Notes: a model not told the origin generated them from the letters alone. Shown: positions 1 to 64,000, numbered from the stretch's first letter. The stretch: DNA of 64,000 nt from Bacillota bacterium (GCA_030705805.1 JAUZPY010000001.1:8073-72072), one strand, 5' to 3'. Numbers and translations are program-made.

Positions 1-319
1 AATGGTCTTGGACTATAGACTGGATTTTTTTAACAAAGGGGCAGGTTGCATCAATAAATTCAGACTTTATATTATCAAATACATTCTTAGAAATTCCATG
101 GGTTCTGATTATAAGCGTCTCCCCCTCTTCCGTCTCTTGGGGACGCTCGATAATCCGCACTCCTTTTTCCTTTAAGGAAGATACAACCCTATCATTGTGT
201 ATTATAGGCCCTAAAGTAGCAATTTTTTTATTTTCAGAAAGGCCTTTATTTATACAGTCGATTGCTCTGGAAACTCCAAAGCAAAAACCTGCAGATTTTG
301 CTAAGGTAATGCTCACAAT
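1..319 (-). CDS. ispH: 4-hydroxy-3-methylbut-2-enyl diphosphate reductase IspH/LytB. Only the N-terminal part lies in the window; the gene continues past the left edge.
   Basis: Reverse-strand translation from a GTG at 319 gives VSITLAKSAGFCFGVSRAIDCINKG...IRTHGISKNVFDNIKSEFIDATCPFVKK, the classic IspH N-terminus (AGFCFGV, first Cys ligand). It sits directly downstream of plsC and cmk, as in many Firmicutes. Confidence 0.8.
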   Translation of the reverse strand, partial: MVSITLAKSAGFCFGVSRAIDCINKGLSENKKIATLGPIIHNDRVVSSLKEKGVRIIERPQETEEGETLIIRTHGISKNVFDNIKSEFIDATCPFVKKIQSIVQDH

Positions 320-904
320 TTATTCTCCATCCACCAATTTATTAATTTCTTTCATAAGTTCTGAGCTTAATTTGTCACAATCTTCATCAGTCAGCTTGGT
401 TCCTTTATATTGTGAATAGTCTATGGGTTTTCCGATATTTACGTTAACCCTTCTAAAAAGTTTGTGACTTTCGGTAATGCCAACAGGTAAAATCGGTACG
501 CCGGCAATTATAGCAATTTTTATTGCTCCATGCTTTGCGGCTATCTCATCTTTCATCTTACATCTTTTACCTTGAGGAAAAATTAAAAGCACATTTCCGT
601 CTTTAAGAACTTTAATGGCGGTTTTAACCGCTCCGACATCATTTTTAGATCTATCCAAAGGAAAGGCTCCTAATGAACTTAAAAGTATACCGAAAATTTT
701 GTTTTTAAATAATTCCTTTTTTGCCATAAAGCTTAGTCTTCTGCGAACAGAAATTGCAATAAATATAGGATCCCAATTACTGGAATGATTTGAACATATT
801 ATAAAGCCGCCTTTATCCGGAACATTTGAATTATTAGGAGTAGAATATGTGAATAATAATCTTACTAAAAATCTTGCAGCACCAATTACGAATTTATAAA
901 ACAT
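320..904 (-). CDS. plsC: 1-acyl-sn-glycerol-3-phosphate acyltransferase
   Basis: 194-aa ORF with the HX4D acyltransferase motif (CSNHSSNWD) and an FPQGKR-like block, in the conserved cmk-plsC context. Confidence 0.85.
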   Translation of the reverse strand: MFYKFVIGAARFLVRLLFTYSTPNNSNVPDKGGFIICSNHSSNWDPIFIAISVRRRLSFMAKKELFKNKIFGILLSSLGAFPLDRSKNDVGAVKTAIKVLKDGNVLLIFPQGKRCKMKDEIAAKHGAIKIAIIAGVPILPVGITESHKLFRRVNVNIGKPIDYSQYKGTKLTDEDCDKLSSELMKEINKLVDGE

Positions 905-915
905 TTTTTACGCTC

Positions 916-1599
916 CTACAAGTTTTTCCTGATAAAATCAGATATTAATTTAACTGATTTTTCCAGTTCAAAGCCGGTAGTATTAATAAGAGTTGCATCA
1001 TCGGCTTTTTTTAAAGGCATGCATTCTCTCGAGCTGTCGTTATTATCACGGTATTTCATGTCCGCAAGAACATCTTCGTATGATACCTTTTCCCCTTTTG
1101 ACATCAGTTCTTCATAGCGGCGCCTAGCCCTATCCTCTACGTCAGCAGTTAAGAATATTTTAATTTTGGCATTTGGAAGCACATATGTTCCGATATCACG
1201 CCCGTCCATAATGCAGTTGTGCTTATCTGCCATTGCGCGCTGAAGCTCCAACATTTTTTGTCTAACCTCAGGAATAACGCCCACATCCGATGCAGCAATA
1301 GAAATAATCGGCGTTCTGATTTGGTCAGACACGTCTGCCCCGTTTAAAAGCATGCGCTGCTCGCCGCCTTTATGGGAAATATCAATATCGGTTTTATCCA
1401 AGAGTTTAATGATTTCACCAATATCTTTTTTCGGATCAAGACCGGCATTTACAGCAGCTAAGCCTACAGTACGGTACATAGCACCTGTATCAATATAAAT
1501 AAAGCCTAAATCTTTAGCTACTCTTCTTGCAATAGTACTTTTACCAGCACCGGAAGGTCCGTCAATAGCAATATTTATCATTTTGCATTTCCCCTTCAA
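916..1599 (-). CDS. cmk: Cytidylate kinase
   Basis: 227 aa with a P-loop (IAIDGPSGAGKST) followed by RRVAKDLGFIYIDTGAMYR, diagnostic of Cmk. Confidence 0.9.
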   Translation of the reverse strand: MKGKCKMINIAIDGPSGAGKSTIARRVAKDLGFIYIDTGAMYRTVGLAAVNAGLDPKKDIGEIIKLLDKTDIDISHKGGEQRMLLNGADVSDQIRTPIISIAASDVGVIPEVRQKMLELQRAMADKHNCIMDGRDIGTYVLPNAKIKIFLTADVEDRARRRYEELMSKGEKVSYEDVLADMKYRDNNDSSRECMPLKKADDATLINTTGFELEKSVKLISDFIRKNL

Positions 1600-2009
1600 A
1601 CAACTCTATGCCCTAAGCCTATTGCAACCTCATTAAGATGCAATAAACCAATTCCGCAAAATATGCATACGGCTAAATGTTCGTTGAATCTTGCAATTCC
1701 GATTTTCCCGCCTACATTTAGACCTATTGCTTTATTCATTAACTGTGCCAAAGCTTCTCTTGTAGCTCCTGCAATTGCGCCTTCTTCAAGGTGCGTACTT
1801 TCTATTAAGCCTTCACGTTTTGCTCCAACAACAGAACGTTCAACCATTTTATTGACAGAGCTGATAAATTCTCCGCCAAAATCAATTGCACAGCAATGTA
1901 CTCCTAATTTCAGCATTTGCTGTTTTAATTCATTTTCTTCGTTTCTTGATTTTGTTAAAGCAGTTTTGATTGCAATGGATGCTATATCCTTACTTCCGAA
2001 CTCTTCCAT
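1596..2009 (-). CDS. HutP-family RNA-binding protein (putative antiterminator-like). The start is trimmed to the internal Met (MEEFGSK...).
   Basis: The C-terminal half (ESTHLEEGAIAGATREALAQL...GLNVGGKIGIARFNEHLAVCIFCGIG) resembles the HutP fold motifs (ESHALYHATMEAL...). The tracked ORF is longer (to 2111), but its 5' extension lacks an RBS context. Confidence 0.55.
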   Translation of the reverse strand: MEEFGSKDIASIAIKTALTKSRNEENELKQQMLKLGVHCCAIDFGGEFISSVNKMVERSVVGAKREGLIESTHLEEGAIAGATREALAQLMNKAIGLNVGGKIGIARFNEHLAVCIFCGIGLLHLNEVAIGLGHRVV

Positions 2010-2116
2010 AAAGATGCCTCCCCTAAGAAACATATTTTTAGTATATAATAAAGAAAACAACTTTCCGCTACGCTTAAAAGTTATTATACCATAATATGGT
2101 GCAATAAGCAACTTTT

Positions 2117-3340
2117 TTATACATTACACCCGGCCAAAAAGCCCGTTGAAAAGGCTATTTGTAAATTAAATCCGCCTGTATAGGCATTTACATCAATAAC
2201 CTCACCTGCAAAATATAATCCTTGCTTTAATTTAGACTCCATCGTTGAAGGTGAAATTTCGGATGTTTTAACACCTCCGGATGTAATTATCGCTTCAGAA
2301 ATCGGTCTTTTATCCTTTATATTAACAGTTAGATTTTTAAGCAGCAATAAAAGATTTCTGCGTTCAGTTTTAGTAATTTCCGAAACAATTTTATGAGGTT
2401 CTATACCGCTGAGCATAACTATTGTATCTATCATTTTCTGCGGCAGAAGTTCAGATAAGGAATTACAAAAATCTTTTTTGGAGAATTTTTCTAAGTCTCT
2501 TACTATACGTTTATCTAATGTCGGTTCATCTAAAGCCGGCTTTAAGTCGATTACAATTTTATAATTGTTTTTACCCTGCTTCATGTGGGAGCTTGCAGAT
2601 AATATAATAGGCCCTGATACTCCGTAATGGGTAAAAAGCATTTCGCCAAAGTCAGTATAGATTTTCTTATCGCCTTCAAAAAGGCTGATAGAAACGTTTT
2701 TTAACGAAAGTCCCATCATGTCACCGCACCATTTTTCGGCGCATACAAGAGGCACTAAAGAAGGCTTTGGAGGTATTATTGTGTGACCGGCGCCAAGAGC
2801 AAATTTGTAGCCGTCTCCTGTTGACCCTGTCAGAGGATAACTTACGCCGCCGGTAGTGATTATAACGTTTTCGGATTTTAAAATTTCACCGTTTTTAAGA
2901 GTCACGCCGCTGACCTTATCGCCGTCAAAATTTACGGATTTGACTTCTCCCCTTTTTCCTATTGCACCTTTAGACTTCATAAAATCAGTCAAAGCAGTTA
3001 CAATATCCTGTGCCTTATCACTTTCGGGGAAAACCCTGCTGCCTCGTTCTGTTTTAGTTTTAACCCCTAAATTATTAAAAAATTCCATAGTGTTTTTGCT
3101 GCTAAAAGTATTAAAGGCACTATATAAAAATCTTCCGTTAACAGGAGTATTTGCTATAAGAGTGTCAACGTCGCAGTCATTGGTAACATTGCACCTGCCC
3201 TTACCTGTTATAGATAATTTTTTACCGTATCTATCATTCTTTTCAATAATAAGCACTGACTTTCCTCTGGATGCTGCCATTCCCGCAGCCATCATTCCGG
3301 CAGGGCCTGCACCTATTACTATTGTATCTATTTCTTCCAT
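2117..3340 (-). CDS. FAD-dependent flavoprotein of the HI0933/BaiN (aminoacetone-oxidase-like) family
   Basis: 407 aa with an N-terminal dinucleotide-binding motif (DTIVIGAGPAGMMAAGMAA) and HI0933-like length and C-terminal region. Confidence 0.7.
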   Translation of the reverse strand: MEEIDTIVIGAGPAGMMAAGMAASRGKSVLIIEKNDRYGKKLSITGKGRCNVTNDCDVDTLIANTPVNGRFLYSAFNTFSSKNTMEFFNNLGVKTKTERGSRVFPESDKAQDIVTALTDFMKSKGAIGKRGEVKSVNFDGDKVSGVTLKNGEILKSENVIITTGGVSYPLTGSTGDGYKFALGAGHTIIPPKPSLVPLVCAEKWCGDMMGLSLKNVSISLFEGDKKIYTDFGEMLFTHYGVSGPIILSASSHMKQGKNNYKIVIDLKPALDEPTLDKRIVRDLEKFSKKDFCNSLSELLPQKMIDTIVMLSGIEPHKIVSEITKTERRNLLLLLKNLTVNIKDKRPISEAIITSGGVKTSEISPSTMESKLKQGLYFAGEVIDVNAYTGGFNLQIAFSTGFLAGCNV

Positions 3341-3344
3341 ATAA

Positions 3345-4085
3345 TCACCGAAGCTTTCTTGCAGTAAAGAAAATCCGTTCTTCCTTATCAGAAGGTTTCA
3401 TTAATGTTTTATCTCCGAAAACTTCAATTTCCTTAAATCCTGCTTTTATTAGTAAGTCTTGTATTTCATCTACACTCCATGCACGCTCGGTCTGAGACTC
3501 ATCAAGTCTTGTATAATGACCGTTTTTTTCCTCAATGAAAAAGGTAAGATTGAAATCGCATAAATTAGTTTGATTGTCATAAAAGCTTTCCCATGTATAA
3601 AAAATGCCGTTTTCATCATAGGTATAGATATTATCCCCTAAAATATGCTTTAGCTTGTATGAACTGTTTATATCAAAAACAAATAATCCATCATTATCAA
3701 GATAATTTAAAGCTAATTTAAATACCTTTAAAAGTTCATTTTCATCAATAATATAATTAATGCAGTCAAGACTGGAAATAATGGCGTCTACAGTACCGTA
3801 AAGCTCAAATTCAGTCATATCCTGATTTAAAAATAAAATACCGGTGCTTTTAAAAGCAGCTTTATTAAGCATGGATACTGAACTGTCCACGCCTATCATG
3901 TCGTACCCTCGGCCTGACATAATAGAAGTTAATGTACCTGTTCCACAGCCTAAATCCAACACTAAAGCAGGGCTGATTTGTGCTCTTTTAAACAATACCT
4001 GATAATAATCGGCCCACTTATCATATTTTATATCTTCCATTAGCTCATCATAAAGGTCTGCAAATTCATTATACAAATCAAGCAC
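3345..4085 (-). CDS. Class I SAM-dependent methyltransferase
   Basis: 246 aa with the SAM-binding motif I (VLDLGCGTGTLT) and the acidic post-I residue pattern. Confidence 0.75.
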   Translation of the reverse strand: MLDLYNEFADLYDELMEDIKYDKWADYYQVLFKRAQISPALVLDLGCGTGTLTSIMSGRGYDMIGVDSSVSMLNKAAFKSTGILFLNQDMTEFELYGTVDAIISSLDCINYIIDENELLKVFKLALNYLDNDGLFVFDINSSYKLKHILGDNIYTYDENGIFYTWESFYDNQTNLCDFNLTFFIEEKNGHYTRLDESQTERAWSVDEIQDLLIKAGFKEIEVFGDKTLMKPSDKEERIFFTARKLR

Positions 4086-4097
4086 CGCGCTTTCTTA

Positions 4098-6287
4098 TTA
4101 TATAATCTCCAAGTTAGCATACACAGCCATTAAATTCTTTTCGCCTACTGCGTCAAAATTCACCTTCAGACGCACATCATTTCCAACGCTCTGTGCCTCG
4201 ATAACGGTTCCTTCTCCAAACTTTTTATGTTTTACCCTGTCCCCTACTTTGTAATTAAATACTTGCCCTCCTGCCGCCTGTTTTGCGAATGCGGCAAAAT
4301 TAATTTCCTGAGGCTTTGGCTTTGTATTAGTAAAGGAAACCTTGGCCATTACATTATTATTTTGCTTAATAGTTAAATCCTCTATGCAAGACGCAGGTAT
4401 TTCAGTAACAAAGCCGGACTTTAAATGCCGTTCTGTTTTACCGAATACTCTTCTTGAAGAAGCGTTTGTCATAAAGAGCTGCCTGCGGGCTCTTGTTATA
4501 GCAACATACGCAAGCCTGCGCTCTTCTTCAAGGCCATCTTCCTCATATTTAGCTCTCTCACTTGGGAAAATTCCGTCTTCGCAGCCTGATATGAATACAA
4601 CAGGAAACTCAAGACCCTTTGCCATATGAATAGTCATAAGAGTAACTGTATCCGTATCCTCATCGTAGTTATCTATGTCGGAAACTAAAGATATGCTGTC
4701 CACATAATTTCTTAAGCTTGCATTTTCTGCTTCGGATTCTTCAAAGCCTTTTGCGCCGCTGACCAGTTCGCCTAAATTTTCAAGGCGGCTTTTGGACTCA
4801 AAATCGTCCTGGAGAGTAAGGCTTGTATAATATCCGCTTTTTTTGATAACCTTTTCTACAAATTCTCCTAGGGGCATAGTTTCAGCTTCCTGCCTTAATT
4901 CTTCAATTATAGCAGCATATTCTTTCATTTTTTCGCCGCTTTTTCCTATTTCGTCGTAGTAATTAACTATACTGTCATAAAGGCTGATTCCATGTTTATC
5001 TGCTATTTCTCTCGCCCTTTCCATAGAGGTTTTACCAATGCCTCTTTTGGGCTCGTTAATGCTTCTCATTACGCTTATATCGTCTTCAGGATTGACTATA
5101 ACGCGCAGATAAGCAAGTATATCCTTAATTTCTTTTCTGTCATAAAATCTAAGACCTGACAAAAGCTTATGAGGAATACCCATGTATCTGAATCTTTCTT
5201 CAAGAACCCTCGACTGGTTATTGGTTCTGAATAATACAACCATATCAGATAATTTATAGTCTTTTTTAAGCCCAACAATTTTTGCCGCAATGAAATCAGC
5301 CTCAGCATATTCATTATCGGCAGTATACAGCTTTATTTTTTCTCCATAGCCTAAATCTGTCCATAAATTTTTGCCTTTTCTGCCCATGTTATTAGAAATA
5401 ACGCTGTTGGCACTGTCTAATATGTATTGAGTTGAACGATAATTTTGTTCCAGTCTTATTACCTTTGCATCGGGAAATTCTTTTTCAAAATTAAGTATGT
5501 TTCTTATGTCTGCACCCCTAAATTTATATATGCTCTGATCATCATCACCGACAACGCAAATGTTTCTGTGCTCAGAACATAGTAAACTTACAAGCTGGTA
5601 CTGGGTATTATTTGTATCCTGATACTCGTCAACTAAAACGTATTTAAACTTGTCCCTGTAGTAATCAAGTACGTTTGGATTTTCTTTAAAAAGCTTTACC
5701 GTAAGCATGATCAAATCATCGAAATCCATAGCATTATTTGACTTTAGCTTTTCCTGATAACAGGCATATACCTTTTGATACATACTTTTTAAATAATCAT
5801 CACCGTATTCTGACAGAAAATCCTCCGGCAGTATCATTTTATTTTTAGCATCGGAAATCAGAGCAAGACAGCTTTTAACAGGAAATTTTTCATCATCTAT
5901 ATTAAGACCTTTCATGCACTCTTTAATCAGTGTTTTTTGGTCTGAATCATCATATATATTAAAGCCTGACTTAAAGCCTAACAAATCAGCATTTTTTCTT
6001 AATATGGCAACGCAAGCACTATGAAATGTTTTTACCCACATGCTTTCGGAATCTGCACCACAAATGTTTTTAAGACGTTCTTTCATTTCGCTGGCTGCTT
6101 TATTAGTAAAAGTAATGGCTAAAATATTCCACGGTGCCACGCCGCGCTCTTTTATTAAATATGCTATTCTATGGGTCAGAACTCTGGTCTTTCCGCTGCC
6201 TGCCCCTGCAAGCACCAAAAGCGGACCGTCACCCATGGTAACAGCCTCAAGCTGCTCTTTATTTAATCCTTCAAGCAGTTCACTCAT
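4098..6287 (-). CDS. pcrA: ATP-dependent DNA helicase PcrA (UvrD family)
   Basis: 729 aa with a Walker A (AGAGSGKTRVLTHRIAYLI), UvrD/PcrA helicase motifs throughout (TFHS, DEYQDTN, VGDDDQSIY), and the C-terminal Tudor-like tail typical of PcrA. Confidence 0.9.
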   Translation of the reverse strand: MSELLEGLNKEQLEAVTMGDGPLLVLAGAGSGKTRVLTHRIAYLIKERGVAPWNILAITFTNKAASEMKERLKNICGADSESMWVKTFHSACVAILRKNADLLGFKSGFNIYDDSDQKTLIKECMKGLNIDDEKFPVKSCLALISDAKNKMILPEDFLSEYGDDYLKSMYQKVYACYQEKLKSNNAMDFDDLIMLTVKLFKENPNVLDYYRDKFKYVLVDEYQDTNNTQYQLVSLLCSEHRNICVVGDDDQSIYKFRGADIRNILNFEKEFPDAKVIRLEQNYRSTQYILDSANSVISNNMGRKGKNLWTDLGYGEKIKLYTADNEYAEADFIAAKIVGLKKDYKLSDMVVLFRTNNQSRVLEERFRYMGIPHKLLSGLRFYDRKEIKDILAYLRVIVNPEDDISVMRSINEPKRGIGKTSMERAREIADKHGISLYDSIVNYYDEIGKSGEKMKEYAAIIEELRQEAETMPLGEFVEKVIKKSGYYTSLTLQDDFESKSRLENLGELVSGAKGFEESEAENASLRNYVDSISLVSDIDNYDEDTDTVTLMTIHMAKGLEFPVVFISGCEDGIFPSERAKYEEDGLEEERRLAYVAITRARRQLFMTNASSRRVFGKTERHLKSGFVTEIPASCIEDLTIKQNNNVMAKVSFTNTKPKPQEINFAAFAKQAAGGQVFNYKVGDRVKHKKFGEGTVIEAQSVGNDVRLKVNFDAVGEKNLMAVYANLEII

Positions 6288-6353
6288 ATAAATACTCCTT
6301 TATAAATTACAGGGCTGTGAAGATACACAGCCCTGAATAATACATATGTTTAA

Positions 6354-7289
6354 TTACTTGTTCTTAATGGCATCCATGCAAGCTTCCTGTATGTCTTCAG
6401 GAGTCATCTTAAAATACTTAAATAAATCAGCAGGCTTTCCGCTTCTGCCAAATGTATCTTGAGTACCGATTCTGCGAAGTACAGCCGGAGATTTTTCAGC
6501 TAAAACTTCTGCAACAGCAGTGCCTAATCCACCTATAATGCTGTGGTCTTCTACGGTAACAATAGCGCCTGTTTCTTTTGCGGCTTTAACAATTATATCT
6601 TCGTCAATAGGCTTAATAGATGCCATGCTTATTACTCTGGCATTAATTCCTTGATTTTTAAGAAGCTCAGCTGTCTGCAAAGCAAAGCCGGCCATTATGC
6701 CTGTTGACATTATTGTAACGTCTTTACCATCCTTTAAAAGGTTTCCTTTTCCAAGTTCAAACTTATATGTTGCTTCGTCGAATACATCTTCAACTGCCAT
6801 ACGGCTGAAACGAAGATAAACAGGACCATTATGATTTATTGCAAATTCAACGCAAGCCTTTGATTCAATGCTGTCAGCGGGGCTTAATACAACCATGCCG
6901 GGAATTGAACGCATTAAGCCAACATCCTCAAGGCACTGGTGTGTTGCACCATCTTCACCAACGGTAATACCTGCATGAGTTGCCCCGATCTTTACATTTA
7001 AATGGGGATACCCAACAGAGTTTCTAATCTGTTCAAAAGCTCGTCCTGCGGCAAACATTGCAAAGGAACTTGCAAAAACTACTTTGCCTGTTGTGGCAAT
7101 GCCGGCAGCGACACTCATCATGTTGCCTTCAGCAATACCTGTATCAAAGAATCTTTCAGGATGTGCTTTCTTAAATGTACCGGTTTTTGTTGCTGCTGCA
7201 AGATCAGCGTCAAGAACAACAAAATCGTATTTATCAGCCAGGTCTCTTAAAGCCTCGCCATATGCTTCTCTAGTTGCTTTTTTAGCCAT
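6354..7289 (-). CDS. Transketolase, C-terminal (pyrimidine-binding) subunit
   Basis: 311 aa and a typical split transketolase B subunit, adjacent to the N-terminal subunit. Confidence 0.9.
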   Translation of the reverse strand: MAKKATREAYGEALRDLADKYDFVVLDADLAAATKTGTFKKAHPERFFDTGIAEGNMMSVAAGIATTGKVVFASSFAMFAAGRAFEQIRNSVGYPHLNVKIGATHAGITVGEDGATHQCLEDVGLMRSIPGMVVLSPADSIESKACVEFAINHNGPVYLRFSRMAVEDVFDEATYKFELGKGNLLKDGKDVTIMSTGIMAGFALQTAELLKNQGINARVISMASIKPIDEDIIVKAAKETGAIVTVEDHSIIGGLGTAVAEVLAEKSPAVLRRIGTQDTFGRSGKPADLFKYFKMTPEDIQEACMDAIKNK

Positions 7290-7294
7290 TATCT

Positions 7295-8128
7295 TTACCT
7301 CCCCAATTGTGCTATGTGAGCGTCAAGCTCAGCTATAGCCTGATTATATTGTTCCTCATTGGGTGCGCTTCCGTGCCAGGAAACCTGATTTTCCATATAT
7401 GAAACGCCTTTGCCTTTAACCGTCTTCATAACAACAGCGGTTGGCTTGCCTTTTATTGTTTTTGCCTCGGCAAGAGCGGCTTTTATTTCATCATAATTAT
7501 GGCCGTCAATTTTTATAACATGCCATCCAAAAGCTTCATATTTCTTATCTATCGGATCAGAGTTCATAACATCGGCTGTGGGTCCGTCTATCTGCAAACC
7601 GTTGCTGTCAACAAAGATGCAAAGATTATCAAGCTTATAATGAGCAGCATACATAGCAGCTTCCCATACTTGTCCTTCTTCGATCTCTCCGTCACCAAGA
7701 ACAGCATATACTCTGTAATTCTTTTTATATATTTTTCCTGACAAAGCCATTCCGCAGGCAGCTGAAACACCAAGGCCCAAAGAACCTGTTGTCATATCTA
7801 CGCCGGAAATATGCTTCATTTCAGGATGTCCCTGCAGGTTGCTGTCAACCTGTCTGAAACGCTTGAGGTCATCAATCGGAAAATATCCTCTTTCAGCAAG
7901 TGTTCCGTAAAGGGCCGGTGAGCAGTGACCTTTTGATAAAACAAAACGATCCCTGTCCTCCATATCAGGATCCGCCGGATCAATATTTAACTCGTCAAAG
8001 TATAAAACAGCCATAAGATCTGCTATAGAAAGAGACCCACCCGGATGACCTGAAGCTGCGCTGTATACTGCAGTCAGTGCATTCTTACGGATGTTATATG
8101 CTTTTATTTCTAATTCCTTATTATGCAT
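7295..8128 (-). CDS. Transketolase, N-terminal (thiamine-diphosphate-binding) subunit
   Basis: 277 aa with HPGGSLSIADLMAVLYF and a GDGE TPP-binding motif. The split tkt arrangement is common in Clostridia. Confidence 0.9.
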   Translation of the reverse strand: MHNKELEIKAYNIRKNALTAVYSAASGHPGGSLSIADLMAVLYFDELNIDPADPDMEDRDRFVLSKGHCSPALYGTLAERGYFPIDDLKRFRQVDSNLQGHPEMKHISGVDMTTGSLGLGVSAACGMALSGKIYKKNYRVYAVLGDGEIEEGQVWEAAMYAAHYKLDNLCIFVDSNGLQIDGPTADVMNSDPIDKKYEAFGWHVIKIDGHNYDEIKAALAEAKTIKGKPTAVVMKTVKGKGVSYMENQVSWHGSAPNEEQYNQAIAELDAHIAQLGR

Positions 8129-8214
8129 TTATTACTCTCCTTTGTTTATTATTTATACACAATTCCACATTTTTGTATTATACCATAATATGCATATCAA
8201 TTGCAAGCACTTTA

Positions 8215-8952
8215 TTAAGTTTCAAACAAATAATCTATCGCTTCTTCTATGTGTCCATCCCAAAAGTCCCAATTATGGACGCCCGGATACTCAGAATATT
8301 TATAGGCAAAGCCTTTATCTTTAATAAATTCCCGGAAACTTAGGTTGTCATCATACAAAAAATCTCCTGTTCCGCAGGTTTGAAATAATTTAAGAGATTC
8401 AGGTTTTTCATAATGGTCAGCTAAATAGAACAAATCATTTTCAGTCCCTGTTGCATCCTCTCCTCCGGTTACCAGCATGTACTCTGTTTCTCTGTTATTA
8501 TGTCTACCTATTAAATCTCCTGCAACGTCAAGGCAGCCTGAAAGACTTGCGGCACCGGCAAAGACATCCGGATTCCCAAGTGCAAACTTAAAAGCCCCAT
8601 ACCCACCCATAGACAATCCTGCAGCGAAGGTATCTTCCCTTTTATCGCTTAAATTAAATATTTTTCTGGTATAATCTATTAATTCCTTGATGATATAGCT
8701 GTAATATCTCGGTCCATACGCCATATCCGTATAAAAGCTTCTGCCCCCTTCGGGCATAATAACGGCAATGCCTCTTTTTTCCGCATAACGTACTATTGAA
8801 GAGTTTTTGACCCATGTTGAATAGTCATCGGAAAGTCCGTGCAGCAAATATAATGTCCTGAATTTTCCGCTTGGCGAGTCCGGAAAGGCTCCGTAAAAGC
8901 TGACAGACCGCTTTAATATTTTTGACTTATGATTAAATGTAGCTAATGCCAT
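8215..8952 (-). CDS. Esterase-family alpha/beta hydrolase (EstA/FrmB-like putative esterase)
   Basis: 245 aa with a GLSMGGYGA nucleophile elbow and an LHGLSDDYSTW block typical of the PF00756-like esterases. Confidence 0.7.
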   Translation of the reverse strand: MALATFNHKSKILKRSVSFYGAFPDSPSGKFRTLYLLHGLSDDYSTWVKNSSIVRYAEKRGIAVIMPEGGRSFYTDMAYGPRYYSYIIKELIDYTRKIFNLSDKREDTFAAGLSMGGYGAFKFALGNPDVFAGAASLSGCLDVAGDLIGRHNNRETEYMLVTGGEDATGTENDLFYLADHYEKPESLKLFQTCGTGDFLYDDNLSFREFIKDKGFAYKYSEYPGVHNWDFWDGHIEEAIDYLFET

Positions 8953-9123
8953 AGCTAACCTCCTTCAACTTAATTACATTTAAACTATTTTATATACATT
9001 TGGCTGCAATGTCAATATTTTAGTTATGAATTTTACTAATATAATATATAAAACTTATAATTTGAAATATTTTGTAAAAGCTATAGAAATTTAATATTGT
9101 ATATGCTATAATATCCCACTGAG

Positions 9124-10476
9124 GTGAAAAAAGTGGCAATAATTAAAAAAATATCTCCTCCTAAAATAATTCTTTTAGGATACATGACTATAATTCTTAC
9201 CGGAGCATTATTACTTTGTTTACCCTTTGCAAGTACAAAACCGGGCAGCTGTGATTTTGTAACGGCATTGTTTACTGCAACAAGTGCTACCTGCGTAACC
9301 GGGCTTGTAGTTGTGGACACTGCAATAGAATGGACTTTGTTCGGTCAGATTGTAATAATGCTGCTCATTCAAATAGGCGGTATTGGATTTATGACGATTG
9401 CCTTATCTTTACTGGCTTTAAGAAATAAGTCTGTTGATTCGGCTACAAAATCCTTAATGCAAATGTCTATAGGCGGTTCTAAACTGTCAGGCTCTCAAAA
9501 ATTAGCGTTGATAATTTCTATGGGAACTTTTTCCTTTGAATTTATCGGAGCTACCCTGCTGGCACTAAGATTTTGTCCGCAATTTGGATTTTGGAAAGGC
9601 CTTTATTACAGCATATTTCATGCTGTATCCGCCTTTTGTAATGCAGGTTTTGATGTGCTTGGGAAAGAATTTGGGCCATTTTCTTCTTTTACTACGTACA
9701 GTGGGGATGTATATGTCTGTCTTATAATATTATCGCTTATTGTAATAGGCGGTATCGGATTTTTAGTTTGGACTGATGTAGCTGAAAATAAGTATCATTT
9801 CAAAAGATACAAGATGAATACAAAGATAGTAATTATCACTACTTTAATACTTATTGTTTCAGGAACGATTATTGCCGCCGCTTCCGAATGGAACGGTGCT
9901 CTGTTTCAAGGTCGGTCGATTTCCGATAAATTGATCATGAGTGCATTTATTTCGGTTACTCCGAGAACTGCAGGGTTTAATACTGTTGATATGAGTCTTT
10001 TACATTCTACTACTTATTTACTTGTTGTGTTGCTTATGGCTATAGGCGGATCTCCCGGGTCAACAGCCGGCGGTGTAAAGACAACGGCATTAGCACTGGT
10101 ATTCTTAAGTATAGTTTCTGAATTTCAGGGTAAAGATGCTGTAGAGTGTTTTGGCAGGAGAATAAAATCCGGAGCTATAAAAAAAGTTGTTTGCCTTATA
10201 ACCGTGTTTTTTTCTTTAATTATTATTGCTTCTGCTCTGATATGCGCAATTGACGGTGTAGCACTTGATGCCGCAATTTTTGAAACCACTTCGGCAATAG
10301 GAACTGTAGGGCTTTCTTTTGGTATTACCCCTACCCTTTCTAATGCTTCAAGAATAATACTGATATTACTAATGTATACCGGACGTGTGGGCGGACTCAC
10401 TATTATTCTTGCCCTTTCAAGACATAGAAAGCCTTATTCATCCGGATATCCGGAAGTGGAAATAATTATCGGTTAA
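9124..10476 (+). CDS. ktrB: Trk/Ktr-type potassium uptake membrane subunit (KtrB/TrkH family)
   Basis: 450-aa polytopic protein with repeated selectivity-filter-like GIGF/GFN/GGSPGSTAGG segments and a GTG start at 9124. It is followed by a TrkA-N gene. Confidence 0.85.
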   Translation: MKKVAIIKKISPPKIILLGYMTIILTGALLLCLPFASTKPGSCDFVTALFTATSATCVTGLVVVDTAIEWTLFGQIVIMLLIQIGGIGFMTIALSLLALRNKSVDSATKSLMQMSIGGSKLSGSQKLALIISMGTFSFEFIGATLLALRFCPQFGFWKGLYYSIFHAVSAFCNAGFDVLGKEFGPFSSFTTYSGDVYVCLIILSLIVIGGIGFLVWTDVAENKYHFKRYKMNTKIVIITTLILIVSGTIIAAASEWNGALFQGRSISDKLIMSAFISVTPRTAGFNTVDMSLLHSTTYLLVVLLMAIGGSPGSTAGGVKTTALALVFLSIVSEFQGKDAVECFGRRIKSGAIKKVVCLITVFFSLIIIASALICAIDGVALDAAIFETTSAIGTVGLSFGITPTLSNASRIILILLMYTGRVGGLTIILALSRHRKPYSSGYPEVEIIIG

Positions 10477-10489
10477 AAGGAGAATTTAT

Positions 10490-11137
10490 ATGAAAAAAAG
10501 TATAATCATTTTTGGTCTTGATAATCTCGGAAGGCATCTTGCTCAAACTTTTTCTGAACACGGCAATGATGTGCTGGCAATTGATATTGAAGAAACTAAA
10601 ATCAACGAATATGCAAATGCCACATTTGATGCACATTTGGGAGACGCAACAATGAAGGAATTTGTGGAAGAGCTTGGCGTGAATGAGGTTGACTTATGTT
10701 TTGTCACTCTCGGTGACCGTTTCAAGGAATCCTTGGAGTGTGTTGACCTTCTTAAAAGCTTAGATGCAAAAAAAATTATAGCACGTGCTCATGACGATTC
10801 TCATGCAAAATTTCTTTGTATGGCGGGTGCAGATAAAGTTGTTTATGCCGAAAAAGAACTGGCAGAAAGTATGGCTGTTGCTTACAGTGCTAACAATGTC
10901 TTTGAGTATATAAGTCTTTCTAACGATTATGGTATATACGACGTTGCTATACCTGATTCATGGGTAGGTAAAACCATTGCTGAAATAGATGTCAGAAGAA
11001 AGTATGAAATCAATATAATCGGTTTTAAAAGGGAACAGATTTTTATACCGGTAAGCAATCCTAACCACGTTTTTATAGCTGAAGAGCAGCTTACTATAGT
11101 TGCAGAATTTTCAAATGTTTCTAAAATCATTAAATAA
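10490..11137 (+). CDS. ktrA: Trk/Ktr potassium uptake regulatory subunit (TrkA-N/RCK domain)
   Basis: 215 aa with a Rossmann GxGxxG (IIIFGLDNLGRHLAQ) and an RCK C-terminal region, translationally coupled to ktrB. Confidence 0.85.
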   Translation: MKKSIIIFGLDNLGRHLAQTFSEHGNDVLAIDIEETKINEYANATFDAHLGDATMKEFVEELGVNEVDLCFVTLGDRFKESLECVDLLKSLDAKKIIARAHDDSHAKFLCMAGADKVVYAEKELAESMAVAYSANNVFEYISLSNDYGIYDVAIPDSWVGKTIAEIDVRRKYEINIIGFKREQIFIPVSNPNHVFIAEEQLTIVAEFSNVSKIIK

Positions 11138-11371
11138 AATTAGTCTATTCATTAAAAAGGCGCTGTTCATAGTACAAGAAAGCTACAATAAGCATTTGAT
11201 TTTTCTGATGCTTATTGTAGCTTTAAAACTGTCATTTTTGATATAACTAATTTAAGATTCAGGAAAAATCCACTTTGTAAAGACATAATTTAACCACTTG
11301 ATTACATATAATTTAAACACATTACAATTTATTTTATATACAAGCGGTCTACACCTCAATTTAAAGTAATA

Positions 11372-11396
11372 TATTTGGAAGAACCTCCATATATAT
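11372..11396 (+). promoter_or_regulatory. Candidate sigma-E-type forespore/mother-cell promoter for spoIVA (ATATT ... CATATATA)
   Basis: AATATATT at 11369-11376 and CATATATA at 11388-11395 resemble the sigma-E -35 (ATATT) and -10 (CATACA-T) elements, about 35 nt upstream of the RBS-proximal start. Spacing is not ideal. Confidence 0.3.
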
Positions 11397-11430
11397 GTAC
11401 AAACACGCTTTGAAATTAAGGAGGATTATT

Positions 11431-12909
11431 ATGTCAGCAAACATTTACAATGATATCGCCACGCGTACCCAGGGTGATATCTACATAGGCGTTGTGGGGC
11501 CTGTCCGGACTGGAAAGTCCACCTTTATAAAAAAGTTTATGGATTATTTTGTTATTCCCAAAATCGACAACCCCTATAAAAAAGAAAGGGCAACCGATGA
11601 GCTGCCTCAGAGTGCGGCCGGTCGTACAATAATGACTACGGAGCCTAAATTTATACCAAATGAAGCTGTACGTATATCCTTTGACGGAAATAAATCCTTC
11701 ATGAATGTACGGATGATAGACTGTGTAGGTTATATAGTTCCGTCTGCTATCGGATACATTGAAAACGAAGCACCCAGAATGGTTAAAACCCCATGGTTTG
11801 ATGAGGAAATCTCCTTTAATGAAGCAGCGGAAATGGGTACAAAAAAGGTTATAAACGAACACTCTACAATAGGCCTCGTAGTTACTACTGACGGAAGCAT
11901 TACAGATATACCGAGAAGTGATTATGTCGAAGCCGAGAACAGGGTAATTGAAGAATTGAAGGCTATAGGAAAACCCTTTGTAATTTTAGTAAACTCTACT
12001 GATCCAAGCAGTGATCGCGCCAGAGGCCTTTGCGATGAGCTTTATGCAAGACATAATGTATGCGTTAGGTCTGTTAATTGCGCTGAGCTTACAGAAAAGG
12101 ATATTGATTCTGTTCTTGAATCAGTTCTGTATGAATTTCCGGTATGTGAAATTGGCATTAATATCCCCCGTTGGATTGATGCGCTTGAAAATAATCATTA
12201 TCTGAAAAGCTCTATATACTCAAAAATTCGTGAGACTGTATACGGAATTAATAAAATCAGTCAAATCAATAGCATTATCGATGCCATGTCAACGGAAGAT
12301 TATGTATCCGAATCAGCAATCAGCAATGTTGATCTTGGAAATGGTACGGTTCTTGTAGATATTGGAGTTATTGACGGTTTATTTTATAAAATCATCAAAG
12401 AAAATACCGGATTTGATATTGATAATGAAGATAAACTTATGCGCCTGTTAATTCGGCTTTCCGATACAGATAAACAATACAGTAGAATTCAGTTTGCCCT
12501 TCATCAGGTTCGGGAAAACGGATATGGTATTGTCAGCCCGGATATAGATGAGCTGACCTTAGAAGAGCCTGAAATAATAAAACAGGGCGGCAGGTACGGT
12601 GTTCGCTTAAGAGCAAGTGCGCCTTCCATACATATGATGAGAGCTGATATAGAAACCGAAGTGGCTCCGATAGTCGGTACGGAAAAAGAATCCGAAGAAC
12701 TGGTACATTACCTGCTTGAAGAATTTGAGGCTGACCCTGCAAAGCTTTGGGAATCCGATATATTCGGTAAATCACTGCATGAGCTTGTAAATGAAGGTCT
12801 GAATAATAAATTGTCCAGAATGCCTGAAGATGCAAGAGGTAAAATCAGAGAAACTTTAGAGCGCATTATAAATGAAGGCAGCGGCGGCCTTATCTGTATA
12901 ATATTATAA
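11431..12909 (+). CDS. spoIVA: Stage IV sporulation protein A (spore coat morphogenetic ATPase)
   Basis: The N-terminus (MSANIYNDIATRTQGDIYIGVVGPVRTGKSTFIKKFM) is the hallmark SpoIVA Walker A region. A strong RBS (AAGGAGG, 11417-11423) lies 7 nt upstream of the ATG at 11431. The tracked ORF start at 11395 is a spurious extension. Confidence 0.9.
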   Translation: MSANIYNDIATRTQGDIYIGVVGPVRTGKSTFIKKFMDYFVIPKIDNPYKKERATDELPQSAAGRTIMTTEPKFIPNEAVRISFDGNKSFMNVRMIDCVGYIVPSAIGYIENEAPRMVKTPWFDEEISFNEAAEMGTKKVINEHSTIGLVVTTDGSITDIPRSDYVEAENRVIEELKAIGKPFVILVNSTDPSSDRARGLCDELYARHNVCVRSVNCAELTEKDIDSVLESVLYEFPVCEIGINIPRWIDALENNHYLKSSIYSKIRETVYGINKISQINSIIDAMSTEDYVSESAISNVDLGNGTVLVDIGVIDGLFYKIIKENTGFDIDNEDKLMRLLIRLSDTDKQYSRIQFALHQVRENGYGIVSPDIDELTLEEPEIIKQGGRYGVRLRASAPSIHMMRADIETEVAPIVGTEKESEELVHYLLEEFEADPAKLWESDIFGKSLHELVNEGLNNKLSRMPEDARGKIRETLERIINEGSGGLICIIL

Positions 12910-12915
12910 AAAGAT

Positions 12916-12950
12916 TAAAAAACGAAGAGGATTTACCTCTTCGTTTTTGT
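12916..12950 (+). terminator. Rho-independent terminator after spoIVA
   Basis: ACGAAGAGG-ATTTA-CCTCTTCGT hairpin followed by TTTTT. Confidence 0.8.
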
Positions 12951-13126
12951 ATATGGAAATATTACGAAAAAGGCACGTCCCCCATCAACACTCACACTAT
13001 CGAGGCGTTGTCAACAGAACGTCCCCTTGTCTACCCCTTGTCTTCTGTCAAATACTATAAAGTGTGTGGATTTATGAATGTTATGAAAGTACAAGAAAGC
13101 TTAATTTCCCGTCCTTTTCTCCGTTA

Positions 13127-14641
13127 TTATTTAGAAATGGTAATTTTATTTTCTGTTTTCCCTGCTGTCCAATTAACGTTAAATCCTAAACCTTCTGCTG
13201 CATATCTAAGCGGAATATAGGTCCTTCCAATACTTGCATCCACATACGCACTTGCATCCATTTTGTGCCTTACACCATTTACCCAATACTCAGATTTTCC
13301 AATCGGAAATTCAATTTTATATCCCGGTAATTCGCCAATCGCAATTTTATTTTCGCTATCCCACATAACACTTGCGCCCATTGCGGCTAAACATTCGCGG
13401 AAAGGATACATTGTACGATTATTTACAGTTTGCAGCTTTAATGTAAGTTCAACTTCTTTATTATTAAAAAATAATTTTATCGGTTTATTGCCTAAAGTTG
13501 TACTAATAGTTTTTGTTCGATTGCTATCTGTTGCCCATACATCGCCTGTTGAATTTATAAAAACATAATACGATGTTGAATATGATACTGATATGTCTTT
13601 AACAAAAGTAACGCTGCCAAAATCATAAACAGGATTATATTTACCATTTTTTAAATTAAGATAAATACCTTCTTGGTTAAAGTAAAAGATAGTTCCGCCA
13701 ATTGTTATACAATTACCCACTTTATTTGATTGCATATCTAATAAGCTAAGCCCTTTTTCCCAAAAAATGTTGCCCTCATAAGCTTTACCATCATTAGAAA
13801 CAGCATAAAATGAATTTCCTGCTGAAGTGTCCCAAGCAACTGATTTAATGTTCTCTCCCTGATATTTTGTAGTGCCTAAATCATGGGAACTTATGTATAG
13901 TTGATTTGATGTATTAATTATTCCTACAGCTCTTGAACCGAGAAAAACACCATTTTCTTTCTTTACATTTGAAACAACTTTTGTCGGCATATCCGGTTTT
14001 AAATAATATAAATCCCCATTATTTTTCAAAGCATAAGCGTTTCCGTAGCCTGAATAAACTGCGTATACGTCAGACATCACAAATGTAGTAGTAACTTCAG
14101 ATGTTCCATAATAATCCAATTCAATGCTATATAAGTTATTATCATTTAAAACAACATATTTTTTTTGGCCACCAGATGCAAAGCTCTTTACGTTGGAAAG
14201 AACCTTTTTGCTTTCACCCTCGCTTTGAAATTCAGGATCACAAACAATATTGCTTTTATTGTCAATATAGCATAACGGATCCAAATTTATTATTTCTTTA
14301 ACAGAAATGGGATAATTATTAACTTTTACTTCTCTCTCATCGGACTTCAAAGTTGTCACAACCGACATTGTTCCATTCGACTTAATCATATATAATGTTT
14401 CCGCCGCTACATCCCACTTACTTATTATTGCAGTTACATCGGTTTCAATAAATTTTTTGCTCGAAGCAATAACATCAGTAGTTAAATAAACATCCCCCGC
14501 CCCAGTCAAAACAGCTACATTATAATCTCCATAGCTAAAACTAGCAATATCTTTTACAGGCAATTCAGCTGCATTTACTAATATAACAGTACTAATCATC
14601 GCTAACATTATAAATGTTAAAGTAAAAATAATTTTTTTCAT
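13127..14641 (-). CDS. Secreted protein with a repeated beta-rich N-terminal region and a C-terminal copper-amine-oxidase-N1-like (stalk) domain
   Basis: 504 aa with an N-terminal signal peptide (MKKIIFTLTFIMLAMISTVILVNAAE), recurrent ~40-aa units (…YAV…GD.Y…) suggesting a propeller or repeat fold, and a C-terminus (YPFRECLAAMGASVMWDSENKIAIGELPGY…IPLRYAAEGLGFNVNWT) matching the Cu-amine-oxidase N-terminal-like domain common in clostridial wall proteins. Confidence 0.5.
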   Translation of the reverse strand: MKKIIFTLTFIMLAMISTVILVNAAELPVKDIASFSYGDYNVAVLTGAGDVYLTTDVIASSKKFIETDVTAIISKWDVAAETLYMIKSNGTMSVVTTLKSDEREVKVNNYPISVKEIINLDPLCYIDNKSNIVCDPEFQSEGESKKVLSNVKSFASGGQKKYVVLNDNNLYSIELDYYGTSEVTTTFVMSDVYAVYSGYGNAYALKNNGDLYYLKPDMPTKVVSNVKKENGVFLGSRAVGIINTSNQLYISSHDLGTTKYQGENIKSVAWDTSAGNSFYAVSNDGKAYEGNIFWEKGLSLLDMQSNKVGNCITIGGTIFYFNQEGIYLNLKNGKYNPVYDFGSVTFVKDISVSYSTSYYVFINSTGDVWATDSNRTKTISTTLGNKPIKLFFNNKEVELTLKLQTVNNRTMYPFRECLAAMGASVMWDSENKIAIGELPGYKIEFPIGKSEYWVNGVRHKMDASAYVDASIGRTYIPLRYAAEGLGFNVNWTAGKTENKITISK

Positions 14642-14834
14642 AAATACCTCACAAATTAAAAATTTGTTTTTCTACATATCTCATCAATAAAGTATCATTT
14701 TTTAATGCATTTGTCAATGCGTTAGATTATATATTTATTGGAAATTTATGGTAGAAATATAATAGACCTCAAACCATAGTGTCGAGGGGGTCACCTCAAA
14801 CCATTCCCCTTGTCTATTCCATTCCTCCCCTTAT

Positions 14835-15782
14835 TTATTCCATATAACTTATCGATGTATCAATGCCAATGGTACTTGCTTCGCCATTCCATGTTATACC
14901 TATATCAAATGCTTTTGCAATATCACGTAGCCTAAAGTAATTATTGCCGTTAATCGTATAGGCAGATAATTGTGCTTCCTGACCGTCTATATATATTTTT
15001 GCAGTAGAAAGAACTGCATTTTGTTTATTTGAGTCTGCATTCACTTCCATTTCGCCGCCGACCGCCGTGTATATTTTATTTGATATAAGGTTGATAGCAT
15101 TTTTTGAACCATCCCATGAAACCTCAAACTGCTTATCAGTACCACTTACTACCTTCGCAAGATCACGAAGCTTAAAATAATTATTGCCGTTTATCGTATA
15201 AGCTTCAAACATAGTCTTTGTGCCATTTACCAAAATCTTACTAGAAGTCGGTAAGGCCGGTACATTTACAATAGCATTGTCATCTGCATTTTGCTGCAAA
15301 TTATCCATGCCTTCAACGATATCAATAAATACTACCAGACTAAAATCCGAATATGATATCTCCAAAGAATAATGCCCAGCCTTATCAAATTCTATTGTAT
15401 AGCCTGTATCATAATGTTGGGGTATTACCGGGCCATCTGGGATAATGACCTTTCCGGATTCCTTAACAATAGAAGAAATTGGTTTTCCGGATTCATCTGA
15501 ATATTCTTCATTTCCATAATTAATCTTAATATTGCTGAATATAAAGTCGCAAGTCATTTTTGCATGAACTTGAGCCTTAATGTTAAAATCTGTGTCAACG
15601 CCCTCCGTGGACTCTAACACATTTGTTACAGTAAATCCCTGACTGTAGCCCGCAGCTTGCTCTAAACAAAACTCTTTTTCCCCGGCAGCAAGAACTGATA
15701 CTACAGACAGTTGCATAACTGCTGCAGCAACTAATATGGTTAACATCAACTTAATTATTTTTTTCATTTCAATTCTCCTCAT
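14835..15782 (-). CDS. Secreted protein with two tandem copper-amine-oxidase-N1-like domains
   Basis: 315 aa with a signal peptide and two C-terminal repeats containing AYTINGNNYFKLRDLAKV and AYTINGNNYFRLRDIAKAF, the signature of the CuAO-N1 stalk domain. Confidence 0.55.
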   Translation of the reverse strand: MRRIEMKKIIKLMLTILVAAAVMQLSVVSVLAAGEKEFCLEQAAGYSQGFTVTNVLESTEGVDTDFNIKAQVHAKMTCDFIFSNIKINYGNEEYSDESGKPISSIVKESGKVIIPDGPVIPQHYDTGYTIEFDKAGHYSLEISYSDFSLVVFIDIVEGMDNLQQNADDNAIVNVPALPTSSKILVNGTKTMFEAYTINGNNYFKLRDLAKVVSGTDKQFEVSWDGSKNAINLISNKIYTAVGGEMEVNADSNKQNAVLSTAKIYIDGQEAQLSAYTINGNNYFRLRDIAKAFDIGITWNGEASTIGIDTSISYME

Positions 15783-15888
15783 TCAATATTTTCTTATTGT
15801 AAATTATGCCAAGGTTTGTTAAGGGAGCATTTTAAACCGTCCGCTTGTCTCCTGTGGAATCAATCCATTTCTTTATGAGTGGTATGTT

Positions 15889-16251
15889 TCAGTTAAAATC
15901 AATTATTTTATTTCCGGGCGGATCTTCTGTTACTTTAGGATGTCCTTCCTGAACTTTCACTTCTCCGTTTCCGTCACCAATGTCTATACCAGAAACCTTA
16001 CCATCGGTTATTTTAATAATTACCTTTTTTTCTGTTTCATCTTTATCTCCTTTAAGATAAACTATGTATCTGTCAATTTTTGCGTCATAAACTGTTTTTT
16101 CCACTGAGTATATTTCGCCTTTTGGTATAAAGTAATATCTGGCATAATTTTCAGACACTTTCACATCGTTAGCATTTTCACACCCAGATACAGTTGCCCC
16201 TACTACTATTATGATAACCAAAAGAAAAATAAGCTTTGTTTTTGTCATCAA
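15889..16251 (-). CDS. Small putative lipoprotein
   Basis: 120 aa with a signal peptide ending in the lipobox-like VSGC. No recognisable domain. Confidence 0.45.
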   Translation of the reverse strand: MMTKTKLIFLLVIIIVVGATVSGCENANDVKVSENYARYYFIPKGEIYSVEKTVYDAKIDRYIVYLKGDKDETEKKVIIKITDGKVSGIDIGDGNGEVKVQEGHPKVTEDPPGNKIIDFN

Positions 16252-16499
16252 AATTACCCCTTATACTTTTTTTAATTTCCTGTATGATATTTAGTGAACT
16301 TGGATACGGAGGATCTGATTGAGCCAGTAATCAAGCGGTGCACAATGGGGATGGTTCTTTTATGATTCTTAGTAATCCTGATGCAAGAACTGAAGCAGTT
16401 ACTATATCATATTTGTAATTCATGATATATGATATACTTATGGGAAATAAAATTCAAGAGAAATGGAAAAAAACCGAAAAATAATAAAAACCGGATCAT

Positions 16500-16533
16500 A
16501 AAAAAAAAACGAAGAGGTGCTCTTCGTTTTTTG
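16500..16533. terminator. Intrinsic terminator-like hairpin flanked by A-run and T-run (bidirectional) in the ispE upstream region
   Basis: A9-CGAAGAG-GTGC-TCTTCG-T6. No annotated gene ends at it on either strand. Confidence 0.6.
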
Positions 16534-16665
16534 CTATTTATAGCAAGCATTCACATTAAATCATGGGGTATAAGTTACTACACCATCTGTTAAAAGTGTT
16601 CTGATTTGACAAAGTTCTTTCGATATGTTATCTTTAAATAGACATTTATCGAAAGGACTTTTTTT

Positions 16666-17517
16666 ATGAAAACCACAGTCTATGCAAATGCTAAGGTGAA
16701 TCTTACCCTGGATATTACAGGAAAAAGAGAAGATTCTTATCACACAATAAGAACCGTAATGCATAACATTGAACTATCAGATGAAATTGAAATATCTTTC
16801 ATAAAAAAGGGCATTAGAATTACTTCGAATTTATATTATCTGCCTTCAGGTCCTAATAATATTGCTTATAAGGCTGCCGAAGCTTTTTTAAAAGAAATTA
16901 ATATGGCTCAAGGGCTAGAAATCAGGCTTCACAAAAAAATCCCCGTAGGCGGAGGATTAGGCGGTTCCAGCACTGATGGTGCGGCAGTCCTTCGAGGGTT
17001 AAACAACTTGTTTTCTAATCCCATCAGTGAAAAGCGACTGCTCCAAATTGCGGCATCTCTTGGCTCAGATATGCCCTTCTGCTTAACCGGAGGCGCCGCT
17101 TTATGTGAAGGCGTTGGCGAAATAATAACCCCTCTTCCCGATTTTTGCGGAGAAAGTATCCTGATTGTTAAGCCTCCGTTTTCATTAAATACAAAAGTAA
17201 TGTATGAGCAAATCGATGCCTTCGGAATAGCTAATCATCCTAAAACAGATGAAGTAGTAGAAGCCTTTAGACAAAGTAACTTTAAGGAAGTCACCAGTAA
17301 CCTTTTTAATGTATTTGAACCTGTAGCAATTGCCATTCAGCCTATTATCGGCGTAATTAAAGAAAAACTGTTAAAGTTTGGTGCTATCGGAGCCCTTATG
17401 AGCGGAAGTGGTTCATCCGTTTACGGAATATTCAAAGATGAAGCTTCTGCTTTTGATGCAGAAGAAAAACTGAAGTTTGAAAAATTTGATGTCTATTTTT
17501 CAAAGCTGTGTAAATAA
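16666..17517 (+). CDS. ispE: 4-diphosphocytidyl-2-C-methyl-D-erythritol kinase
   Basis: 283 aa with the GHMP kinase motif (PVGGGLGGSSTDGAAVL) and an IspE-like N-terminus (KVNLTLDITGKREDSYH). Confidence 0.9.
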   Translation: MKTTVYANAKVNLTLDITGKREDSYHTIRTVMHNIELSDEIEISFIKKGIRITSNLYYLPSGPNNIAYKAAEAFLKEINMAQGLEIRLHKKIPVGGGLGGSSTDGAAVLRGLNNLFSNPISEKRLLQIAASLGSDMPFCLTGGAALCEGVGEIITPLPDFCGESILIVKPPFSLNTKVMYEQIDAFGIANHPKTDEVVEAFRQSNFKEVTSNLFNVFEPVAIAIQPIIGVIKEKLLKFGAIGALMSGSGSSVYGIFKDEASAFDAEEKLKFEKFDVYFSKLCK

Positions 17518-17518
17518 T

Positions 17519-17548
17519 AAAGCCCCGCATATGCGGGGCTTTATTATT
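17519..17548. terminator. Bidirectional rho-independent terminator between ispE (+) and the SLH gene (-)
   Basis: GCCCCGCAT-ATGCGGGGC perfect palindrome with T-runs on both sides. Confidence 0.8.
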
Positions 17549-17552
17549 TTGT

Positions 17553-19823
17553 CTATTTATCTGTTCCGAATACCTTTATTACCCTTACTGTTCCGTTGTT
17601 AATCGTATCTGTGTAAAGGCCGATGCTACTTACATTTTTATTAGCAATATCATCTAACTTAATAATTTGCCAATCCTTCCCTACTTGCTTGTAGACAACA
17701 GTAACATCTTCATCCATTCGGTAAACATTATCATTCATCTTGATTTTTGTGTTTGTATATTCCTGTATTTCTTTGCCGGTTTCTGCTTCGTTCAGCGTCT
17801 TCATAGCTTTCATTTTGCCGTTATATATTATAGCCATAACAGCAGAACCTTCTGAATAGCTGTAACCGAAGGATGTGGTATAACTGTTTTCACCGCTGTT
17901 TGAAACTATATCATATGTTGCAGAATATGCAAGACTTATTCCTCCGTCTTTTATTTCTGAATCAGACAGTATTCCGTATGTATATCCGCTGTAAGTCGTA
18001 TCTTTGATATACAGTACAGCAATGTCTTTAAGGCCATTTGCATATTCAACATGAATTACTTGTTTATCTGTAAGGCTTGAACCTGTAATGTCTTTAAGAT
18101 TTACCTTTTGAACCATTGCTTGTGTGCCGTCTTCCAAGTATACAAGTTCAAGTATTGAATAATTCTGCTGGAACTCGCATCCGGCATATGAAGGGATGCT
18201 CTTATCAAAAGTTCCTTCAAGAGGATTCTTTGGAGCAAGCTTCAAAGACATTATTCCGTCGCCCTGGTTTTCGATATATACAAATGAGCCTATATACTTA
18301 GTATAATCTGTATCTTTATATTCCTTATCAGTCCTATAGGCTACTTCCTTGCCTGAAGCAAGCATTATGTTGGCATAATATTGTTTTTCGCCTTTTGCTT
18401 CATCATCATCATTTGCATATGAAGTATATATGCTTAGCAGAACACCCATATCACTGAGGGTCTGGCCGTCTAAATCCACTACATCTACAACAGATCCGTC
18501 ATTGCCGAAAAGAAGAGTGATCCTGTCATTTATCTGGAATGAACCGGCAGTATCGTCAAGCTTTTGCTTAGCTGTAACAGAAAAACTTGAATAGGTAGTT
18601 CCCGAAAGAGTAATGCCGGTTAAATTATCCTTGGATGGCAGGGCTTTTTCATAGATACCCGTTACTTTATCCGAATATACATAAAGTCTGTTAGTTACAT
18701 CATTATAATATACAACATCAAACTTTTCAATATCGGTAAGGAGTGCGGCTTCTCCATCCCTCGTTACATTAACATTGTCAAGTTTTCCAAAGAAAGTGTT
18801 AACCTGAGAATAGTTTGAAGTAATGGTATAAGGACCGTCAAGCTTCTTTTCTTCTATGAAAATGTAATCATCATATATTTTAATTGTGCTGCCCGATAAG
18901 AGAGTGGAATAAACAGCGGAATAATTGGTTTTTGCTCCTTTGTAATATACAATCTTATTTCCATCAACATCAACCAAACCTGATTCAAGGGTCTCCATTT
19001 TATCAGCATAAGCAGCATTTAATGTGTATGTTTTAACATCCTGGCTTACTTTCTGAACCATGTCAATTTCATTTGACTTATTGACCCAAATTGTAACCTT
19101 CATTCCAATATAAGAATCAATGTCAGCAAGACCTTTTTTATAGGTACCCCCTGAGGTCATAACTTCATCAACTGCAATTGATGCGTTGTTTGCCGTATTG
19201 CCGTAAACAACGACGTTTTCAACCTTAGTGAGAGATGATACACTGCTGTTAGTACCATTCTTAGCTGTCAAGGCATTATTCAGAATATATGCTGCAACTT
19301 CTCTGGTAATAACATCGCTATTATTGAAAGTTAAACCTTCAGTTAAGTCAAGTTCAGCAGCCTTTGTAATGTAATCGGCAGGCCAGTTTGTTCCAACGTC
19401 AGAAGCAGAATAGCCAAGCATTCTTATTACTACTGTAATAGCCTGAGCATATGTAATTTCATCATCGGGAGCAAACCTGCCGTCAGGATAACCTGTTATA
19501 AGACCTAGTTCTGCAGCCTCATTTATATATCCTACTCCCCAATAATTTGAAGAGACATCAGAAAATACTTCGGTGTTTTTTGAAACTGCCTTGTCCTTAT
19601 TTCCCGACATTATAACAATCAGTTTAGCAAATTGGCTTCTTGTAAGTGATTTAGTTGCTCCAAAGGTACCGTCTCCATATCCTGAAAGGATACCCAAATT
19701 AGTTAGATTATTTATAGCATCTGCATACTTGCTTCCCGTGGAAACATCCGAAAAAGAAGCCATAGAAGTGGATGTGAAAAGAAGAAATGCACTAAGCGCT
19801 ATTGCCATAATTCGTTTTATCAT
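17553..19823 (-). CDS. S-layer-homology (SLH) domain cell-wall protein
   Basis: 756 aa with a signal peptide and three N-terminal SLH repeats (FSDVSTGSKYADAINNLTNLGILSGYGDGTFGA..., FSDVSSNYWGVGYINEAAELGLITGYPDGRFAP..., NWPADYITKAAELDLTEGL). The ~550-aa C-terminal region has no recognised domain. Confidence 0.8.
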   Translation of the reverse strand: MIKRIMAIALSAFLLFTSTSMASFSDVSTGSKYADAINNLTNLGILSGYGDGTFGATKSLTRSQFAKLIVIMSGNKDKAVSKNTEVFSDVSSNYWGVGYINEAAELGLITGYPDGRFAPDDEITYAQAITVVIRMLGYSASDVGTNWPADYITKAAELDLTEGLTFNNSDVITREVAAYILNNALTAKNGTNSSVSSLTKVENVVVYGNTANNASIAVDEVMTSGGTYKKGLADIDSYIGMKVTIWVNKSNEIDMVQKVSQDVKTYTLNAAYADKMETLESGLVDVDGNKIVYYKGAKTNYSAVYSTLLSGSTIKIYDDYIFIEEKKLDGPYTITSNYSQVNTFFGKLDNVNVTRDGEAALLTDIEKFDVVYYNDVTNRLYVYSDKVTGIYEKALPSKDNLTGITLSGTTYSSFSVTAKQKLDDTAGSFQINDRITLLFGNDGSVVDVVDLDGQTLSDMGVLLSIYTSYANDDDEAKGEKQYYANIMLASGKEVAYRTDKEYKDTDYTKYIGSFVYIENQGDGIMSLKLAPKNPLEGTFDKSIPSYAGCEFQQNYSILELVYLEDGTQAMVQKVNLKDITGSSLTDKQVIHVEYANGLKDIAVLYIKDTTYSGYTYGILSDSEIKDGGISLAYSATYDIVSNSGENSYTTSFGYSYSEGSAVMAIIYNGKMKAMKTLNEAETGKEIQEYTNTKIKMNDNVYRMDEDVTVVYKQVGKDWQIIKLDDIANKNVSSIGLYTDTINNGTVRVIKVFGTDK

Positions 19824-19836
19824 ATTTTGCCTCCCG

Positions 19837-21024
19837 TTATTCTGATCTTAAAGCTTCTATTGGACTAAGTTTAGAAGCCTTCCTAGCCGGGTTAAGTCCA
19901 AAGAACAAACCAACAGCCATGGAATAAACAAGTGATACCACTATAACCCACAATGTAGGTTTAGCGGCTATTCCGATAATTTTTCCGGCGATAACGGCAA
20001 CTATTACACCAAGTACAATTCCCATAATGCCGCCAAACAAACTTACCGAAGTTGCCTCAACGAGGAATTGGAGCAGTATACTGCTTCTTTTTGCTCCTAT
20101 AGCTTTTCTGATACCTATTTCCTTGGTTCTTTCGGTAACAGATACAAGCATAATGTTCATAATTCCTATGCCGGCGACCAAAAGCGAAATGCCTGCAATT
20201 CCCGCAAGAACGCCTGAAAGCATAGTTGTCATTTCGTTAAGCTTATCAAGCATTTCCTGCATGTTTACTACAGTATATCTGTCTGAATCACCGTATATAT
20301 CATACATAAATTTTTTAGTTATACTCATAACAGAATCAATACTGTTAACGTCTTTAGCTATTAATGTAAAACCGGTAAGAGCCCCTGTACCCAAATTGTT
20401 TACTGCCGTAGTGTATGGAACAAGAGCCATATCATCAGAAGAGTACTGGGCAATAGTATCGGTTTGCTTTTCCATTACTCCGACAACGGTAAAAGGCAGA
20501 CCATTGACCTTTATTGTTTTACCTATTGATGCCTGAACGCTGCCGAAATAAGTTAATGCATTATATTCACCTATTACAATAACTTTAGAAGCATTTTCTA
20601 CATCAACGCTATTTATAAGTCTCCCAAGCTGGGTAGTTTTATCCGTAGACAAATCATAATATTCGTTAGTGCCTGTTACTGGAGTGGTACCGTTACTACC
20701 TCCGACTCTTAGTGTTGCACTGGTTGAATTTTTCGGAATAAATCCCGTTATAAGGTCACAATTATCCCACATTAAATCTTCAACATCGTCGTAATCAAAA
20801 GTTCTCGTCTGATATGAACGTTTGGCAGTGGCTATAACCTGAGTAGTGCCAAGGGAATCAAAAGATTCTGTTACTTTTGACGTTGCCCCTTGAACCAGGC
20901 TTACGAGAATTATAACTGCACAAACGCCAATTATGATTCCAAGCATTGTTAAAAAGCTTCTGAGTTTGTTTGATATAATACTTTCCCAGGCCATTTTGAC
21001 TGCAGATAAAAGAATCATTCGCAA
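19837..21024 (-). CDS. ABC transporter permease of the FtsX/MacB family
   Basis: 395 aa with an N-terminal TM (NKLRSFLTMLGIIIGVCAVI), a large extracytoplasmic domain and a C-terminal FtsX 3-TM bundle. It overlaps the upstream ATPase gene by 10 nt. Confidence 0.85.
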   Translation of the reverse strand: MRMILLSAVKMAWESIISNKLRSFLTMLGIIIGVCAVIILVSLVQGATSKVTESFDSLGTTQVIATAKRSYQTRTFDYDDVEDLMWDNCDLITGFIPKNSTSATLRVGGSNGTTPVTGTNEYYDLSTDKTTQLGRLINSVDVENASKVIVIGEYNALTYFGSVQASIGKTIKVNGLPFTVVGVMEKQTDTIAQYSSDDMALVPYTTAVNNLGTGALTGFTLIAKDVNSIDSVMSITKKFMYDIYGDSDRYTVVNMQEMLDKLNEMTTMLSGVLAGIAGISLLVAGIGIMNIMLVSVTERTKEIGIRKAIGAKRSSILLQFLVEATSVSLFGGIMGIVLGVIVAVIAGKIIGIAAKPTLWVIVVSLVYSMAVGLFFGLNPARKASKLSPIEALRSE

Positions 21025-21710
21025 ACCACCTCGCTATCCACATCTACATCTCTGGTTATTTTACCGTCTTGTATTCTGACAATTCTTTTTGCCTGTCTGG
21101 CTATATTGTTGTCATGCGTAATAAGCACTATTGTATTGCCTTCACTATGTAATTCTTTAAGCATAACCATTAATTCAGCGCCGGTCTTGCTGTCCAATGC
21201 ACCTGTCGGTTCATCAGCCAGTATCAGCGGAGGGTGTCCTGCCAACGCGCGAGCAATTGATACTCTTTGCTGCTGACCACCTGATAATTCTTTAGGCATA
21301 TGTTCGCTTCTTTCTGCCATACCAACACGCTCTAATGCTTCCATGGCCATCTTTTTGCGTTCAGGTAATTTGATGCCCCGATAAATAAGCGGAAGTTCCA
21401 CATTTTCCCTGGCAGAAAGTTTGGGAAGTAAATTATATTGCTGAAAAATAAACCCTATCGTGCGGTTTCTTATTAAGGCTTGCTCATCATCTGAAAGGTT
21501 ACTTACATTTTTCCCATTCAAATAATACTCGCCTTCAGTCGGAACATCCAGACATCCAATCATATTCATAAGTGTAGATTTGCCGGATCCCGAAGGTCCG
21601 ATAATAGCCACAAATTCATGGGGATGAATGTGCAGGTTGATACCATCCAATGCCCTTACCTCTGTATCGCCCATCTGGTAAATTTTATATAAATCTTTTA
21701 TTACTATCAT
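21015..21710 (-). CDS. ABC transporter ATP-binding protein (MacB/LolD-like)
   Basis: 231 aa with Walker A (GPSGSGKSTLMNMIG), the ABC signature (LSGGQQQRVSIARAL) and Walker B (ILADEPTGALD). Confidence 0.9.
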   Translation of the reverse strand: MIVIKDLYKIYQMGDTEVRALDGINLHIHPHEFVAIIGPSGSGKSTLMNMIGCLDVPTEGEYYLNGKNVSNLSDDEQALIRNRTIGFIFQQYNLLPKLSARENVELPLIYRGIKLPERKKMAMEALERVGMAERSEHMPKELSGGQQQRVSIARALAGHPPLILADEPTGALDSKTGAELMVMLKELHSEGNTIVLITHDNNIARQAKRIVRIQDGKITRDVDVDSEVVCE

Positions 21711-21734
21711 GGTACACCCCCCTTTTTTAGGCTA

Positions 21735-23726
21735 TCACTTGCTTGAACTGCTGTTCTTGCTGCCGGAACTGCTGCTTGTTGTGCTTCTGCTATAGCCGCT
21801 CGAACTGCTTCTCATGCCGCTATAACCGCCCATTCCGCCTTCCATACCGCCATAACCGCCATTCATTCCACCCATGCCGCCATTCATGCCTGTGGCATTA
21901 AGACCTGTTTTTTTACTATTGGTGGCTGAAGATGTATCAGCATTATCATTTTCAGCTAAGTACACTTCGGCTGTCTGAGAAAGTCCGCTTAAAATAGCCA
22001 TATACATATCATTCGATACGCCGGTGGTTACTTTAACAGCAGTAAATCCTTCTGGTGCCTTTGCTTTAATTCTTTTCTGAATGGTAGCGTTTATATCCTT
22101 TTCCGATTTAGCCGTTTCGTCTGAAGCAGTATTTGTACTCTTTGAAGAAATTGCTGCTGATTTGAAAGAAGCGGATTCAGTCTGTTTTGAGCTACCCGCA
22201 GAAGCAGCATTAGTTGCTGTATCATCTGCTGCAGTTACTCCGGTATTTGTACCGTTTTTTACATAAACATAAGATTCACCTTTAATCTTCGTTATGGCTG
22301 AAATAGGAACGCAAAGTGCATCTTTAGCGCTTTGGTATACAATTTCGGCAGAAACATTCATGCCTGAACGAAGTTTTCCATAATCATCTATTACAACCTC
22401 TACGTCATATTCCGCAACACCGTTAGAGGATGTACCTTCAGTGGCAACTTTAGTAACTTTACCTGTAAACAACTGATTTTCGAGAGCGTCGGCAGTTACT
22501 TTTACCTCTTGTCCGACTGAAACTTTATTGATATCGGTTTCGTCAGCGGAAAAAGTGAATTTCATTTTAGACATATCTGCAACGACCATCAAAGCAGTTG
22601 AGTCAGAGCTTGTGCCGATAGTGTCACCCTTTTTATAGTTCTTTGTAATTACCGTTCCACTGATTGGAGCTGTTATATTATAGTCATCCAGCTTATCCTT
22701 AGCATCTTCAAGAGAAAGCTGCTGGTCATTATATTCAATATCTACCGTTTTTTTCTTCTCCACAAAGTCGGTATCATCAATTGTAAAAAGTACCTCACCC
22801 TTCTTTACGGTAGTGCCGTTCTTTAAACCGGGAGCAATATAATCCACTTCACCGCTGATCTTGGGAGTAATCGAAACAGAGTCATTGAATGAAATGGTAC
22901 CGGATTTGGGTGATTCCACGTTGCCGGAACTCGTAGTAATTGTTGCGCTGGCAGATGTATCGTTTAAAGCTATGTCAGCGTTTTTAATTGTTATTTCAAC
23001 GTTATAAACAACAGAACCGTTTGAATAGCCGGAAGAAGCGGAGCTTTTATATGTAACTGTTCCGTTTAATGAATACATAGACGGGAACAAGTAAACCTTG
23101 GCAGTATCACCTATCTGTATCTTTCCACATTGAGCTGCGTTAAAAGGTATCGTTGCAATTACCGTTGAAGTATCCTGAACCATGCCGCAGCTTTGATTTG
23201 CCGAAACATTATCACCTTTTTTAAGAGTAAATCCGCTTACAACACCATCACTTGCAGCTTTAATTGTATACTTTGCTAAGGTCTTATTATACTCTGAACT
23301 ATCAAGATATGTCTTGTTATCAAGCTTATACTTTTTAAGAGAATCCTGAGCCTTCTCTATTGACTTGTTCTGCTGATCATGGTCAATAACATAAAGCAGA
23401 TCATCTTTTTGAACCGTATCGCCTTCTTCGTAATTACACTGAGTAATTTCACCGTTTACCAAAGGCACTATTTCGTACCGTTCATATGGCTCAATTGTAC
23501 CTGAACCGGATACCGTAAGCTCAAGTGTCTTTACTACAGGCTTCGTAGTCTTAATGGTAGTCTTCTTATCTGTAGCATTACCTTTAGAAAACCAAAAGCA
23601 GGTTCCTGAAATCAAAGAGATAACAACTATTATGGAAGTAATTGATATCCAAAGTTTCTTTTTACGTTTTTTCTTAATCAAATCCGGAGTATCTCCGTTA
23701 GCAGTCTTAGTTTTCAGTTTCATCAC
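21735..23726 (-). CDS. HlyD/MacA-family membrane fusion (periplasmic adaptor) protein, long form with a low-complexity Gly/Met/Ser-rich C-terminal tail
   Basis: 663 aa with a basic cytoplasmic N-terminus, one TM (LWISITSIIVVISLISG), and biotinyl-lipoyl and beta-barrel adaptor-like segments. Its C-terminus reads NATGMNGGMGGMNGGYGGMEGGMGGYSGMRSSSSGYSRSTTSSSSGSKNSSSSK. It is first in an operon with the ABC ATPase and FtsX permease. Confidence 0.75.
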   Translation of the reverse strand: MMKLKTKTANGDTPDLIKKKRKKKLWISITSIIVVISLISGTCFWFSKGNATDKKTTIKTTKPVVKTLELTVSGSGTIEPYERYEIVPLVNGEITQCNYEEGDTVQKDDLLYVIDHDQQNKSIEKAQDSLKKYKLDNKTYLDSSEYNKTLAKYTIKAASDGVVSGFTLKKGDNVSANQSCGMVQDTSTVIATIPFNAAQCGKIQIGDTAKVYLFPSMYSLNGTVTYKSSASSGYSNGSVVYNVEITIKNADIALNDTSASATITTSSGNVESPKSGTISFNDSVSITPKISGEVDYIAPGLKNGTTVKKGEVLFTIDDTDFVEKKKTVDIEYNDQQLSLEDAKDKLDDYNITAPISGTVITKNYKKGDTIGTSSDSTALMVVADMSKMKFTFSADETDINKVSVGQEVKVTADALENQLFTGKVTKVATEGTSSNGVAEYDVEVVIDDYGKLRSGMNVSAEIVYQSAKDALCVPISAITKIKGESYVYVKNGTNTGVTAADDTATNAASAGSSKQTESASFKSAAISSKSTNTASDETAKSEKDINATIQKRIKAKAPEGFTAVKVTTGVSNDMYMAILSGLSQTAEVYLAENDNADTSSATNSKKTGLNATGMNGGMGGMNGGYGGMEGGMGGYSGMRSSSSGYSRSTTSSSSGSKNSSSSK

Positions 23727-23811
23727 AAAACCTCCCTATTAATTTAAATCACAGTATTAATGATATCAATTATTTATGTATATTTTGAAATTAAATTATG
23801 AATAAAATGTA

Positions 23812-23843
23812 AATATTAAAAAGACAAGCTACCATAGCCTGCC
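23812..23843 (-). terminator. Probable rho-independent terminator downstream of pncB
   Basis: On the minus strand, CAGGCTA-TGG-TAGCTTG (one mismatch) followed by TCTTTTT. Confidence 0.4.
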
Positions 23844-23852
23844 TTTTTAATA

Positions 23853-25304
23853 TTATTTTGAATAATGTTCAAGCATTTCGTTCTTAATGTGCCACAGGGA
23901 TTTTGACAAGTCAACATAATATTTATGCGGATTTTCAAAACGTAGAACCTCTTCCCAAAGAGTTTCAATTTGAGCCATACAATAATTTTTGATTTCATTA
24001 AGCGGCTTGCTATCATATACACATTGCCCGTTTTTAAAAATAGGCTTTAATAGTTTTTTAGCGGTATAGTCTGTAACTTCTTTCTTTTTCCAAGTTTCGA
24101 CAGGGTCGAATAATACATATGGCTCATTTTCATCTATTTCTTCATTGTGAAGTGTAACCACATCACCTATAGCCATCCCTGTTTCGTTAGAAAAAAGCCT
24201 GTAAACCTGTTTGAAGCCCGGAGTGGTAACTTTGGTTGTGTTCTCACTTATTTTAATCCTTGGAATAATATTTCCGCCTTTTTCTACGGCTACAAGCTTA
24301 TACACACCGCCAAAAACCGGAGAAGAACTTGCGGTAATTAACCTTTCGCCTACTCCGAATGAATCAATTTTTGCACCCTGCATGATTGTATCTCTGATAA
24401 TATATTCATCCAATGAATTTGAAACTACAATTTTACAATCTTCAAAACCGGCATCATCAAGCATTTTACGCATTTTTTTCGATAAGTACGTTATATCTCC
24501 GCTGTCTATTCTGACACCCTTCGGACGGTACCCGGCAGGAACAACAACTTCATTAAAAACTTTAATTGCATTCGGAAGACCTGACTTTAATACGTTATAT
24601 GTATCAACTAAAAGAGTACAATCCTGAGGATAACTTTTTGCATAGGCCTTAAATGATTCGTATTCCGAATCAAACATTTGTATCCAGCTATGAGCCATAG
24701 TTCCAAGTGCAGGTATGCCAAACAGCTTGTCCGCAATAGTGCAGGCAGTTCCCACACATCCGGCAATATATGCTGATCTGGCGCCATATATTGCGCTGTG
24801 ATATCCATGAGCTCGTCTTGAGCCAAATTCCATTACCGCTCTGCCCTGAGCTGCCCTAACGATTCTATTTGCTTTTGTTGCTATAAGAGACTGGTGATTT
24901 ACAGTTAATAGAATCATGGTCTCTACAAACTGAGCCTGTATAGCCGGACCTCTAACAATAACAATAGGCTCTCCCGGAAATATAGGGGTTCCCTCTTCCA
25001 TAGCCCATACATCACAGCTAAATTTCATTTCGGAAAGATAATTTAAAAACTTTTCACTGAAAATGCCTTTGTTCCTTAAATAGCTAATATCTTCTTCATC
25101 AAACTTTAACTTTTTGATATATTCAATTAATTGTTCTGTTCCCATCATAAGAGCATATCCGCCATTGTCAGGTATAACTCTGAAGAACATATCAAAATAT
25201 GCAATTGATTCTCCCATGCCATTTTCCATATAGCCATTAGCCATTGTAAGCTCATAAAAGTCGCAAAGCATGGTATAATTATTGTTATCCTTCCAAACTG
25301 TCAT
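23853..25304 (-). CDS. pncB: Nicotinate phosphoribosyltransferase
   Basis: 483 aa with the N-terminal MTVWKDNNNYTMLCDFYELTMANGY and overall NAPRTase family architecture. Confidence 0.9.
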   Translation of the reverse strand: MTVWKDNNNYTMLCDFYELTMANGYMENGMGESIAYFDMFFRVIPDNGGYALMMGTEQLIEYIKKLKFDEEDISYLRNKGIFSEKFLNYLSEMKFSCDVWAMEEGTPIFPGEPIVIVRGPAIQAQFVETMILLTVNHQSLIATKANRIVRAAQGRAVMEFGSRRAHGYHSAIYGARSAYIAGCVGTACTIADKLFGIPALGTMAHSWIQMFDSEYESFKAYAKSYPQDCTLLVDTYNVLKSGLPNAIKVFNEVVVPAGYRPKGVRIDSGDITYLSKKMRKMLDDAGFEDCKIVVSNSLDEYIIRDTIMQGAKIDSFGVGERLITASSSPVFGGVYKLVAVEKGGNIIPRIKISENTTKVTTPGFKQVYRLFSNETGMAIGDVVTLHNEEIDENEPYVLFDPVETWKKKEVTDYTAKKLLKPIFKNGQCVYDSKPLNEIKNYCMAQIETLWEEVLRFENPHKYYVDLSKSLWHIKNEMLEHYSK

Positions 25305-25310
25305 TATAGT

Positions 25311-25613
25311 TCATCCTTCCGGCTTAATCTTTTCAAGCGCATCCTCAAGCCAATATTCACCAATATCAATAGCTTTATACAAGCCGTCTCTTTCAGCCTG
25401 TTTTATAACTCTTTCCTTTTCGGACCCTGTATTGGTAATGAGTTGTATTGTAACTGAATCGGCAATTTCTTCGCCGCTTACCATCGTAGAATGATTAATA
25501 ATGAACTTAACTATATATCGATCTTTAGGATCACCAAAGTAAAGTGTATTTCCTCCTCTAATAAAAGGTTTGCCATTATATATAAGATATTCGTTCTTTT
25601 CTTTTTTAGCCAT
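25311..25613 (-). CDS. Hypothetical 100-aa protein co-transcribed upstream of pncB
   Basis: Clean ORF ending 7 nt before the pncB start. No recognisable motif and no TM segment. Confidence 0.5.
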   Translation of the reverse strand: MAKKEKNEYLIYNGKPFIRGGNTLYFGDPKDRYIVKFIINHSTMVSGEEIADSVTIQLITNTGSEKERVIKQAERDGLYKAIDIGEYWLEDALEKIKPEG

Positions 25614-25708
25614 TCACATGACCTCCCTCAAATGATTAACTTAAATTATACCACAAAATGTACAATAAGTAAAGTTATTTTGATTATATATTTGAATAAA
25701 TATATATA

Positions 25709-25737
25709 TTGAAATAGCTGCTATAGTATAGTATAAT
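25709..25737 (+). promoter_or_regulatory. Sigma-A-type promoter driving the THF riboswitch and folT
   Basis: TTGAAA (25709-25714), a 17-nt spacer and TATAAT (25732-25737). The predicted +1 is about 25744, immediately before the riboswitch. Confidence 0.6.
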
Positions 25738-25744
25738 GCTAATT

Positions 25745-25854
25745 GCAGAGTAGATTTTTACGCGTGCGTTTTAAGCGCAGAGTGCCGCCTGTACGGAGAG
25801 TTGACTGGCGGACGAATAGCATTTGCTGACGGTGAAAAAATCGCATCTCGCTGC
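25745..25854 (+). ncRNA. THF (tetrahydrofolate) riboswitch of the folT-motif class
   Basis: GCAGAGUAGAUUUUUACGCGUGCGUUUUAAGCG...GUGCCGCC...GGCGGAC...GGUGAAAAAAUCGCAUCUCGCUGC. This matches the conserved AGAGUAGAU / CGCGUUAAGUG / ...GCAUCCGCUCC core of known THF riboswitches (e.g. the Eubacterium siraeum aptamer). The GAUUUUU/AAAAAUC and GCCGCC/GGCGG helices fit the three-way-junction architecture. It lies upstream of an ECF S-component gene. Confidence 0.6.
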
Positions 25855-25911
25855 TTATACTAATACTATACGTAGCGTTATCTCTGTAAATTTATTTGCG
25901 GAGGTTTTTTT

Positions 25912-26475
25912 ATGGGAATTATCGAAAAGTTCAGGCAATCATCCAAGGAATTAAAAGACACAAGAACCTTAGTAAAGTGCGCAATGTTTATTGCTCTTTA
26001 CGTTGCCCTTAAAATGCTGCGTCTTCAGATTGATGTGGACAAGGCACTGTTTAATTTGGAATTTTTGGCCATAGCATTTTCCGGTGCCTTGTTCGGTCCG
26101 GTTGCAAGCATTATTGTAGGCTGTGCCGGAGACTTGCTTCACAGCCTCACAGGAACTTTGTCGGGCGGATTTAATTGGGGGTTCACCATTAATAACGCTG
26201 TTTCCGGCCTTCTTTACGGATTAATATTATATAAAAACATGTCTATAATAAGATGCGTTATAGCCAAGTTTATTGAAATAGTTGTTATTTCATGGTTTAT
26301 GACAAACATCTGGCTGGTTATGAGTTTTGACATTAATGCAATAATGCCTATGGCAATTTCAAGAGCTCCTATAAAGCTTGGTGCATCTTTACCTATTGAA
26401 ATGGCGATATTCATAATTTTAGTTTTAGTACTTAAACCTGTACTTCAAAAAATTGAGCCTCAAAGAAAATTATAA
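25912..26475 (+). CDS. folT: ECF transporter S component, predicted folate-family transporter
   Basis: 187-aa 5-6 TM protein typical of ECF substrate-capture components. Substrate assignment rests on the upstream THF riboswitch. Confidence 0.65.
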   Translation: MGIIEKFRQSSKELKDTRTLVKCAMFIALYVALKMLRLQIDVDKALFNLEFLAIAFSGALFGPVASIIVGCAGDLLHSLTGTLSGGFNWGFTINNAVSGLLYGLILYKNMSIIRCVIAKFIEIVVISWFMTNIWLVMSFDINAIMPMAISRAPIKLGASLPIEMAIFIILVLVLKPVLQKIEPQRKL

Positions 26476-26489
26476 GATACAAAATAGAA

Positions 26490-26524
26490 AAAGAAGGTGC
26501 GCATAGTGCGCACCTTCTTTTGTG
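26490..26524 (+). terminator. Rho-independent terminator after folT
   Basis: GAAGGTGCGCA-TAG-TGCGCACCTTC followed by TTTTGTG. Confidence 0.85.
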
Positions 26525-26634
26525 TTCCCTCTTATTAAAATTTTTTAAAACACCATAGATGGGGAAAAGCAATAAATTCAGATAACATTCTCCCCTTATT
26601 GCTTTCCCAAAATAAGTATCGGGGCAGAACCTGA

Positions 26635-26676
26635 AAAAAGTGCTGACGCTTAAAGCGTCAGCACTTTTCATTTTAT
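26635..26676. terminator. Bidirectional terminator serving the minus-strand serine-hydrolase gene
   Basis: AGTGCTGACGCT-TTAA-AGCGTCAGCACT with A-run upstream and T-run downstream. Confidence 0.8.
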
Positions 26677-26730
26677 AGATATAACTTCATTAAACTCATC
26701 AATTTCTTCATTCCTTAGGTGTCCGAACCT

Positions 26731-28641
26731 TCACTTAACAGAAATATCAAATACATATCCCGGGCTTGCGGAAAATACGATATAGCCGCCTTTAGGCAAA
26801 ACTGCGGTATTTTCACCACTGAGCACAGAGGATTTAACTGTTTTTCCGTTTTCATCGTATAAGGTAAACATAGAGCCTTTTTGTATATTTACCGTAATAT
26901 TCTTTCCTGCAATTTCTTTAGAAATTTTAAACCAGCGGCTGTATCCGCTGCTCAAAATTGTACATTTGGATGCTTCACCGGAATATATGTTAGGTATTGA
27001 ATTAATGCTTAAAAAGAGCCTTCCCTCAGCCTTTAAATACTCTGCACCATCTTCATTGAAGAAAACATAATCGGTAAGATCTCTGCCGCTTAGCCCCGGA
27101 ATTTTTATATCGGCTTTTGCTGTGTTCTCATCTATAATTTTCAAGTAGCCGACATAGCCCGGTGATTGACTGGCAAGAAGAACGTTTGCTGCAGGCAAGC
27201 TTTTAGCATACACTTCAGAGCTGTATTTTTCATCCAAAAGTAAATATATAAGGCCGTTTCTTTCAGTCCATGCGTCCTCTACAGCTTTAGCAAGCTGCAC
27301 GGGCTCTTTTTTCTGAGCACCATATTCACAAATTGAATATTTGCCAAGGCCGGGAACCTGTGCATATATTTCTTGTAAAAGATATGTTTCTCCATCATCT
27401 TCTCTAAAGCTAACATGCATCACATTATTCCCGAAGACCCCGCCACCTAAATATTTTAAGGTTTGTGATACACCCGTATAAACCTCATCCATAACAAGAG
27501 AAGAGTCGTTTATAGTTACCTTTATATTCTGGGCATTGGAAAGATAAATTCCGTTATACTTTTTAAGTTCGGAAATATTAATTTCTTTATCGGGAATTTT
27601 AAAACTGCCGGAATAATTTGTATTTTCAATAATACCTTTTTCTTTGAGCAGTGAAAGCAAATACTCTGATGCGATCATTTGACAATAGATACTGCTGCCA
27701 CCCTCTGTCATAACTGCTGCCGCCATGTTATATTTGGGAATAACAATCAAGCAGGAATGGTAATATAGTGTGTCTCCGCCTTTTGATAAGGCTTTGATGT
27801 TATAACCTGAAAAAGGATAAAGCTCAACGTTGTCCCATCCAAGACCAAATTTAAGCAGACTGTCCCCTTTAGGAGAAACACCTTTAAGGTACTCGGGGGA
27901 AGCCATACTGTTTTTTACAGAACTTTCAAAAAGTTTTCCGGCATATGTAAACTCGTAACCGAATTTACATAGCTCTGAAGCATTTGAATATACTCCTCCT
28001 GCGCCCAATGCGCTTACAACATCCTTCATTCCGGAAACTTTATCGGCAGTTGTAGTCAAATTTAGGTTGGCCGGAGTAAGCAGATTTTGCTTAATAAAAT
28101 CACTGTAGCTCATGCCGGAAACCTTTTCGATTATAAGCTCCGCTAAAGTATAGCCGTCATTACAGTAGGACGCCATTTCTCCCGGTTTTGACTTAAGCGT
28201 CTGGATTTCAAGCTCTTTTAAAATATTGTCATGATAGTAACTGTCATATTCGTAAAACAGCATTGAATTTTTCATTGTGGAGCCATAAAGCCCTGAAGTA
28301 TGATTTAAAAGCATCCTGACAGTAATATCTTTATATCTTTCGTCGGCCATTTTAAATTCCGGCAAATATTCTGTCACAGGTTTATCTAAGTCTATTAAAC
28401 TTTTCTTGGAAAGCAGCATTACAGAGGCGGCTGTAAACACCTTGCTTACAGAACCTACGGGAAACAAAGAGCTTGTATTATATTCACTTTCAATTTTGCC
28501 GCTGTCAATTACTGCATACTGAATAGATTTGATTCCAAGATTAGCCAAACTTATAGGTTTGCTGCTTCCTTCCTCAGCAAATAAAGTAATAGGAATAAAA
28601 ATTAATGTTATACAAAGAAAAGCTGATATAAGCCTTCTCAT
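26731..28641 (-). CDS. Secreted serine hydrolase of the beta-lactamase/transpeptidase fold (class C beta-lactamase-like or PBP4*-like)
   Basis: 636 aa with a signal peptide and the S-x-x-K active-site motif (GSVSKVF) near the N-terminus, plus a long C-terminal extension. Confidence 0.7.
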   Translation of the reverse strand: MRRLISAFLCITLIFIPITLFAEEGSSKPISLANLGIKSIQYAVIDSGKIESEYNTSSLFPVGSVSKVFTAASVMLLSKKSLIDLDKPVTEYLPEFKMADERYKDITVRMLLNHTSGLYGSTMKNSMLFYEYDSYYHDNILKELEIQTLKSKPGEMASYCNDGYTLAELIIEKVSGMSYSDFIKQNLLTPANLNLTTTADKVSGMKDVVSALGAGGVYSNASELCKFGYEFTYAGKLFESSVKNSMASPEYLKGVSPKGDSLLKFGLGWDNVELYPFSGYNIKALSKGGDTLYYHSCLIVIPKYNMAAAVMTEGGSSIYCQMIASEYLLSLLKEKGIIENTNYSGSFKIPDKEINISELKKYNGIYLSNAQNIKVTINDSSLVMDEVYTGVSQTLKYLGGGVFGNNVMHVSFREDDGETYLLQEIYAQVPGLGKYSICEYGAQKKEPVQLAKAVEDAWTERNGLIYLLLDEKYSSEVYAKSLPAANVLLASQSPGYVGYLKIIDENTAKADIKIPGLSGRDLTDYVFFNEDGAEYLKAEGRLFLSINSIPNIYSGEASKCTILSSGYSRWFKISKEIAGKNITVNIQKGSMFTLYDENGKTVKSSVLSGENTAVLPKGGYIVFSASPGYVFDISVK

Positions 28642-28656
28642 ATTAATTCTCCTCAG

Positions 28657-29316
28657 TTAAAATATTGGGTTATTGTTATATAAAAATGCCATTATAGTAG
28701 ATTCTTTAAGCTGCTCCCTACAAAATTCACCGGCAAAACTTGTTGAAATTAAGAATACAAGCAGACATGAAAAAATAAACAATAAAATAAAGCCATTCAA
28801 TGTCCCGGCGATAAAGCCGCCCATCCTGTTAAAACCGTTTATTACAGGAAGCTTTGCAATGTTTTCAAGTATGTACTCGATTATTCTTAAGAGAATAAGA
28901 AGGGCTAGGAAAAGGCCAACCGCACATACTGCCTTGAGCATAACATCTCCTGCTTTTTGAGCCAGTGACTCTTTTGCTTCGTCTGCTTTACTTTTAATTT
29001 CATCTAAATCTATTAGTTTCATTAAAAAATCATTTTCGGTTTTGCCTTTATCCGATTGAGTGCTCCCTGTTAAAGAATTTTCCAGAGTAGCACTTTCTGC
29101 TCCAACTAATTTTTCAGCTTGTGCATATATAGCATTTCCAAGAGAGGTTTTTGTTACATATGTAACAGCACTATTTAAAAACGTAACGGTAAGAATAAAA
29201 GCAATAATAAAAGATGCGGTTTTAAAGAAGGCCTTGATAAAACCTTTTCTTATACCTTGTATAATGCAAAATAGAAGTATTACTACAGCAATGATATCAA
29301 GTATCATAAAATTCAC
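28657..29316 (-). CDS. CvpA-family membrane protein (colicin V production protein family)
   Basis: 219 aa with N-terminal TM helices (MNFMILDIIAVVILLFCIIQGIRKGFIKAFFK) characteristic of CvpA. Confidence 0.75.
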   Translation of the reverse strand: MNFMILDIIAVVILLFCIIQGIRKGFIKAFFKTASFIIAFILTVTFLNSAVTYVTKTSLGNAIYAQAEKLVGAESATLENSLTGSTQSDKGKTENDFLMKLIDLDEIKSKADEAKESLAQKAGDVMLKAVCAVGLFLALLILLRIIEYILENIAKLPVINGFNRMGGFIAGTLNGFILLFIFSCLLVFLISTSFAGEFCREQLKESTIMAFLYNNNPIF

Positions 29317-30425
29317 CTTTCAAACGGTATCATATTTATCTCAGAGCCGGACATAACCATTGCCCTGTTTTTCTTTTCAAACAGTTCAAGACCATTTATC
29401 ATAGCGTCGGATTTTGCTTTTCCTAATAATTGTCCTTTCCTATTTAAAAGGACAATTTCATTTTCTGAACTAATAGCAATCTTCCCACCGGAAAGAGCCA
29501 TATAGTCAATATTATAGTCATACGTAAAGTTTCCTTTTTGTCTTCCGCTTAAATTGTAAAGTTTAACCTCCGTGCTTCCAAAACTTGAAGCATCCGAAAG
29601 AGAAACAGCAATGTACCCATCGTTAATTTTTATGAATTTCACATCATTCCCTTTGTAATCAACGTTCCATTTCTGTTTGCCTTTGCCATTATAGCAAACT
29701 ATTCCATTTTTCCCTTGGGCAATCAGCTTTCCCGACCCGTAAAACCTTACAGAAGCAATTATATTTTCTGTTGTGACTTCCTTGTAATATTTTCCTGTAG
29801 AGCCGTTAGAAAATATTATTGTATCCTTTATTAAACCATTTGTTATATCTATTGTATTAATAGCCACGTCTCTGTTATTTGGAGAAATATCCGCATCCAC
29901 GACATATTTATCTCCAAAGGTGTATGTTACAAGCTCTTTGCCCGAAGGCTTGTATACTTTGCAAACGCCCTTATAGCCTTTTTCATCTGTAGATATACAT
30001 ATGTATCCGTTTTCATTTACAGAACCTGATTTAATATTACTTTTTGTTTTAAATGAAGTTTCAATTTTGCCGTTTTTAACAAGAAATACACTATTATCGG
30101 AAAGTGACATAATTAAGATGTACTTCTCCCTAATATACATATTAGCTTTCGGCGCGTTTATGTCAAGAAACCATTTTCTATTCATAGAACTGTCATAATA
30201 ATAGAGCTGCTTGCCTGTAAATACTGCAAATCCATCCTGGTATTTGTTTACTTTATTATCTCCCGTGCTATCCTGAGCAAGAGTATATTGCCCTTTTTTA
30301 GCAAAATAGCCATTATTGGACAAATATATAGCAATTGATACCGCTATGGTAATAATCAAAATTATTGTTACAATAACAGCTGTTATCTTTTTCACAAAAT
30401 CACCCTTTTTATCAATAATATACAT
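29313..30425 (-). CDS. Hypothetical membrane-anchored protein with a repetitive beta-rich extracytoplasmic region
   Basis: 370 aa with a single N-terminal TM (ITAVIVTIILIITIAVSIAIYL) and repeating ~45-aa units (KNG..., YNGKGKQKW..., NRKGQLL...). Possibly a DUF5711-like family member, but no function can be assigned. Confidence 0.45.
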   Translation of the reverse strand: MYIIDKKGDFVKKITAVIVTIILIITIAVSIAIYLSNNGYFAKKGQYTLAQDSTGDNKVNKYQDGFAVFTGKQLYYYDSSMNRKWFLDINAPKANMYIREKYILIMSLSDNSVFLVKNGKIETSFKTKSNIKSGSVNENGYICISTDEKGYKGVCKVYKPSGKELVTYTFGDKYVVDADISPNNRDVAINTIDITNGLIKDTIIFSNGSTGKYYKEVTTENIIASVRFYGSGKLIAQGKNGIVCYNGKGKQKWNVDYKGNDVKFIKINDGYIAVSLSDASSFGSTEVKLYNLSGRQKGNFTYDYNIDYMALSGGKIAISSENEIVLLNRKGQLLGKAKSDAMINGLELFEKKNRAMVMSGSEINMIPFER

Positions 30426-31146
30426 TTACCAAAGAAAGCCCTTTTGCCGGGGCTGTAATACCAGCTCTTTTTCTATCCTTGGATAAAATAATTTCGGGAA
30501 TATCTAAAGGATCAATTTTCCCGTTACCGCAGTAGATTAATGTGCCTACAATTATTCGTACCATATTGTATAAAAATCCGTTTGCGCTGATTTTTATATT
30601 AAGAATCCCATCATTTTCTGTTAAAATCAGTTCATATACATTTCTGACTGTTGTTTTTGCTTGTCCGCCGGTAGCCATAAAAGCAGAAAAATCCTTTTCC
30701 CCTATAAAATATTCAGAGGCTTTATTCATTTTTAAATAATCAAGCTGTTTTGGATAATGCCATGAGTACCTTGATATAAAAGGGTCAAGAATGCTTCTGT
30801 TGCAAATTATATATTCATAAGTTTTCCCTATTGCGGAAAAGGACGCATGAAAGTCATCAAAATCAAGCTCGGCTTTGTTAATCCTTATACTTTCGGGAAG
30901 CTTTGTATTAAGTGCCAAAGGAAGCTTCTCGATCGGAATAGAAGAATTTGTTTTAAAGTTAGCGCAGTAAGTTCTTGCGTGAACACCGGCATCCGTACGG
31001 CTGCAGCCAAAAATGCAGCTCTTTTCTTCCGTTATTTTACATATTGCCTCTTCAAGAGCTTGCTGGACGGTATAGCCGTTATCCTGCCTTTGAAACCCAT
31101 GGAAATCAGTCCCGTCAAAGCTTAACCATAACTTCACATTGTTCAT
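30412..31146 (-). CDS. truA: tRNA pseudouridine(38-40) synthase
   Basis: 244 aa with WLSFDGTDFHGFQRQ and the catalytic-Asp region CSRTDAGVHA. Confidence 0.9.
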   Translation of the reverse strand: MNNVKLWLSFDGTDFHGFQRQDNGYTVQQALEEAICKITEEKSCIFGCSRTDAGVHARTYCANFKTNSSIPIEKLPLALNTKLPESIRINKAELDFDDFHASFSAIGKTYEYIICNRSILDPFISRYSWHYPKQLDYLKMNKASEYFIGEKDFSAFMATGGQAKTTVRNVYELILTENDGILNIKISANGFLYNMVRIIVGTLIYCGNGKIDPLDIPEIILSKDRKRAGITAPAKGLSLVNVYY

Positions 31147-31155
31147 AAAATCACC

Positions 31156-31965
31156 TTAAAAGTGCGAGTAAATATTGCATATTATTACTGCCGTAAGTAT
31201 AATAGCAGCCGAAGCTAACCCATAGATATCAGCATATGAAAAAGAAAGCTGCTTTAAACTGGTACGACCCTCACCGCCTCTGTAGCAGCGGGCCTCCATA
31301 GCAATCGCAAGATCGTCGGCTCTTCTAAAAGCACCCACAAAAAGAGGCACTAAAATAGGAACCATAGCTTTTGCTCGCTTCAAAATACTCCCGGATTCAA
31401 AGTCAGCTCCCCTTGCGGATTGTGCCTTTTTAATTCTGTCGGTTTCTTCGGCAAAGGTTGGAATAAACCGGAGTGCAATAGTCATCATCATCGCTATTTC
31501 ATGGGCAGGAACACCGATTTTTGAAAATGGTCTCATTAAATATTCAAGTCCGTCGGTCAATACCACAGGAGAAGTGGTAAAAGTCAAAGCGCTTGTCCCA
31601 ATTAAAAGAAATGTTAACCTGAAAAGCATAAACGCCGCAAATCTTATGCCGCTGTCGGATATTGTCCAGCCAAGGTAAGGCAAAGTGTAGATCGTGTTGC
31701 CGGGAGTCAAAAACAAGTTGAACAGTGCTGTAAAAAGCATTAGAATAAGAATGGTTTTAAGACCCTTAAAGTAATATTTTACAGGCACTCTGCTTGAAAC
31801 TATTACTGCTAAGATGAAAAGAAAAATCACAGCAAACCCTGCAAAGTTATTAACTAAAAATATAACAATCATATAAAGCATAGTAAAAAGAATCTTTGTT
31901 CTGGGATCCATTCTGTGAATTATAGAATCCCCGGGGAAGAACTGACCTATGGTTATATCCATCAT
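31156..31965 (-). CDS. ecfT: Energy-coupling factor transporter transmembrane (T) component
   Basis: 269-aa polytopic protein at the conserved position after two EcfA genes and before truA, with a C-terminal ARG-type coupling-helix region. Confidence 0.85.
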   Translation of the reverse strand: MMDITIGQFFPGDSIIHRMDPRTKILFTMLYMIVIFLVNNFAGFAVIFLFILAVIVSSRVPVKYYFKGLKTILILMLFTALFNLFLTPGNTIYTLPYLGWTISDSGIRFAAFMLFRLTFLLIGTSALTFTTSPVVLTDGLEYLMRPFSKIGVPAHEIAMMMTIALRFIPTFAEETDRIKKAQSARGADFESGSILKRAKAMVPILVPLFVGAFRRADDLAIAMEARCYRGGEGRTSLKQLSFSYADIYGLASAAIILTAVIICNIYSHF

Positions 31966-32819
31966 TGGTCCTCCCCTCCTTTTAGTATTTTAAGTATCTC
32001 TTCTTTTGCATCTTCAATTCTGAATATATCATCCCGAACATCAAGACCGAGGCTTTTTAATTTTTGCATTATTGTCGTTATTTCAGGCACGCTTAAACCA
32101 TTTTCCCTGAGCTCTTCACTATCCTTAAAAACCTCATCCAAATAAGAATATTTCAGTATTTTACCTTGGGACATAACAATTACCTTCTCACATATTTTAG
32201 CTACGTCCTCCATACTGTGAGATACTAATATTACTGTTATGGAATAATCGGAATGAAGCTCTTTAATCCGTCCTAAAATCTCGTCTCGCCCACCCGGATC
32301 CAATCCTGCCGTAGGCTCATCCAAAATTAAGATTTTGGGCTTCATTGAGAGAATGCCGGCAATGGCGACTCTCCTTTTCTGTCCTCCGGACAATTCAAAA
32401 GGGGACTTATTTAAAATATCTTCTGAAAGACCAACCGTTTTAAGTGCTTCTTTGACCCTATCATCAATTTCACTGTCCGGCACGCCGATATTTTTGGGTC
32501 CGAAAGCTATATCTTTATATACTGTTTCCTCAAAAAGCTGGTATTCGGGATATTGAAAAACCAAACCGATTTTACCTTTCAAGGCTCTTGTTACCGATTT
32601 TTGATTTGTTATATCAATGTTATCTATTAACACCTGACCGCTTGTAGGCTTTACTATTCCGCTTATAATATTAACTAATGTTGATTTCCCGCTTCCGGTA
32701 TGCCCTATAAGACCGATAAATTCGCCTTCTCCGATTGTAAAGCTAACGTCATCCAAAGCTTTTACTTCAAAAGGTGTGCCGGCAGAATAAACATATGAAA
32801 CGTTTTTAACTTCAATCAT
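31962..32819 (-). CDS. ecfA: Energy-coupling factor transporter ATPase (EcfA2)
   Basis: 285 aa with Walker A ([12 protein letters not shown]), signature ([15 protein letters not shown]) and Walker B ([10 protein letters not shown]). Confidence 0.9.
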
Positions 32820-33664
32820 ACTGTCACGCCTGCCTTTCTTACCACATCAAAAATGGTCTTAGTGCAGGAATCGGCATCCAAAGAATCTACAGAAATGTCT
32901 ACTCCGGATTTATTAAGCTCGTAAAGTAGTTCCGTGGATTGAGGTACATCAAGACCGATGCTTTTCAGCCTTGAAACCTGAGGGAAAATATTTGCAGGAG
33001 TGTCATCCATTAATATTTTGCCTTTATCCAGCACGATAACTCTGTTTGCTTTGACGGCTTCATTCATATAATGTGTTATCAAAATAACTGTAAGGTGCTG
33101 CTCTTTATTGAGACGCAATATGGTATTCATAACTTCCTCACGGCCAACAGGGTCAAGCATAGCAGTCGGTTCATCCAAAACTATGTACTCCGGTTCCATA
33201 GCTATTATACCGGCAATAGCAACTCTCTGCTTCTGGCCGCCGGACAAATACTGTGGAGAACGGTGTCTGTATTCATACATACCTACCGCTTTAAGGGCAA
33301 AATCCACCCTTTTCCTTATTTCTTCTCTCGGAACGCCCAAATTTTCAGGCGCAAAGGCTACATCATCCTCAACAACGGTTGCAACCATTTGATTATCGGG
33401 GTTCTGAAATACCATGCCTGTTTTCTGACGGATGTCATAAAGGTGTTTTTCGTCGGAAGTGTCCATCCCGTCTACCCAAACCTTGCCGGAGCTTGGCAGC
33501 ATAATGGCATTAAAATGCTTGGCCAAAGTAGATTTTCCGCTTCCGTTATGACCCAATACGGCAACAAATTCACCTTTTTTAATTTCAAGGTCGATATCGA
33601 ACAGAACGGTTTTTTCTTCTTCCTGATTCACATATTTAGTTGTAAGCTTTTCTGTCTTAATCAT
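32816..33664 (-). CDS. ecfA: Energy-coupling factor transporter ATPase (EcfA1)
   Basis: 282 aa with Walker A ([12 protein letters not shown]), signature ([15 protein letters not shown]) and Walker B ([10 protein letters not shown]). Confidence 0.9.
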
Positions 33665-33735
33665 TTGGCTTCTCCGTAAGTTTATTTATCATTTAAGTAT
33701 AACATTTTCATACAATTTTTGCAATACATAAATTA

Positions 33736-33766
33736 TAAAAAGCCCTCAGGAATTGAGGGCTTTTGC
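33736..33766. terminator. Bidirectional intrinsic terminator downstream of the PRPP-synthetase-like gene
   Basis: AGCCCTC-AGGAATT-GAGGGCT with flanking A-run and T-run. Confidence 0.75.
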
Positions 33767-34876
33767 TTACTTTGCAAGGATTTTTCTTATTCTGTCTTGA
33801 GGATCCAAAAGCTCACTCAATGATTTATCATAGTTTAAGGTGTCTATTATGTATGCCATGTATTTCGACATTTCTACTTCCCTGTACCAAGCTCTGCTTT
33901 TAAGTGCCTCGGTTCTGTAAACCATGTTAGTGGTAAATATTCTGGTTATTACTCCGTCTTCAAAAGCCTTATCAAATATTTCAAGACCATTTGTAAACAA
34001 TCCGAAGGAAGCAAAAATAAAAATCCTCATTGCTCCTTTTTCTTTAAGTCTTTTAGCAACATCAAGGACGGATTCACCTGAGGAGATCATATCATCAATT
34101 ATGATAACATCTTTTCCGTTGATATCATTACCTAAATATTCATGAGCTTCTATGGGATTTCTTCCATTTATTACAACTGAATAATTTCTCTTTTTATAGA
34201 ACATACCAAGGTCAAGGCCAAGTACGGTTGAATAATATATACACCTGCTCATTCCGCCTTCATCGGGGGATACAATTACAGTTTTATCTTTAGAAAATTC
34301 AATATCAGGATATGTTTTTTTAATCGCTTTTATCATTTGATATGAAACTTGAATATCTTCAAAACCTTTTAAGGGAATTGCATTTTGCACTCTTGCGTCA
34401 TGTGCATCAAAAGTTAAAATATTAGAAGCACCCATATTGATAAGCTCCTGCAGTGCTATAGCACAGTCAAGTGATTCCCTGCCGCTTCTCTTATGCTGCC
34501 TTCCTTCGTAAAGCATAGGCATTATAACATTAATTCTTCTAGCCTTACCGCCCAAACTACCTATAATTCTTTTCAAATCGGCAAAATGATCGTCAGGTCC
34601 CATCGGAACCTCCAAATTGTACATTTTATATGTAACACCGTAATTAAACATATCAGCTATAATATAAATATCATAGCCTCTTACGGAATGCTTAACCATG
34701 CCCTTTGCTTCGCCTGTTCCGAATCTGGGACAAGTAAAATCCAGCATAAACGTGTCCGGAGTGTCACTATCATAGGCTTTGCGCCACTCAATCAAATAAT
34801 TGTCAACCTTTTGTGCAAGCTCTTCGCAGCCTCTCATTGCGATAATGCCAAGTTCTCCGACAAGCCTCTTCTCCAT
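33767..34876 (-). CDS. Ribose-phosphate pyrophosphokinase (PRPP synthetase) family protein, long-form paralog
   Basis: 369 aa with a PRPP-binding loop (VIIIDDMISSGESVLDVAKRL), an RQHKR flexible-loop analog of the RQDRK motif, and a TFDAHD segment in place of DLHA. It has inserts relative to canonical ~315-aa Prs. Confidence 0.6.
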   Translation of the reverse strand: MEKRLVGELGIIAMRGCEELAQKVDNYLIEWRKAYDSDTPDTFMLDFTCPRFGTGEAKGMVKHSVRGYDIYIIADMFNYGVTYKMYNLEVPMGPDDHFADLKRIIGSLGGKARRINVIMPMLYEGRQHKRSGRESLDCAIALQELINMGASNILTFDAHDARVQNAIPLKGFEDIQVSYQMIKAIKKTYPDIEFSKDKTVIVSPDEGGMSRCIYYSTVLGLDLGMFYKKRNYSVVINGRNPIEAHEYLGNDINGKDVIIIDDMISSGESVLDVAKRLKEKGAMRIFIFASFGLFTNGLEIFDKAFEDGVITRIFTTNMVYRTEALKSRAWYREVEMSKYMAYIIDTLNYDKSLSELLDPQDRIRKILAK

Positions 34877-34979
34877 TACAATCTCCCCTTAATTGACTTA
34901 AAAGTCAGTAATAATACAAATTCTGAGCTACATTAATAATTATACAGACATACTTATTGCGTGTCAAGGCTTAAAATGT

Positions 34980-35008
34980 GCATATTTTACACAATATAGG
35001 AGATAATT
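34980..35008 (+). promoter_or_regulatory. Forespore sigma-F/sigma-G-type promoter for gpr
   Basis: GCATA (34980-34984), a 14-nt spacer and GGAGATAATT (34999-35008). This matches the sigma-F consensus GCATR-N15-GGnRAYAMTW, and gpr is a known forespore (sigma-F/sigma-G) gene in Bacillus. Confidence 0.45.
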
Positions 35009-35033
35009 TTAATTAGAATTTATTAAAAGGAAG

Positions 35034-35981
35034 ATGAAAATGAGAAATATAAGAACCGACTTAGCTGTTGAAGCCGATGAACTATACAGACAAGGTAATG
35101 CTGCGGAAGCAGGAAGTATTTCCGGCATAGAATCGCAGAAAACAGAGCTTGAATATGCCGATTTAACTACGGTTTATGTCAAAACCGACGAGGCGGCACA
35201 AAAAATCGGAAAACCTAAAGGGCAATACATCACTATCGAATCGCCTTATATTAAAACCGGAGAATATTATGAGGAACTTTGTGATGTACTTTCTGTGCAA
35301 TTAAAAAAACTTTGCCCGAATATAACTAAAGATTCTCTTGTTTTGGTTGCGGGGCTTGGAAACTGGAATATTACACCCGATTCAATTGGCCCTAAAACAG
35401 TTAATATGATGCTTGTTACCAGGCATCTGTTCTCCGCTATACCCGAACAAATAGACCAGCGCATGAAACCGCTCTGCGCCATCGCACCGGGAGTGCTTGG
35501 CCTTACAGGTATTGAAACCGCAGAAATAATATCTTCGGTTGTAGAAAGAGTAAAGCCGACTTACGTCATTGCAATTGACGCTTTAGCGGCAAGAAGCTCA
35601 TCAAGGGTAAGCACTACAATACAGATGTCCGACACCGGTATAAGCCCCGGAAGCGGAGTTCATAACAGAAGAACAGGCTTGTCTAAGGAAACTCTCGGGG
35701 TGCCTGTTATAGCAATTGGTATTCCAACAGTTTCAGATGCAGTTTCCATGGTTTCTGACGCAGTAGAAAACCTTGCATCAAAATGCACCTCTTCTCCTTC
35801 AGAGGATGTAAAAGATGAAATAATAAAAAACTTATTATATCCCGGTGAAAATTCTTTGATGGTAACACCTAAAGATATAGACATGATAGTCGCCAGAGCT
35901 TCAAAACTGATCGCAGGCGGTATCAATATTACAGTTCATGAAGGCTTGTCACAGGAAGAAATAGCCGCTTATATGGCTTAA
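35034..35981 (+). CDS. gpr: Germination protease (GPR endopeptidase)
   Basis: 315 aa. The N-terminus (RTDLAVEA), LVAGLGNWNITPDSIGPK, AIDALAARS and SDTGISPGSGV all align with B. subtilis GPR. Confidence 0.9.
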   Translation: MKMRNIRTDLAVEADELYRQGNAAEAGSISGIESQKTELEYADLTTVYVKTDEAAQKIGKPKGQYITIESPYIKTGEYYEELCDVLSVQLKKLCPNITKDSLVLVAGLGNWNITPDSIGPKTVNMMLVTRHLFSAIPEQIDQRMKPLCAIAPGVLGLTGIETAEIISSVVERVKPTYVIAIDALAARSSSRVSTTIQMSDTGISPGSGVHNRRTGLSKETLGVPVIAIGIPTVSDAVSMVSDAVENLASKCTSSPSEDVKDEIIKNLLYPGENSLMVTPKDIDMIVARASKLIAGGINITVHEGLSQEEIAAYMA

Positions 35982-36078
35982 AAACAGCTTGCAAATTTCA
36001 GCGTGGTTTAAAAATTTCATTTAAGATTACAAGACATAATTCGCTTAGCTAAAATGAGCGGATGTCTATTATAGAACA

Positions 36079-36119
36079 AAAAGCGCAGTTTTAGCAAAAG
36101 CTAATGCTGCGCTTTTTTT
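36079..36119 (+). terminator. Rho-independent terminator after gpr
   Basis: AAGCGCAG-(TTAGC-AAAA-GCTAA)-CTGCGCTT compound hairpin followed by TTTTTTG. Confidence 0.75.
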
Positions 36120-36146
36120 GGCAATATACGTTAAATTTTGGGATTC

Positions 36147-36734
36147 TTAAGCTCCGAGGAGCTTAACTGAAATAGACATTAAAGCTTCAATTATCGCCCC
36201 TGTAAAAAGTGTTCCAAAAGCAATTAATGAGGCGATAACATATCTTTTTGCAAGTTTTTTTCTGATAAAATAATTCTGCCGGTTTAGGTAACCTTCAATT
36301 GACTTTGTTGCGGCCTCAGAACCGTAAATAATAAAAATTAATAGATATATGTAGCTGTGAGGTGTAATTCCGCAAGCAGAGAACCAGAGACCTTTTAACC
36401 CGTATACTCTGATAAAATATCCTGCAGAAAAGCCAAAGGAAAAGCCTTTGAATGCTAAAACACAAGGAATTATCGGGGCAAAAAATATATATATTCCACC
36501 AAGAAAAATCACGCCTGTCCAGATGAAATTTATATAAAAGGAATTTTTAAAAACTTGTGTTTTATCACTTTGAGCAAATGAACCGAGGCTTTTAAGCTGC
36601 TGGGATAAGCCGGATAAAAAGTTTAGATCTGCTTTGGACGCAACTAAACTCCCTGTAGTAATACCAATAATAACTACAGATAAAAGAATTGTAATCATGA
36701 CAGGGCTAAGACCCGTTGCTTTATCTTTAGACAT
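36147..36734 (-). CDS. Polytopic membrane protein, SpoIIM-like (DUF95/stage II sporulation protein M family)
   Basis: 195 aa with ~5 TM segments. The C-terminal GAIIEALMSISV resembles the SpoIIM AGLVEAYVSPTI region. It lies 42 nt downstream of ruvB. Confidence 0.4.
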   Translation of the reverse strand: MSKDKATGLSPVMITILLSVVIIGITTGSLVASKADLNFLSGLSQQLKSLGSFAQSDKTQVFKNSFYINFIWTGVIFLGGIYIFFAPIIPCVLAFKGFSFGFSAGYFIRVYGLKGLWFSACGITPHSYIYLLIFIIYGSEAATKSIEGYLNRQNYFIRKKLAKRYVIASLIAFGTLFTGAIIEALMSISVKLLGA

Positions 36735-36776
36735 AACAAATCCCTCCGTTATAAAACTATGCGGAGGGATTTTAAT

Positions 36777-37814
36777 TTATTCCATATTCATTTTCTGCTG
36801 GCCATCTTCATCCTTATTATATTTGAATCCAAAATGTTCATAAGCCAGTCTTGTTACAACCCTGCCTCTCGGAGTTCTGTTTAAAAAGCCAAGCTGCAAA
36901 AGGTAAGGTTCATATACATCCTCAATGGTATTTGAATCCTCTGAAATTGTTGCCGCAAGAGTATCAAGTCCAACAGGTCCGCCTTCAAATATATCAATTA
37001 TAGCGGTCACAATTCTCTTATCAAGAGCATCAAGACCGATTTTATCAATTTCCAGCATTTTTAAGGCCACATCTGAAATTTCTCTGCTTATATTTCCGTC
37101 CCCTTTAACCTGTGCAAAATCCCGGACTCTTTTTAAAAGCCTGTTTGCAATTCTGGGTGTGCCTCTCGAACGCGAAGCTATCTCCCTTGCTCCGTCATCC
37201 GATATTTTTATATTTAATATTTTTGCTGAACGTTTTACTATTTTTGTAAGCTCGTCCGTATTATAAAGCTCCAGCCTAAGCTGCACTCCAAACCTATCTC
37301 GCAGCGGGGACGTCAGCTGACCTGCTTTTGTAGTAGCGCCTATAAGAGTAAAACTGGGCAAATCCAGCCGGATAGAACGTGCACTTGGCCCTTTTCCTAT
37401 GATAATATCCAGCGCATAGTCCTCCATTGCAGGATATAAGACCTCTTCCACACTCCTTGACAGGCGATGTATTTCATCAATAAACAAAACATCATGCTCT
37501 GAAAGATTTGTAAGTATAGCAGCCAAATCCCCCGCTTTTTCAATTGCAGGGCCTGACGTAATTCTCATATTTACCCCAAGTTCATTGGCAATTATGCCGG
37601 CAAGAGTGGTTTTTCCAAGTCCCGGAGGGCCGTAAAGCAGAACATGGTCAAGTGACTCATTTCTCTTTCTTGCCGCTTCAATATATACAGATAAATTTTC
37701 TCTGGCCTTTTCCTGCCCAATGTATTCATTAATACTTCTCGGCCTTAACCCAACTTCTATTTCGGTATCATTTCCGGTAAGCTCGGAAGTAATAAGTCTT
37801 TCTTCTAAATCCAT
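36777..37814 (-). CDS. ruvB: Holliday junction branch migration helicase RuvB
   Basis: 345 aa with [19 protein letters not shown], Walker A ([11 protein letters not shown]) and Walker B (LFIDEIHRL). Confidence 0.95.
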
Positions 37815-37823
37815 AACAACACC

Positions 37824-38414
37824 TTATTTCATAAGCGTAATCAGCGCAGCCTTTATAGTTTCTTCAAGGGTTTCCCTTATTCCGCCTTTCTTAACAGCCT
37901 TTTGGGCTTCAGCAGAGCTATATCCTAATGACATCAAAGCATTTATTGCTTCTTTTTCCTCTTCTTGAGCATACGCCGGCATTTCTTCGCTCGCTAAATC
38001 TTGAGTTAAAGCATCATTTGAAACCTTATCTTTTAGTTCAAGAATTATTCTTTGAGCAGTTTTTGCACCTATTCCCTGAGCTTTTGAAATCTTCTTTGCA
38101 TCCGAAAGCACAACAGCCGCAGAAAGCTCATAGGAAGTGAATGCGGATAAAAGGCTGGTTGCAGCCTTAGGACCAACACCGTTAACCGTAATTAATAAAT
38201 TAAACATAGTTAAATCTTCTCTGTTTAAAAAACCATACAGCTCCATCAGGTCTTCTCTCACATTAAAATATGTATTAAAAGTGATTTCTTCCGAAACATG
38301 TATTTTTTCTAAATCTCTAAGAGGCGCTTGTATCCTGAAACCAATACCGTTCACATCAACAGTGACCGAGGTTTCGTCTTTATAGGCAACCAATCCTCTA
38401 ACAAATGATATCAT
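37824..38414 (-). CDS. ruvA: Holliday junction DNA helicase subunit RuvA
   Basis: 196 aa with MISFVRGLV at the N-terminus, HhH motifs (LITVNGVGPKAATSLL) and the C-terminal domain III. Confidence 0.9.
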   Translation of the reverse strand: MISFVRGLVAYKDETSVTVDVNGIGFRIQAPLRDLEKIHVSEEITFNTYFNVREDLMELYGFLNREDLTMFNLLITVNGVGPKAATSLLSAFTSYELSAAVVLSDAKKISKAQGIGAKTAQRIILELKDKVSNDALTQDLASEEMPAYAQEEEKEAINALMSLGYSSAEAQKAVKKGGIRETLEETIKAALITLMK

Positions 38415-38923
38415 AAGTTAGCCCCTCCTGCAATATTTTCAAAAATAGAATTAAATTTATATGAATGTGCATGGCATATCGCCATAGCAAGAGCGTCCGC
38501 AACGTCATCAGGTTTCGGCACTGCGCGAAGATTTAAAAAGGATTTTACCATTTGCTGTACCTGGTTTTTATCTGCCCGTCCGTATCCCGTAATTGCTTGC
38601 TTTACCTGAAGCGGTGTGTATGAAAAAACAGGTATATGATGCTGTGATGCAGCTAAAAGTAAAACTCCTCTTGCCTGTCCGACAGCAAAAGCAGTTTTTG
38701 CATTATTATTAAAATATAGTTCTTCCATGGAAATGGCATCCGGCTTGAAAGTATCCATTAACTGCCCTATTCCTTCGTAAACTATGTGTATCCGTTCTTC
38801 AATCGGCGTATGCGCCTTTGTTGTTATAGCATCATAATAAAGAACTTTAAATTTATTAGCCTCATAATTTACTACTCCGGTGCCTATTATCGCAATCCCC
38901 GGGTCGATTCCAAGTATAACCAT
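38411..38923 (-). CDS. ruvC: Crossover junction endodeoxyribonuclease RuvC
   Basis: MVILGIDPGIAIIGTGVV is the RuvC catalytic N-terminus. The tracked ORF start (38968) adds a 15-aa extension that is unlikely to be real. Confidence 0.9.
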   Translation of the reverse strand: MVILGIDPGIAIIGTGVVNYEANKFKVLYYDAITTKAHTPIEERIHIVYEGIGQLMDTFKPDAISMEELYFNNNAKTAFAVGQARGVLLLAASQHHIPVFSYTPLQVKQAITGYGRADKNQVQQMVKSFLNLRAVPKPDDVADALAMAICHAHSYKFNSIFENIAGGANL

Positions 38924-39027
38924 AATTACCTCTTGTATTTTTATACAATATCCTGTATTTTTATGCATTTATTATGTGCAGTTTTAAAAAATTTTCATAA
39001 AGTATTAAATAAAATTAAATAAAGTAC

Positions 39028-39056
39028 TTGCTTATAAATTCCAATTTGATTATAAT
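39028..39056 (+). promoter_or_regulatory. Sigma-A-type promoter for argGH
   Basis: TTGCTT (39028-39033), a 17-nt spacer and TATAAT (39051-39056), about 30 nt upstream of the argG RBS (AAAGGGAGG). Confidence 0.55.
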
Positions 39057-39087
39057 TTATTATATCATAAAAGGGAGGAATTGCAAT

Positions 39088-40308
39088 ATGGAAAAAGAAA
39101 AAGTTGTTCTTGCATACTCGGGAGGTTTAGATACTTCTATAATTATTTCATGGCTTAAGGAAAATTATGGCTATGATGTAATTTGTGTTTGCGGAGATGT
39201 AGGACAAGGAAAAGAAACCGACGGATTGGAAGAACGTGCTTTAAGAAGCGGTGCTTCTAAAATTTATATTGAAGATTTAAGAGAAGAATATGTAAAGGAT
39301 TTCATATTCCCCACACTTAAAGCAGACGCTGTATATGAAGGCAAATATATGCTCGGCACATCTCATGCAAGACCTGTAATTGCTAAAAGACTTGTTGAAA
39401 TTGCAGAGAAAGAAGGAGCTGTTGCAATTTGTCACGGTGCAACAGGAAAAGGCAACGATCAGGTAAGATTTGAACTTACCATAAAAGCTTTGGCTCCTCA
39501 TGTAAAAATTATAGCTCCATGGAGAATTTGGGACATTAAATCGAGAGAAGACGCAATAGATTATGCAAATGCAAGAGGAATAGAGATTCCGGTTACAAAG
39601 GCTGATCTTTATTCAAGAGACAGAAATATTTGGCATATCAGCCACGAAGGTATGGACTTAGAGGATCCGGCAAATATGCCTCAGTATGATAATTTATTAA
39701 AGCTTACCGTTCCCCCTATGAAAACACCCGATGAGCCTAAATATGTTACAATAGACTTTGTTAAGGGCGAACCGGTTGCCGTAGACGGCGAAAAGCTTGC
39801 ACCAGTTGCATTGGTTGAAAAGCTCAACAAAATCGGCGGTGAGTATGGAATAGGTCTTGCTGACATAGTTGAGGACAGACTTGTAGGTATGAAGTCCAGA
39901 GGAGTTTATGAAACACCCGGCGGAACAATACTTTATGCTGCACACAGAGAACTGGAATATCTTTGCCTTGACAGACAAACTCAAAGCTTTAAATCACAGG
40001 TTGCAATAAAGTTCTCCGAGCTTGTTTACGACGGGCTCTGGTACACCCCATTAAGAGAAGCAATTTCCGCTTTTGTTGACGTAACACAGGAAACTGTAAC
40101 AGGTCAGGTTAAGCTTATGCTCTATAAAGGAAGCATTACACCTGCCGGTGCAACTTCTCCCTACTCCCTTTACAACGAATCCATTGCAAGCTTTGGCGAT
40201 AGTAAAGAACTGTATAATCATAAGGATTCAGCCGGATTTATTAATCTTTTCGGTTTGCCCTTAAAGGTTCGTGCTATGATGATGGCTCAGCATAAAGACG
40301 AAAAATAA
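39088..40308 (+). CDS. argG: Argininosuccinate synthase
   Basis: [17 protein letters not shown] gives the PP-loop. The full-length ArgG is followed 11 nt later by argH. The tracked start at 39028 is a spurious extension across the promoter. Confidence 0.95.
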
Positions 40309-40319
40309 GGAGAATTTAT

Positions 40320-41696
40320 ATGGAAAAATTGTGGGGCGGCCGCTTTAAGGCAGCAACCGACAAAGCAGTTGATGACTTTAATTCCTCTATAAGATTTGAT
40401 AAAAGAATGTATCTTCAGGATATAAGAGGCAGCATCGCCCATGCCGAAATGCTTGGAAAGCAAGGCATTATTTCAAAAGATGACAGCGCTCTTATTGTAA
40501 AAACATTAGGTGAAATACTTTGTGATATCGAAGAAGACAGGGTTGAATTTTTGATAGATGCTGAAGATATACATATGAATATCGAAAAAATTCTGATTGA
40601 CAGAATTGGCGACGTAGGCAAAAGACTCCACACAGGAAGAAGCAGAAACGATCAGGTTGCGTTAGATATCAGGATGTACCTGCGGGATGAATCGGAACAG
40701 ATAGCTATGATGCTTGATCATTTACAGACTGCTTTAGTAAGCCTTGCCGAAAATCATGTTGATACTGTCATGCCGGGCTATACGCATATGCAAAAGGCAC
40801 AGCCTATCAATTTAGCGCATCATTTGCTTGCCTACTTTGAAATGTTTAAACGTGATTATTCAAGGCTTTCGGATTGGAAAAAGAGGATGAACTATTCCCC
40901 GTTAGGTTGCGGTGCCTTAGCAGGAACGACCTATAACTTAGACAGAAATTATACTGCCTCCGAATTAGGATTTATCGGTATATGCAATAATTCACTTGAC
41001 GGTGTTTCCGACAGGGATTTTGTTATTGAGCTTGCATCTGTTCTTTCTCTTGTGATGATGCATCTTTCACGCTTTTGTGAAGAGCTTATATTATGGAGCA
41101 GTCATGAATTTTCCTTTGTTGAAATGGCTGATACTCACAGCACAGGAAGCAGCATTATGCCTCAGAAAAAAAATCCCGATGTGGCAGAACTGATACGCGG
41201 TAAAACAGGGCGTGTTTACGGTGATCTGAATACATTGCTTGTTATGATGAAGGGGTTGCCTTTAGCATATAACAAAGATATGCAGGAAGATAAAGAGGCA
41301 ATTTTTGACGCTGTAGATACCGTTAAATTGTGCCTTCCGGTGTTCGCCGATATGCTACGGACCATGACAGTAAAAAAAGATATTATGAAAAAAGGCGCGT
41401 CCGGCGGATTTACCAATGCGACAGATGCTGCTGATTATTTGGTAAAAAAGGGTATGCCTTTCAGGGATGCTCATGAGACAGTTGGCAAAATGGTAGCTTA
41501 TGCTATTGAAAAGAATTGTTCTCTAGATGAGATTCCTTTAAATGTACTTAATGAATTCAGCACTATAATATCTGATGACTTTTATCAGGCAATTAAGCTT
41601 GAAACCTGTGTGTCGGAGCGAAAAATACCAGGGGCTCCGGGAAACGTAAAAGAAGCAATTAAAGAAGCTAAGGAATACTTAGAAAAACTTATATAA
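40320..41696 (+). CDS. argH: Argininosuccinate lyase
   Basis: 458 aa with MEKLWGGRF and the fumarate-lyase signature (GSSIMPQKKNPD). Confidence 0.95.
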   Translation: MEKLWGGRFKAATDKAVDDFNSSIRFDKRMYLQDIRGSIAHAEMLGKQGIISKDDSALIVKTLGEILCDIEEDRVEFLIDAEDIHMNIEKILIDRIGDVGKRLHTGRSRNDQVALDIRMYLRDESEQIAMMLDHLQTALVSLAENHVDTVMPGYTHMQKAQPINLAHHLLAYFEMFKRDYSRLSDWKKRMNYSPLGCGALAGTTYNLDRNYTASELGFIGICNNSLDGVSDRDFVIELASVLSLVMMHLSRFCEELILWSSHEFSFVEMADTHSTGSSIMPQKKNPDVAELIRGKTGRVYGDLNTLLVMMKGLPLAYNKDMQEDKEAIFDAVDTVKLCLPVFADMLRTMTVKKDIMKKGASGGFTNATDAADYLVKKGMPFRDAHETVGKMVAYAIEKNCSLDEIPLNVLNEFSTIISDDFYQAIKLETCVSERKIPGAPGNVKEAIKEAKEYLEKLI

Positions 41697-41779
41697 ATAA
41701 CTTATCCCCCAGGATTTTCTTAAAGCGGGATAGCCCTTGTTTTCTGTCCATGCCTAAAGGCATTGGTACGGGGCAACAA

Positions 41780-41818
41780 TAAAAAACAGGTCGGCAATTT
41801 CTGCCGACCTGTTTTTAT
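41780..41818. terminator. Bidirectional intrinsic terminator shared by argH (+) and the sugar-acid operon (-)
   Basis: CAGGTCGGCA-ATTTC-TGCCGACCTG with A6 upstream and T5 downstream. Confidence 0.85.
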
Positions 41819-41826
41819 TGGGGGAA

Positions 41827-42729
41827 CTATAATGCAGTCTGAGTATCCGTAGGATCCCCATTCCTTGCATTATCATATTCAAGAGTCCAATCAAGTCCTC
41901 TATAGGACATGGCTCTGTCATCTTTTTCAATAAAGTCCATTAGAAGGTTAAGCATCTCCTCCGTCCAGGTGTTTCTGTCAATTTGTGCGGTGGTAAACTT
42001 ATTTTCAGCAATCATTTCAAAGCCAAACATGTCTTTTACCTGAGTTTTTGAAGCTCCGTCCACCACTTCCGCAACTAAATGGCTGGGAATAAACAACACG
42101 CCTCCGCCTGCTCCAAAAACAATATCGCCGGGAAGAACAATAGCGTTGCCTATTTTTGTTGCTGTATTAAACCCTTTCATAATGAAGTCTCTGATGGGGG
42201 TAGGGTCTATTCCACGATAATAAACTTGTACCCCTTCAACTTTTTTCATCTGCTCAACATCCCTGACTCCACCCCATATTACGGCACCGCCTGTTTTGGT
42301 TTTTGCTTTTACTGCTGTAGTGAGGTTTCCGCCAAGAAATGTACCTTTGTAAATTTTGTCATACATATCTGCAACTATAACGTCGCCCTCAATCAAGCTG
42401 TCAACAACCCATTGATTATAGTTGCCTTTCCTACCCTCTTCCATGCCTATATTAAACATGGTTTCATGCAAATCGGGGCGTGTAGGGCAAAATTCACAGG
42501 TAACAGCTCTTCCAATGAGTTTTCTGCCGTCATCGTGTAAAGTATGTAACCTTCCCTCAAATTGGCTTTCGTAACCTTTTACAAAAATAGGCTTCCAAAC
42601 TTCCTCTAAGGTAAGGTGTTTCAATGCTTCAAGATACTTATCCTCTACATAAGGCCTTCCGTCTTGTAACCTTTCACCCTTCCAATTTGGAGTAAGGGCA
42701 ATTATTTCTTCTTTTACGTTAAAGTTCAT
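41827..42729 (-). CDS. RraA-family protein (class II pyruvate aldolase / oxaloacetate decarboxylase-like), long form
   Basis: 300 aa. GGNLTT...GGAVIWGGVRD and IVLPGDIVFGAGGGVLFIP match the RraA/HMG-CHA aldolase fold. It is ~70-140 aa longer than typical family members and overlaps the SDR gene by 4 nt. Confidence 0.65.
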   Translation of the reverse strand: MNFNVKEEIIALTPNWKGERLQDGRPYVEDKYLEALKHLTLEEVWKPIFVKGYESQFEGRLHTLHDDGRKLIGRAVTCEFCPTRPDLHETMFNIGMEEGRKGNYNQWVVDSLIEGDVIVADMYDKIYKGTFLGGNLTTAVKAKTKTGGAVIWGGVRDVEQMKKVEGVQVYYRGIDPTPIRDFIMKGFNTATKIGNAIVLPGDIVFGAGGGVLFIPSHLVAEVVDGASKTQVKDMFGFEMIAENKFTTAQIDRNTWTEEMLNLLMDFIEKDDRAMSYRGLDWTLEYDNARNGDPTDTQTAL

Positions 42730-43451
42730 AGGTGCATTCCCCCATCTATAATAAGATCAATTCCGTTAATATAAGAGCCTTCATCTGAGCATAAAAGAAG
42801 TACCCCATGGGAACATTGCTCAGGTGAACCGGCATATCCGCAAGGTATACCTTCAAAAACCTTAGAAGCATAATTACTATCACTTAATGCGCTCTCGTTT
42901 CTGGGGGTTGCAATAACACCGGGAGACATATTATTAATTGTAATTCCAAAAGGTCCAAACTGCTTTGCTAAATTTTGAACCATGTTCATTTGTGCTGCTT
43001 TCGTCCCTGCATAGACAGCCATATCCCTGTGCGGTTTATATTGCTGAACGCTTCCGACGGTGACAATTCTTCCCCATCCTTTTGCTTTCATATAAGGCGA
43101 ATATGTTTGAATCGCTTCTAATGAGCTTTTAAAATTAACACGAATTTGGTTATCAAATTCTGCTGACGTTATTTCAGAAAAAGCTTTTCTGTACTGAACA
43201 CTGGCATTGAGAACAAGTATATCTACGTCGCCGGTCTGATTATAAAGCAATTCTATGCATCCATCACGTGATAAGTCTGAAGCAACCGGTATGGTACCAG
43301 GTATTCTGTCCGCTGCAGCTTTTGTTTTTTCCTCCCTCGTTCCATGGATAAAAACCTGCGCCCCGCAGTCTGAAAGACACTTTGCAATAGCAAAGCCTAT
43401 ACCTTGACTGGAACCTGTTACCAAGGCTTTTTTCCCTGTTAAATCAAACAT
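42726..43451 (-). CDS. SDR-family oxidoreductase (KduD/gluconate 5-dehydrogenase-like)
   Basis: 241 aa with TGSSQGIGFAIAK (Rossmann motif) and a YAGTKAA catalytic Y-x-x-x-K. Confidence 0.85.
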   Translation of the reverse strand: MFDLTGKKALVTGSSQGIGFAIAKCLSDCGAQVFIHGTREEKTKAAADRIPGTIPVASDLSRDGCIELLYNQTGDVDILVLNASVQYRKAFSEITSAEFDNQIRVNFKSSLEAIQTYSPYMKAKGWGRIVTVGSVQQYKPHRDMAVYAGTKAAQMNMVQNLAKQFGPFGITINNMSPGVIATPRNESALSDSNYASKVFEGIPCGYAGSPEQCSHGVLLLCSDEGSYINGIDLIIDGGMHL

Positions 43452-43463
43452 AGAAAACTCCTT

Positions 43464-44741
43464 TCAGACAATAATTGTATAGTTATTGTCATTTTTTTTG
43501 CTTAGTGTAATATTTTCGGTGATTACATTATTTTCAGTGATAATTTCTAGTTCATAATTCCCATTAAATCCCCTAAAATCAGTTTTACCATAAGAGTTAG
43601 TTGCTAAGTCCGCCTCAGTATGCCATTCTTCATTAAATAATTTTTTCAGGATTTTATAAGAAGGCTTTTCAGAACCGTCAAAACGAAGGAGACCGCCTCT
43701 GAATATATTTTCTCCTTGCGTCATATCGCCAATAGGGGCCCATGCAGCATATCCGTCTATCAAATTCCAGTAAATAATTGCTTCCATAGCTTCATGGCTG
43801 AACCATATTGAATATAAATTCTTTATAATTTCGGCTTGAATATCTTCGTCTTCAGGCAGACCTGTGTAGTCGGGAATTGTTATTTCTGTTATCTGAAGTG
43901 GAAGCTTAAAACGACCGTATAAGTCCATAACATCATATAAAAGCTTTGGATTATAAAACTTTGCAGATTCAGAAGGCTCTGCCGCCCTAGAATTAAACAT
44001 ATGATACTGCATTCCTATAGAGTCAATTTCAGCGCCCAGAGCAAGTGCCCTCTGAATCTGCATGAAATATGGGCTTCTATTAAATATATAACTGCCAAAA
44101 GTACGGGGCATGTCTTCATTTATAATTAACTTATTCTTAGGAAAGTACTTTCTCGCCAAATTAAAGCTCCACTCTAAAATATCATCGGAAGCAAAGAGTG
44201 CAACGTCTTTATTTAAGCTAACCACTCCGAGCAGCTCATTAGTAACTTCCCAACCGGGTATTAAATCTGCATAACCTTCAGCTAACGCTTTAAACCTTAT
44301 TTCAAGCTCTCTTTTTTGGCTTTCAACAGTATTTTCGACCCAGGCAGGAGTAAAAGGTATATAGTTCAGGCAATGTGCCTTTGGCTCAATATTATTTTCC
44401 CTGCAATACTCCAAGCAAAGGTCCAAAGGAGGCCTTCTGTAATTCTTAATACTGTCCTTTGCAAATCTTGGTTTGCCTTTTTCAGGCTCAAAATCCTTCC
44501 AATAAATCGGAATTGTTGCAATGTTAAAAAGCTCTGCAAATTTTTCTTTGTATAATTTATTCTTTTCATCAGATTCCATTTCATCAAGCATAAAAAGGTT
44601 TGCGCCAAACTTAAATTCATGATTTTTCTGAATTGCTCTAATTTTTGCACCGCTTACAGGATTACCGGATTTGTCTTTTATGGTTATGTAACAGTCAGAT
44701 TTTCTATTATTTTCAATGCCGGTCTTTATTCTGTTATCCAT
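43464..44741 (-). CDS. Intracellular glycoside hydrolase, clan GH-A, GH10-like (xylanase fold)
   Basis: 425 aa with no signal peptide. YWKDFEPEKGKPRF resembles the GH10 MKW..EP..G.F.F motif. GWEVTNE supplies a candidate acid/base Glu and ITEITIPD a candidate nucleophile Glu, as in WDVVNE/ITELD. Confidence 0.55.
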   Translation of the reverse strand: MDNRIKTGIENNRKSDCYITIKDKSGNPVSGAKIRAIQKNHEFKFGANLFMLDEMESDEKNKLYKEKFAELFNIATIPIYWKDFEPEKGKPRFAKDSIKNYRRPPLDLCLEYCRENNIEPKAHCLNYIPFTPAWVENTVESQKRELEIRFKALAEGYADLIPGWEVTNELLGVVSLNKDVALFASDDILEWSFNLARKYFPKNKLIINEDMPRTFGSYIFNRSPYFMQIQRALALGAEIDSIGMQYHMFNSRAAEPSESAKFYNPKLLYDVMDLYGRFKLPLQITEITIPDYTGLPEDEDIQAEIIKNLYSIWFSHEAMEAIIYWNLIDGYAAWAPIGDMTQGENIFRGGLLRFDGSEKPSYKILKKLFNEEWHTEADLATNSYGKTDFRGFNGNYELEIITENNVITENITLSKKNDNNYTIIV

Positions 44742-44798
44742 AAACTCTTTATTTGATTCAAAAGGCTTGAAAACATACTCTCTTCTTTCCGTGCTTAA

Positions 44799-46178
44799 TC
44801 AGCTCCATTCCCTATCATTTGCCCACTCATTATCCCAAGCAGTTGTAGGAAGCCATTGACCCGGATATTTATCGTGTATATGCTGAGAAATTAATTCTTC
44901 ATTTAGCTCATCTATTCCAAGTCCCGGCTTATCCGGTACCTTTGCAAAACCGTTAACTACTAAAGGATTATCAATTCCAACAGCCAAGTCATTCCACCAC
45001 GGAACATCTGTAGAATGAAATTCTACGGCAAGAACATTTTGTGCAGCAGCGGCACAATGAATAGCTGCCATACAGCCAACAGGACTTTCAGCCATATGTA
45101 TTGCCATTGCGACTCCATATTTATCGCACATGTTAGAAAGCTTTTTAAGCTCTAAAGCTCCGCCAATGGTAAGCACGTCGGGATGCACAACTCCAACGCC
45201 CCCGCTTGATAATAAAGGCTCAAAATTTTCCGCAAGGTATATATCTTCACCTGTGCATAAAGGTATGTTACAATTGTTAGCCATTTTTACAAAATGACTT
45301 GTATAATGCCAAGGAGCTATATCTTCAATCCATGCAATATTGTATTTTTCAATACGCTTTGCAAACATAATGCAGTCTTCTATTGATACGTGACCAAAGT
45401 GATCAATTGCGAGCGGAATCTCGTAACCGATTACGCTTCTGACTTCTCTAATGTAGTTTTCAAGATAATCAAGGCCTTTTTGCGTTATATGTATGCCTGT
45501 TGCATGATGAGGTATTGTGAAGGTTTCATAGTTCTTTCCCATCATCATATCCATATCAATAGATCCCTTTTGATGATTAATTGCCTTCATAGAATATTTT
45601 TTTATATCATCAAGAAAACCGAGCGGTGCATTCAAGCAGCCGGGCTCGTCTAGCATAAGTTCTATTCCTAAATCCATTTTAGCAAATGTATACCCGTTGT
45701 CAATACGTTTTTTTATTGCTTTGCCCATATCAATGCCTGTATGCTTACCGTCAACATCGGTATCGGCATACATTCTTATTTTATCTCTGAACTTGCCACC
45801 AAGCATCTGCCAAAGAGGTACACCCCAAGCTTTTCCGGCCAAATCCCAAAGAGCAATTTCGATACCGGATACTCCGCCGCCCTGCCTGGAATGCCCGCCA
45901 AACTGCTTTATTCTTCTGAAAAGTTTATCTACATTACAAGGATTTTCGCCAACAATACGGGATTTCAGCATCAAAGCGTAAGTTGCACTTGACGCATCTC
46001 TTACTTCTCCGTATCCTACGATGCCTTGATTCGTATAAATCTTTATTAACGGGCAATGTTTTGGAGCACCGTTTATGTTTGTAACCCTAATATCAGTAAT
46101 TTTTAGTTCTGACGGATTTGAACAAATATTAATATTTTCCGACAGCTTATCTTTTAAAGTGTTTTCCAATTCCAGCAC
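44799..46178 (-). CDS. Enolase-superfamily dehydratase (mandelate racemase/muconate lactonizing family; D-mannonate/D-galactonate dehydratase-like)
   Basis: 459 aa. The N-terminal capping domain LKITDIRVTNINGAPKHCPLIKIYTNQGIVGYGEVRD, the barrel domain with metal ligands (…AIDHFGH…, …IEDIAPW…) and the length all fit ManD/GalD-like members. Confidence 0.75.
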   Translation of the reverse strand: MLELENTLKDKLSENINICSNPSELKITDIRVTNINGAPKHCPLIKIYTNQGIVGYGEVRDASSATYALMLKSRIVGENPCNVDKLFRRIKQFGGHSRQGGGVSGIEIALWDLAGKAWGVPLWQMLGGKFRDKIRMYADTDVDGKHTGIDMGKAIKKRIDNGYTFAKMDLGIELMLDEPGCLNAPLGFLDDIKKYSMKAINHQKGSIDMDMMMGKNYETFTIPHHATGIHITQKGLDYLENYIREVRSVIGYEIPLAIDHFGHVSIEDCIMFAKRIEKYNIAWIEDIAPWHYTSHFVKMANNCNIPLCTGEDIYLAENFEPLLSSGGVGVVHPDVLTIGGALELKKLSNMCDKYGVAMAIHMAESPVGCMAAIHCAAAAQNVLAVEFHSTDVPWWNDLAVGIDNPLVVNGFAKVPDKPGLGIDELNEELISQHIHDKYPGQWLPTTAWDNEWANDREWS

Positions 46179-46395
46179 CTCCTAAATTATTTCTTATGCT
46201 TTTATTATAATTTATAATTACTCTTAATTCATCCACTATATTCAGTTTTTTCTCCACTATATTTGGATATAATATTAACATTACATTAAAATTAAAGGCC
46301 ACTCTTTTTCTATAAAACATTTGTTCATCTAAGTTTTTTGTAATTTTCCCAAAAAACCAAGATTATATAAATTGGTTGATTCTTTTTTCGGTGGT

Positions 46396-46428
46396 ACGCA
46401 AAAAAAATAAAGGGGCAACCCCCCTTAT
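46396..46428 (-). terminator. Intrinsic terminator at the 3' end of the SpoVAC/SpoVAEB-family gene
   Basis: On the minus strand, AAGGGGGG-TTG-CCCCTT followed by TATTTTTTTT. The hairpin overlaps the stop codon. Confidence 0.65.
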
Positions 46429-46787
46429 TTTATTTTGGGTTTTGTGAGCACGGCAGTTATCAAACCGGCGATAATAGCAGCAGAAATACCTGCTGCACCG
46501 GCAGTAAAGCCACCCGTAAGAACTCCTAAAAGGCCGAATTCTCCAATTGCCTTTTTGACGCCCTTAAACATAGTATAACCAAAGCCTGAAAGCGGAACTG
46601 TTGCTCCGGCACCGGCAAACTTTACAAGCGGCTCGTATGCACCGATAAGTCCTAAAACTACGCCAACACAAACAAGAGTTACAAGAATTCTTGCAGGAGT
46701 AGCCTTAGTCTTATCGATAAATACCTGACAAATTGCACATATTAATCCACCCACTAAAAAAGCTTTTAAAATCATCATTATATCCAT
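46425..46787 (-). CDS. SpoVAC/SpoVAEB-family sporulation membrane protein
   Basis: The 120-aa sequence FLVGGLICAICQVFID...YEPLVKFAGAGATVPLSGFG...GLLGVLTGGF..AGISAAI matches B. subtilis SpoVAEB/SpoVAC almost block for block. Confidence 0.8.
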   Translation of the reverse strand: MDIMMILKAFLVGGLICAICQVFIDKTKATPARILVTLVCVGVVLGLIGAYEPLVKFAGAGATVPLSGFGYTMFKGVKKAIGEFGLLGVLTGGFTAGAAGISAAIIAGLITAVLTKPKIK

Positions 46788-46788
46788 A

Positions 46789-47160
46789 TTATTTTTCCTG
46801 CCTCTTAAAAATTTCTAATATACCAAAAACTATAAGCAATACTGCAAATAATTTTCTTAAAAAGCCGCCGTTTACAAGCGCCGATATATAACTGCCACCC
46901 ACAGCGCCGGCAACACCGGCAATTGCAATCAGTGATGCTTTTTTGTAATCAATGGTTTTGTTTTTAATATAAATAATGAGGGCGGAAACAGACGTTGGAA
47001 TAAAAAATACAAGATTAACACCTTGTGCCATATGCTGTTCCAAGCCCAATATTAATGTTAGAGCCGGTATAAGTATAGCTCCTCCGCCAATACCCATTCC
47101 TCCTGCAATACCGGCAATAATACCGGAAATAAAGGCTATCATTTCCTTAACATCCCCCAT
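46789..47160 (-). CDS. TSUP (TauE/SafE, DUF81) transporter, C-terminal 4-TM half
   Basis: 123 aa. GIIAGIAGGMGIGGGAILIPAL is the repeat-unit signature of TauE/SafE proteins. The start overlaps the upstream half-gene by 22 nt. Confidence 0.65.
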   Translation of the reverse strand: MGDVKEMIAFISGIIAGIAGGMGIGGGAILIPALTLILGLEQHMAQGVNLVFFIPTSVSALIIYIKNKTIDYKKASLIAIAGVAGAVGGSYISALVNGGFLRKLFAVLLIVFGILEIFKRQEK

Positions 47161-47486
47161 GCGGAAACAAGCATTAGTATACCGAATATCCTGCTCACAT
47201 ATCTTGTCGGCAGCTTATTTAAAAGCTTAGCCCCGGTAACGCCTCCGATGATACCTCCGGCACCTGCTAAAAAGGATATTTTCCAATCAACAAAACCGTT
47301 AATAAAATACATTGTTATACTTACAATTGAGAGTGCGAGAATAACTCCGACGGTCGTAGCGTGAGCTTGTTTCTTTTCCATATTGCAGAATTTCACAAGA
47401 GCTAAAACGCTGATAACTCCGCCCCCTGCGCCAAACAAGCCGTTTATAAAACCGCAAGCAAGTCCGGTCAATATTAGAGCTGTCAA
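47139..47486 (-). CDS. TSUP (TauE/SafE, DUF81) transporter, N-terminal 4-TM half
   Basis: 115 aa. GFINGLFGAGGGVISVLAL is the repeat-unit signature. The ORF ends where the inter-repeat linker of full-length (~250 aa) TauE proteins would lie. Confidence 0.65.
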   Translation of the reverse strand: MTALILTGLACGFINGLFGAGGGVISVLALVKFCNMEKKQAHATTVGVILALSIVSITMYFINGFVDWKISFLAGAGGIIGGVTGAKLLNKLPTRYVSRIFGILMLVSAWGMLRK

Positions 47487-47671
47487 AGATATCCTCCTTT
47501 AATATTAAAGATGTAATTAATATGTCCTTTATTTTCTTTTCTATTCAAAAAAGCACTTAGCAAAAAAATTGAACGCATAACAAGTAAACATCTGCCGCTA
47601 AAATGAAGTGCACCTTAAAATGTTATATTTCTTGTTTGGCATTTAGAGTCAGGTTCAAAAATCAGCGGCTT

Positions 47672-47706
47672 ACCATACAAAAAGGCTTCGGAAAATCCGA
47701 AGCCTA
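47672..47706 (-). terminator. Rho-independent terminator downstream of yabR
   Basis: AGGCTTCGG-AAAAT-CCGAAGCCT, followed on the minus strand by TTTTTGTATGG. Confidence 0.8.
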
Positions 47707-47733
47707 AAATTTTTCTTTGTTTTTTAATTTTTA

Positions 47734-48165
47734 TTAGAATGTACCGGAAGGCTTTTTATAGCCTGTTCTCCTGGTTTCAGCCGCTTTTTTAACATCCTGC
47801 ATTTTATCGTTAGATTCCTGCTTAAAATGAGCCATCATGTCTTCAAAAGACATGGATTCGCTAGATTTTTGGGAATCAAACTTAATTTCTGCCGGTCTGC
47901 CGGAAAAAACATATTTTCTGCCGGACACTTCTTCAAGAGCCTTCTTAATAGACAGCCCAATCTTTCCTCTGTCGTCAATGGACATAACTTTCACCTTAAC
48001 AACATCGCCGACTTTAAGATGCTCATTAATATCCTTGACATAGCTTCTGGAAACCTCGGATATATGTACTAAACCCGACGATCCGCCCTCTAAGTCAATA
48101 AATGCCCCAAAATTTGTAATACCTGACACTTTGCCTTCAACAATACTTCCAACCTCCAGCACCAT
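47734..48165 (-). CDS. yabR: S1 RNA-binding domain protein (YabR/YugI-like)
   Basis: 143 aa. The N-terminal S1 domain reads VGSIVEGKVSGITNFGAFIDLEGGSSGLVHISEVS. It lies in the conserved yabP-yabQ-divIC-yabR order. Confidence 0.7.
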   Translation of the reverse strand: MVLEVGSIVEGKVSGITNFGAFIDLEGGSSGLVHISEVSRSYVKDINEHLKVGDVVKVKVMSIDDRGKIGLSIKKALEEVSGRKYVFSGRPAEIKFDSQKSSESMSFEDMMAHFKQESNDKMQDVKKAAETRRTGYKKPSGTF

Positions 48166-48215
48166 ACTGAAAAGTTCCCCCTTGTATTTAATTAATAGTT
48201 TTATCCTTGCGGCTA

Positions 48216-48491
48216 TCAGCCGTTAGAATCAACGTATTTTCTTTCATCAGGATAAACCATTCCAAGCTTTTCGCGAGCAATCTTTTCGATAGTCTCCTTG
48301 CTCCCGGCATTTTTAATCTCTACTTTTAAGGATTTACTTTCTTTTTCCGCTTGAGATATCTGGTTTTTTAAATCAGAAATTACTACTTCCTTTTTTCTGA
48401 TAGTGACTTGCTGTGAAACCAGAATCCAAACAAAATACAAAAGCAAAAAAGCTATAATTATGTATTTGTAATTCCACCTTACTGATTTCAT
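48216..48491 (-). CDS. divIC: Septum formation initiator (FtsB/DivIC family)
   Basis: 91 aa with a single N-terminal TM and a coiled-coil region, in the conserved position after yabQ. Confidence 0.7.
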   Translation of the reverse strand: MKSVRWNYKYIIIAFLLLYFVWILVSQQVTIRKKEVVISDLKNQISQAEKESKSLKVEIKNAGSKETIEKIAREKLGMVYPDERKYVDSNG

Positions 48492-48567
48492 GCTATCAAA
48501 GCCTTTCCTGATATTGGCTCTATTATATACCCTGTTTTTGAAATTGTAAAGAAATTTTTATCAGAAA

Positions 48568-49077
48568 TTATGCTTTTTTTAATCTTTTTATTAACTGGTT
48601 TTTAGAATTTTTAAATAAAAAGAAAATATTTCCTGTTAAGCGTCTTACCTTTTGATAAACTTTCAGTATAGGTACATGTATTATTAGTGCCGTCTTTCTG
48701 GAAATCTTTATAAAAGCTTTAATAGGATAAAGCAGTATTTTTATTATAAATTTCAATACTTTTTTAATTAATGTTAAAGCAAATAAGGAAGCCTTGACAA
48801 GGATTGCACTTAATAATGTAAAATAAAGTCCTGCGCCCGAGCATACCGCCAGCAGTTCAAACCACCTGATTTCTCCGTCATTTACCGTATAAAGCCAATA
48901 TGCCGAAAAAATAGTGGCGGCAATCCAGAACAAGGCATCGCATATATTTGTCAAAGCCGCTTTTGCGTTAAAAAATCTCCGTATTATTCTGAATGCATCA
49001 AAAAGCAGGCCCAGTGCCGCTCCTCCAGCAAAGCATAGAAGAAACACGCCGGCCTGCCCACCCATATCCGTTCCCAT
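48568..49077 (-). CDS. yabQ: Spore cortex biosynthesis protein YabQ-like membrane protein
   Basis: 169-aa hydrophobic protein between yabP and divIC. Assignment is by synteny. Confidence 0.55.
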   Translation of the reverse strand: MGTDMGGQAGVFLLCFAGGAALGLLFDAFRIIRRFFNAKAALTNICDALFWIAATIFSAYWLYTVNDGEIRWFELLAVCSGAGLYFTLLSAILVKASLFALTLIKKVLKFIIKILLYPIKAFIKISRKTALIIHVPILKVYQKVRRLTGNIFFLFKNSKNQLIKRLKKA

Positions 49078-49086
49078 ATCCTTAAA

Positions 49087-49383
49087 CTACTTAAATAATT
49101 TGTTAAAGAAGCCGGATGCAGAAGGTTTTTCGGTATCGCTGTATAAGCAGGAGTCTACCAGCCCATCAACTGTTACTTCTCCGGTTTCAAGGCTAAGCTT
49201 GTTAATGTGCATTCCGGAACCCTTAATATAAAGAGTGCCCATTGTTGTTTTTAAAATAATACTTGATTCATCAAAACTGTCAACTTCTTCAACACCGCAA
49301 ACGCTAACCTTTTTTCTATCTTCCATAATTATATTATGTACTATATTACTCTTTGTCTGTGTTGTTTTTCTTTCTTCTATCAT
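49087..49383 (-). CDS. yabP: Sporulation protein YabP
   Basis: HNIIMEDRKKVSVCGVEEVDSFDESSIILKTTMGTLYIKGSGMHINKLSLETGEVTVDG matches the YabP family (H..M..R..V.VTGV..V.SFD...I). The start is taken at MIEERK. Confidence 0.8.
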   Translation of the reverse strand: MIEERKTTQTKSNIVHNIIMEDRKKVSVCGVEEVDSFDESSIILKTTMGTLYIKGSGMHINKLSLETGEVTVDGLVDSCLYSDTEKPSASGFFNKLFK

Positions 49384-49430
49384 AACAAGACCTCCTTTAT
49401 ACAAAATGTATGAAGAAGGTCTTTAAAATA

Positions 49431-52262
49431 TTACTTTAAAATATTCTTTAAATACTTACCCGTATAGGAGCCCAGAACTTTGGCAACCTGTTCGGGTGTT
49501 CCGCAGGCTACAATCTCCCCGCCTTTGTCGCCGCCTTCAGGCCCTAAATCAATAATATAGTCTGCGGTTTTTATTATATCCAAATTGTGTTCTATTACTA
49601 TTGCACTATTACCTGAATCAACCAGCCTTTGAAGTACGTAAATAAGCTTGTGTACATCAGCAGTATGAAGTCCTGTAGTAGGCTCGTCCAAAATATAAAT
49701 GGTTTTGCCGGTAGGTCTTTTTGAAAGCTCTGTTGAAAGCTTTACTCTCTGTGCCTCTCCTCCCGACAATGTTGTTGACGACTGCCCTATTTTTATATAG
49801 CCCAGCCCAACATCGTATAAGGTTCTCAGTTTCCTTTCGATTCTTGGAATATTGCTGAAAAAGTTCATTCCTTCTTCAACTGTCATCTCAAGAACCTCAT
49901 ATATGTTTTTGCCTTTATATTTAACTTCCAATGTTTCTCTTGAATAACGCTTGCCCTTGCATACTTCACACGGAACATATATATCGGGAAGAAAATGCAT
50001 TTCGATTTTTATAATGCCGTCACCTGAGCACGCCTCGCACCTGCCCCCTTTTACATTAAAGCTGAATCTGCCGGGACCATACCCTCTTGTCTTTGCATCG
50101 TTGGTTGCAGCAAATACATTTCTTATATCTCCGAATATTCCGGTGTAGGTTGCGGGATTGGATCTGGGCGTCCGCCCTATGGGAGACTGGTCAATATTTA
50201 TGACCTTATCCAGATATTCTATTCCTTCTATATTTTTATGCTTTCCGGGCATATCTTTAGTTGCGCCGTTAAGCTCCCTTGCCAAAGTCTTCTCCAAAAC
50301 CTCGTTTATAAGAGATGATTTTCCGGAGCCGCTGACCCCGGTTATACAAACGAACTCACCCAAAGGTATATTAACATCAATATTTTTAAGATTATTTTCT
50401 TCTGCACCGACTATTTTAAGTAATTTACCGTTTCCTTCTCTCCTTTGTTCGGGAATTTCAATTTTCTTTCTCCCTGAAAGGTAATCACCCGTAATTGAAT
50501 TTAAACAGTTCTTAATATCAGAAACAGTTCCCTGGGCCACGACTTCACCGCCGTGAATACCCGCTCCCGGCCCGATATCAACAATATAATCCGCAGCATA
50601 CATTGTGTCCTCATCGTGCTCTACAACAATTAAAGTATTGCCCAGATCACGCAGACTGCAAAGAGCTGATAAAAGCTTGTCGTTATCTCTCTGATGGAGA
50701 CCGATAGAAGGCTCATCCAAAATATACAATACTCCGGTTAGCCCGGAGCCAATCTGAGTTGCCAGGCGTATTCTCTGTGCTTCTCCTCCGGATAACGTAC
50801 CTGCTGTCCTGGATAAAGTCAGGTAATCCAATCCGACATTTACCAAAAATCCCAGTCTGGAATTAATTTCTTTTATAATTTGAACTGATATCATTTTATC
50901 TTTTTCATTTAGCTTAAGATTATTAATAAACTCTCTTTCTTTTAATACGGACATACTGCAAAGTTCATTTATGTTAATTCCGCCTACAGTTACCGCCAAA
51001 GCTTCTTTTTTAAGTCTCTTCCCCCGGCAGGACCTGCATGGTTTTTGACTCATCAAAGCTTCATATTGAGCTTTCATGTATTCAGATGTTGTTTCCTGGT
51101 AGCGTCTTTCAAGGCAAGGTATTATGCCTTCAAAGGATTTACGAAATGTGTGTACACTTTGTGAATCTCTGCCGGTATATTTAATGTCAAGCATTTCTCC
51201 GTCATTTCCGTAAAATAACATGTTTAAAGCTTCATCCGAAAGCTCTTTTATCGGAACAGATAAATCAAATCCATATTTTTCTTCCAGTGCTTTATACAGA
51301 GCATAAGTAATACTATCAACAGAGGACCCGTCCCAGCCTGTTGCTATAATACCTCCGTTATATATGGACTTATTCTTATCATTTATTATCCTATTAGGGT
51401 CAATTTTAAGTAGAAACCCAAGTCCCGTACATTCCGGACAAGCTCCGAAAGGACTGTTAAATGAAAAAAGCCTAGGCTCTAATTCCTCTATATTGATGCC
51501 GCATTCATGGCAGGAATAATTCTGGCTGAATATTAATTCTTCACCGCCAATTACGCTTACTATAACAAGACCACCGGCCATTTTAAGACCGGTTTCCAAA
51601 GAATCGGTAAGACGCTGGGTTAAATCAGGCTTTATTACAAGCCTGTCAATAACAATTTCAATGTTATGCTTTTTTTGTTTATCCAGCTTGATTTCATCTT
51701 CAAGCATATAAACCTCACCGTCAACACGCGCCCTGACAAAACCATTCTTTGCCGCATCTTCAAGTATTTTTACGTGTTCACCCTTTTTCCCTCTGATAAC
51801 AGGACTTAAAATTTGTATTTTTGTGCCTTCGGGGAGCTCTTTGATTTTATCGGTTATCTGATCAATTGTCTGCTGCTTAATTTCTTTGCCGCAGTTAGGA
51901 CAGTGAGGAACGCCTATTCTGGCATATAAAAGTCGCAAATAGTCGTAAATTTCCGTTACCGTGCCAACTGTGGAACGAGGATTGCGGCTTGTGGTTTTCT
52001 GATCTATAGATATTGCCGGCGACAATCCCCCTATATAATCCACATCAGGCTTTTGCATCTGACCTAAAAACTGACGTGCATAAGAAGAAAGGGATTCAAC
52101 GTAGCGCCTCTGCCCCTCTGCATAAATGGTGTCAAAAGCAAGAGAAGACTTGCCTGAACCTGACAAACCCGTAAAAACTATCAGCTTATCTCTGGGTATT
52201 GTAAGGCTTATGTTTTTTAAGTTATTTTCTCTTGCTCCTTCAATTACAATTTTATCGTTTGC
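49431..52262 (-). CDS. uvrA: Excinuclease ABC subunit A
   Basis: Two ABC modules ([12 protein letters not shown]; [12 protein letters not shown]) and zinc-finger Cys clusters. The start is taken at [18 protein letters not shown], since the tracked 5' extension overlaps uvrB. Confidence 0.95.
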
Positions 52263-54210
52263 CATTATTTTCACCTTTAATTCTATTAATTCTGTCACGA
52301 AGCTTAGCTGCATCTTCAAATCTTAGCTGGGAAGCAGCAATTAACATTTCTTTTTCCAATATCTTTAACATGCCTTTATTATCGGGTTTTTCATTCGGCT
52401 TATCTTCGGCCGGCTTTACAGCCTCTATGACCTCTCTTACAGATTTTTTAATGGTTTTCGGAGTAATACCATGCTCTTTATTGAATTCTGACTGAATATT
52501 CCGTCTTCTTTCCGTTTCGTCAATAGCTGTTTTCATTGAATCGGTGACCTTATCGGCATACATTATAACCGTACCTTCTGAATTACGTGCAGCTCTCCCC
52601 ACTGTTTGAATAAGTGAGGTTCCGCTTCTTAAAAAGCCTTCTTTATCCGCATCAAGTATAGCAACAAGAGAAACTTCCGGCAGATCCAGTCCTTCTCTCA
52701 AAAGATTAATTCCAATAAGCACATCAAATACGCCAAGTCTCAAATCTCTTATTATTTCCATTCTCTCTAATGTTTCAACTTCCGAATGCATATAACGCAC
52801 CTTTATGCCCAGAGTTCTCATGTGGTCTGTAAGAGCTTCGGCCATTTTCTTTGTAAGTGTTGTTACTAGTACCCTTTCTCCCTTTTGGGCACGTTTATTT
52901 ATTTCACCTACAAGGTCATCTATCTGCCCACTAACGGGGCGTACTAAAATTTGAGGATCAAGAAGGCCTGTGGGTCTTATTACCTGCTCAACTATTTGTG
53001 CTGAATGCGACCGTTCGTATTCAGCCGGAGTAGCTGATACGTATATGGCCTGATTAACTCTTTCCTCAAACTCCGCAAAAGACAATGGCCTGTTATCAAA
53101 TGCACTGGGCAGTCTGAAACCATAATTAACCAGATTTTCTTTTCTGGAACGGTCTCCGGCATACATTGCTCTAATCTGCGGTATAGTAACGTGAGCTTCA
53201 TCAATAACTAATAAAAAATCGTCGGGAAAATAATCAATAAGAGTATAAGGAGCGCTTCCGGAAAGCCTCTGGCTGATATGTCTGGAATAGTTTTCAATAC
53301 CCTGACAAAATCCTATTTCCTGAAGCATTTCAATGTCGTATCTTGTACGCTGTTCGATTCTTTGAGCTTCTAAAAGCTTTCCTTCTGATTTAAATTCAGC
53401 AATTCTTTTTTCTAATTCGTCCTCAATATCTGCTATTGCCTTTTGTAATTTTTCTTTATTTGTAACGTAATGTGATGCAGGATATATTGCCACATGACTG
53501 CGTATTCCAAGCAGTTCGCCGGTTGTAGTATTTATTTCACAAATTCTTTCAATCTCATCACCGAAGAATTCCACTCTTATAGCTTTCTCGTTTTCCTGTG
53601 CGGGGAAAATTTCAACAATTTCTCCTCTTACCCTAAACTTGTTTCTTGTAAAGCTAATATCATTCCGTTCATATTGAAGTTCAACAAGCCGCATGAGAAG
53701 TTCGTTTCTTTCAATTTCCATTCCGGGGCGAAGTGAAATTACCATGCTCTGATAATCCTCCGGATCACCTAAGCCATATATACACGAAACACTTGCGACA
53801 ACAATAACATCCCGCCTCTCAAAAAGAGACATTGTGGCGCTGTGCCTCAGTTTATCTATTTCCTCATTTATTGAGGCGTCTTTTTCTATAAATGTATCAG
53901 TCGAAGGCAGATAAGCTTCCGGCTGATAATAATCGTAATAGCTTATAAAAAATTCAACTGCATTTTCCGGAAAAAACTCTTTAAATTCCGAACACAGCTG
54001 AGCGGCTAATGTTTTATTATGAGCTATTACTAAAGTAGGTCTATTTACTTTTTCTATAACTTTTGCTATGGTAAAGGTCTTACCGGAACCGGTTACGCCA
54101 AGCAAAGTCTGGCCCTTGTCGCCGGCATTTAATCCATCCGCAAGAGCCTCTATAGCCTTAGGCTGATCGCCCGCAGGCTGATATTCGGATACTACTTTAA
54201 AATCAGGCAT
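52252..54210 (-). CDS. uvrB: Excinuclease ABC subunit B
   Basis: 652 aa with the N-terminus [20 protein letters not shown], Walker A ([10 protein letters not shown]) and the C-terminal UVR domain ([16 protein letters not shown]). Confidence 0.95.
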
Positions 54211-54252
54211 AACATTCTCCTATTATTTTTCTGTTCCATTTATTATGAAGCA

Positions 54253-54921
54253 TTACTGTTTCTTTGTCAAGGCACGCTTTGGGCAATACCTCATACATAT
54301 TCCACATACAGCTCCGCGCCCGATATCTTTAAAATTATTTTTCATATATTCACTGCATTTTTGGGCATCGAAAAATTCAAGAAAATTTATCTCTTTATGC
54401 CATGCTTGTCCACTTATAGCCTCCGACGGACACATTTTACTGCAAATAAGACAATCGCCGCATTCATCCTTGTAATCGTGCTTAGATACTGGCAACTCCA
54501 TATCAGTAAAAACAGTGCATAGTCTAACGCAAGGTCCAAATTCATATGATATAAATAATGCGTTTTTACCGATCCAGCCAAGGCCGGAATCCACGGCTGC
54601 TTTTTTATGTGAAAACAGCCCTTTGTATTCCGATATGCTTTGTGAAGCAGGTATATTTGCAGCATTATATCCTGATTTTTGAATTTTAATAATAGTTTGG
54701 AGTGCAATACTGTCAAGCAAAGTGTTTACTGCCCTGTAATGGTGAAAGTAAGTTTTTGTAGGGGCTTTTTCATCAATTTGATCAATTATGGCATCAGATA
54801 ATTTGATACCAAAAGTTATAGCATAATTTAAACCTTCAAAGGGCGTATCTTCCTGATAAGATACACCGCAAAATGATGCTCCGGAATCCAAAATAAAAGG
54901 TTTGATTATATTATTATACAT
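54253..54921 (-). CDS. Short QueG-like 4Fe-4S protein (epoxyqueuosine-reductase family core, lacking the C-terminal HEAT-like region)
   Basis: 222 aa. GLGWIGKNALFISYEFG, CGDCLICSKMCP and CGICMRYCP align with the QueG catalytic core (GIGFSAKNCMITTPEYG, CGSCTKCLDACP, CDTCQTVCP). Confidence 0.55.
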   Translation of the reverse strand: MYNNIIKPFILDSGASFCGVSYQEDTPFEGLNYAITFGIKLSDAIIDQIDEKAPTKTYFHHYRAVNTLLDSIALQTIIKIQKSGYNAANIPASQSISEYKGLFSHKKAAVDSGLGWIGKNALFISYEFGPCVRLCTVFTDMELPVSKHDYKDECGDCLICSKMCPSEAISGQAWHKEINFLEFFDAQKCSEYMKNNFKDIGRGAVCGICMRYCPKRALTKKQ

Positions 54922-54988
54922 ATTTTATCTCCTTTTTATTGCACGGGAAGAATAATTATGGTATAATTATCTTTAAGGGGGTGACGAT

Positions 54989-55516
54989 GTGCCCGAATAT
55001 TTTTTTGACGGTTCTACCGATATAAAACTTATTATACTATTTGTTACGACAAATTTCAAGCGTCCTGTTTCAATATCCGATATTACCGATATAGCTATCT
55101 CCCACGGTTATGCCGACTATTTTTCTATGACCCAAAATCTTTCGGAATTGGAGGTCAACGGCTTAATAACATCAGCCAATGAAGCAGGTAAATATATATT
55201 AACATCAAAAGGTCACGATGCATTGCAAATTTTTTCTGATGAATTGCCATTTACCGTTCGTGAAAAGCTTTTAAATTCCATAATACAAGCTAAAAGAAAG
55301 GAAAACGAATCCTCTTCAATCATAGCCGAATATAAAAAAGGGGATGATTTTAAGTATACGCTGTTTTGTGAAATAATTGAGCTGGGAACACCTGTATATT
55401 CTATGTCTGTTGTTTTGCCTACCGAAGAATCGGCAAGAATTGCAGCTAACAGATTCAAGGCAAGGGCAAGTGAAATTTACAGCCAATTAATAAAAACTCT
55501 CACTGATGAAAAATAA
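54989..55516 (+). CDS. Hypothetical cytoplasmic protein (possibly DUF4364-like; winged-helix-like N-terminus)
   Basis: 175-aa clean ORF with a downstream terminator. No catalytic motif and an uncertain family assignment. Confidence 0.4.
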   Translation: MPEYFFDGSTDIKLIILFVTTNFKRPVSISDITDIAISHGYADYFSMTQNLSELEVNGLITSANEAGKYILTSKGHDALQIFSDELPFTVREKLLNSIIQAKRKENESSSIIAEYKKGDDFKYTLFCEIIELGTPVYSMSVVLPTEESARIAANRFKARASEIYSQLIKTLTDEK

Positions 55517-55539
55517 GAATTATTATTGTGCATAATGAC

Positions 55540-55572
55540 GAAGCCGCTTTCAAAAAAGCGGTTTTGTTTTAA
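55540..55572 (+). terminator. Rho-independent terminator
   Basis: CCGCTTT-CAAA-AAAGCGG followed by TTTTGTTTT. Confidence 0.7.
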
Positions 55573-55620
55573 CATTGTGTAATTTTTAACAATTTAAATA
55601 AAAAAAATAATTAAATTTTG

Positions 55621-55649
55621 TTGACGGTTTTTTCAAATTATAATATACT
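55621..55649 (+). promoter_or_regulatory. Sigma-A-type promoter for serC-serA
   Basis: TTGACG (55621-55626), a 17-nt spacer and TATACT (55644-55649), 33 nt upstream of the serC start. The RBS is GGAGGGG. Confidence 0.55.
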
Positions 55650-55681
55650 TTATTAAATAGTTAAAAAATGGAGGGGTATAA

Positions 55682-56764
55682 ATGGATAGAGTTTACAATT
55701 TTTCAGCAGGACCTTCAATGTTGCCGCTTCCGGTGCTTGAAAAAGCACAGGCAGAAATGTTAAACTGCAACGGATCAGGTCAGAGTGTTATGGAGATGAG
55801 TCATCGTTCCAAGGACTTCACACCTATTATTGAAGGCGCCGAGTCACTTCTTCGTGAGGTTATGAGCATACCTGATAATTACAAGGTATTGTTTCTGCAA
55901 GGCGGCGCATCAAGCCAGTTTGCTATGGTTCCTATGAACCTCTATACTGAAAAAAAGAAAGCCGACTATGTAATTACCGGACAGTGGGCTAAAAAAGCAT
56001 ATGCAGAAGGCAAGCGTTACGGAAATGCAAGAGAAGTTGCTTCAAGTGCTGATAAAACTTTCTCATACATACCAAAACTTGATAAGTCGATGTTTGATCC
56101 GGATGCGGATTTTGCTCACATCTGTATGAACAATACAATTTACGGCACAAGATATACAACTATACCCGACACAGGAAGCGTTCCTTTGGTTGGCGATATA
56201 TCTTCTATGATATTGTCACAGAAGATTGACGTTTCAAAGTTTGGGATGCTTTATGCCGGTGCGCAAAAAAATGTTGCTCCCGCAGGATTAACCATTGTGA
56301 TTATACGTGAAGATTTACTTGGTCATGCAATGGATATCACTCCGACAATGTTTAACTATGTAACCCATACAGAAAATGGTTCAATGTTCAACACACCTCC
56401 CTGCTATCCAATCTATATTTGTAAGCTTGTTTTGGAATGGCTTAAAGATTTGGGCGGAATAGAAGCAATGGAGAAAATTAATATAGAAAAGGCTTATATG
56501 CTTTACGATTTCCTTGATAATTCAAAGATGTTTAAAGGTACTGTTGTTTCCGAAGATCGTTCTCTTATGAATGTTCCTTTTATAACAGGCAATGAAGAAC
56601 TTGATGCTAAGTTTGTTAAAGAATCTAAAGCATTAGGTTTTGTAAACCTTAAAGGGCACAGATCCGTTGGCGGTATGAGAGCCAGCATTTATAATGCAAT
56701 GCCGGCCCAAGGTGTTAAGGCATTAATTGAATTTATGAAAAAATTTGAAATGGAAAATAAATAA
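55682..56764 (+). CDS. serC: Phosphoserine aminotransferase
   Basis: 360 aa with the N-terminus NFSAGPSMLP and PLP-fold motifs typical of SerC. Confidence 0.9.
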   Translation: MDRVYNFSAGPSMLPLPVLEKAQAEMLNCNGSGQSVMEMSHRSKDFTPIIEGAESLLREVMSIPDNYKVLFLQGGASSQFAMVPMNLYTEKKKADYVITGQWAKKAYAEGKRYGNAREVASSADKTFSYIPKLDKSMFDPDADFAHICMNNTIYGTRYTTIPDTGSVPLVGDISSMILSQKIDVSKFGMLYAGAQKNVAPAGLTIVIIREDLLGHAMDITPTMFNYVTHTENGSMFNTPPCYPIYICKLVLEWLKDLGGIEAMEKINIEKAYMLYDFLDNSKMFKGTVVSEDRSLMNVPFITGNEELDAKFVKESKALGFVNLKGHRSVGGMRASIYNAMPAQGVKALIEFMKKFEMENK

Positions 56765-56780
56765 TTGAGGTGGATTCTTA

Positions 56781-57941
56781 GTGTATAATATACTTGCTTT
56801 AAATAAAATAGCAGCTTGCGGCTTAGAAAAACTCGGTTCAAACTATAATATATCAGATAATTGTGAGAACCCTGACGGTATAATCCTTAGAAGTTTTAAA
56901 ATGCATGACATGGAACTGCCGGATAATCTCAAAGCAGTAGCAAGAGCCGGTGCAGGTGTTAATAATATTCCTATTGATAAATGTACGGAAAAAGGTATTG
57001 TGGTTTTTAATACTCCGGGCGCTAATGCAAACGCTGTAAAAGAGCTTGTTATAGCTGCTCTGTTCCTTACTTCAAGAGACATCGTAGGAGGTGTTAACTG
57101 GGCAAAGACTCTTATCGGTGAAGGTGACAATGTTCCTGCTTTAGTTGAAAAAGGTAAAAGCCAGTTTGGCGGTGTGGAAGTTTCAGGGAAAACACTTGTA
57201 GTAATTGGTCTTGGCGCTATAGGAACTATGGTTGCAAATACAGCATATCGTCTCGGAATGGATGTAGTTGGTTATGACCCATTCCTTTCAATTGAAGCTG
57301 CTCTTCACTTAGACAGACACGTTTCTATTGCCGAAGATATTGAAAAGGCTTGTGCTAAAGCTGATTATATTACAATTCATATGCCTCTTAACGGTGAAAC
57401 GAAAGGCCAGTTTAACAGCAAACTTTTCGATAACATGAAAGATGGGGTTCGTTTCCTTAATTTTTCAAGAGGCGAATTAGTTGACATCGAAAGCCTTAAA
57501 GAGGCTCTTGACAACGGAAAAATCAGCGTTTATATTACAGACTTCCCCAATGAAGAAGTTATTAAGATGAATCACACAATATGTATTCCCCACTTAGGTG
57601 CTTCATCTGAGGAATCGGAAGACAATTGTGCTGTTATGGCAAGCAGAGAGTTAAGAGATTATTTAGAAAACGGTAACATTACAAACTCCGTTAATTTCCC
57701 AAATTGCTCTCTCGCGCGCGCCGGTCTTCCAAGAATAACTGTTACTCATAAAAATGTCCCCGCTATGATAAGCGCATTTACCACAATTTTAGGTGAAGCC
57801 GGTATAAATATTGAAAATATTATCAATAAGAGCAATAAGGAATTAGCCTACACAATAATTGATGTAGCAACCGCTCCCAATGACGCAATAATTGATAAGA
57901 TTAAATCCTTAGGCGGAGTTTTAGGCGCACGTGTTCTGTAA
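56781..57941 (+). CDS. serA: D-3-phosphoglycerate dehydrogenase
   Basis: 386 aa with a GTG start, an NAD-binding motif (GLGAIGTMVA), the catalytic His/Glu region and a C-terminal ACT-like domain. Confidence 0.85.
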   Translation: MYNILALNKIAACGLEKLGSNYNISDNCENPDGIILRSFKMHDMELPDNLKAVARAGAGVNNIPIDKCTEKGIVVFNTPGANANAVKELVIAALFLTSRDIVGGVNWAKTLIGEGDNVPALVEKGKSQFGGVEVSGKTLVVIGLGAIGTMVANTAYRLGMDVVGYDPFLSIEAALHLDRHVSIAEDIEKACAKADYITIHMPLNGETKGQFNSKLFDNMKDGVRFLNFSRGELVDIESLKEALDNGKISVYITDFPNEEVIKMNHTICIPHLGASSEESEDNCAVMASRELRDYLENGNITNSVNFPNCSLARAGLPRITVTHKNVPAMISAFTTILGEAGINIENIINKSNKELAYTIIDVATAPNDAIIDKIKSLGGVLGARVL

Positions 57942-57960
57942 AAATCCGTAAAAAGTATAT

Positions 57961-57995
57961 TAGCCCGGCAAGGTAACCTTGCCGGGCTTTTTGTG
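57961..57995 (+). terminator. Rho-independent terminator after serA
   Basis: AGCCCGGCAAGG-TAAC-CTTGCCGGGCT followed by TTTTGTG. Confidence 0.85.
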
Positions 57996-58272
57996 TAAGC
58001 GAATACAATGTATTAGGTGAATCTGATTTAATGTTTTTTTGGGCTCTTTGTCAATAATTGGGGTATAAATCCGCAAGAAGAATTACTTTTGATTCAGCAC
58101 AAACTGCCTTAGAACTTTTATTTGTTTGCGGCTGGTAAAAAGGTACAGGCACAAAAAATTGCATCTAAAGGTCTAAAGGTCTAAAGCTTTAAACATTTAG
58201 ACCTTTAGAAGGATCCATAGAGCACATAAGAAAGCCTTCAAAGCCAAAGAAGACTTATGGTGTTTTTTAGAT

Positions 58273-58306
58273 ACACAAAAAAAGCCGCTTTAGCGGCTTT
58301 TTTTAT
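58273..58306. terminator. Bidirectional intrinsic terminator in the serA/typA convergent gap
   Basis: A7-AAGCCGC-TTTA-GCGGCTT-T7. Confidence 0.7.
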
Positions 58307-58442
58307 TTATGAAGCGGATAGCCTTCCTTTAGGTTATATCTGAAATAACCTAAAAAGAAATTGAAACACCAATTTGCTAAGGCTACAATTCCGGTAATCT
58401 TGGAATTTTTACAAAGTCCCGACCTCACAGGCGAGAAATATT

Positions 58443-60266
58443 TTATTTTCTGCTCTGATGACCAGCTTTAGCCCTGAGATCAGTATTTAATATTCTTTTT
58501 CTTAACCTTAAAGTTTTAGGCGTAACTTCTAACAGCTCATCTTCATTTATAAATTCAAGGGATTGTTCCAAGCTCATTAATCTGGGCGGAGTAAGTTTTA
58601 AGGCGTCATCTGATCCTGAAGCACGAGTATTTGTAACATGCTTTTTCTTGCACACATTTACAACCACGTCATCAAGTCTGCAGTTTTCACCGACTATCAT
58701 TCCCTCATAAACCTTATCTCCGGGATTAGTAAACATTGTTCCCCTATCCTGGGCATTAAATAATCCGTATGCCATAGCAACGCCTGTTTCAAAAGCAACA
58801 AGTGATCCTCTTGATCTCTCAGGTATATCGCCTTTAAAAGGCTCGTAGCCATTTAACATATGATTAAGTACCGCAGTACCCTTAGTTGCAGTTAAAAGCT
58901 CATTTCTGAAGCCTATAAGCCCTCTTGAAGGAATTGTAAATTCAAGTCTTGTATATCCGCCTGAAGAAGGAGACATATTTACAAGCTCTGCTTTTCTTTT
59001 AGCCGAATTTTCCATAACGGCACCTGTAAATTCATCAGGAACATCGATAAATAAGTCTTCAACAGGCTCTGTTAATACGCCGTTTTCCGTTCTGGTAATA
59101 ATTTGGGGTTTAGATACCTGAAATTCATAACCTTGACGGCGCATGTTTTCAATTAATACGGATAGGTGCAGTTCGCCTCTGCCCGATACTACAAAGGAAT
59201 CGGCAGTGTCTGTTTCTTCAACACGAAGACTTATATTGCTCTCAAGTTCTTTAAATAATCTGTCACGTAAGTGTCTGGAGGTAACAAAGTCACCATCCTG
59301 ACCTGCAAAAGGGCTGTTATTTATAGAAAATGTCATAGACATAACAGGCTGGTCAATCTCCACAAAAGGAAGAGGCTCTGGGCAATCGGTTGCACATATA
59401 GTTTCACCGATATTTATGTCTGTAATTCCGCTCATGGCAACAACTTCACCTGCTGAAGCTTCTAAGGTAGAAACTCTCTTTAACCCCTCATAGGTATACA
59501 GGGCAGCAATCTTAGCATTCTTCACATTGCCTTCCTTTGTGCAAACTGCTACCTGACTGTTAGTAGTTATTGTTCCGCGCTCAATTGTACCTACGGCTAT
59601 ACGACCTGTATAATCGTCAAAGTCAATATTAGATACAATCATCTGGAAAGGCTTGTCCGGCGTGCCCTTTGGAGCCGGAACATGATTTACAATTAAATCA
59701 AATAAAGGCTCCATGGAACCTTCGGTAGCATCAGCTTTCATATCTGCCCAGCCGTCTCTGCCGGAAGCAAAAATTACGGGGGAATCAAGCTGCTCATCCG
59801 TAGCATCCAAATCAATAAAAAGCTCCAACACCTGATCAACTACCTCGTATGGTCTGGCATTTGGCCTATCTACTTTATTTACAACTATAATAGGAACAAG
59901 ATCTAAGGCTAATGCCTTTTTAAGAACAAACCTGGTTTGAGGCATACAGCCCTCAAATGCATCGACTAAAAGAAGAACTCCGTCTACCATTTCCAATGCA
60001 CGTTCTACTTCGCCGCCAAAATCAGCATGGCCCGGAGTATCTACTATATTTATTTTAACACCTTCATAATATAATGAGGTGTTTTTTGCAAGTATTGTTA
60101 TACCCCTCTCTCTTTCGAGGTCATTGGAGTCCATTACTCTTTCCTGTACTTGTTCATTTTGTCTAAAGGTACCGCTTTGCTTTAACATAGCGTCAACCAA
60201 AGTTGTCTTACCGTGGTCAACATGAGCAATTATAGCGACATTTCTAATATTCTGTGTTTCCATCAC
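58443..60266 (-). CDS. typA: Translational GTPase TypA/BipA
   Basis: 607 aa with G-motifs ([21 protein letters not shown]) and a BipA-specific C-terminal domain. Confidence 0.95.
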
Positions 60267-60358
60267 AAACTCTTCTTTCTCCCATCAAGACTTAATTTTT
60301 TAGTTTTTACATAACTTTATTATTTTACAACTTTTGATATAATTTGTCAAGAAAAGGA

Positions 60359-61120
60359 TTATAAATAAAGAAGTTTTTGAGAAAATTTAATTTGTTCGTT
60401 ACTGTTTAAGCTGTTTAAAATAGTAATTTTCCCTTTTTTATTACTGTGACTCAAAGTTCCATCTTCCTCAAGCCGCCTTTTAGTTTCTCTGGCTGTTCCT
60501 TCTCCCCCGTCAAATATTGCAACATTTCCAAAAACTTTTAAAATGGATTTTTTAATAAAAGGATAATGCGTGCAGCCGAGAACCACGGAATCAATTTTTT
60601 TATTTTTTAGAGGTTTAAAAAGCTCCTTCAAATATGCTTCCATTTCATTTCCTTCAAGTATGCCCTTTTCTATCATAGCCGCAAGGTTATGACAAGGTAA
60701 AGAAATTATTTCTGCCCTGTCGGAATAATGGCTCATAAGGTCATGAAACTTGTGCTCATGCAGTGTAATGGGTGTACCCATTACAACAATAACGGAATTT
60801 TCTTTATGGAGGACTGCCGGCTTTAATGCGGGCTCAACTCCGATAATAGGAATCTCGGGATGCTTTTTTCTAAGACTCTCGGCAGCTACACTGGTGGCAG
60901 TATTACAAGCAATAACGACAGCCTTGGCATCCATTGAAATTAATTTTTCTACATTCTCTGTGGCCAATTTTTGTACCTCTTCGGCTGCCTTACTGCCATA
61001 TGGAGCGTTGGCAGAGTCCCCCATATATATGTAGTTTTCGTTAGGCATGAGTTTAACAAGCTCTTTTAGTATACTGATTCCTCCCACACCGGAATCAAAT
61101 ACTCCAATTGGTCTATTCAT
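60359..61120 (-). CDS. murI: Glutamate racemase
   Basis: 253 aa with PIGVFDSGVGG and the two catalytic Cys regions (VIACNTA, VLGCTHYP). Confidence 0.9.
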   Translation of the reverse strand: MNRPIGVFDSGVGGISILKELVKLMPNENYIYMGDSANAPYGSKAAEEVQKLATENVEKLISMDAKAVVIACNTATSVAAESLRKKHPEIPIIGVEPALKPAVLHKENSVIVVMGTPITLHEHKFHDLMSHYSDRAEIISLPCHNLAAMIEKGILEGNEMEAYLKELFKPLKNKKIDSVVLGCTHYPFIKKSILKVFGNVAIFDGGEGTARETKRRLEEDGTLSHSNKKGKITILNSLNSNEQIKFSQKLLYL

Positions 61121-61144
61121 AAAGTATCAGTCTTTCAAAAATTA

Positions 61145-61777
61145 TTAATCATCAACCGCAGATGATGAAATTTTATAAGCTAAGGTCATAAGGCTATCTG
61201 TAAGATGTACTGTTTCCACAGGAAGTGAACTGGTAATTTCCACATGAGAGAAATTCCATAGACCTTTAAAGCCAAAGGCCTCTAATTTTTTAGCCATGTT
61301 GGCAGTGCTTTCCTTGGGTATAGTCAGAGCACCGATATCCGGATGGTCCTTTTCACAAAACTCCTCAAGGTCATCAATATTCATAACCGTTAAGTTTCCT
61401 GCCTTTTTTCCTATTAAATCGGGGTTGTTATCAAATATCCCAACAAACTTAAAACCCCTTTTTGCAAAACCGGGATAATTTAAAATGGCATGTCCTAAAT
61501 TTCCCGCACCAATTACTACAACTTTATAATGTTTATCAAGACCCAAAATTTTGCTTATTTCATTTCTTAAGCTTTTAACATTGTATCCGTAGCCTTGTTG
61601 TCCAAAACCACCGAAAAAATTCAAGTCCTGCCTTACCTGGGACGCAGTAAATCCAAGCTTTTTGCTTAATACCTGTGATGATATTCTTTCTATGCCCATA
61701 TCGTTTAAGTCGCTCAAATATCTGTAATATCTTGGAAGTCTTCTTATAACAACAAGCGGTACTTTTTTCTGTTCCAT
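61145..61777 (-). CDS. rex: Redox-sensing transcriptional repressor Rex
   Basis: 210 aa with a winged-helix N-terminus (RRLPRYYRYL) and a Rossmann domain (VVVIGAGNLGHAILNY). Confidence 0.9.
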   Translation of the reverse strand: MEQKKVPLVVIRRLPRYYRYLSDLNDMGIERISSQVLSKKLGFTASQVRQDLNFFGGFGQQGYGYNVKSLRNEISKILGLDKHYKVVVIGAGNLGHAILNYPGFAKRGFKFVGIFDNNPDLIGKKAGNLTVMNIDDLEEFCEKDHPDIGALTIPKESTANMAKKLEAFGFKGLWNFSHVEITSSLPVETVHLTDSLMTLAYKISSSAVDD

Positions 61778-61798
61778 TATCCCATCTCCTTTTGAAAT

Positions 61799-62431
61799 TT
61801 ATATTAAATTATCATATGCAACATAACGTTCATCAATTTTTTTTATACCGGCTCTGCCCATGGCAGCCTCGGTTATAACACTTTCGAATTGCTGACAGTT
61901 TTGTGAAAGTACGCAAACATTAAGTTTGACATCCGTTTCATAGACGGGCTCTTCTATAGTCAGATCAAGGCACCTTAATTCATATTCGATTTTGCCAAGC
62001 AGATGATAGTCAACATGAATTTCATATACTGTGCTGTAGCGCATAAATACGGGATGAGCTTTTTCAATTCCAATCGAAGCACTATGTCCGTAAGCTCTTA
62101 CAAGGCCGCCTCCCCCAAGAAGTATACCTCCGAAATATCTGGTAACAACCACCGCAATATCTGTAAGACCCTGCTTTTTTATCGTATCCAATACAGGAAT
62201 ACCTGCGGTTCCCTGAGGCTCACCATCATCGGAAAACCTCTGGATATTATTTTCCCGAACTACGTATGCATATACATTATGCTTTGCATCTTGATGTTTT
62301 TTCCTAATTCTATTCACAAAATCCAGAGCTTCATTTTCAGTTGAAGCAGGACAGGCATATCCTATAAACCGGGATTTTTTTTCAATAAATTCAGAGAAAG
62401 CTTCCTGCTCAATTGTTTTATAGTCTTTCAT
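61799..62431 (-). CDS. YigZ/IMPACT-family protein (UPF0029)
   Basis: 210 aa. KSRFIGYACP...HNVYAYV...QRFSDDGEPQGTAG...VVTRYFGGILLGGGGLVRAY is the conserved YigZ core. Confidence 0.8.
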   Translation of the reverse strand: MKDYKTIEQEAFSEFIEKKSRFIGYACPASTENEALDFVNRIRKKHQDAKHNVYAYVVRENNIQRFSDDGEPQGTAGIPVLDTIKKQGLTDIAVVVTRYFGGILLGGGGLVRAYGHSASIGIEKAHPVFMRYSTVYEIHVDYHLLGKIEYELRCLDLTIEEPVYETDVKLNVCVLSQNCQQFESVITEAAMGRAGIKKIDERYVAYDNLI

Positions 62432-63683
62432 ATTTTCTTAACCTTTCAAAGGTAATATCATCAAGCATTACTTCTAATAAGGTTCCTGAATCAACATACT
62501 GAGAGGAAACAATCAGCTCATTCTCATGAAGAAGAGAGACAGCTGATCCATCTGAATACGGAATTAACAGTTTTACAAGCCTTTTTTTCTTAGGAAGTAC
62601 ATCTTCTATAATCTCTTTTAAAGTATCCAGCCCTTCCCCGTTTTTTGCGGAAATTTCAACAAAATGTTCAAATCCAAACCGCCCGATAAACGGCTGGGTC
62701 AAAGCGTCAACTTTATTAAATACTCCTATTACCGGTTTACCGCTGCATCCAAGCTCTTTTAACAGGTTATTTACGACTTCAATTTGATTTTCCATTTCAG
62801 GGCTTGATGAATCAATAACATGAATAAGGATATCAGCTGTAGCAGCTTCTTCAAGTGTAGACTTAAAAGCTTCTATAAATTGATGCGGCAACCTTCTTAT
62901 AAATCCTACGGTATCAATAATCTTAACTTTTCTGCTATCTGCTAAAGTTAAATCCCTAGAGGTTAAATCCAAAGTTTCAAACAGTCTGTTTTTAGCAGAC
63001 ACATCCGAACCGGTAAGCGCATTAATAAGCGTTGACTTCCCGGCATTGGTATAGCCTACTATTGCGGCTGTCATAATTCCGTCTTTTTTTCGTCTGGTCC
63101 TTAAAGATTCCCTGCGTTTTTCAATTTCAGACAGATCGCTTTTTAATGAATTAACTCTTCTCATAATATGTCTGCGGTCGCTTTCTAACTTAGATTCACC
63201 GGGACCTCTTGTACCGATTCCGCCGCCTAACCTAGACAGCTGTTTACCCATACCCGAAAGTCTTGGCAGCATATATTTAAGCTGCGCCAGCTCAACTTGT
63301 ATTTTACCTTCAGCTGAACGCGCCCTTTGAGCAAAGATATCCAAAATCAAAGTGTTTCTGTCTATTACAGTTACATCTTCTAATACATTTTCTATATTTC
63401 TTATCTGAGAACCTGTTAATTCATCATCTACAACAACCATCGTTGCATTAAGTTCATTGCAGCAAATTTTCAGTTCTTCAAGCTTTCCTTCTCCGAAATA
63501 TGTTCCAGTTTCAAGAACCTGACGGTTTTGTACCATCTCACCTACCACTAAAGCCCCAGCAGTATCTACGAGCTCAGAGAGTTCATGCATGGATTCTTCG
63601 GTGGTATCCATCAGTTTAAACTTTGCATCAGTATGGACGCCTGCAATTATAACCCTGTCAATTGATTTAAAATTATCTTCCAT
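62418..63683 (-). CDS. hflX: GTPase HflX
   Basis: 421 aa with an HflX N-terminal domain, G-domain motifs (GYTNAGKSTL, DTVGF, NKVD), and a 14-nt overlap with yigZ. Confidence 0.9.
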   Translation of the reverse strand: MEDNFKSIDRVIIAGVHTDAKFKLMDTTEESMHELSELVDTAGALVVGEMVQNRQVLETGTYFGEGKLEELKICCNELNATMVVVDDELTGSQIRNIENVLEDVTVIDRNTLILDIFAQRARSAEGKIQVELAQLKYMLPRLSGMGKQLSRLGGGIGTRGPGESKLESDRRHIMRRVNSLKSDLSEIEKRRESLRTRRKKDGIMTAAIVGYTNAGKSTLINALTGSDVSAKNRLFETLDLTSRDLTLADSRKVKIIDTVGFIRRLPHQFIEAFKSTLEEAATADILIHVIDSSSPEMENQIEVVNNLLKELGCSGKPVIGVFNKVDALTQPFIGRFGFEHFVEISAKNGEGLDTLKEIIEDVLPKKKRLVKLLIPYSDGSAVSLLHENELIVSSQYVDSGTLLEVMLDDITFERLRKYERL

Positions 63684-63977
63684 GCAAAAGCTCCTTTAAA
63701 ATAATTTAAATTATTATAGCATAGACTTTATAAAATGTCAAAAGCCGCCAATTTATTTCTTAGATAAAATGCAAAAAAAATTCAAAGTTAAATTAACAGT
63801 ATTTTGTTTCTGCTTTAAGTTTTAATACCTCATTATTTTGATATTTATAAGAATATTTATGCCTTAACCGTTATAATGAGGTAAATTTTTAGAAAATATA
63901 TAAAAAAAGTTTTTTTATATTGCAATTTTAGCTAAATAACTGTAAAATAAAAAGAAGTATATATTAGGAGGAAGGAT

Positions 63978-64000
63978 ATGAAAATATCACAAATTTACAG
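63978..64000 (+). CDS. Start of an unidentified plus-strand gene (only the first 23 nt, through the 8th codon, are in the window)
   Basis: An ATG at 63978 preceded by AGGAGG 7 nt upstream; MKISQIY... continues past the window edge. Confidence 0.35.

Follow-up and report, generated by a model that had tools for sequence, protein, structure and literature searches.

The window analysed here, a 64-kb stretch of DNA from a gut Clostridia bacterium, carries at 17553–23726 four tightly packed minus-strand genes, encoding in order an adaptor, an ATPase, a permease and a protein with S-layer-homology (SLH) motifs, and we found that the last of these genes is linked, reciprocally and near-obligately, with adaptor-containing pumps of two transporter classes. 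The pairing of pump and wall protein recurs in more than 100 loci besides this one, which suggests that bacteria with a single membrane equip pumps of this kind with a wall partner. On the best reading of the sequences, the SLH protein would belong to a trans-wall exporter as an accessory subunit tethered to the wall, docking physically with the pump. We put at about even the chances that the operon as a whole encodes a four-component, adaptor-dependent MacB-type exporter suited to a single-membrane envelope with an SLH-binding wall polymer.

Organization of the operon

A packed four-gene operon had been described here in an earlier, sequence-only reading, and all four open reading frames were recovered, bracketed by terminators. 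Upstream, a terminator-like hairpin on the minus strand (23812–23854; a 20-pair stem, then a T-run) closes the neighbouring NAPRTase gene and marks the operon boundary. It is followed by an AT-rich, promoter-like stretch with a candidate sigma-70-type promoter region (23741–23789, minus strand), identified by consensus match only as either TTCAAA-18-TATCAT with an extended TG or TTGATA-17-TAAATT, both upstream of an AGGGAGG ribosome-binding site. For the adaptor, the ATG at 23723, which lies one codon past a GTG, is the likelier start. The downstream boundary is a bidirectional terminator-like hairpin (17512–17549; a 17-pair stem with seven GC pairs and T-runs on both sides), common to the convergent ispE (plus-strand) and SLH (minus-strand) genes.

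The adaptor and ATPase genes are separated by 24 nt, with AAAGGGGGG as the ribosome-binding site. The 10-nt overlap of the ATPase and permease genes claimed earlier holds if the permease starts at the TTG at 21024, but the ATG at 21018 appears the more likely start and gives an ATGA overlap of 4 nt. The 13-nt spacing between the permease and SLH genes was borne out; its ribosome-binding site is GGGAGG, and a hairpin scan of the flanks and junctions revealed no terminator-like site in this junction. Co-transcription of the four genes is predicted from this layout.

The ATPase and permease

Searches with Pfam profiles, as the earlier reading had advised, returned every domain it had named for testing (HlyD_D23, MacB_PCD, FtsX and SLH), as well as ABC_tran. 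The ATPase (231 aa; 21015–21710, minus strand) matches ABC_tran (7.6e-35), the nucleotide-binding domain (NBD) part of the MacB model NF007826 (1.3e-81) and LolD (2.7e-68), with scores that do not reach the curated cut-off for full-length proteins, since the model spans a fused protein. The permease (393–395 aa; 19837–21024, minus strand) matches MacB_PCD (PF12704, 2.5e-37, residues 23–233) and FtsX (PF02687, 2.6e-18, residues 276–388), and a phmmer search against PDB sequences placed it close to MacB (5lil, 8e-57), Spr0695 (5xu1, 4e-47) and Escherichia coli MacB (5nik, 5e-46). All the features of a MacB-type (type VII) ABC transporter are therefore present: a four-TM FtsX permease whose large MacB_PCD domain lies outside the cytoplasm, between TM1 and TM2, a MacB/LolD-like NBD and a MacA-like adaptor.

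These features are shared with the MacAB–TolC pumps of E. coli and A. actinomycetemcomitans, from which the present system differs in having its NBD and permease encoded by separate genes, in a fused-dimer adaptor whose hairpins are short, and in a distal partner that is a wall-anchored SLH/OB-array protein, with neither TolC nor an outer membrane. The TolC-family outer-membrane exit duct of a tripartite MacAB–TolC assembly was not found. The earlier statement that MacAB-type pumps need TolC was too strong, as YknWXYZ of Bacillus subtilis and Spr0693–0695 of Streptococcus pneumoniae are adaptor-dependent Firmicutes MacB pumps without an outer-membrane factor (PMC8277102, PMC5768738). Both have the same adaptor, NBD and permease trio in a single-membrane organism; Spr0695 is the close PDB relative of our permease noted above, and YknWXYZ is a precedent in that it too has four components (PMC8277102), although the fourth, YknW, is a four-TM membrane protein rather than a wall protein. 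Spr0693 and YknX are also single-unit adaptors, whereas that of the window is tandem. In the papers searched we found no SLH or other wall-anchored partner of either system, nor any report pairing SLH proteins with MacB/HlyD/FtsX pumps, so that the description of this architecture as under-described is upheld.

The tandem adaptor

The adaptor (662–663 aa; 21735–23726, minus strand) matches HlyD_D23/HlyD_3 (1e-26) and Biotin_lipoyl_2 in Pfam, and scores 171.6 bits against the NCBIfam model TIGR01730 (RND_mfp), for which the cut-off is 94.9. An AF2 model (pLDDT 76) shows a TM helix (residues 19–43) followed by two lipoyl/short-hairpin/lipoyl/β-barrel units (residues ~86–265 and ~266–475) and a membrane-proximal domain, with a disordered insert at residues 493–539 and a Gly/Met-rich disordered tail at residues 592–662. 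The anchor, membrane-proximal domain, β-barrel and hairpin-split lipoyl domain of a membrane fusion protein are thus all represented in the model and the Pfam matches, and the closest Foldseek matches are MacA in MacAB–TolC (9qgy_G and 5nik_D, E~1e-14). The two halves align to each other (26% identity, E=2e-6), and the sequence has two stretches matched by Pfam HlyD profiles and four matched by RND_mfp. On the evidence of sequence and model, the protein is a natural fused dimer, a single polypeptide comprising two full adaptor units.

An adaptor of this kind, DSY0927, was reportedly noted as 'fused dimeric' by Zgurskaya et al. in 2009. It belongs to an ABC-type system of the Clostridia member Desulfitobacterium hafniense (PMC4446572, PMC4338810), and its internal duplication is of the same kind as ours, a likeness drawn from the published description only. 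The reviews cite DSY0927 solely to argue that adaptors form dimers, and leave an SLH partner unmentioned (PMC4446572, PMC4338810).

The SLH protein

The fourth gene (17553–19823, minus strand) encodes a protein of 756 aa that has a Sec signal peptide (residues 1–23), an SLH triplet (residues ~24–190; domain at 19254–19754, minus strand) and an all-β array (residues ~196–756) of about seven small OB-like domains. SLH was the sole Pfam domain matched at E<=0.01 (3e-30), and its matches end at about residue 190; the remaining ~560 residues have no Pfam assignment, close to the ~550 estimated previously. The three SLH motifs form a pseudo-trimer resembling the triplets of Sap (B. anthracis) and SpaA (P. 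alvei); they end in TRSQ, TYAQ and TREV, and the TRxx arginines, R62 and R174, are the same in all 40 homologues compared. The protein may bind a pyruvylated secondary cell-wall polymer; csaB, the gene for the pyruvyltransferase CsaB, was not among the scanned ORFs of the 64-kb window. The remainder of the protein is unlike any solved S-layer crystallization domain, and its gene, in contrast to a strongly expressed monocistronic S-layer gene such as that of Sap or SpaA, lies in an operon with a pump.

Within the array, the conservation profile picks out a core module of ~135 residues (residues ~322–455; 18459–18860, minus strand) as the most conserved block outside the SLH domain, with the motif LxGP...V.RDG..A.L.DI..(F/Y)DVVYYN..T..LYVY.DKVTGIYEKA.PSK. 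The module is common to proteins of the present type (SLH-OB, type A) and to short SLH partners, 'type B', whose genes precede those of adaptors elsewhere (hhalign probability 96%, E=1.5e-9, and a joint alignment), and in longer homologues it is repeated, the repeated stretches mapping to query positions 123–264. We define an SLH-OB pump-partner family by a Sec signal peptide followed by SLH and the core module, with a gene adjoining an adaptor-containing pump; the 756-aa protein shows all of these in its sequence features and context, and the family comprises 568 clusters at 50% identity (E<=1e-3).

In its fold the array does not resemble a channel, and no functionally characterized relative was found for it; neither the α-barrel nor the β-barrel of a TolC-like or porin fold is present in the protein. 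Of the earlier proposal that the SLH protein is the wall-side partner of the pump, the partnership is favoured, whereas a TolC-like duct is not, the C-terminus being made of small OB-like β domains. SLH domains tether outer-membrane proteins to the wall in Negativicutes and Deinococcus, and an outer layer had also been suggested, by which the host would be a diderm Firmicute and the protein an OmpM/SlpA-like outer-membrane tether or exit protein. We consider this extremely unlikely, as the C-terminus consists of small soluble β domains in a chain rather than the large membrane β-barrel of the OmpM/SlpA type, and as all the named relatives are Clostridia metagenome-assembled genomes (Oscillospiraceae, Anaerovoracaceae, Lachnospiraceae and Ruminococcus-like), none belonging to Negativicutes, Halanaerobiales or Limnochordia.

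The sequence-only reading had further offered the SLH protein as the exported substrate of a dedicated MacB-type exporter. Its predicted co-transcription with the exporter would fit, and MacB exports some peptides, such as the enterotoxin STII, but we judge the proposal very improbable: ordinary Sec signal peptides occur in this protein and in 39 of 40 family relatives, family members reach 1867 aa, and a 73-kDa protein of about eight folded domains is far larger than the ~10–30 Å adaptor pore of Spr0693 (PMC5768738).

Linkage of SLH and pump genes

Among GTDB species representatives encoding relatives of the non-SLH part (24–55% identity, differing flanking genes), the SLH gene lies directly downstream of an adaptor-containing pump, on the same strand, in all 73 assessable loci, with a median gap of ~17 nt and gaps of −23 to +30 nt. 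The pump is usually an adaptor–ATPase–permease set, the ATPase gene being absent from the operon in four loci, and is sometimes an MMPL (RND-type) transporter with an adaptor. Six further loci inspected one by one had the same arrangement in different flanks, and the atypically long family members of 1050 and 1867 aa are likewise encoded after MacB permeases.

The converse search gave a similar result. All three adaptor homologues chosen without regard to SLH were accompanied by a gene for a 760–790-aa SLH protein after the permease, and in an adaptor-based search of metagenome loci an SLH gene adjoined the pump in 31 of the 34 that were assessable, lying after the permease in 16; in 15 it is short, SLH-like and placed immediately ahead of the adaptor gene. 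The other three (L100, L153 and L170; ~9%) are tandem-adaptor pumps with no adjacent SLH gene, and the pump can therefore exist without one. Relatives lacking the SLH gene had been named beforehand as the finding that would count against a functional unit of four genes, and the counts in the two directions strongly support such a unit.

Where an operon consists of an MMPL transporter, an xxxLxxG-repeat protein and a 412-aa adaptor, the SLH-OB gene follows the adaptor; the SLH partner tracks the adaptor, not the engine. The distance matrices of all four proteins correlate (r~0.8 in 45 complete loci), indicating that they are inherited as a unit, and mirror-tree partial correlations gave no preference to the adaptor over the permease as partner of the SLH protein.

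That the SLH gene is a chance or merely co-transcribed neighbour, encoding an ordinary surface or S-layer protein, could be argued from the abundance of SLH proteins in these genomes and from the unrelated SLH genes near some loci. Against this, the adjacency is reciprocal and near-universal over hundreds of diverged loci with differing flanks and three different gene orders, the gaps are typical of translationally coupled subunits, and the identities and chromosomal contexts speak against one recently spread mobile cassette. The synteny tests effectively refute this explanation, and we give it almost no credence.

Proposed mechanism

In a trans-wall exporter of the kind we favour, the ATPase and permease would form a MacB-like dimer in which ATP hydrolysis moves the extracytoplasmic domain, the mechanotransmission established for MacB. 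Because each adaptor consists of two fused units, an adaptor trimer would make a six-fold ring and short tube as in MacA and Spr0693. The SLH protein would be exported by Sec and held non-covalently by its SLH triplet to a pyruvylated secondary cell-wall polymer, while its core module and OB-like array would associate with the pump at the distal end that faces the wall, the adaptor being the most probable contact, tying the outlet to the wall and/or passing expelled substrate through it. In the model of Spr0693–0695 the adaptor apex stands ~154 Å from the membrane, a height that roughly matches the thickness of the inner wall zone (PMC5768738), so that a wall-bound protein could reach the adaptor. 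Going by the precedents of MacB, DevBCA and MMPL, an amphiphilic peptide, a lipid or a glycolipid is the probable substrate.

The MacB/FtsX superfamily includes non-transporting members (PMC5768738, PMC5985334), and the module might transport nothing, its ATP hydrolysis instead switching the wall-anchored SLH protein, much as FtsEX, also a MacB-superfamily ABC module with an extracytoplasmic, wall-directed partner, acts with PcsB, CwlO or EnvC. The operon-encoded partner is indeed an extracytoplasmic wall protein. We nevertheless think this improbable: the coiled coils and hydrolase/LytM domains of the FtsEX partners have no equivalent in the SLH protein, in which neither a coiled coil nor a CHAP, NlpC-P60 or LytM hydrolase domain was found (Pfam E<=0.01; all-β model), the adaptor is always present, whereas FtsEX systems have none, and the SLH-OB family also accompanies MMPL transporters, which do not act as mechanotransmitters of this kind.

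A bolder version of the trans-wall exporter, which we put forward tentatively as a minority possibility, takes SLH-OB as a hitherto unrecognized 'wall factor', the single-membrane counterpart of an outer-membrane factor, which would dock onto fused-dimer adaptors, those of MacB-type ABC exporters as well as those of MMPL-type exporters of the RND superfamily, and form with them a continuous gated route from the membrane across the peptidoglycan/secondary-polymer layer. If true, this would explain why Gram-positive adaptors keep hairpin tips. The possible analogy with TolC-family factors is functional only, in that one distal partner family would serve both pump classes through adaptors; SLH-OB is not a member, having no sequence or fold similarity to them, no barrel and no membrane to sit in.

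Rather unlikely, in our estimate, is a hand-off, in which the pump would extract an amphiphilic envelope component (a glycolipid, lipid-linked glycan or lipopeptide) from the membrane and the OB array would be a wall acceptor or chaperone rather than a structural subunit, by analogy with lipoprotein transfer from LolCDE to LolA and with lipid export by MmpL and DevBCA. Binding of oligosaccharides and other ligands is common among OB folds, the adaptors show DevB-family similarity, and the family is also paired with MMPL/HAE-type RND transporters, whose characterized members are lipid exporters. No ligand-binding site, lipid-binding fold or consistently linked glycan-related genes speak for it, and it overlaps with the accessory-subunit reading to the point that sequence alone cannot separate the two. 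Most of the inspected loci have no adjacent regulators, which would fit a housekeeping envelope function of this sort.

Organization of the operon

The pump operon comprises four minus-strand open reading frames (17553-23726), which lie exactly where the sequence-only reading had put them, and searches with Pfam and NCBIfam models returned every domain that it had named. The adaptor gene (21735-23726, minus strand; probable start ATG at 23723) encodes 663 residues matching HlyD_D23, HlyD_3 and RND_mfp, and the ATPase gene (21015-21710, minus) encodes 231 residues matching ABC_tran, with strong similarity to the ATPase subunits (NBDs) of MacB and LolD. The permease gene (19837-21024, minus; 395 residues) matches MacB_PCD and FtsX in Pfam, and the SLH gene (17553-19823, minus) encodes 756 residues, with the Pfam SLH match confined to the first ~190. 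Transporter and adaptor are genuine members of their classes, MacB-type ABC systems and membrane fusion proteins respectively.

The successive junctions are a gap of 24 nt, an overlap and a gap of 13 nt, with a good ribosome-binding site at each. The overlap between the ATPase and permease genes had been put at 10 nt, a value that stands if it is counted from TTG at 21024; the likelier start, judged from the sequence, is ATG at 21018, giving a classic ATGA overlap. Terminator-like hairpins form the upstream (23812-23854) and downstream (17512-17549) boundaries of the cluster, and a hairpin scan across it found none at the junction of the permease and SLH genes. Because the short junctions carry ribosome-binding sites and the hairpins bracket the cluster without separating the permease from the SLH gene, co-transcription of all four genes is very plausible.

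The surrounding genes (SpoIVA, germination protease, UvrABC, PcrA, RuvB and TypA) show the window to be unremarkable chromosomal DNA of a spore-forming member of the Clostridia, and csaB was not found among the window ORFs scanned. At NCBI the SLH protein, from a Bacillota MAG, is named only 'S-layer homology domain-containing protein'.

Predicted structures of the SLH protein and the adaptor

The AlphaFold2 model of the SLH protein (pLDDT 86.6, pTM 0.50) has a signal peptide, followed by an SLH triplet and an array of OB-like β-domains, for which we call the protein and its family SLH-OB. Neither the model nor the searches revealed a TolC-like barrel, a porin or a hydrolase, and a profile of the C-terminal part found no match among PDB sequences; a profile of its best-conserved block gave only a borderline hit to a collagen adhesin (E=0.0016), which was judged spurious. 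Compared by hhalign, the C-terminus and the adaptor family showed no relationship (probability 0.1%), and we abandoned the view of the OB array as an adaptor barrel that had become detached. The first and third SLH motifs each have an invariant arginine, Arg62 and Arg174 respectively.

Ordinary Sec signal peptides are present in 39 of 40 relatives of the SLH-OB protein. These, together with the size of the protein, argue against its being the cargo of the pump, an option offered by the sequence-only reading that we now consider very unlikely and have set aside. The same reading had also allowed for an outer layer anchored by SLH proteins; a diderm envelope with the SLH protein as an OmpM-like tether is contradicted by both fold and taxonomy and is scarcely credible. 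The SLH-OB protein belongs to none of the TolC, OmpM and FtsEX-partner families, the defining features of which were looked for and found to be absent, and any likeness to an outer-membrane factor would be purely functional and hypothetical.

In the adaptor model (pLDDT 76), an N-terminal transmembrane helix is followed by two successive lipoyl/short-hairpin/lipoyl/β-barrel units and a membrane-proximal domain. The two units align to each other (26% identity, E=2e-6), and the best structural matches are the MacA chains of assembled MacAB-TolC; the nearest solved relatives of the permease are MacB and Streptococcus pneumoniae Spr0695. Two stretches of the adaptor are disordered, one of them a conserved Gly/Met-rich C-terminal tail (residues 592-662; window 21738-21950, minus strand; GMNGGMGGMNGGYGGMEGGMGGYSGM...), kept across the adaptor family with the consensus GMxGGxxGGMxGGMxGGM and recalling the C-terminal GGM repeats of GroEL.

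Linkage of the SLH gene to the pump

In order to keep generic SLH proteins out of the search, the query was restricted to residues 196-756, which exclude the SLH domain. A word-indexed search gave 47 clusters at 90% identity; in an exhaustive scan with HMMER, 568 clusters (50% identity) reached E<=1e-3, and 321 of these reached E<=1e-10. The relatives are mostly ~745-790 residues long, the matched region beginning near residue 200. Six homologues looked up singly, at 46% down to 24% identity, were all encoded directly after an adaptor-containing pump, amid flanking genes that are unrelated from locus to locus.

When each GTDB species was represented by a single genome, scanning yielded 80 loci, nearly all of them in gut or rumen Clostridia that are uncultured; the cultured carriers are Sinanaerobacter chloroacetimidivorans BAD-6 (Anaerovoracaceae) and Lachnospiraceae bacterium MD329. 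Seven loci had no upstream DNA, and in all of the 73 that could be assessed the SLH-OB gene is immediately preceded on its own strand by a pump gene (median gap ~17 nt). The order is adaptor-ATPase-permease-SLH in 59 loci and adaptor-permease-SLH, with no ATPase gene, in four; six have truncated versions of the MacB-type arrangements, and in the remaining four an MMPL transporter, a 683-residue xxxLxxG-repeat membrane protein and a 412-residue adaptor precede the SLH gene. The sequence-only reading had treated the four genes as a functional unit, and the relatives agree in keeping the SLH gene beside the pump. Family members of 1050 and 1867 residues likewise follow MacB permeases.

Several loci depart from the common plan. 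Where no ATPase gene lies between adaptor and permease (L023, L030, L040 and L045), either the gene for the NBD must lie at another site or the pumps are degenerate. Six loci (L005, L006, L031, L039, L043 and L058) have the SLH-OB gene after an MMPL/HAE-type RND transporter, the 683-residue protein and the 412-residue adaptor, with no MacB pump; the 683-residue protein carries xxxLxxG heptad repeats, is YhgE/Pip-like and is rich in coiled coil. L003 (ENA ERZ27245369 k141_37287) encodes an SLH protein and permease identical to those of L002, but genes for a two-component system and a sugar-binding protein replace that for the adaptor, and the ATPase is more divergent; this locus has either arisen by recombination or been assembled as a chimera.

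Linkage was also examined from the adaptor. Three adaptor homologues (35-38% identity), chosen regardless of SLH, all have a gene for a 760-790-residue SLH protein after the permease. Eighty metagenome loci were then fetched by adaptor homology and classified. Both flanks could be assessed in 34, of which 16 have the window arrangement (type A, a long SLH partner after the permease) and 15 instead encode a ~350-390-residue divergent-SLH protein immediately before the adaptor gene, with nothing after the permease (type B), so that an SLH gene adjoins the pump in 31 of 34. Only the tandem-adaptor MacB pumps of L100, L153 and L170 have no SLH neighbour, and inspection of L100 and L170 found no alternative wall-anchored partner. 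The L100 pump has a MarR-family regulator upstream, as in drug-efflux systems; in L170 (27% identity) the permease gene is followed by one for a trypsin-like protease.

The SLH gene is thus linked to the pump genes, and chance adjacency, effectively refuted by these synteny tests, is extremely unlikely. We also think it improbable that the system works by FtsEX-like mechanotransmission to a wall effector, since the adaptor is ever-present and the SLH protein has no enzymatic domain. A functional tie between the SLH protein and the pump is highly probable.

A core module common to both types of partner

Type B proteins, found at L094, L095, L097, L098, L104, L111, L113, L119-L121, L126, L154, L160 and L167, combine one copy of a core module with an SLH domain that is divergent, scoring 17-35 bits in Pfam, and their gene lies immediately upstream of that for the tandem adaptor; L121 has two such genes in tandem. 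They are homologous to the window SLH-OB protein over its residues ~323-390 (hhalign, probability 96%, E=1.5e-9), and a joint alignment of both types extends the shared module to ~135 residues. This block (residues ~322-455) is the best-conserved non-SLH part of the family, equal in conservation to the SLH domain, and is the repeated unit in longer members. Nine proteins of 900-1867 residues (P0002-P0006, P0191, P0198, P0247 and P0303) have duplicated N-terminal β-domains or contain the module in as many as 4-5 copies. Searched against a set of 5.8 billion proteins, its profile found only 23, all of them fragmentary. Since the module is common to type B and window-type partners, sequence comparison makes an adaptor, an SLH anchor and a core module the common denominator of all these systems, and the module is likely to be an interaction element.

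The distance matrices of the four proteins correlate with r~0.8 across 45 complete loci, which shows inheritance of the set as a unit. In this mirror-tree analysis all four proteins co-vary, and it does not tell adaptor from permease as the contact of the SLH protein. We favour the adaptor, mainly because the partner follows an adaptor even where the engine is an MMPL transporter.

Proposed role of the SLH-OB protein

In MacB pumps, ATP hydrolysis drives the extracytoplasmic domain, and substrate at the membrane's outer face is then forced into the six-fold tube that the adaptor builds. The fused-dimer adaptor would form such a tube as a trimer. In the model of Spr0693-0695 the apex is ~154 Å from the membrane, a distance close to the depth of the inner wall zone, and its authors suggested that substrate passes from the tube into the peptidoglycan (PMC5768738). 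We propose that the SLH-OB protein acts as the component of the pump on the wall side: the SLH triplet would hold it on the secondary wall polymer, the core module would contact the distal end of the pump, and the protein would tether the pump outlet to the wall and/or conduct substrate through it. We infer the contact, the binding to wall polymer and the substrate from genomic context and predicted structure, which provide all of the functional evidence, and regard this specific docking model as having an even chance of being correct. The SLH protein might instead be a hand-off acceptor, receiving an exported lipid or glycolipid rather than serving as a structural subunit; the MMPL variant and DevB-like features favour an amphiphilic envelope cargo, and we consider this reading possible, if rather unlikely.

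Adaptor-dependent MacB pumps are already known from monoderms (YknWXYZ and Spr0693-0695; PMC8277102), and a fused-dimer adaptor, DSY0927, was noted earlier in Clostridia (PMC4446572, PMC4338810). Reviews of efflux pumps treat the role of membrane-fusion adaptors in Gram-positive bacteria as an unsettled problem; they find the conservation of the hairpins 'puzzling' and see 'a significant gap in knowledge' (PMC4338810, PMC4446572). A dedicated partner in the wall suggests a concrete candidate for what adaptors engage where there is no outer membrane, and makes this long-standing question directly testable. Most carriers are uncultured. The literature searched, outside which most subscription journals lie, contained no description of a wall-anchored SLH partner of MacB/HlyD/FtsX pumps, in keeping with the 'under-described architecture' of the sequence-only reading.

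The cluster is a real, well-delimited operon with a large, previously uncharacterized partner family and a defined core module. That partner is kept in hundreds of protein clusters from Clostridia of gut and rumen, in combination with two transporter classes. A large uncharacterized SLH family thereby gains a context and probably a role. The system bears on tolerance of antimicrobial peptides or drugs, and on envelope biogenesis in gut anaerobes that are abundant but little studied.

Other features of the window

Just past ispE lie genes for two secreted proteins (13127-14641 and 14835-15782, both minus strand) that carry Cu_amine_oxidN1 ('copper amine oxidase N-terminal-like') domains at their C-termini; proteins with this domain are again encoded close to the pump in L001 and L002. 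A 100-residue ORF with no Pfam match (25311-25613, minus) lies directly upstream of the NAPRTase gene, a position kept in L001. A tetrahydrofolate (THF) riboswitch (25744-25855, plus strand; Rfam RF01831, 68.8 bits) precedes an ORF (25912-26475, plus) for a 187-residue protein with multiple transmembrane segments, which is probably a folate-family ECF transporter subunit, because its counterpart in L001 carries ECF S-component Pfam domains.
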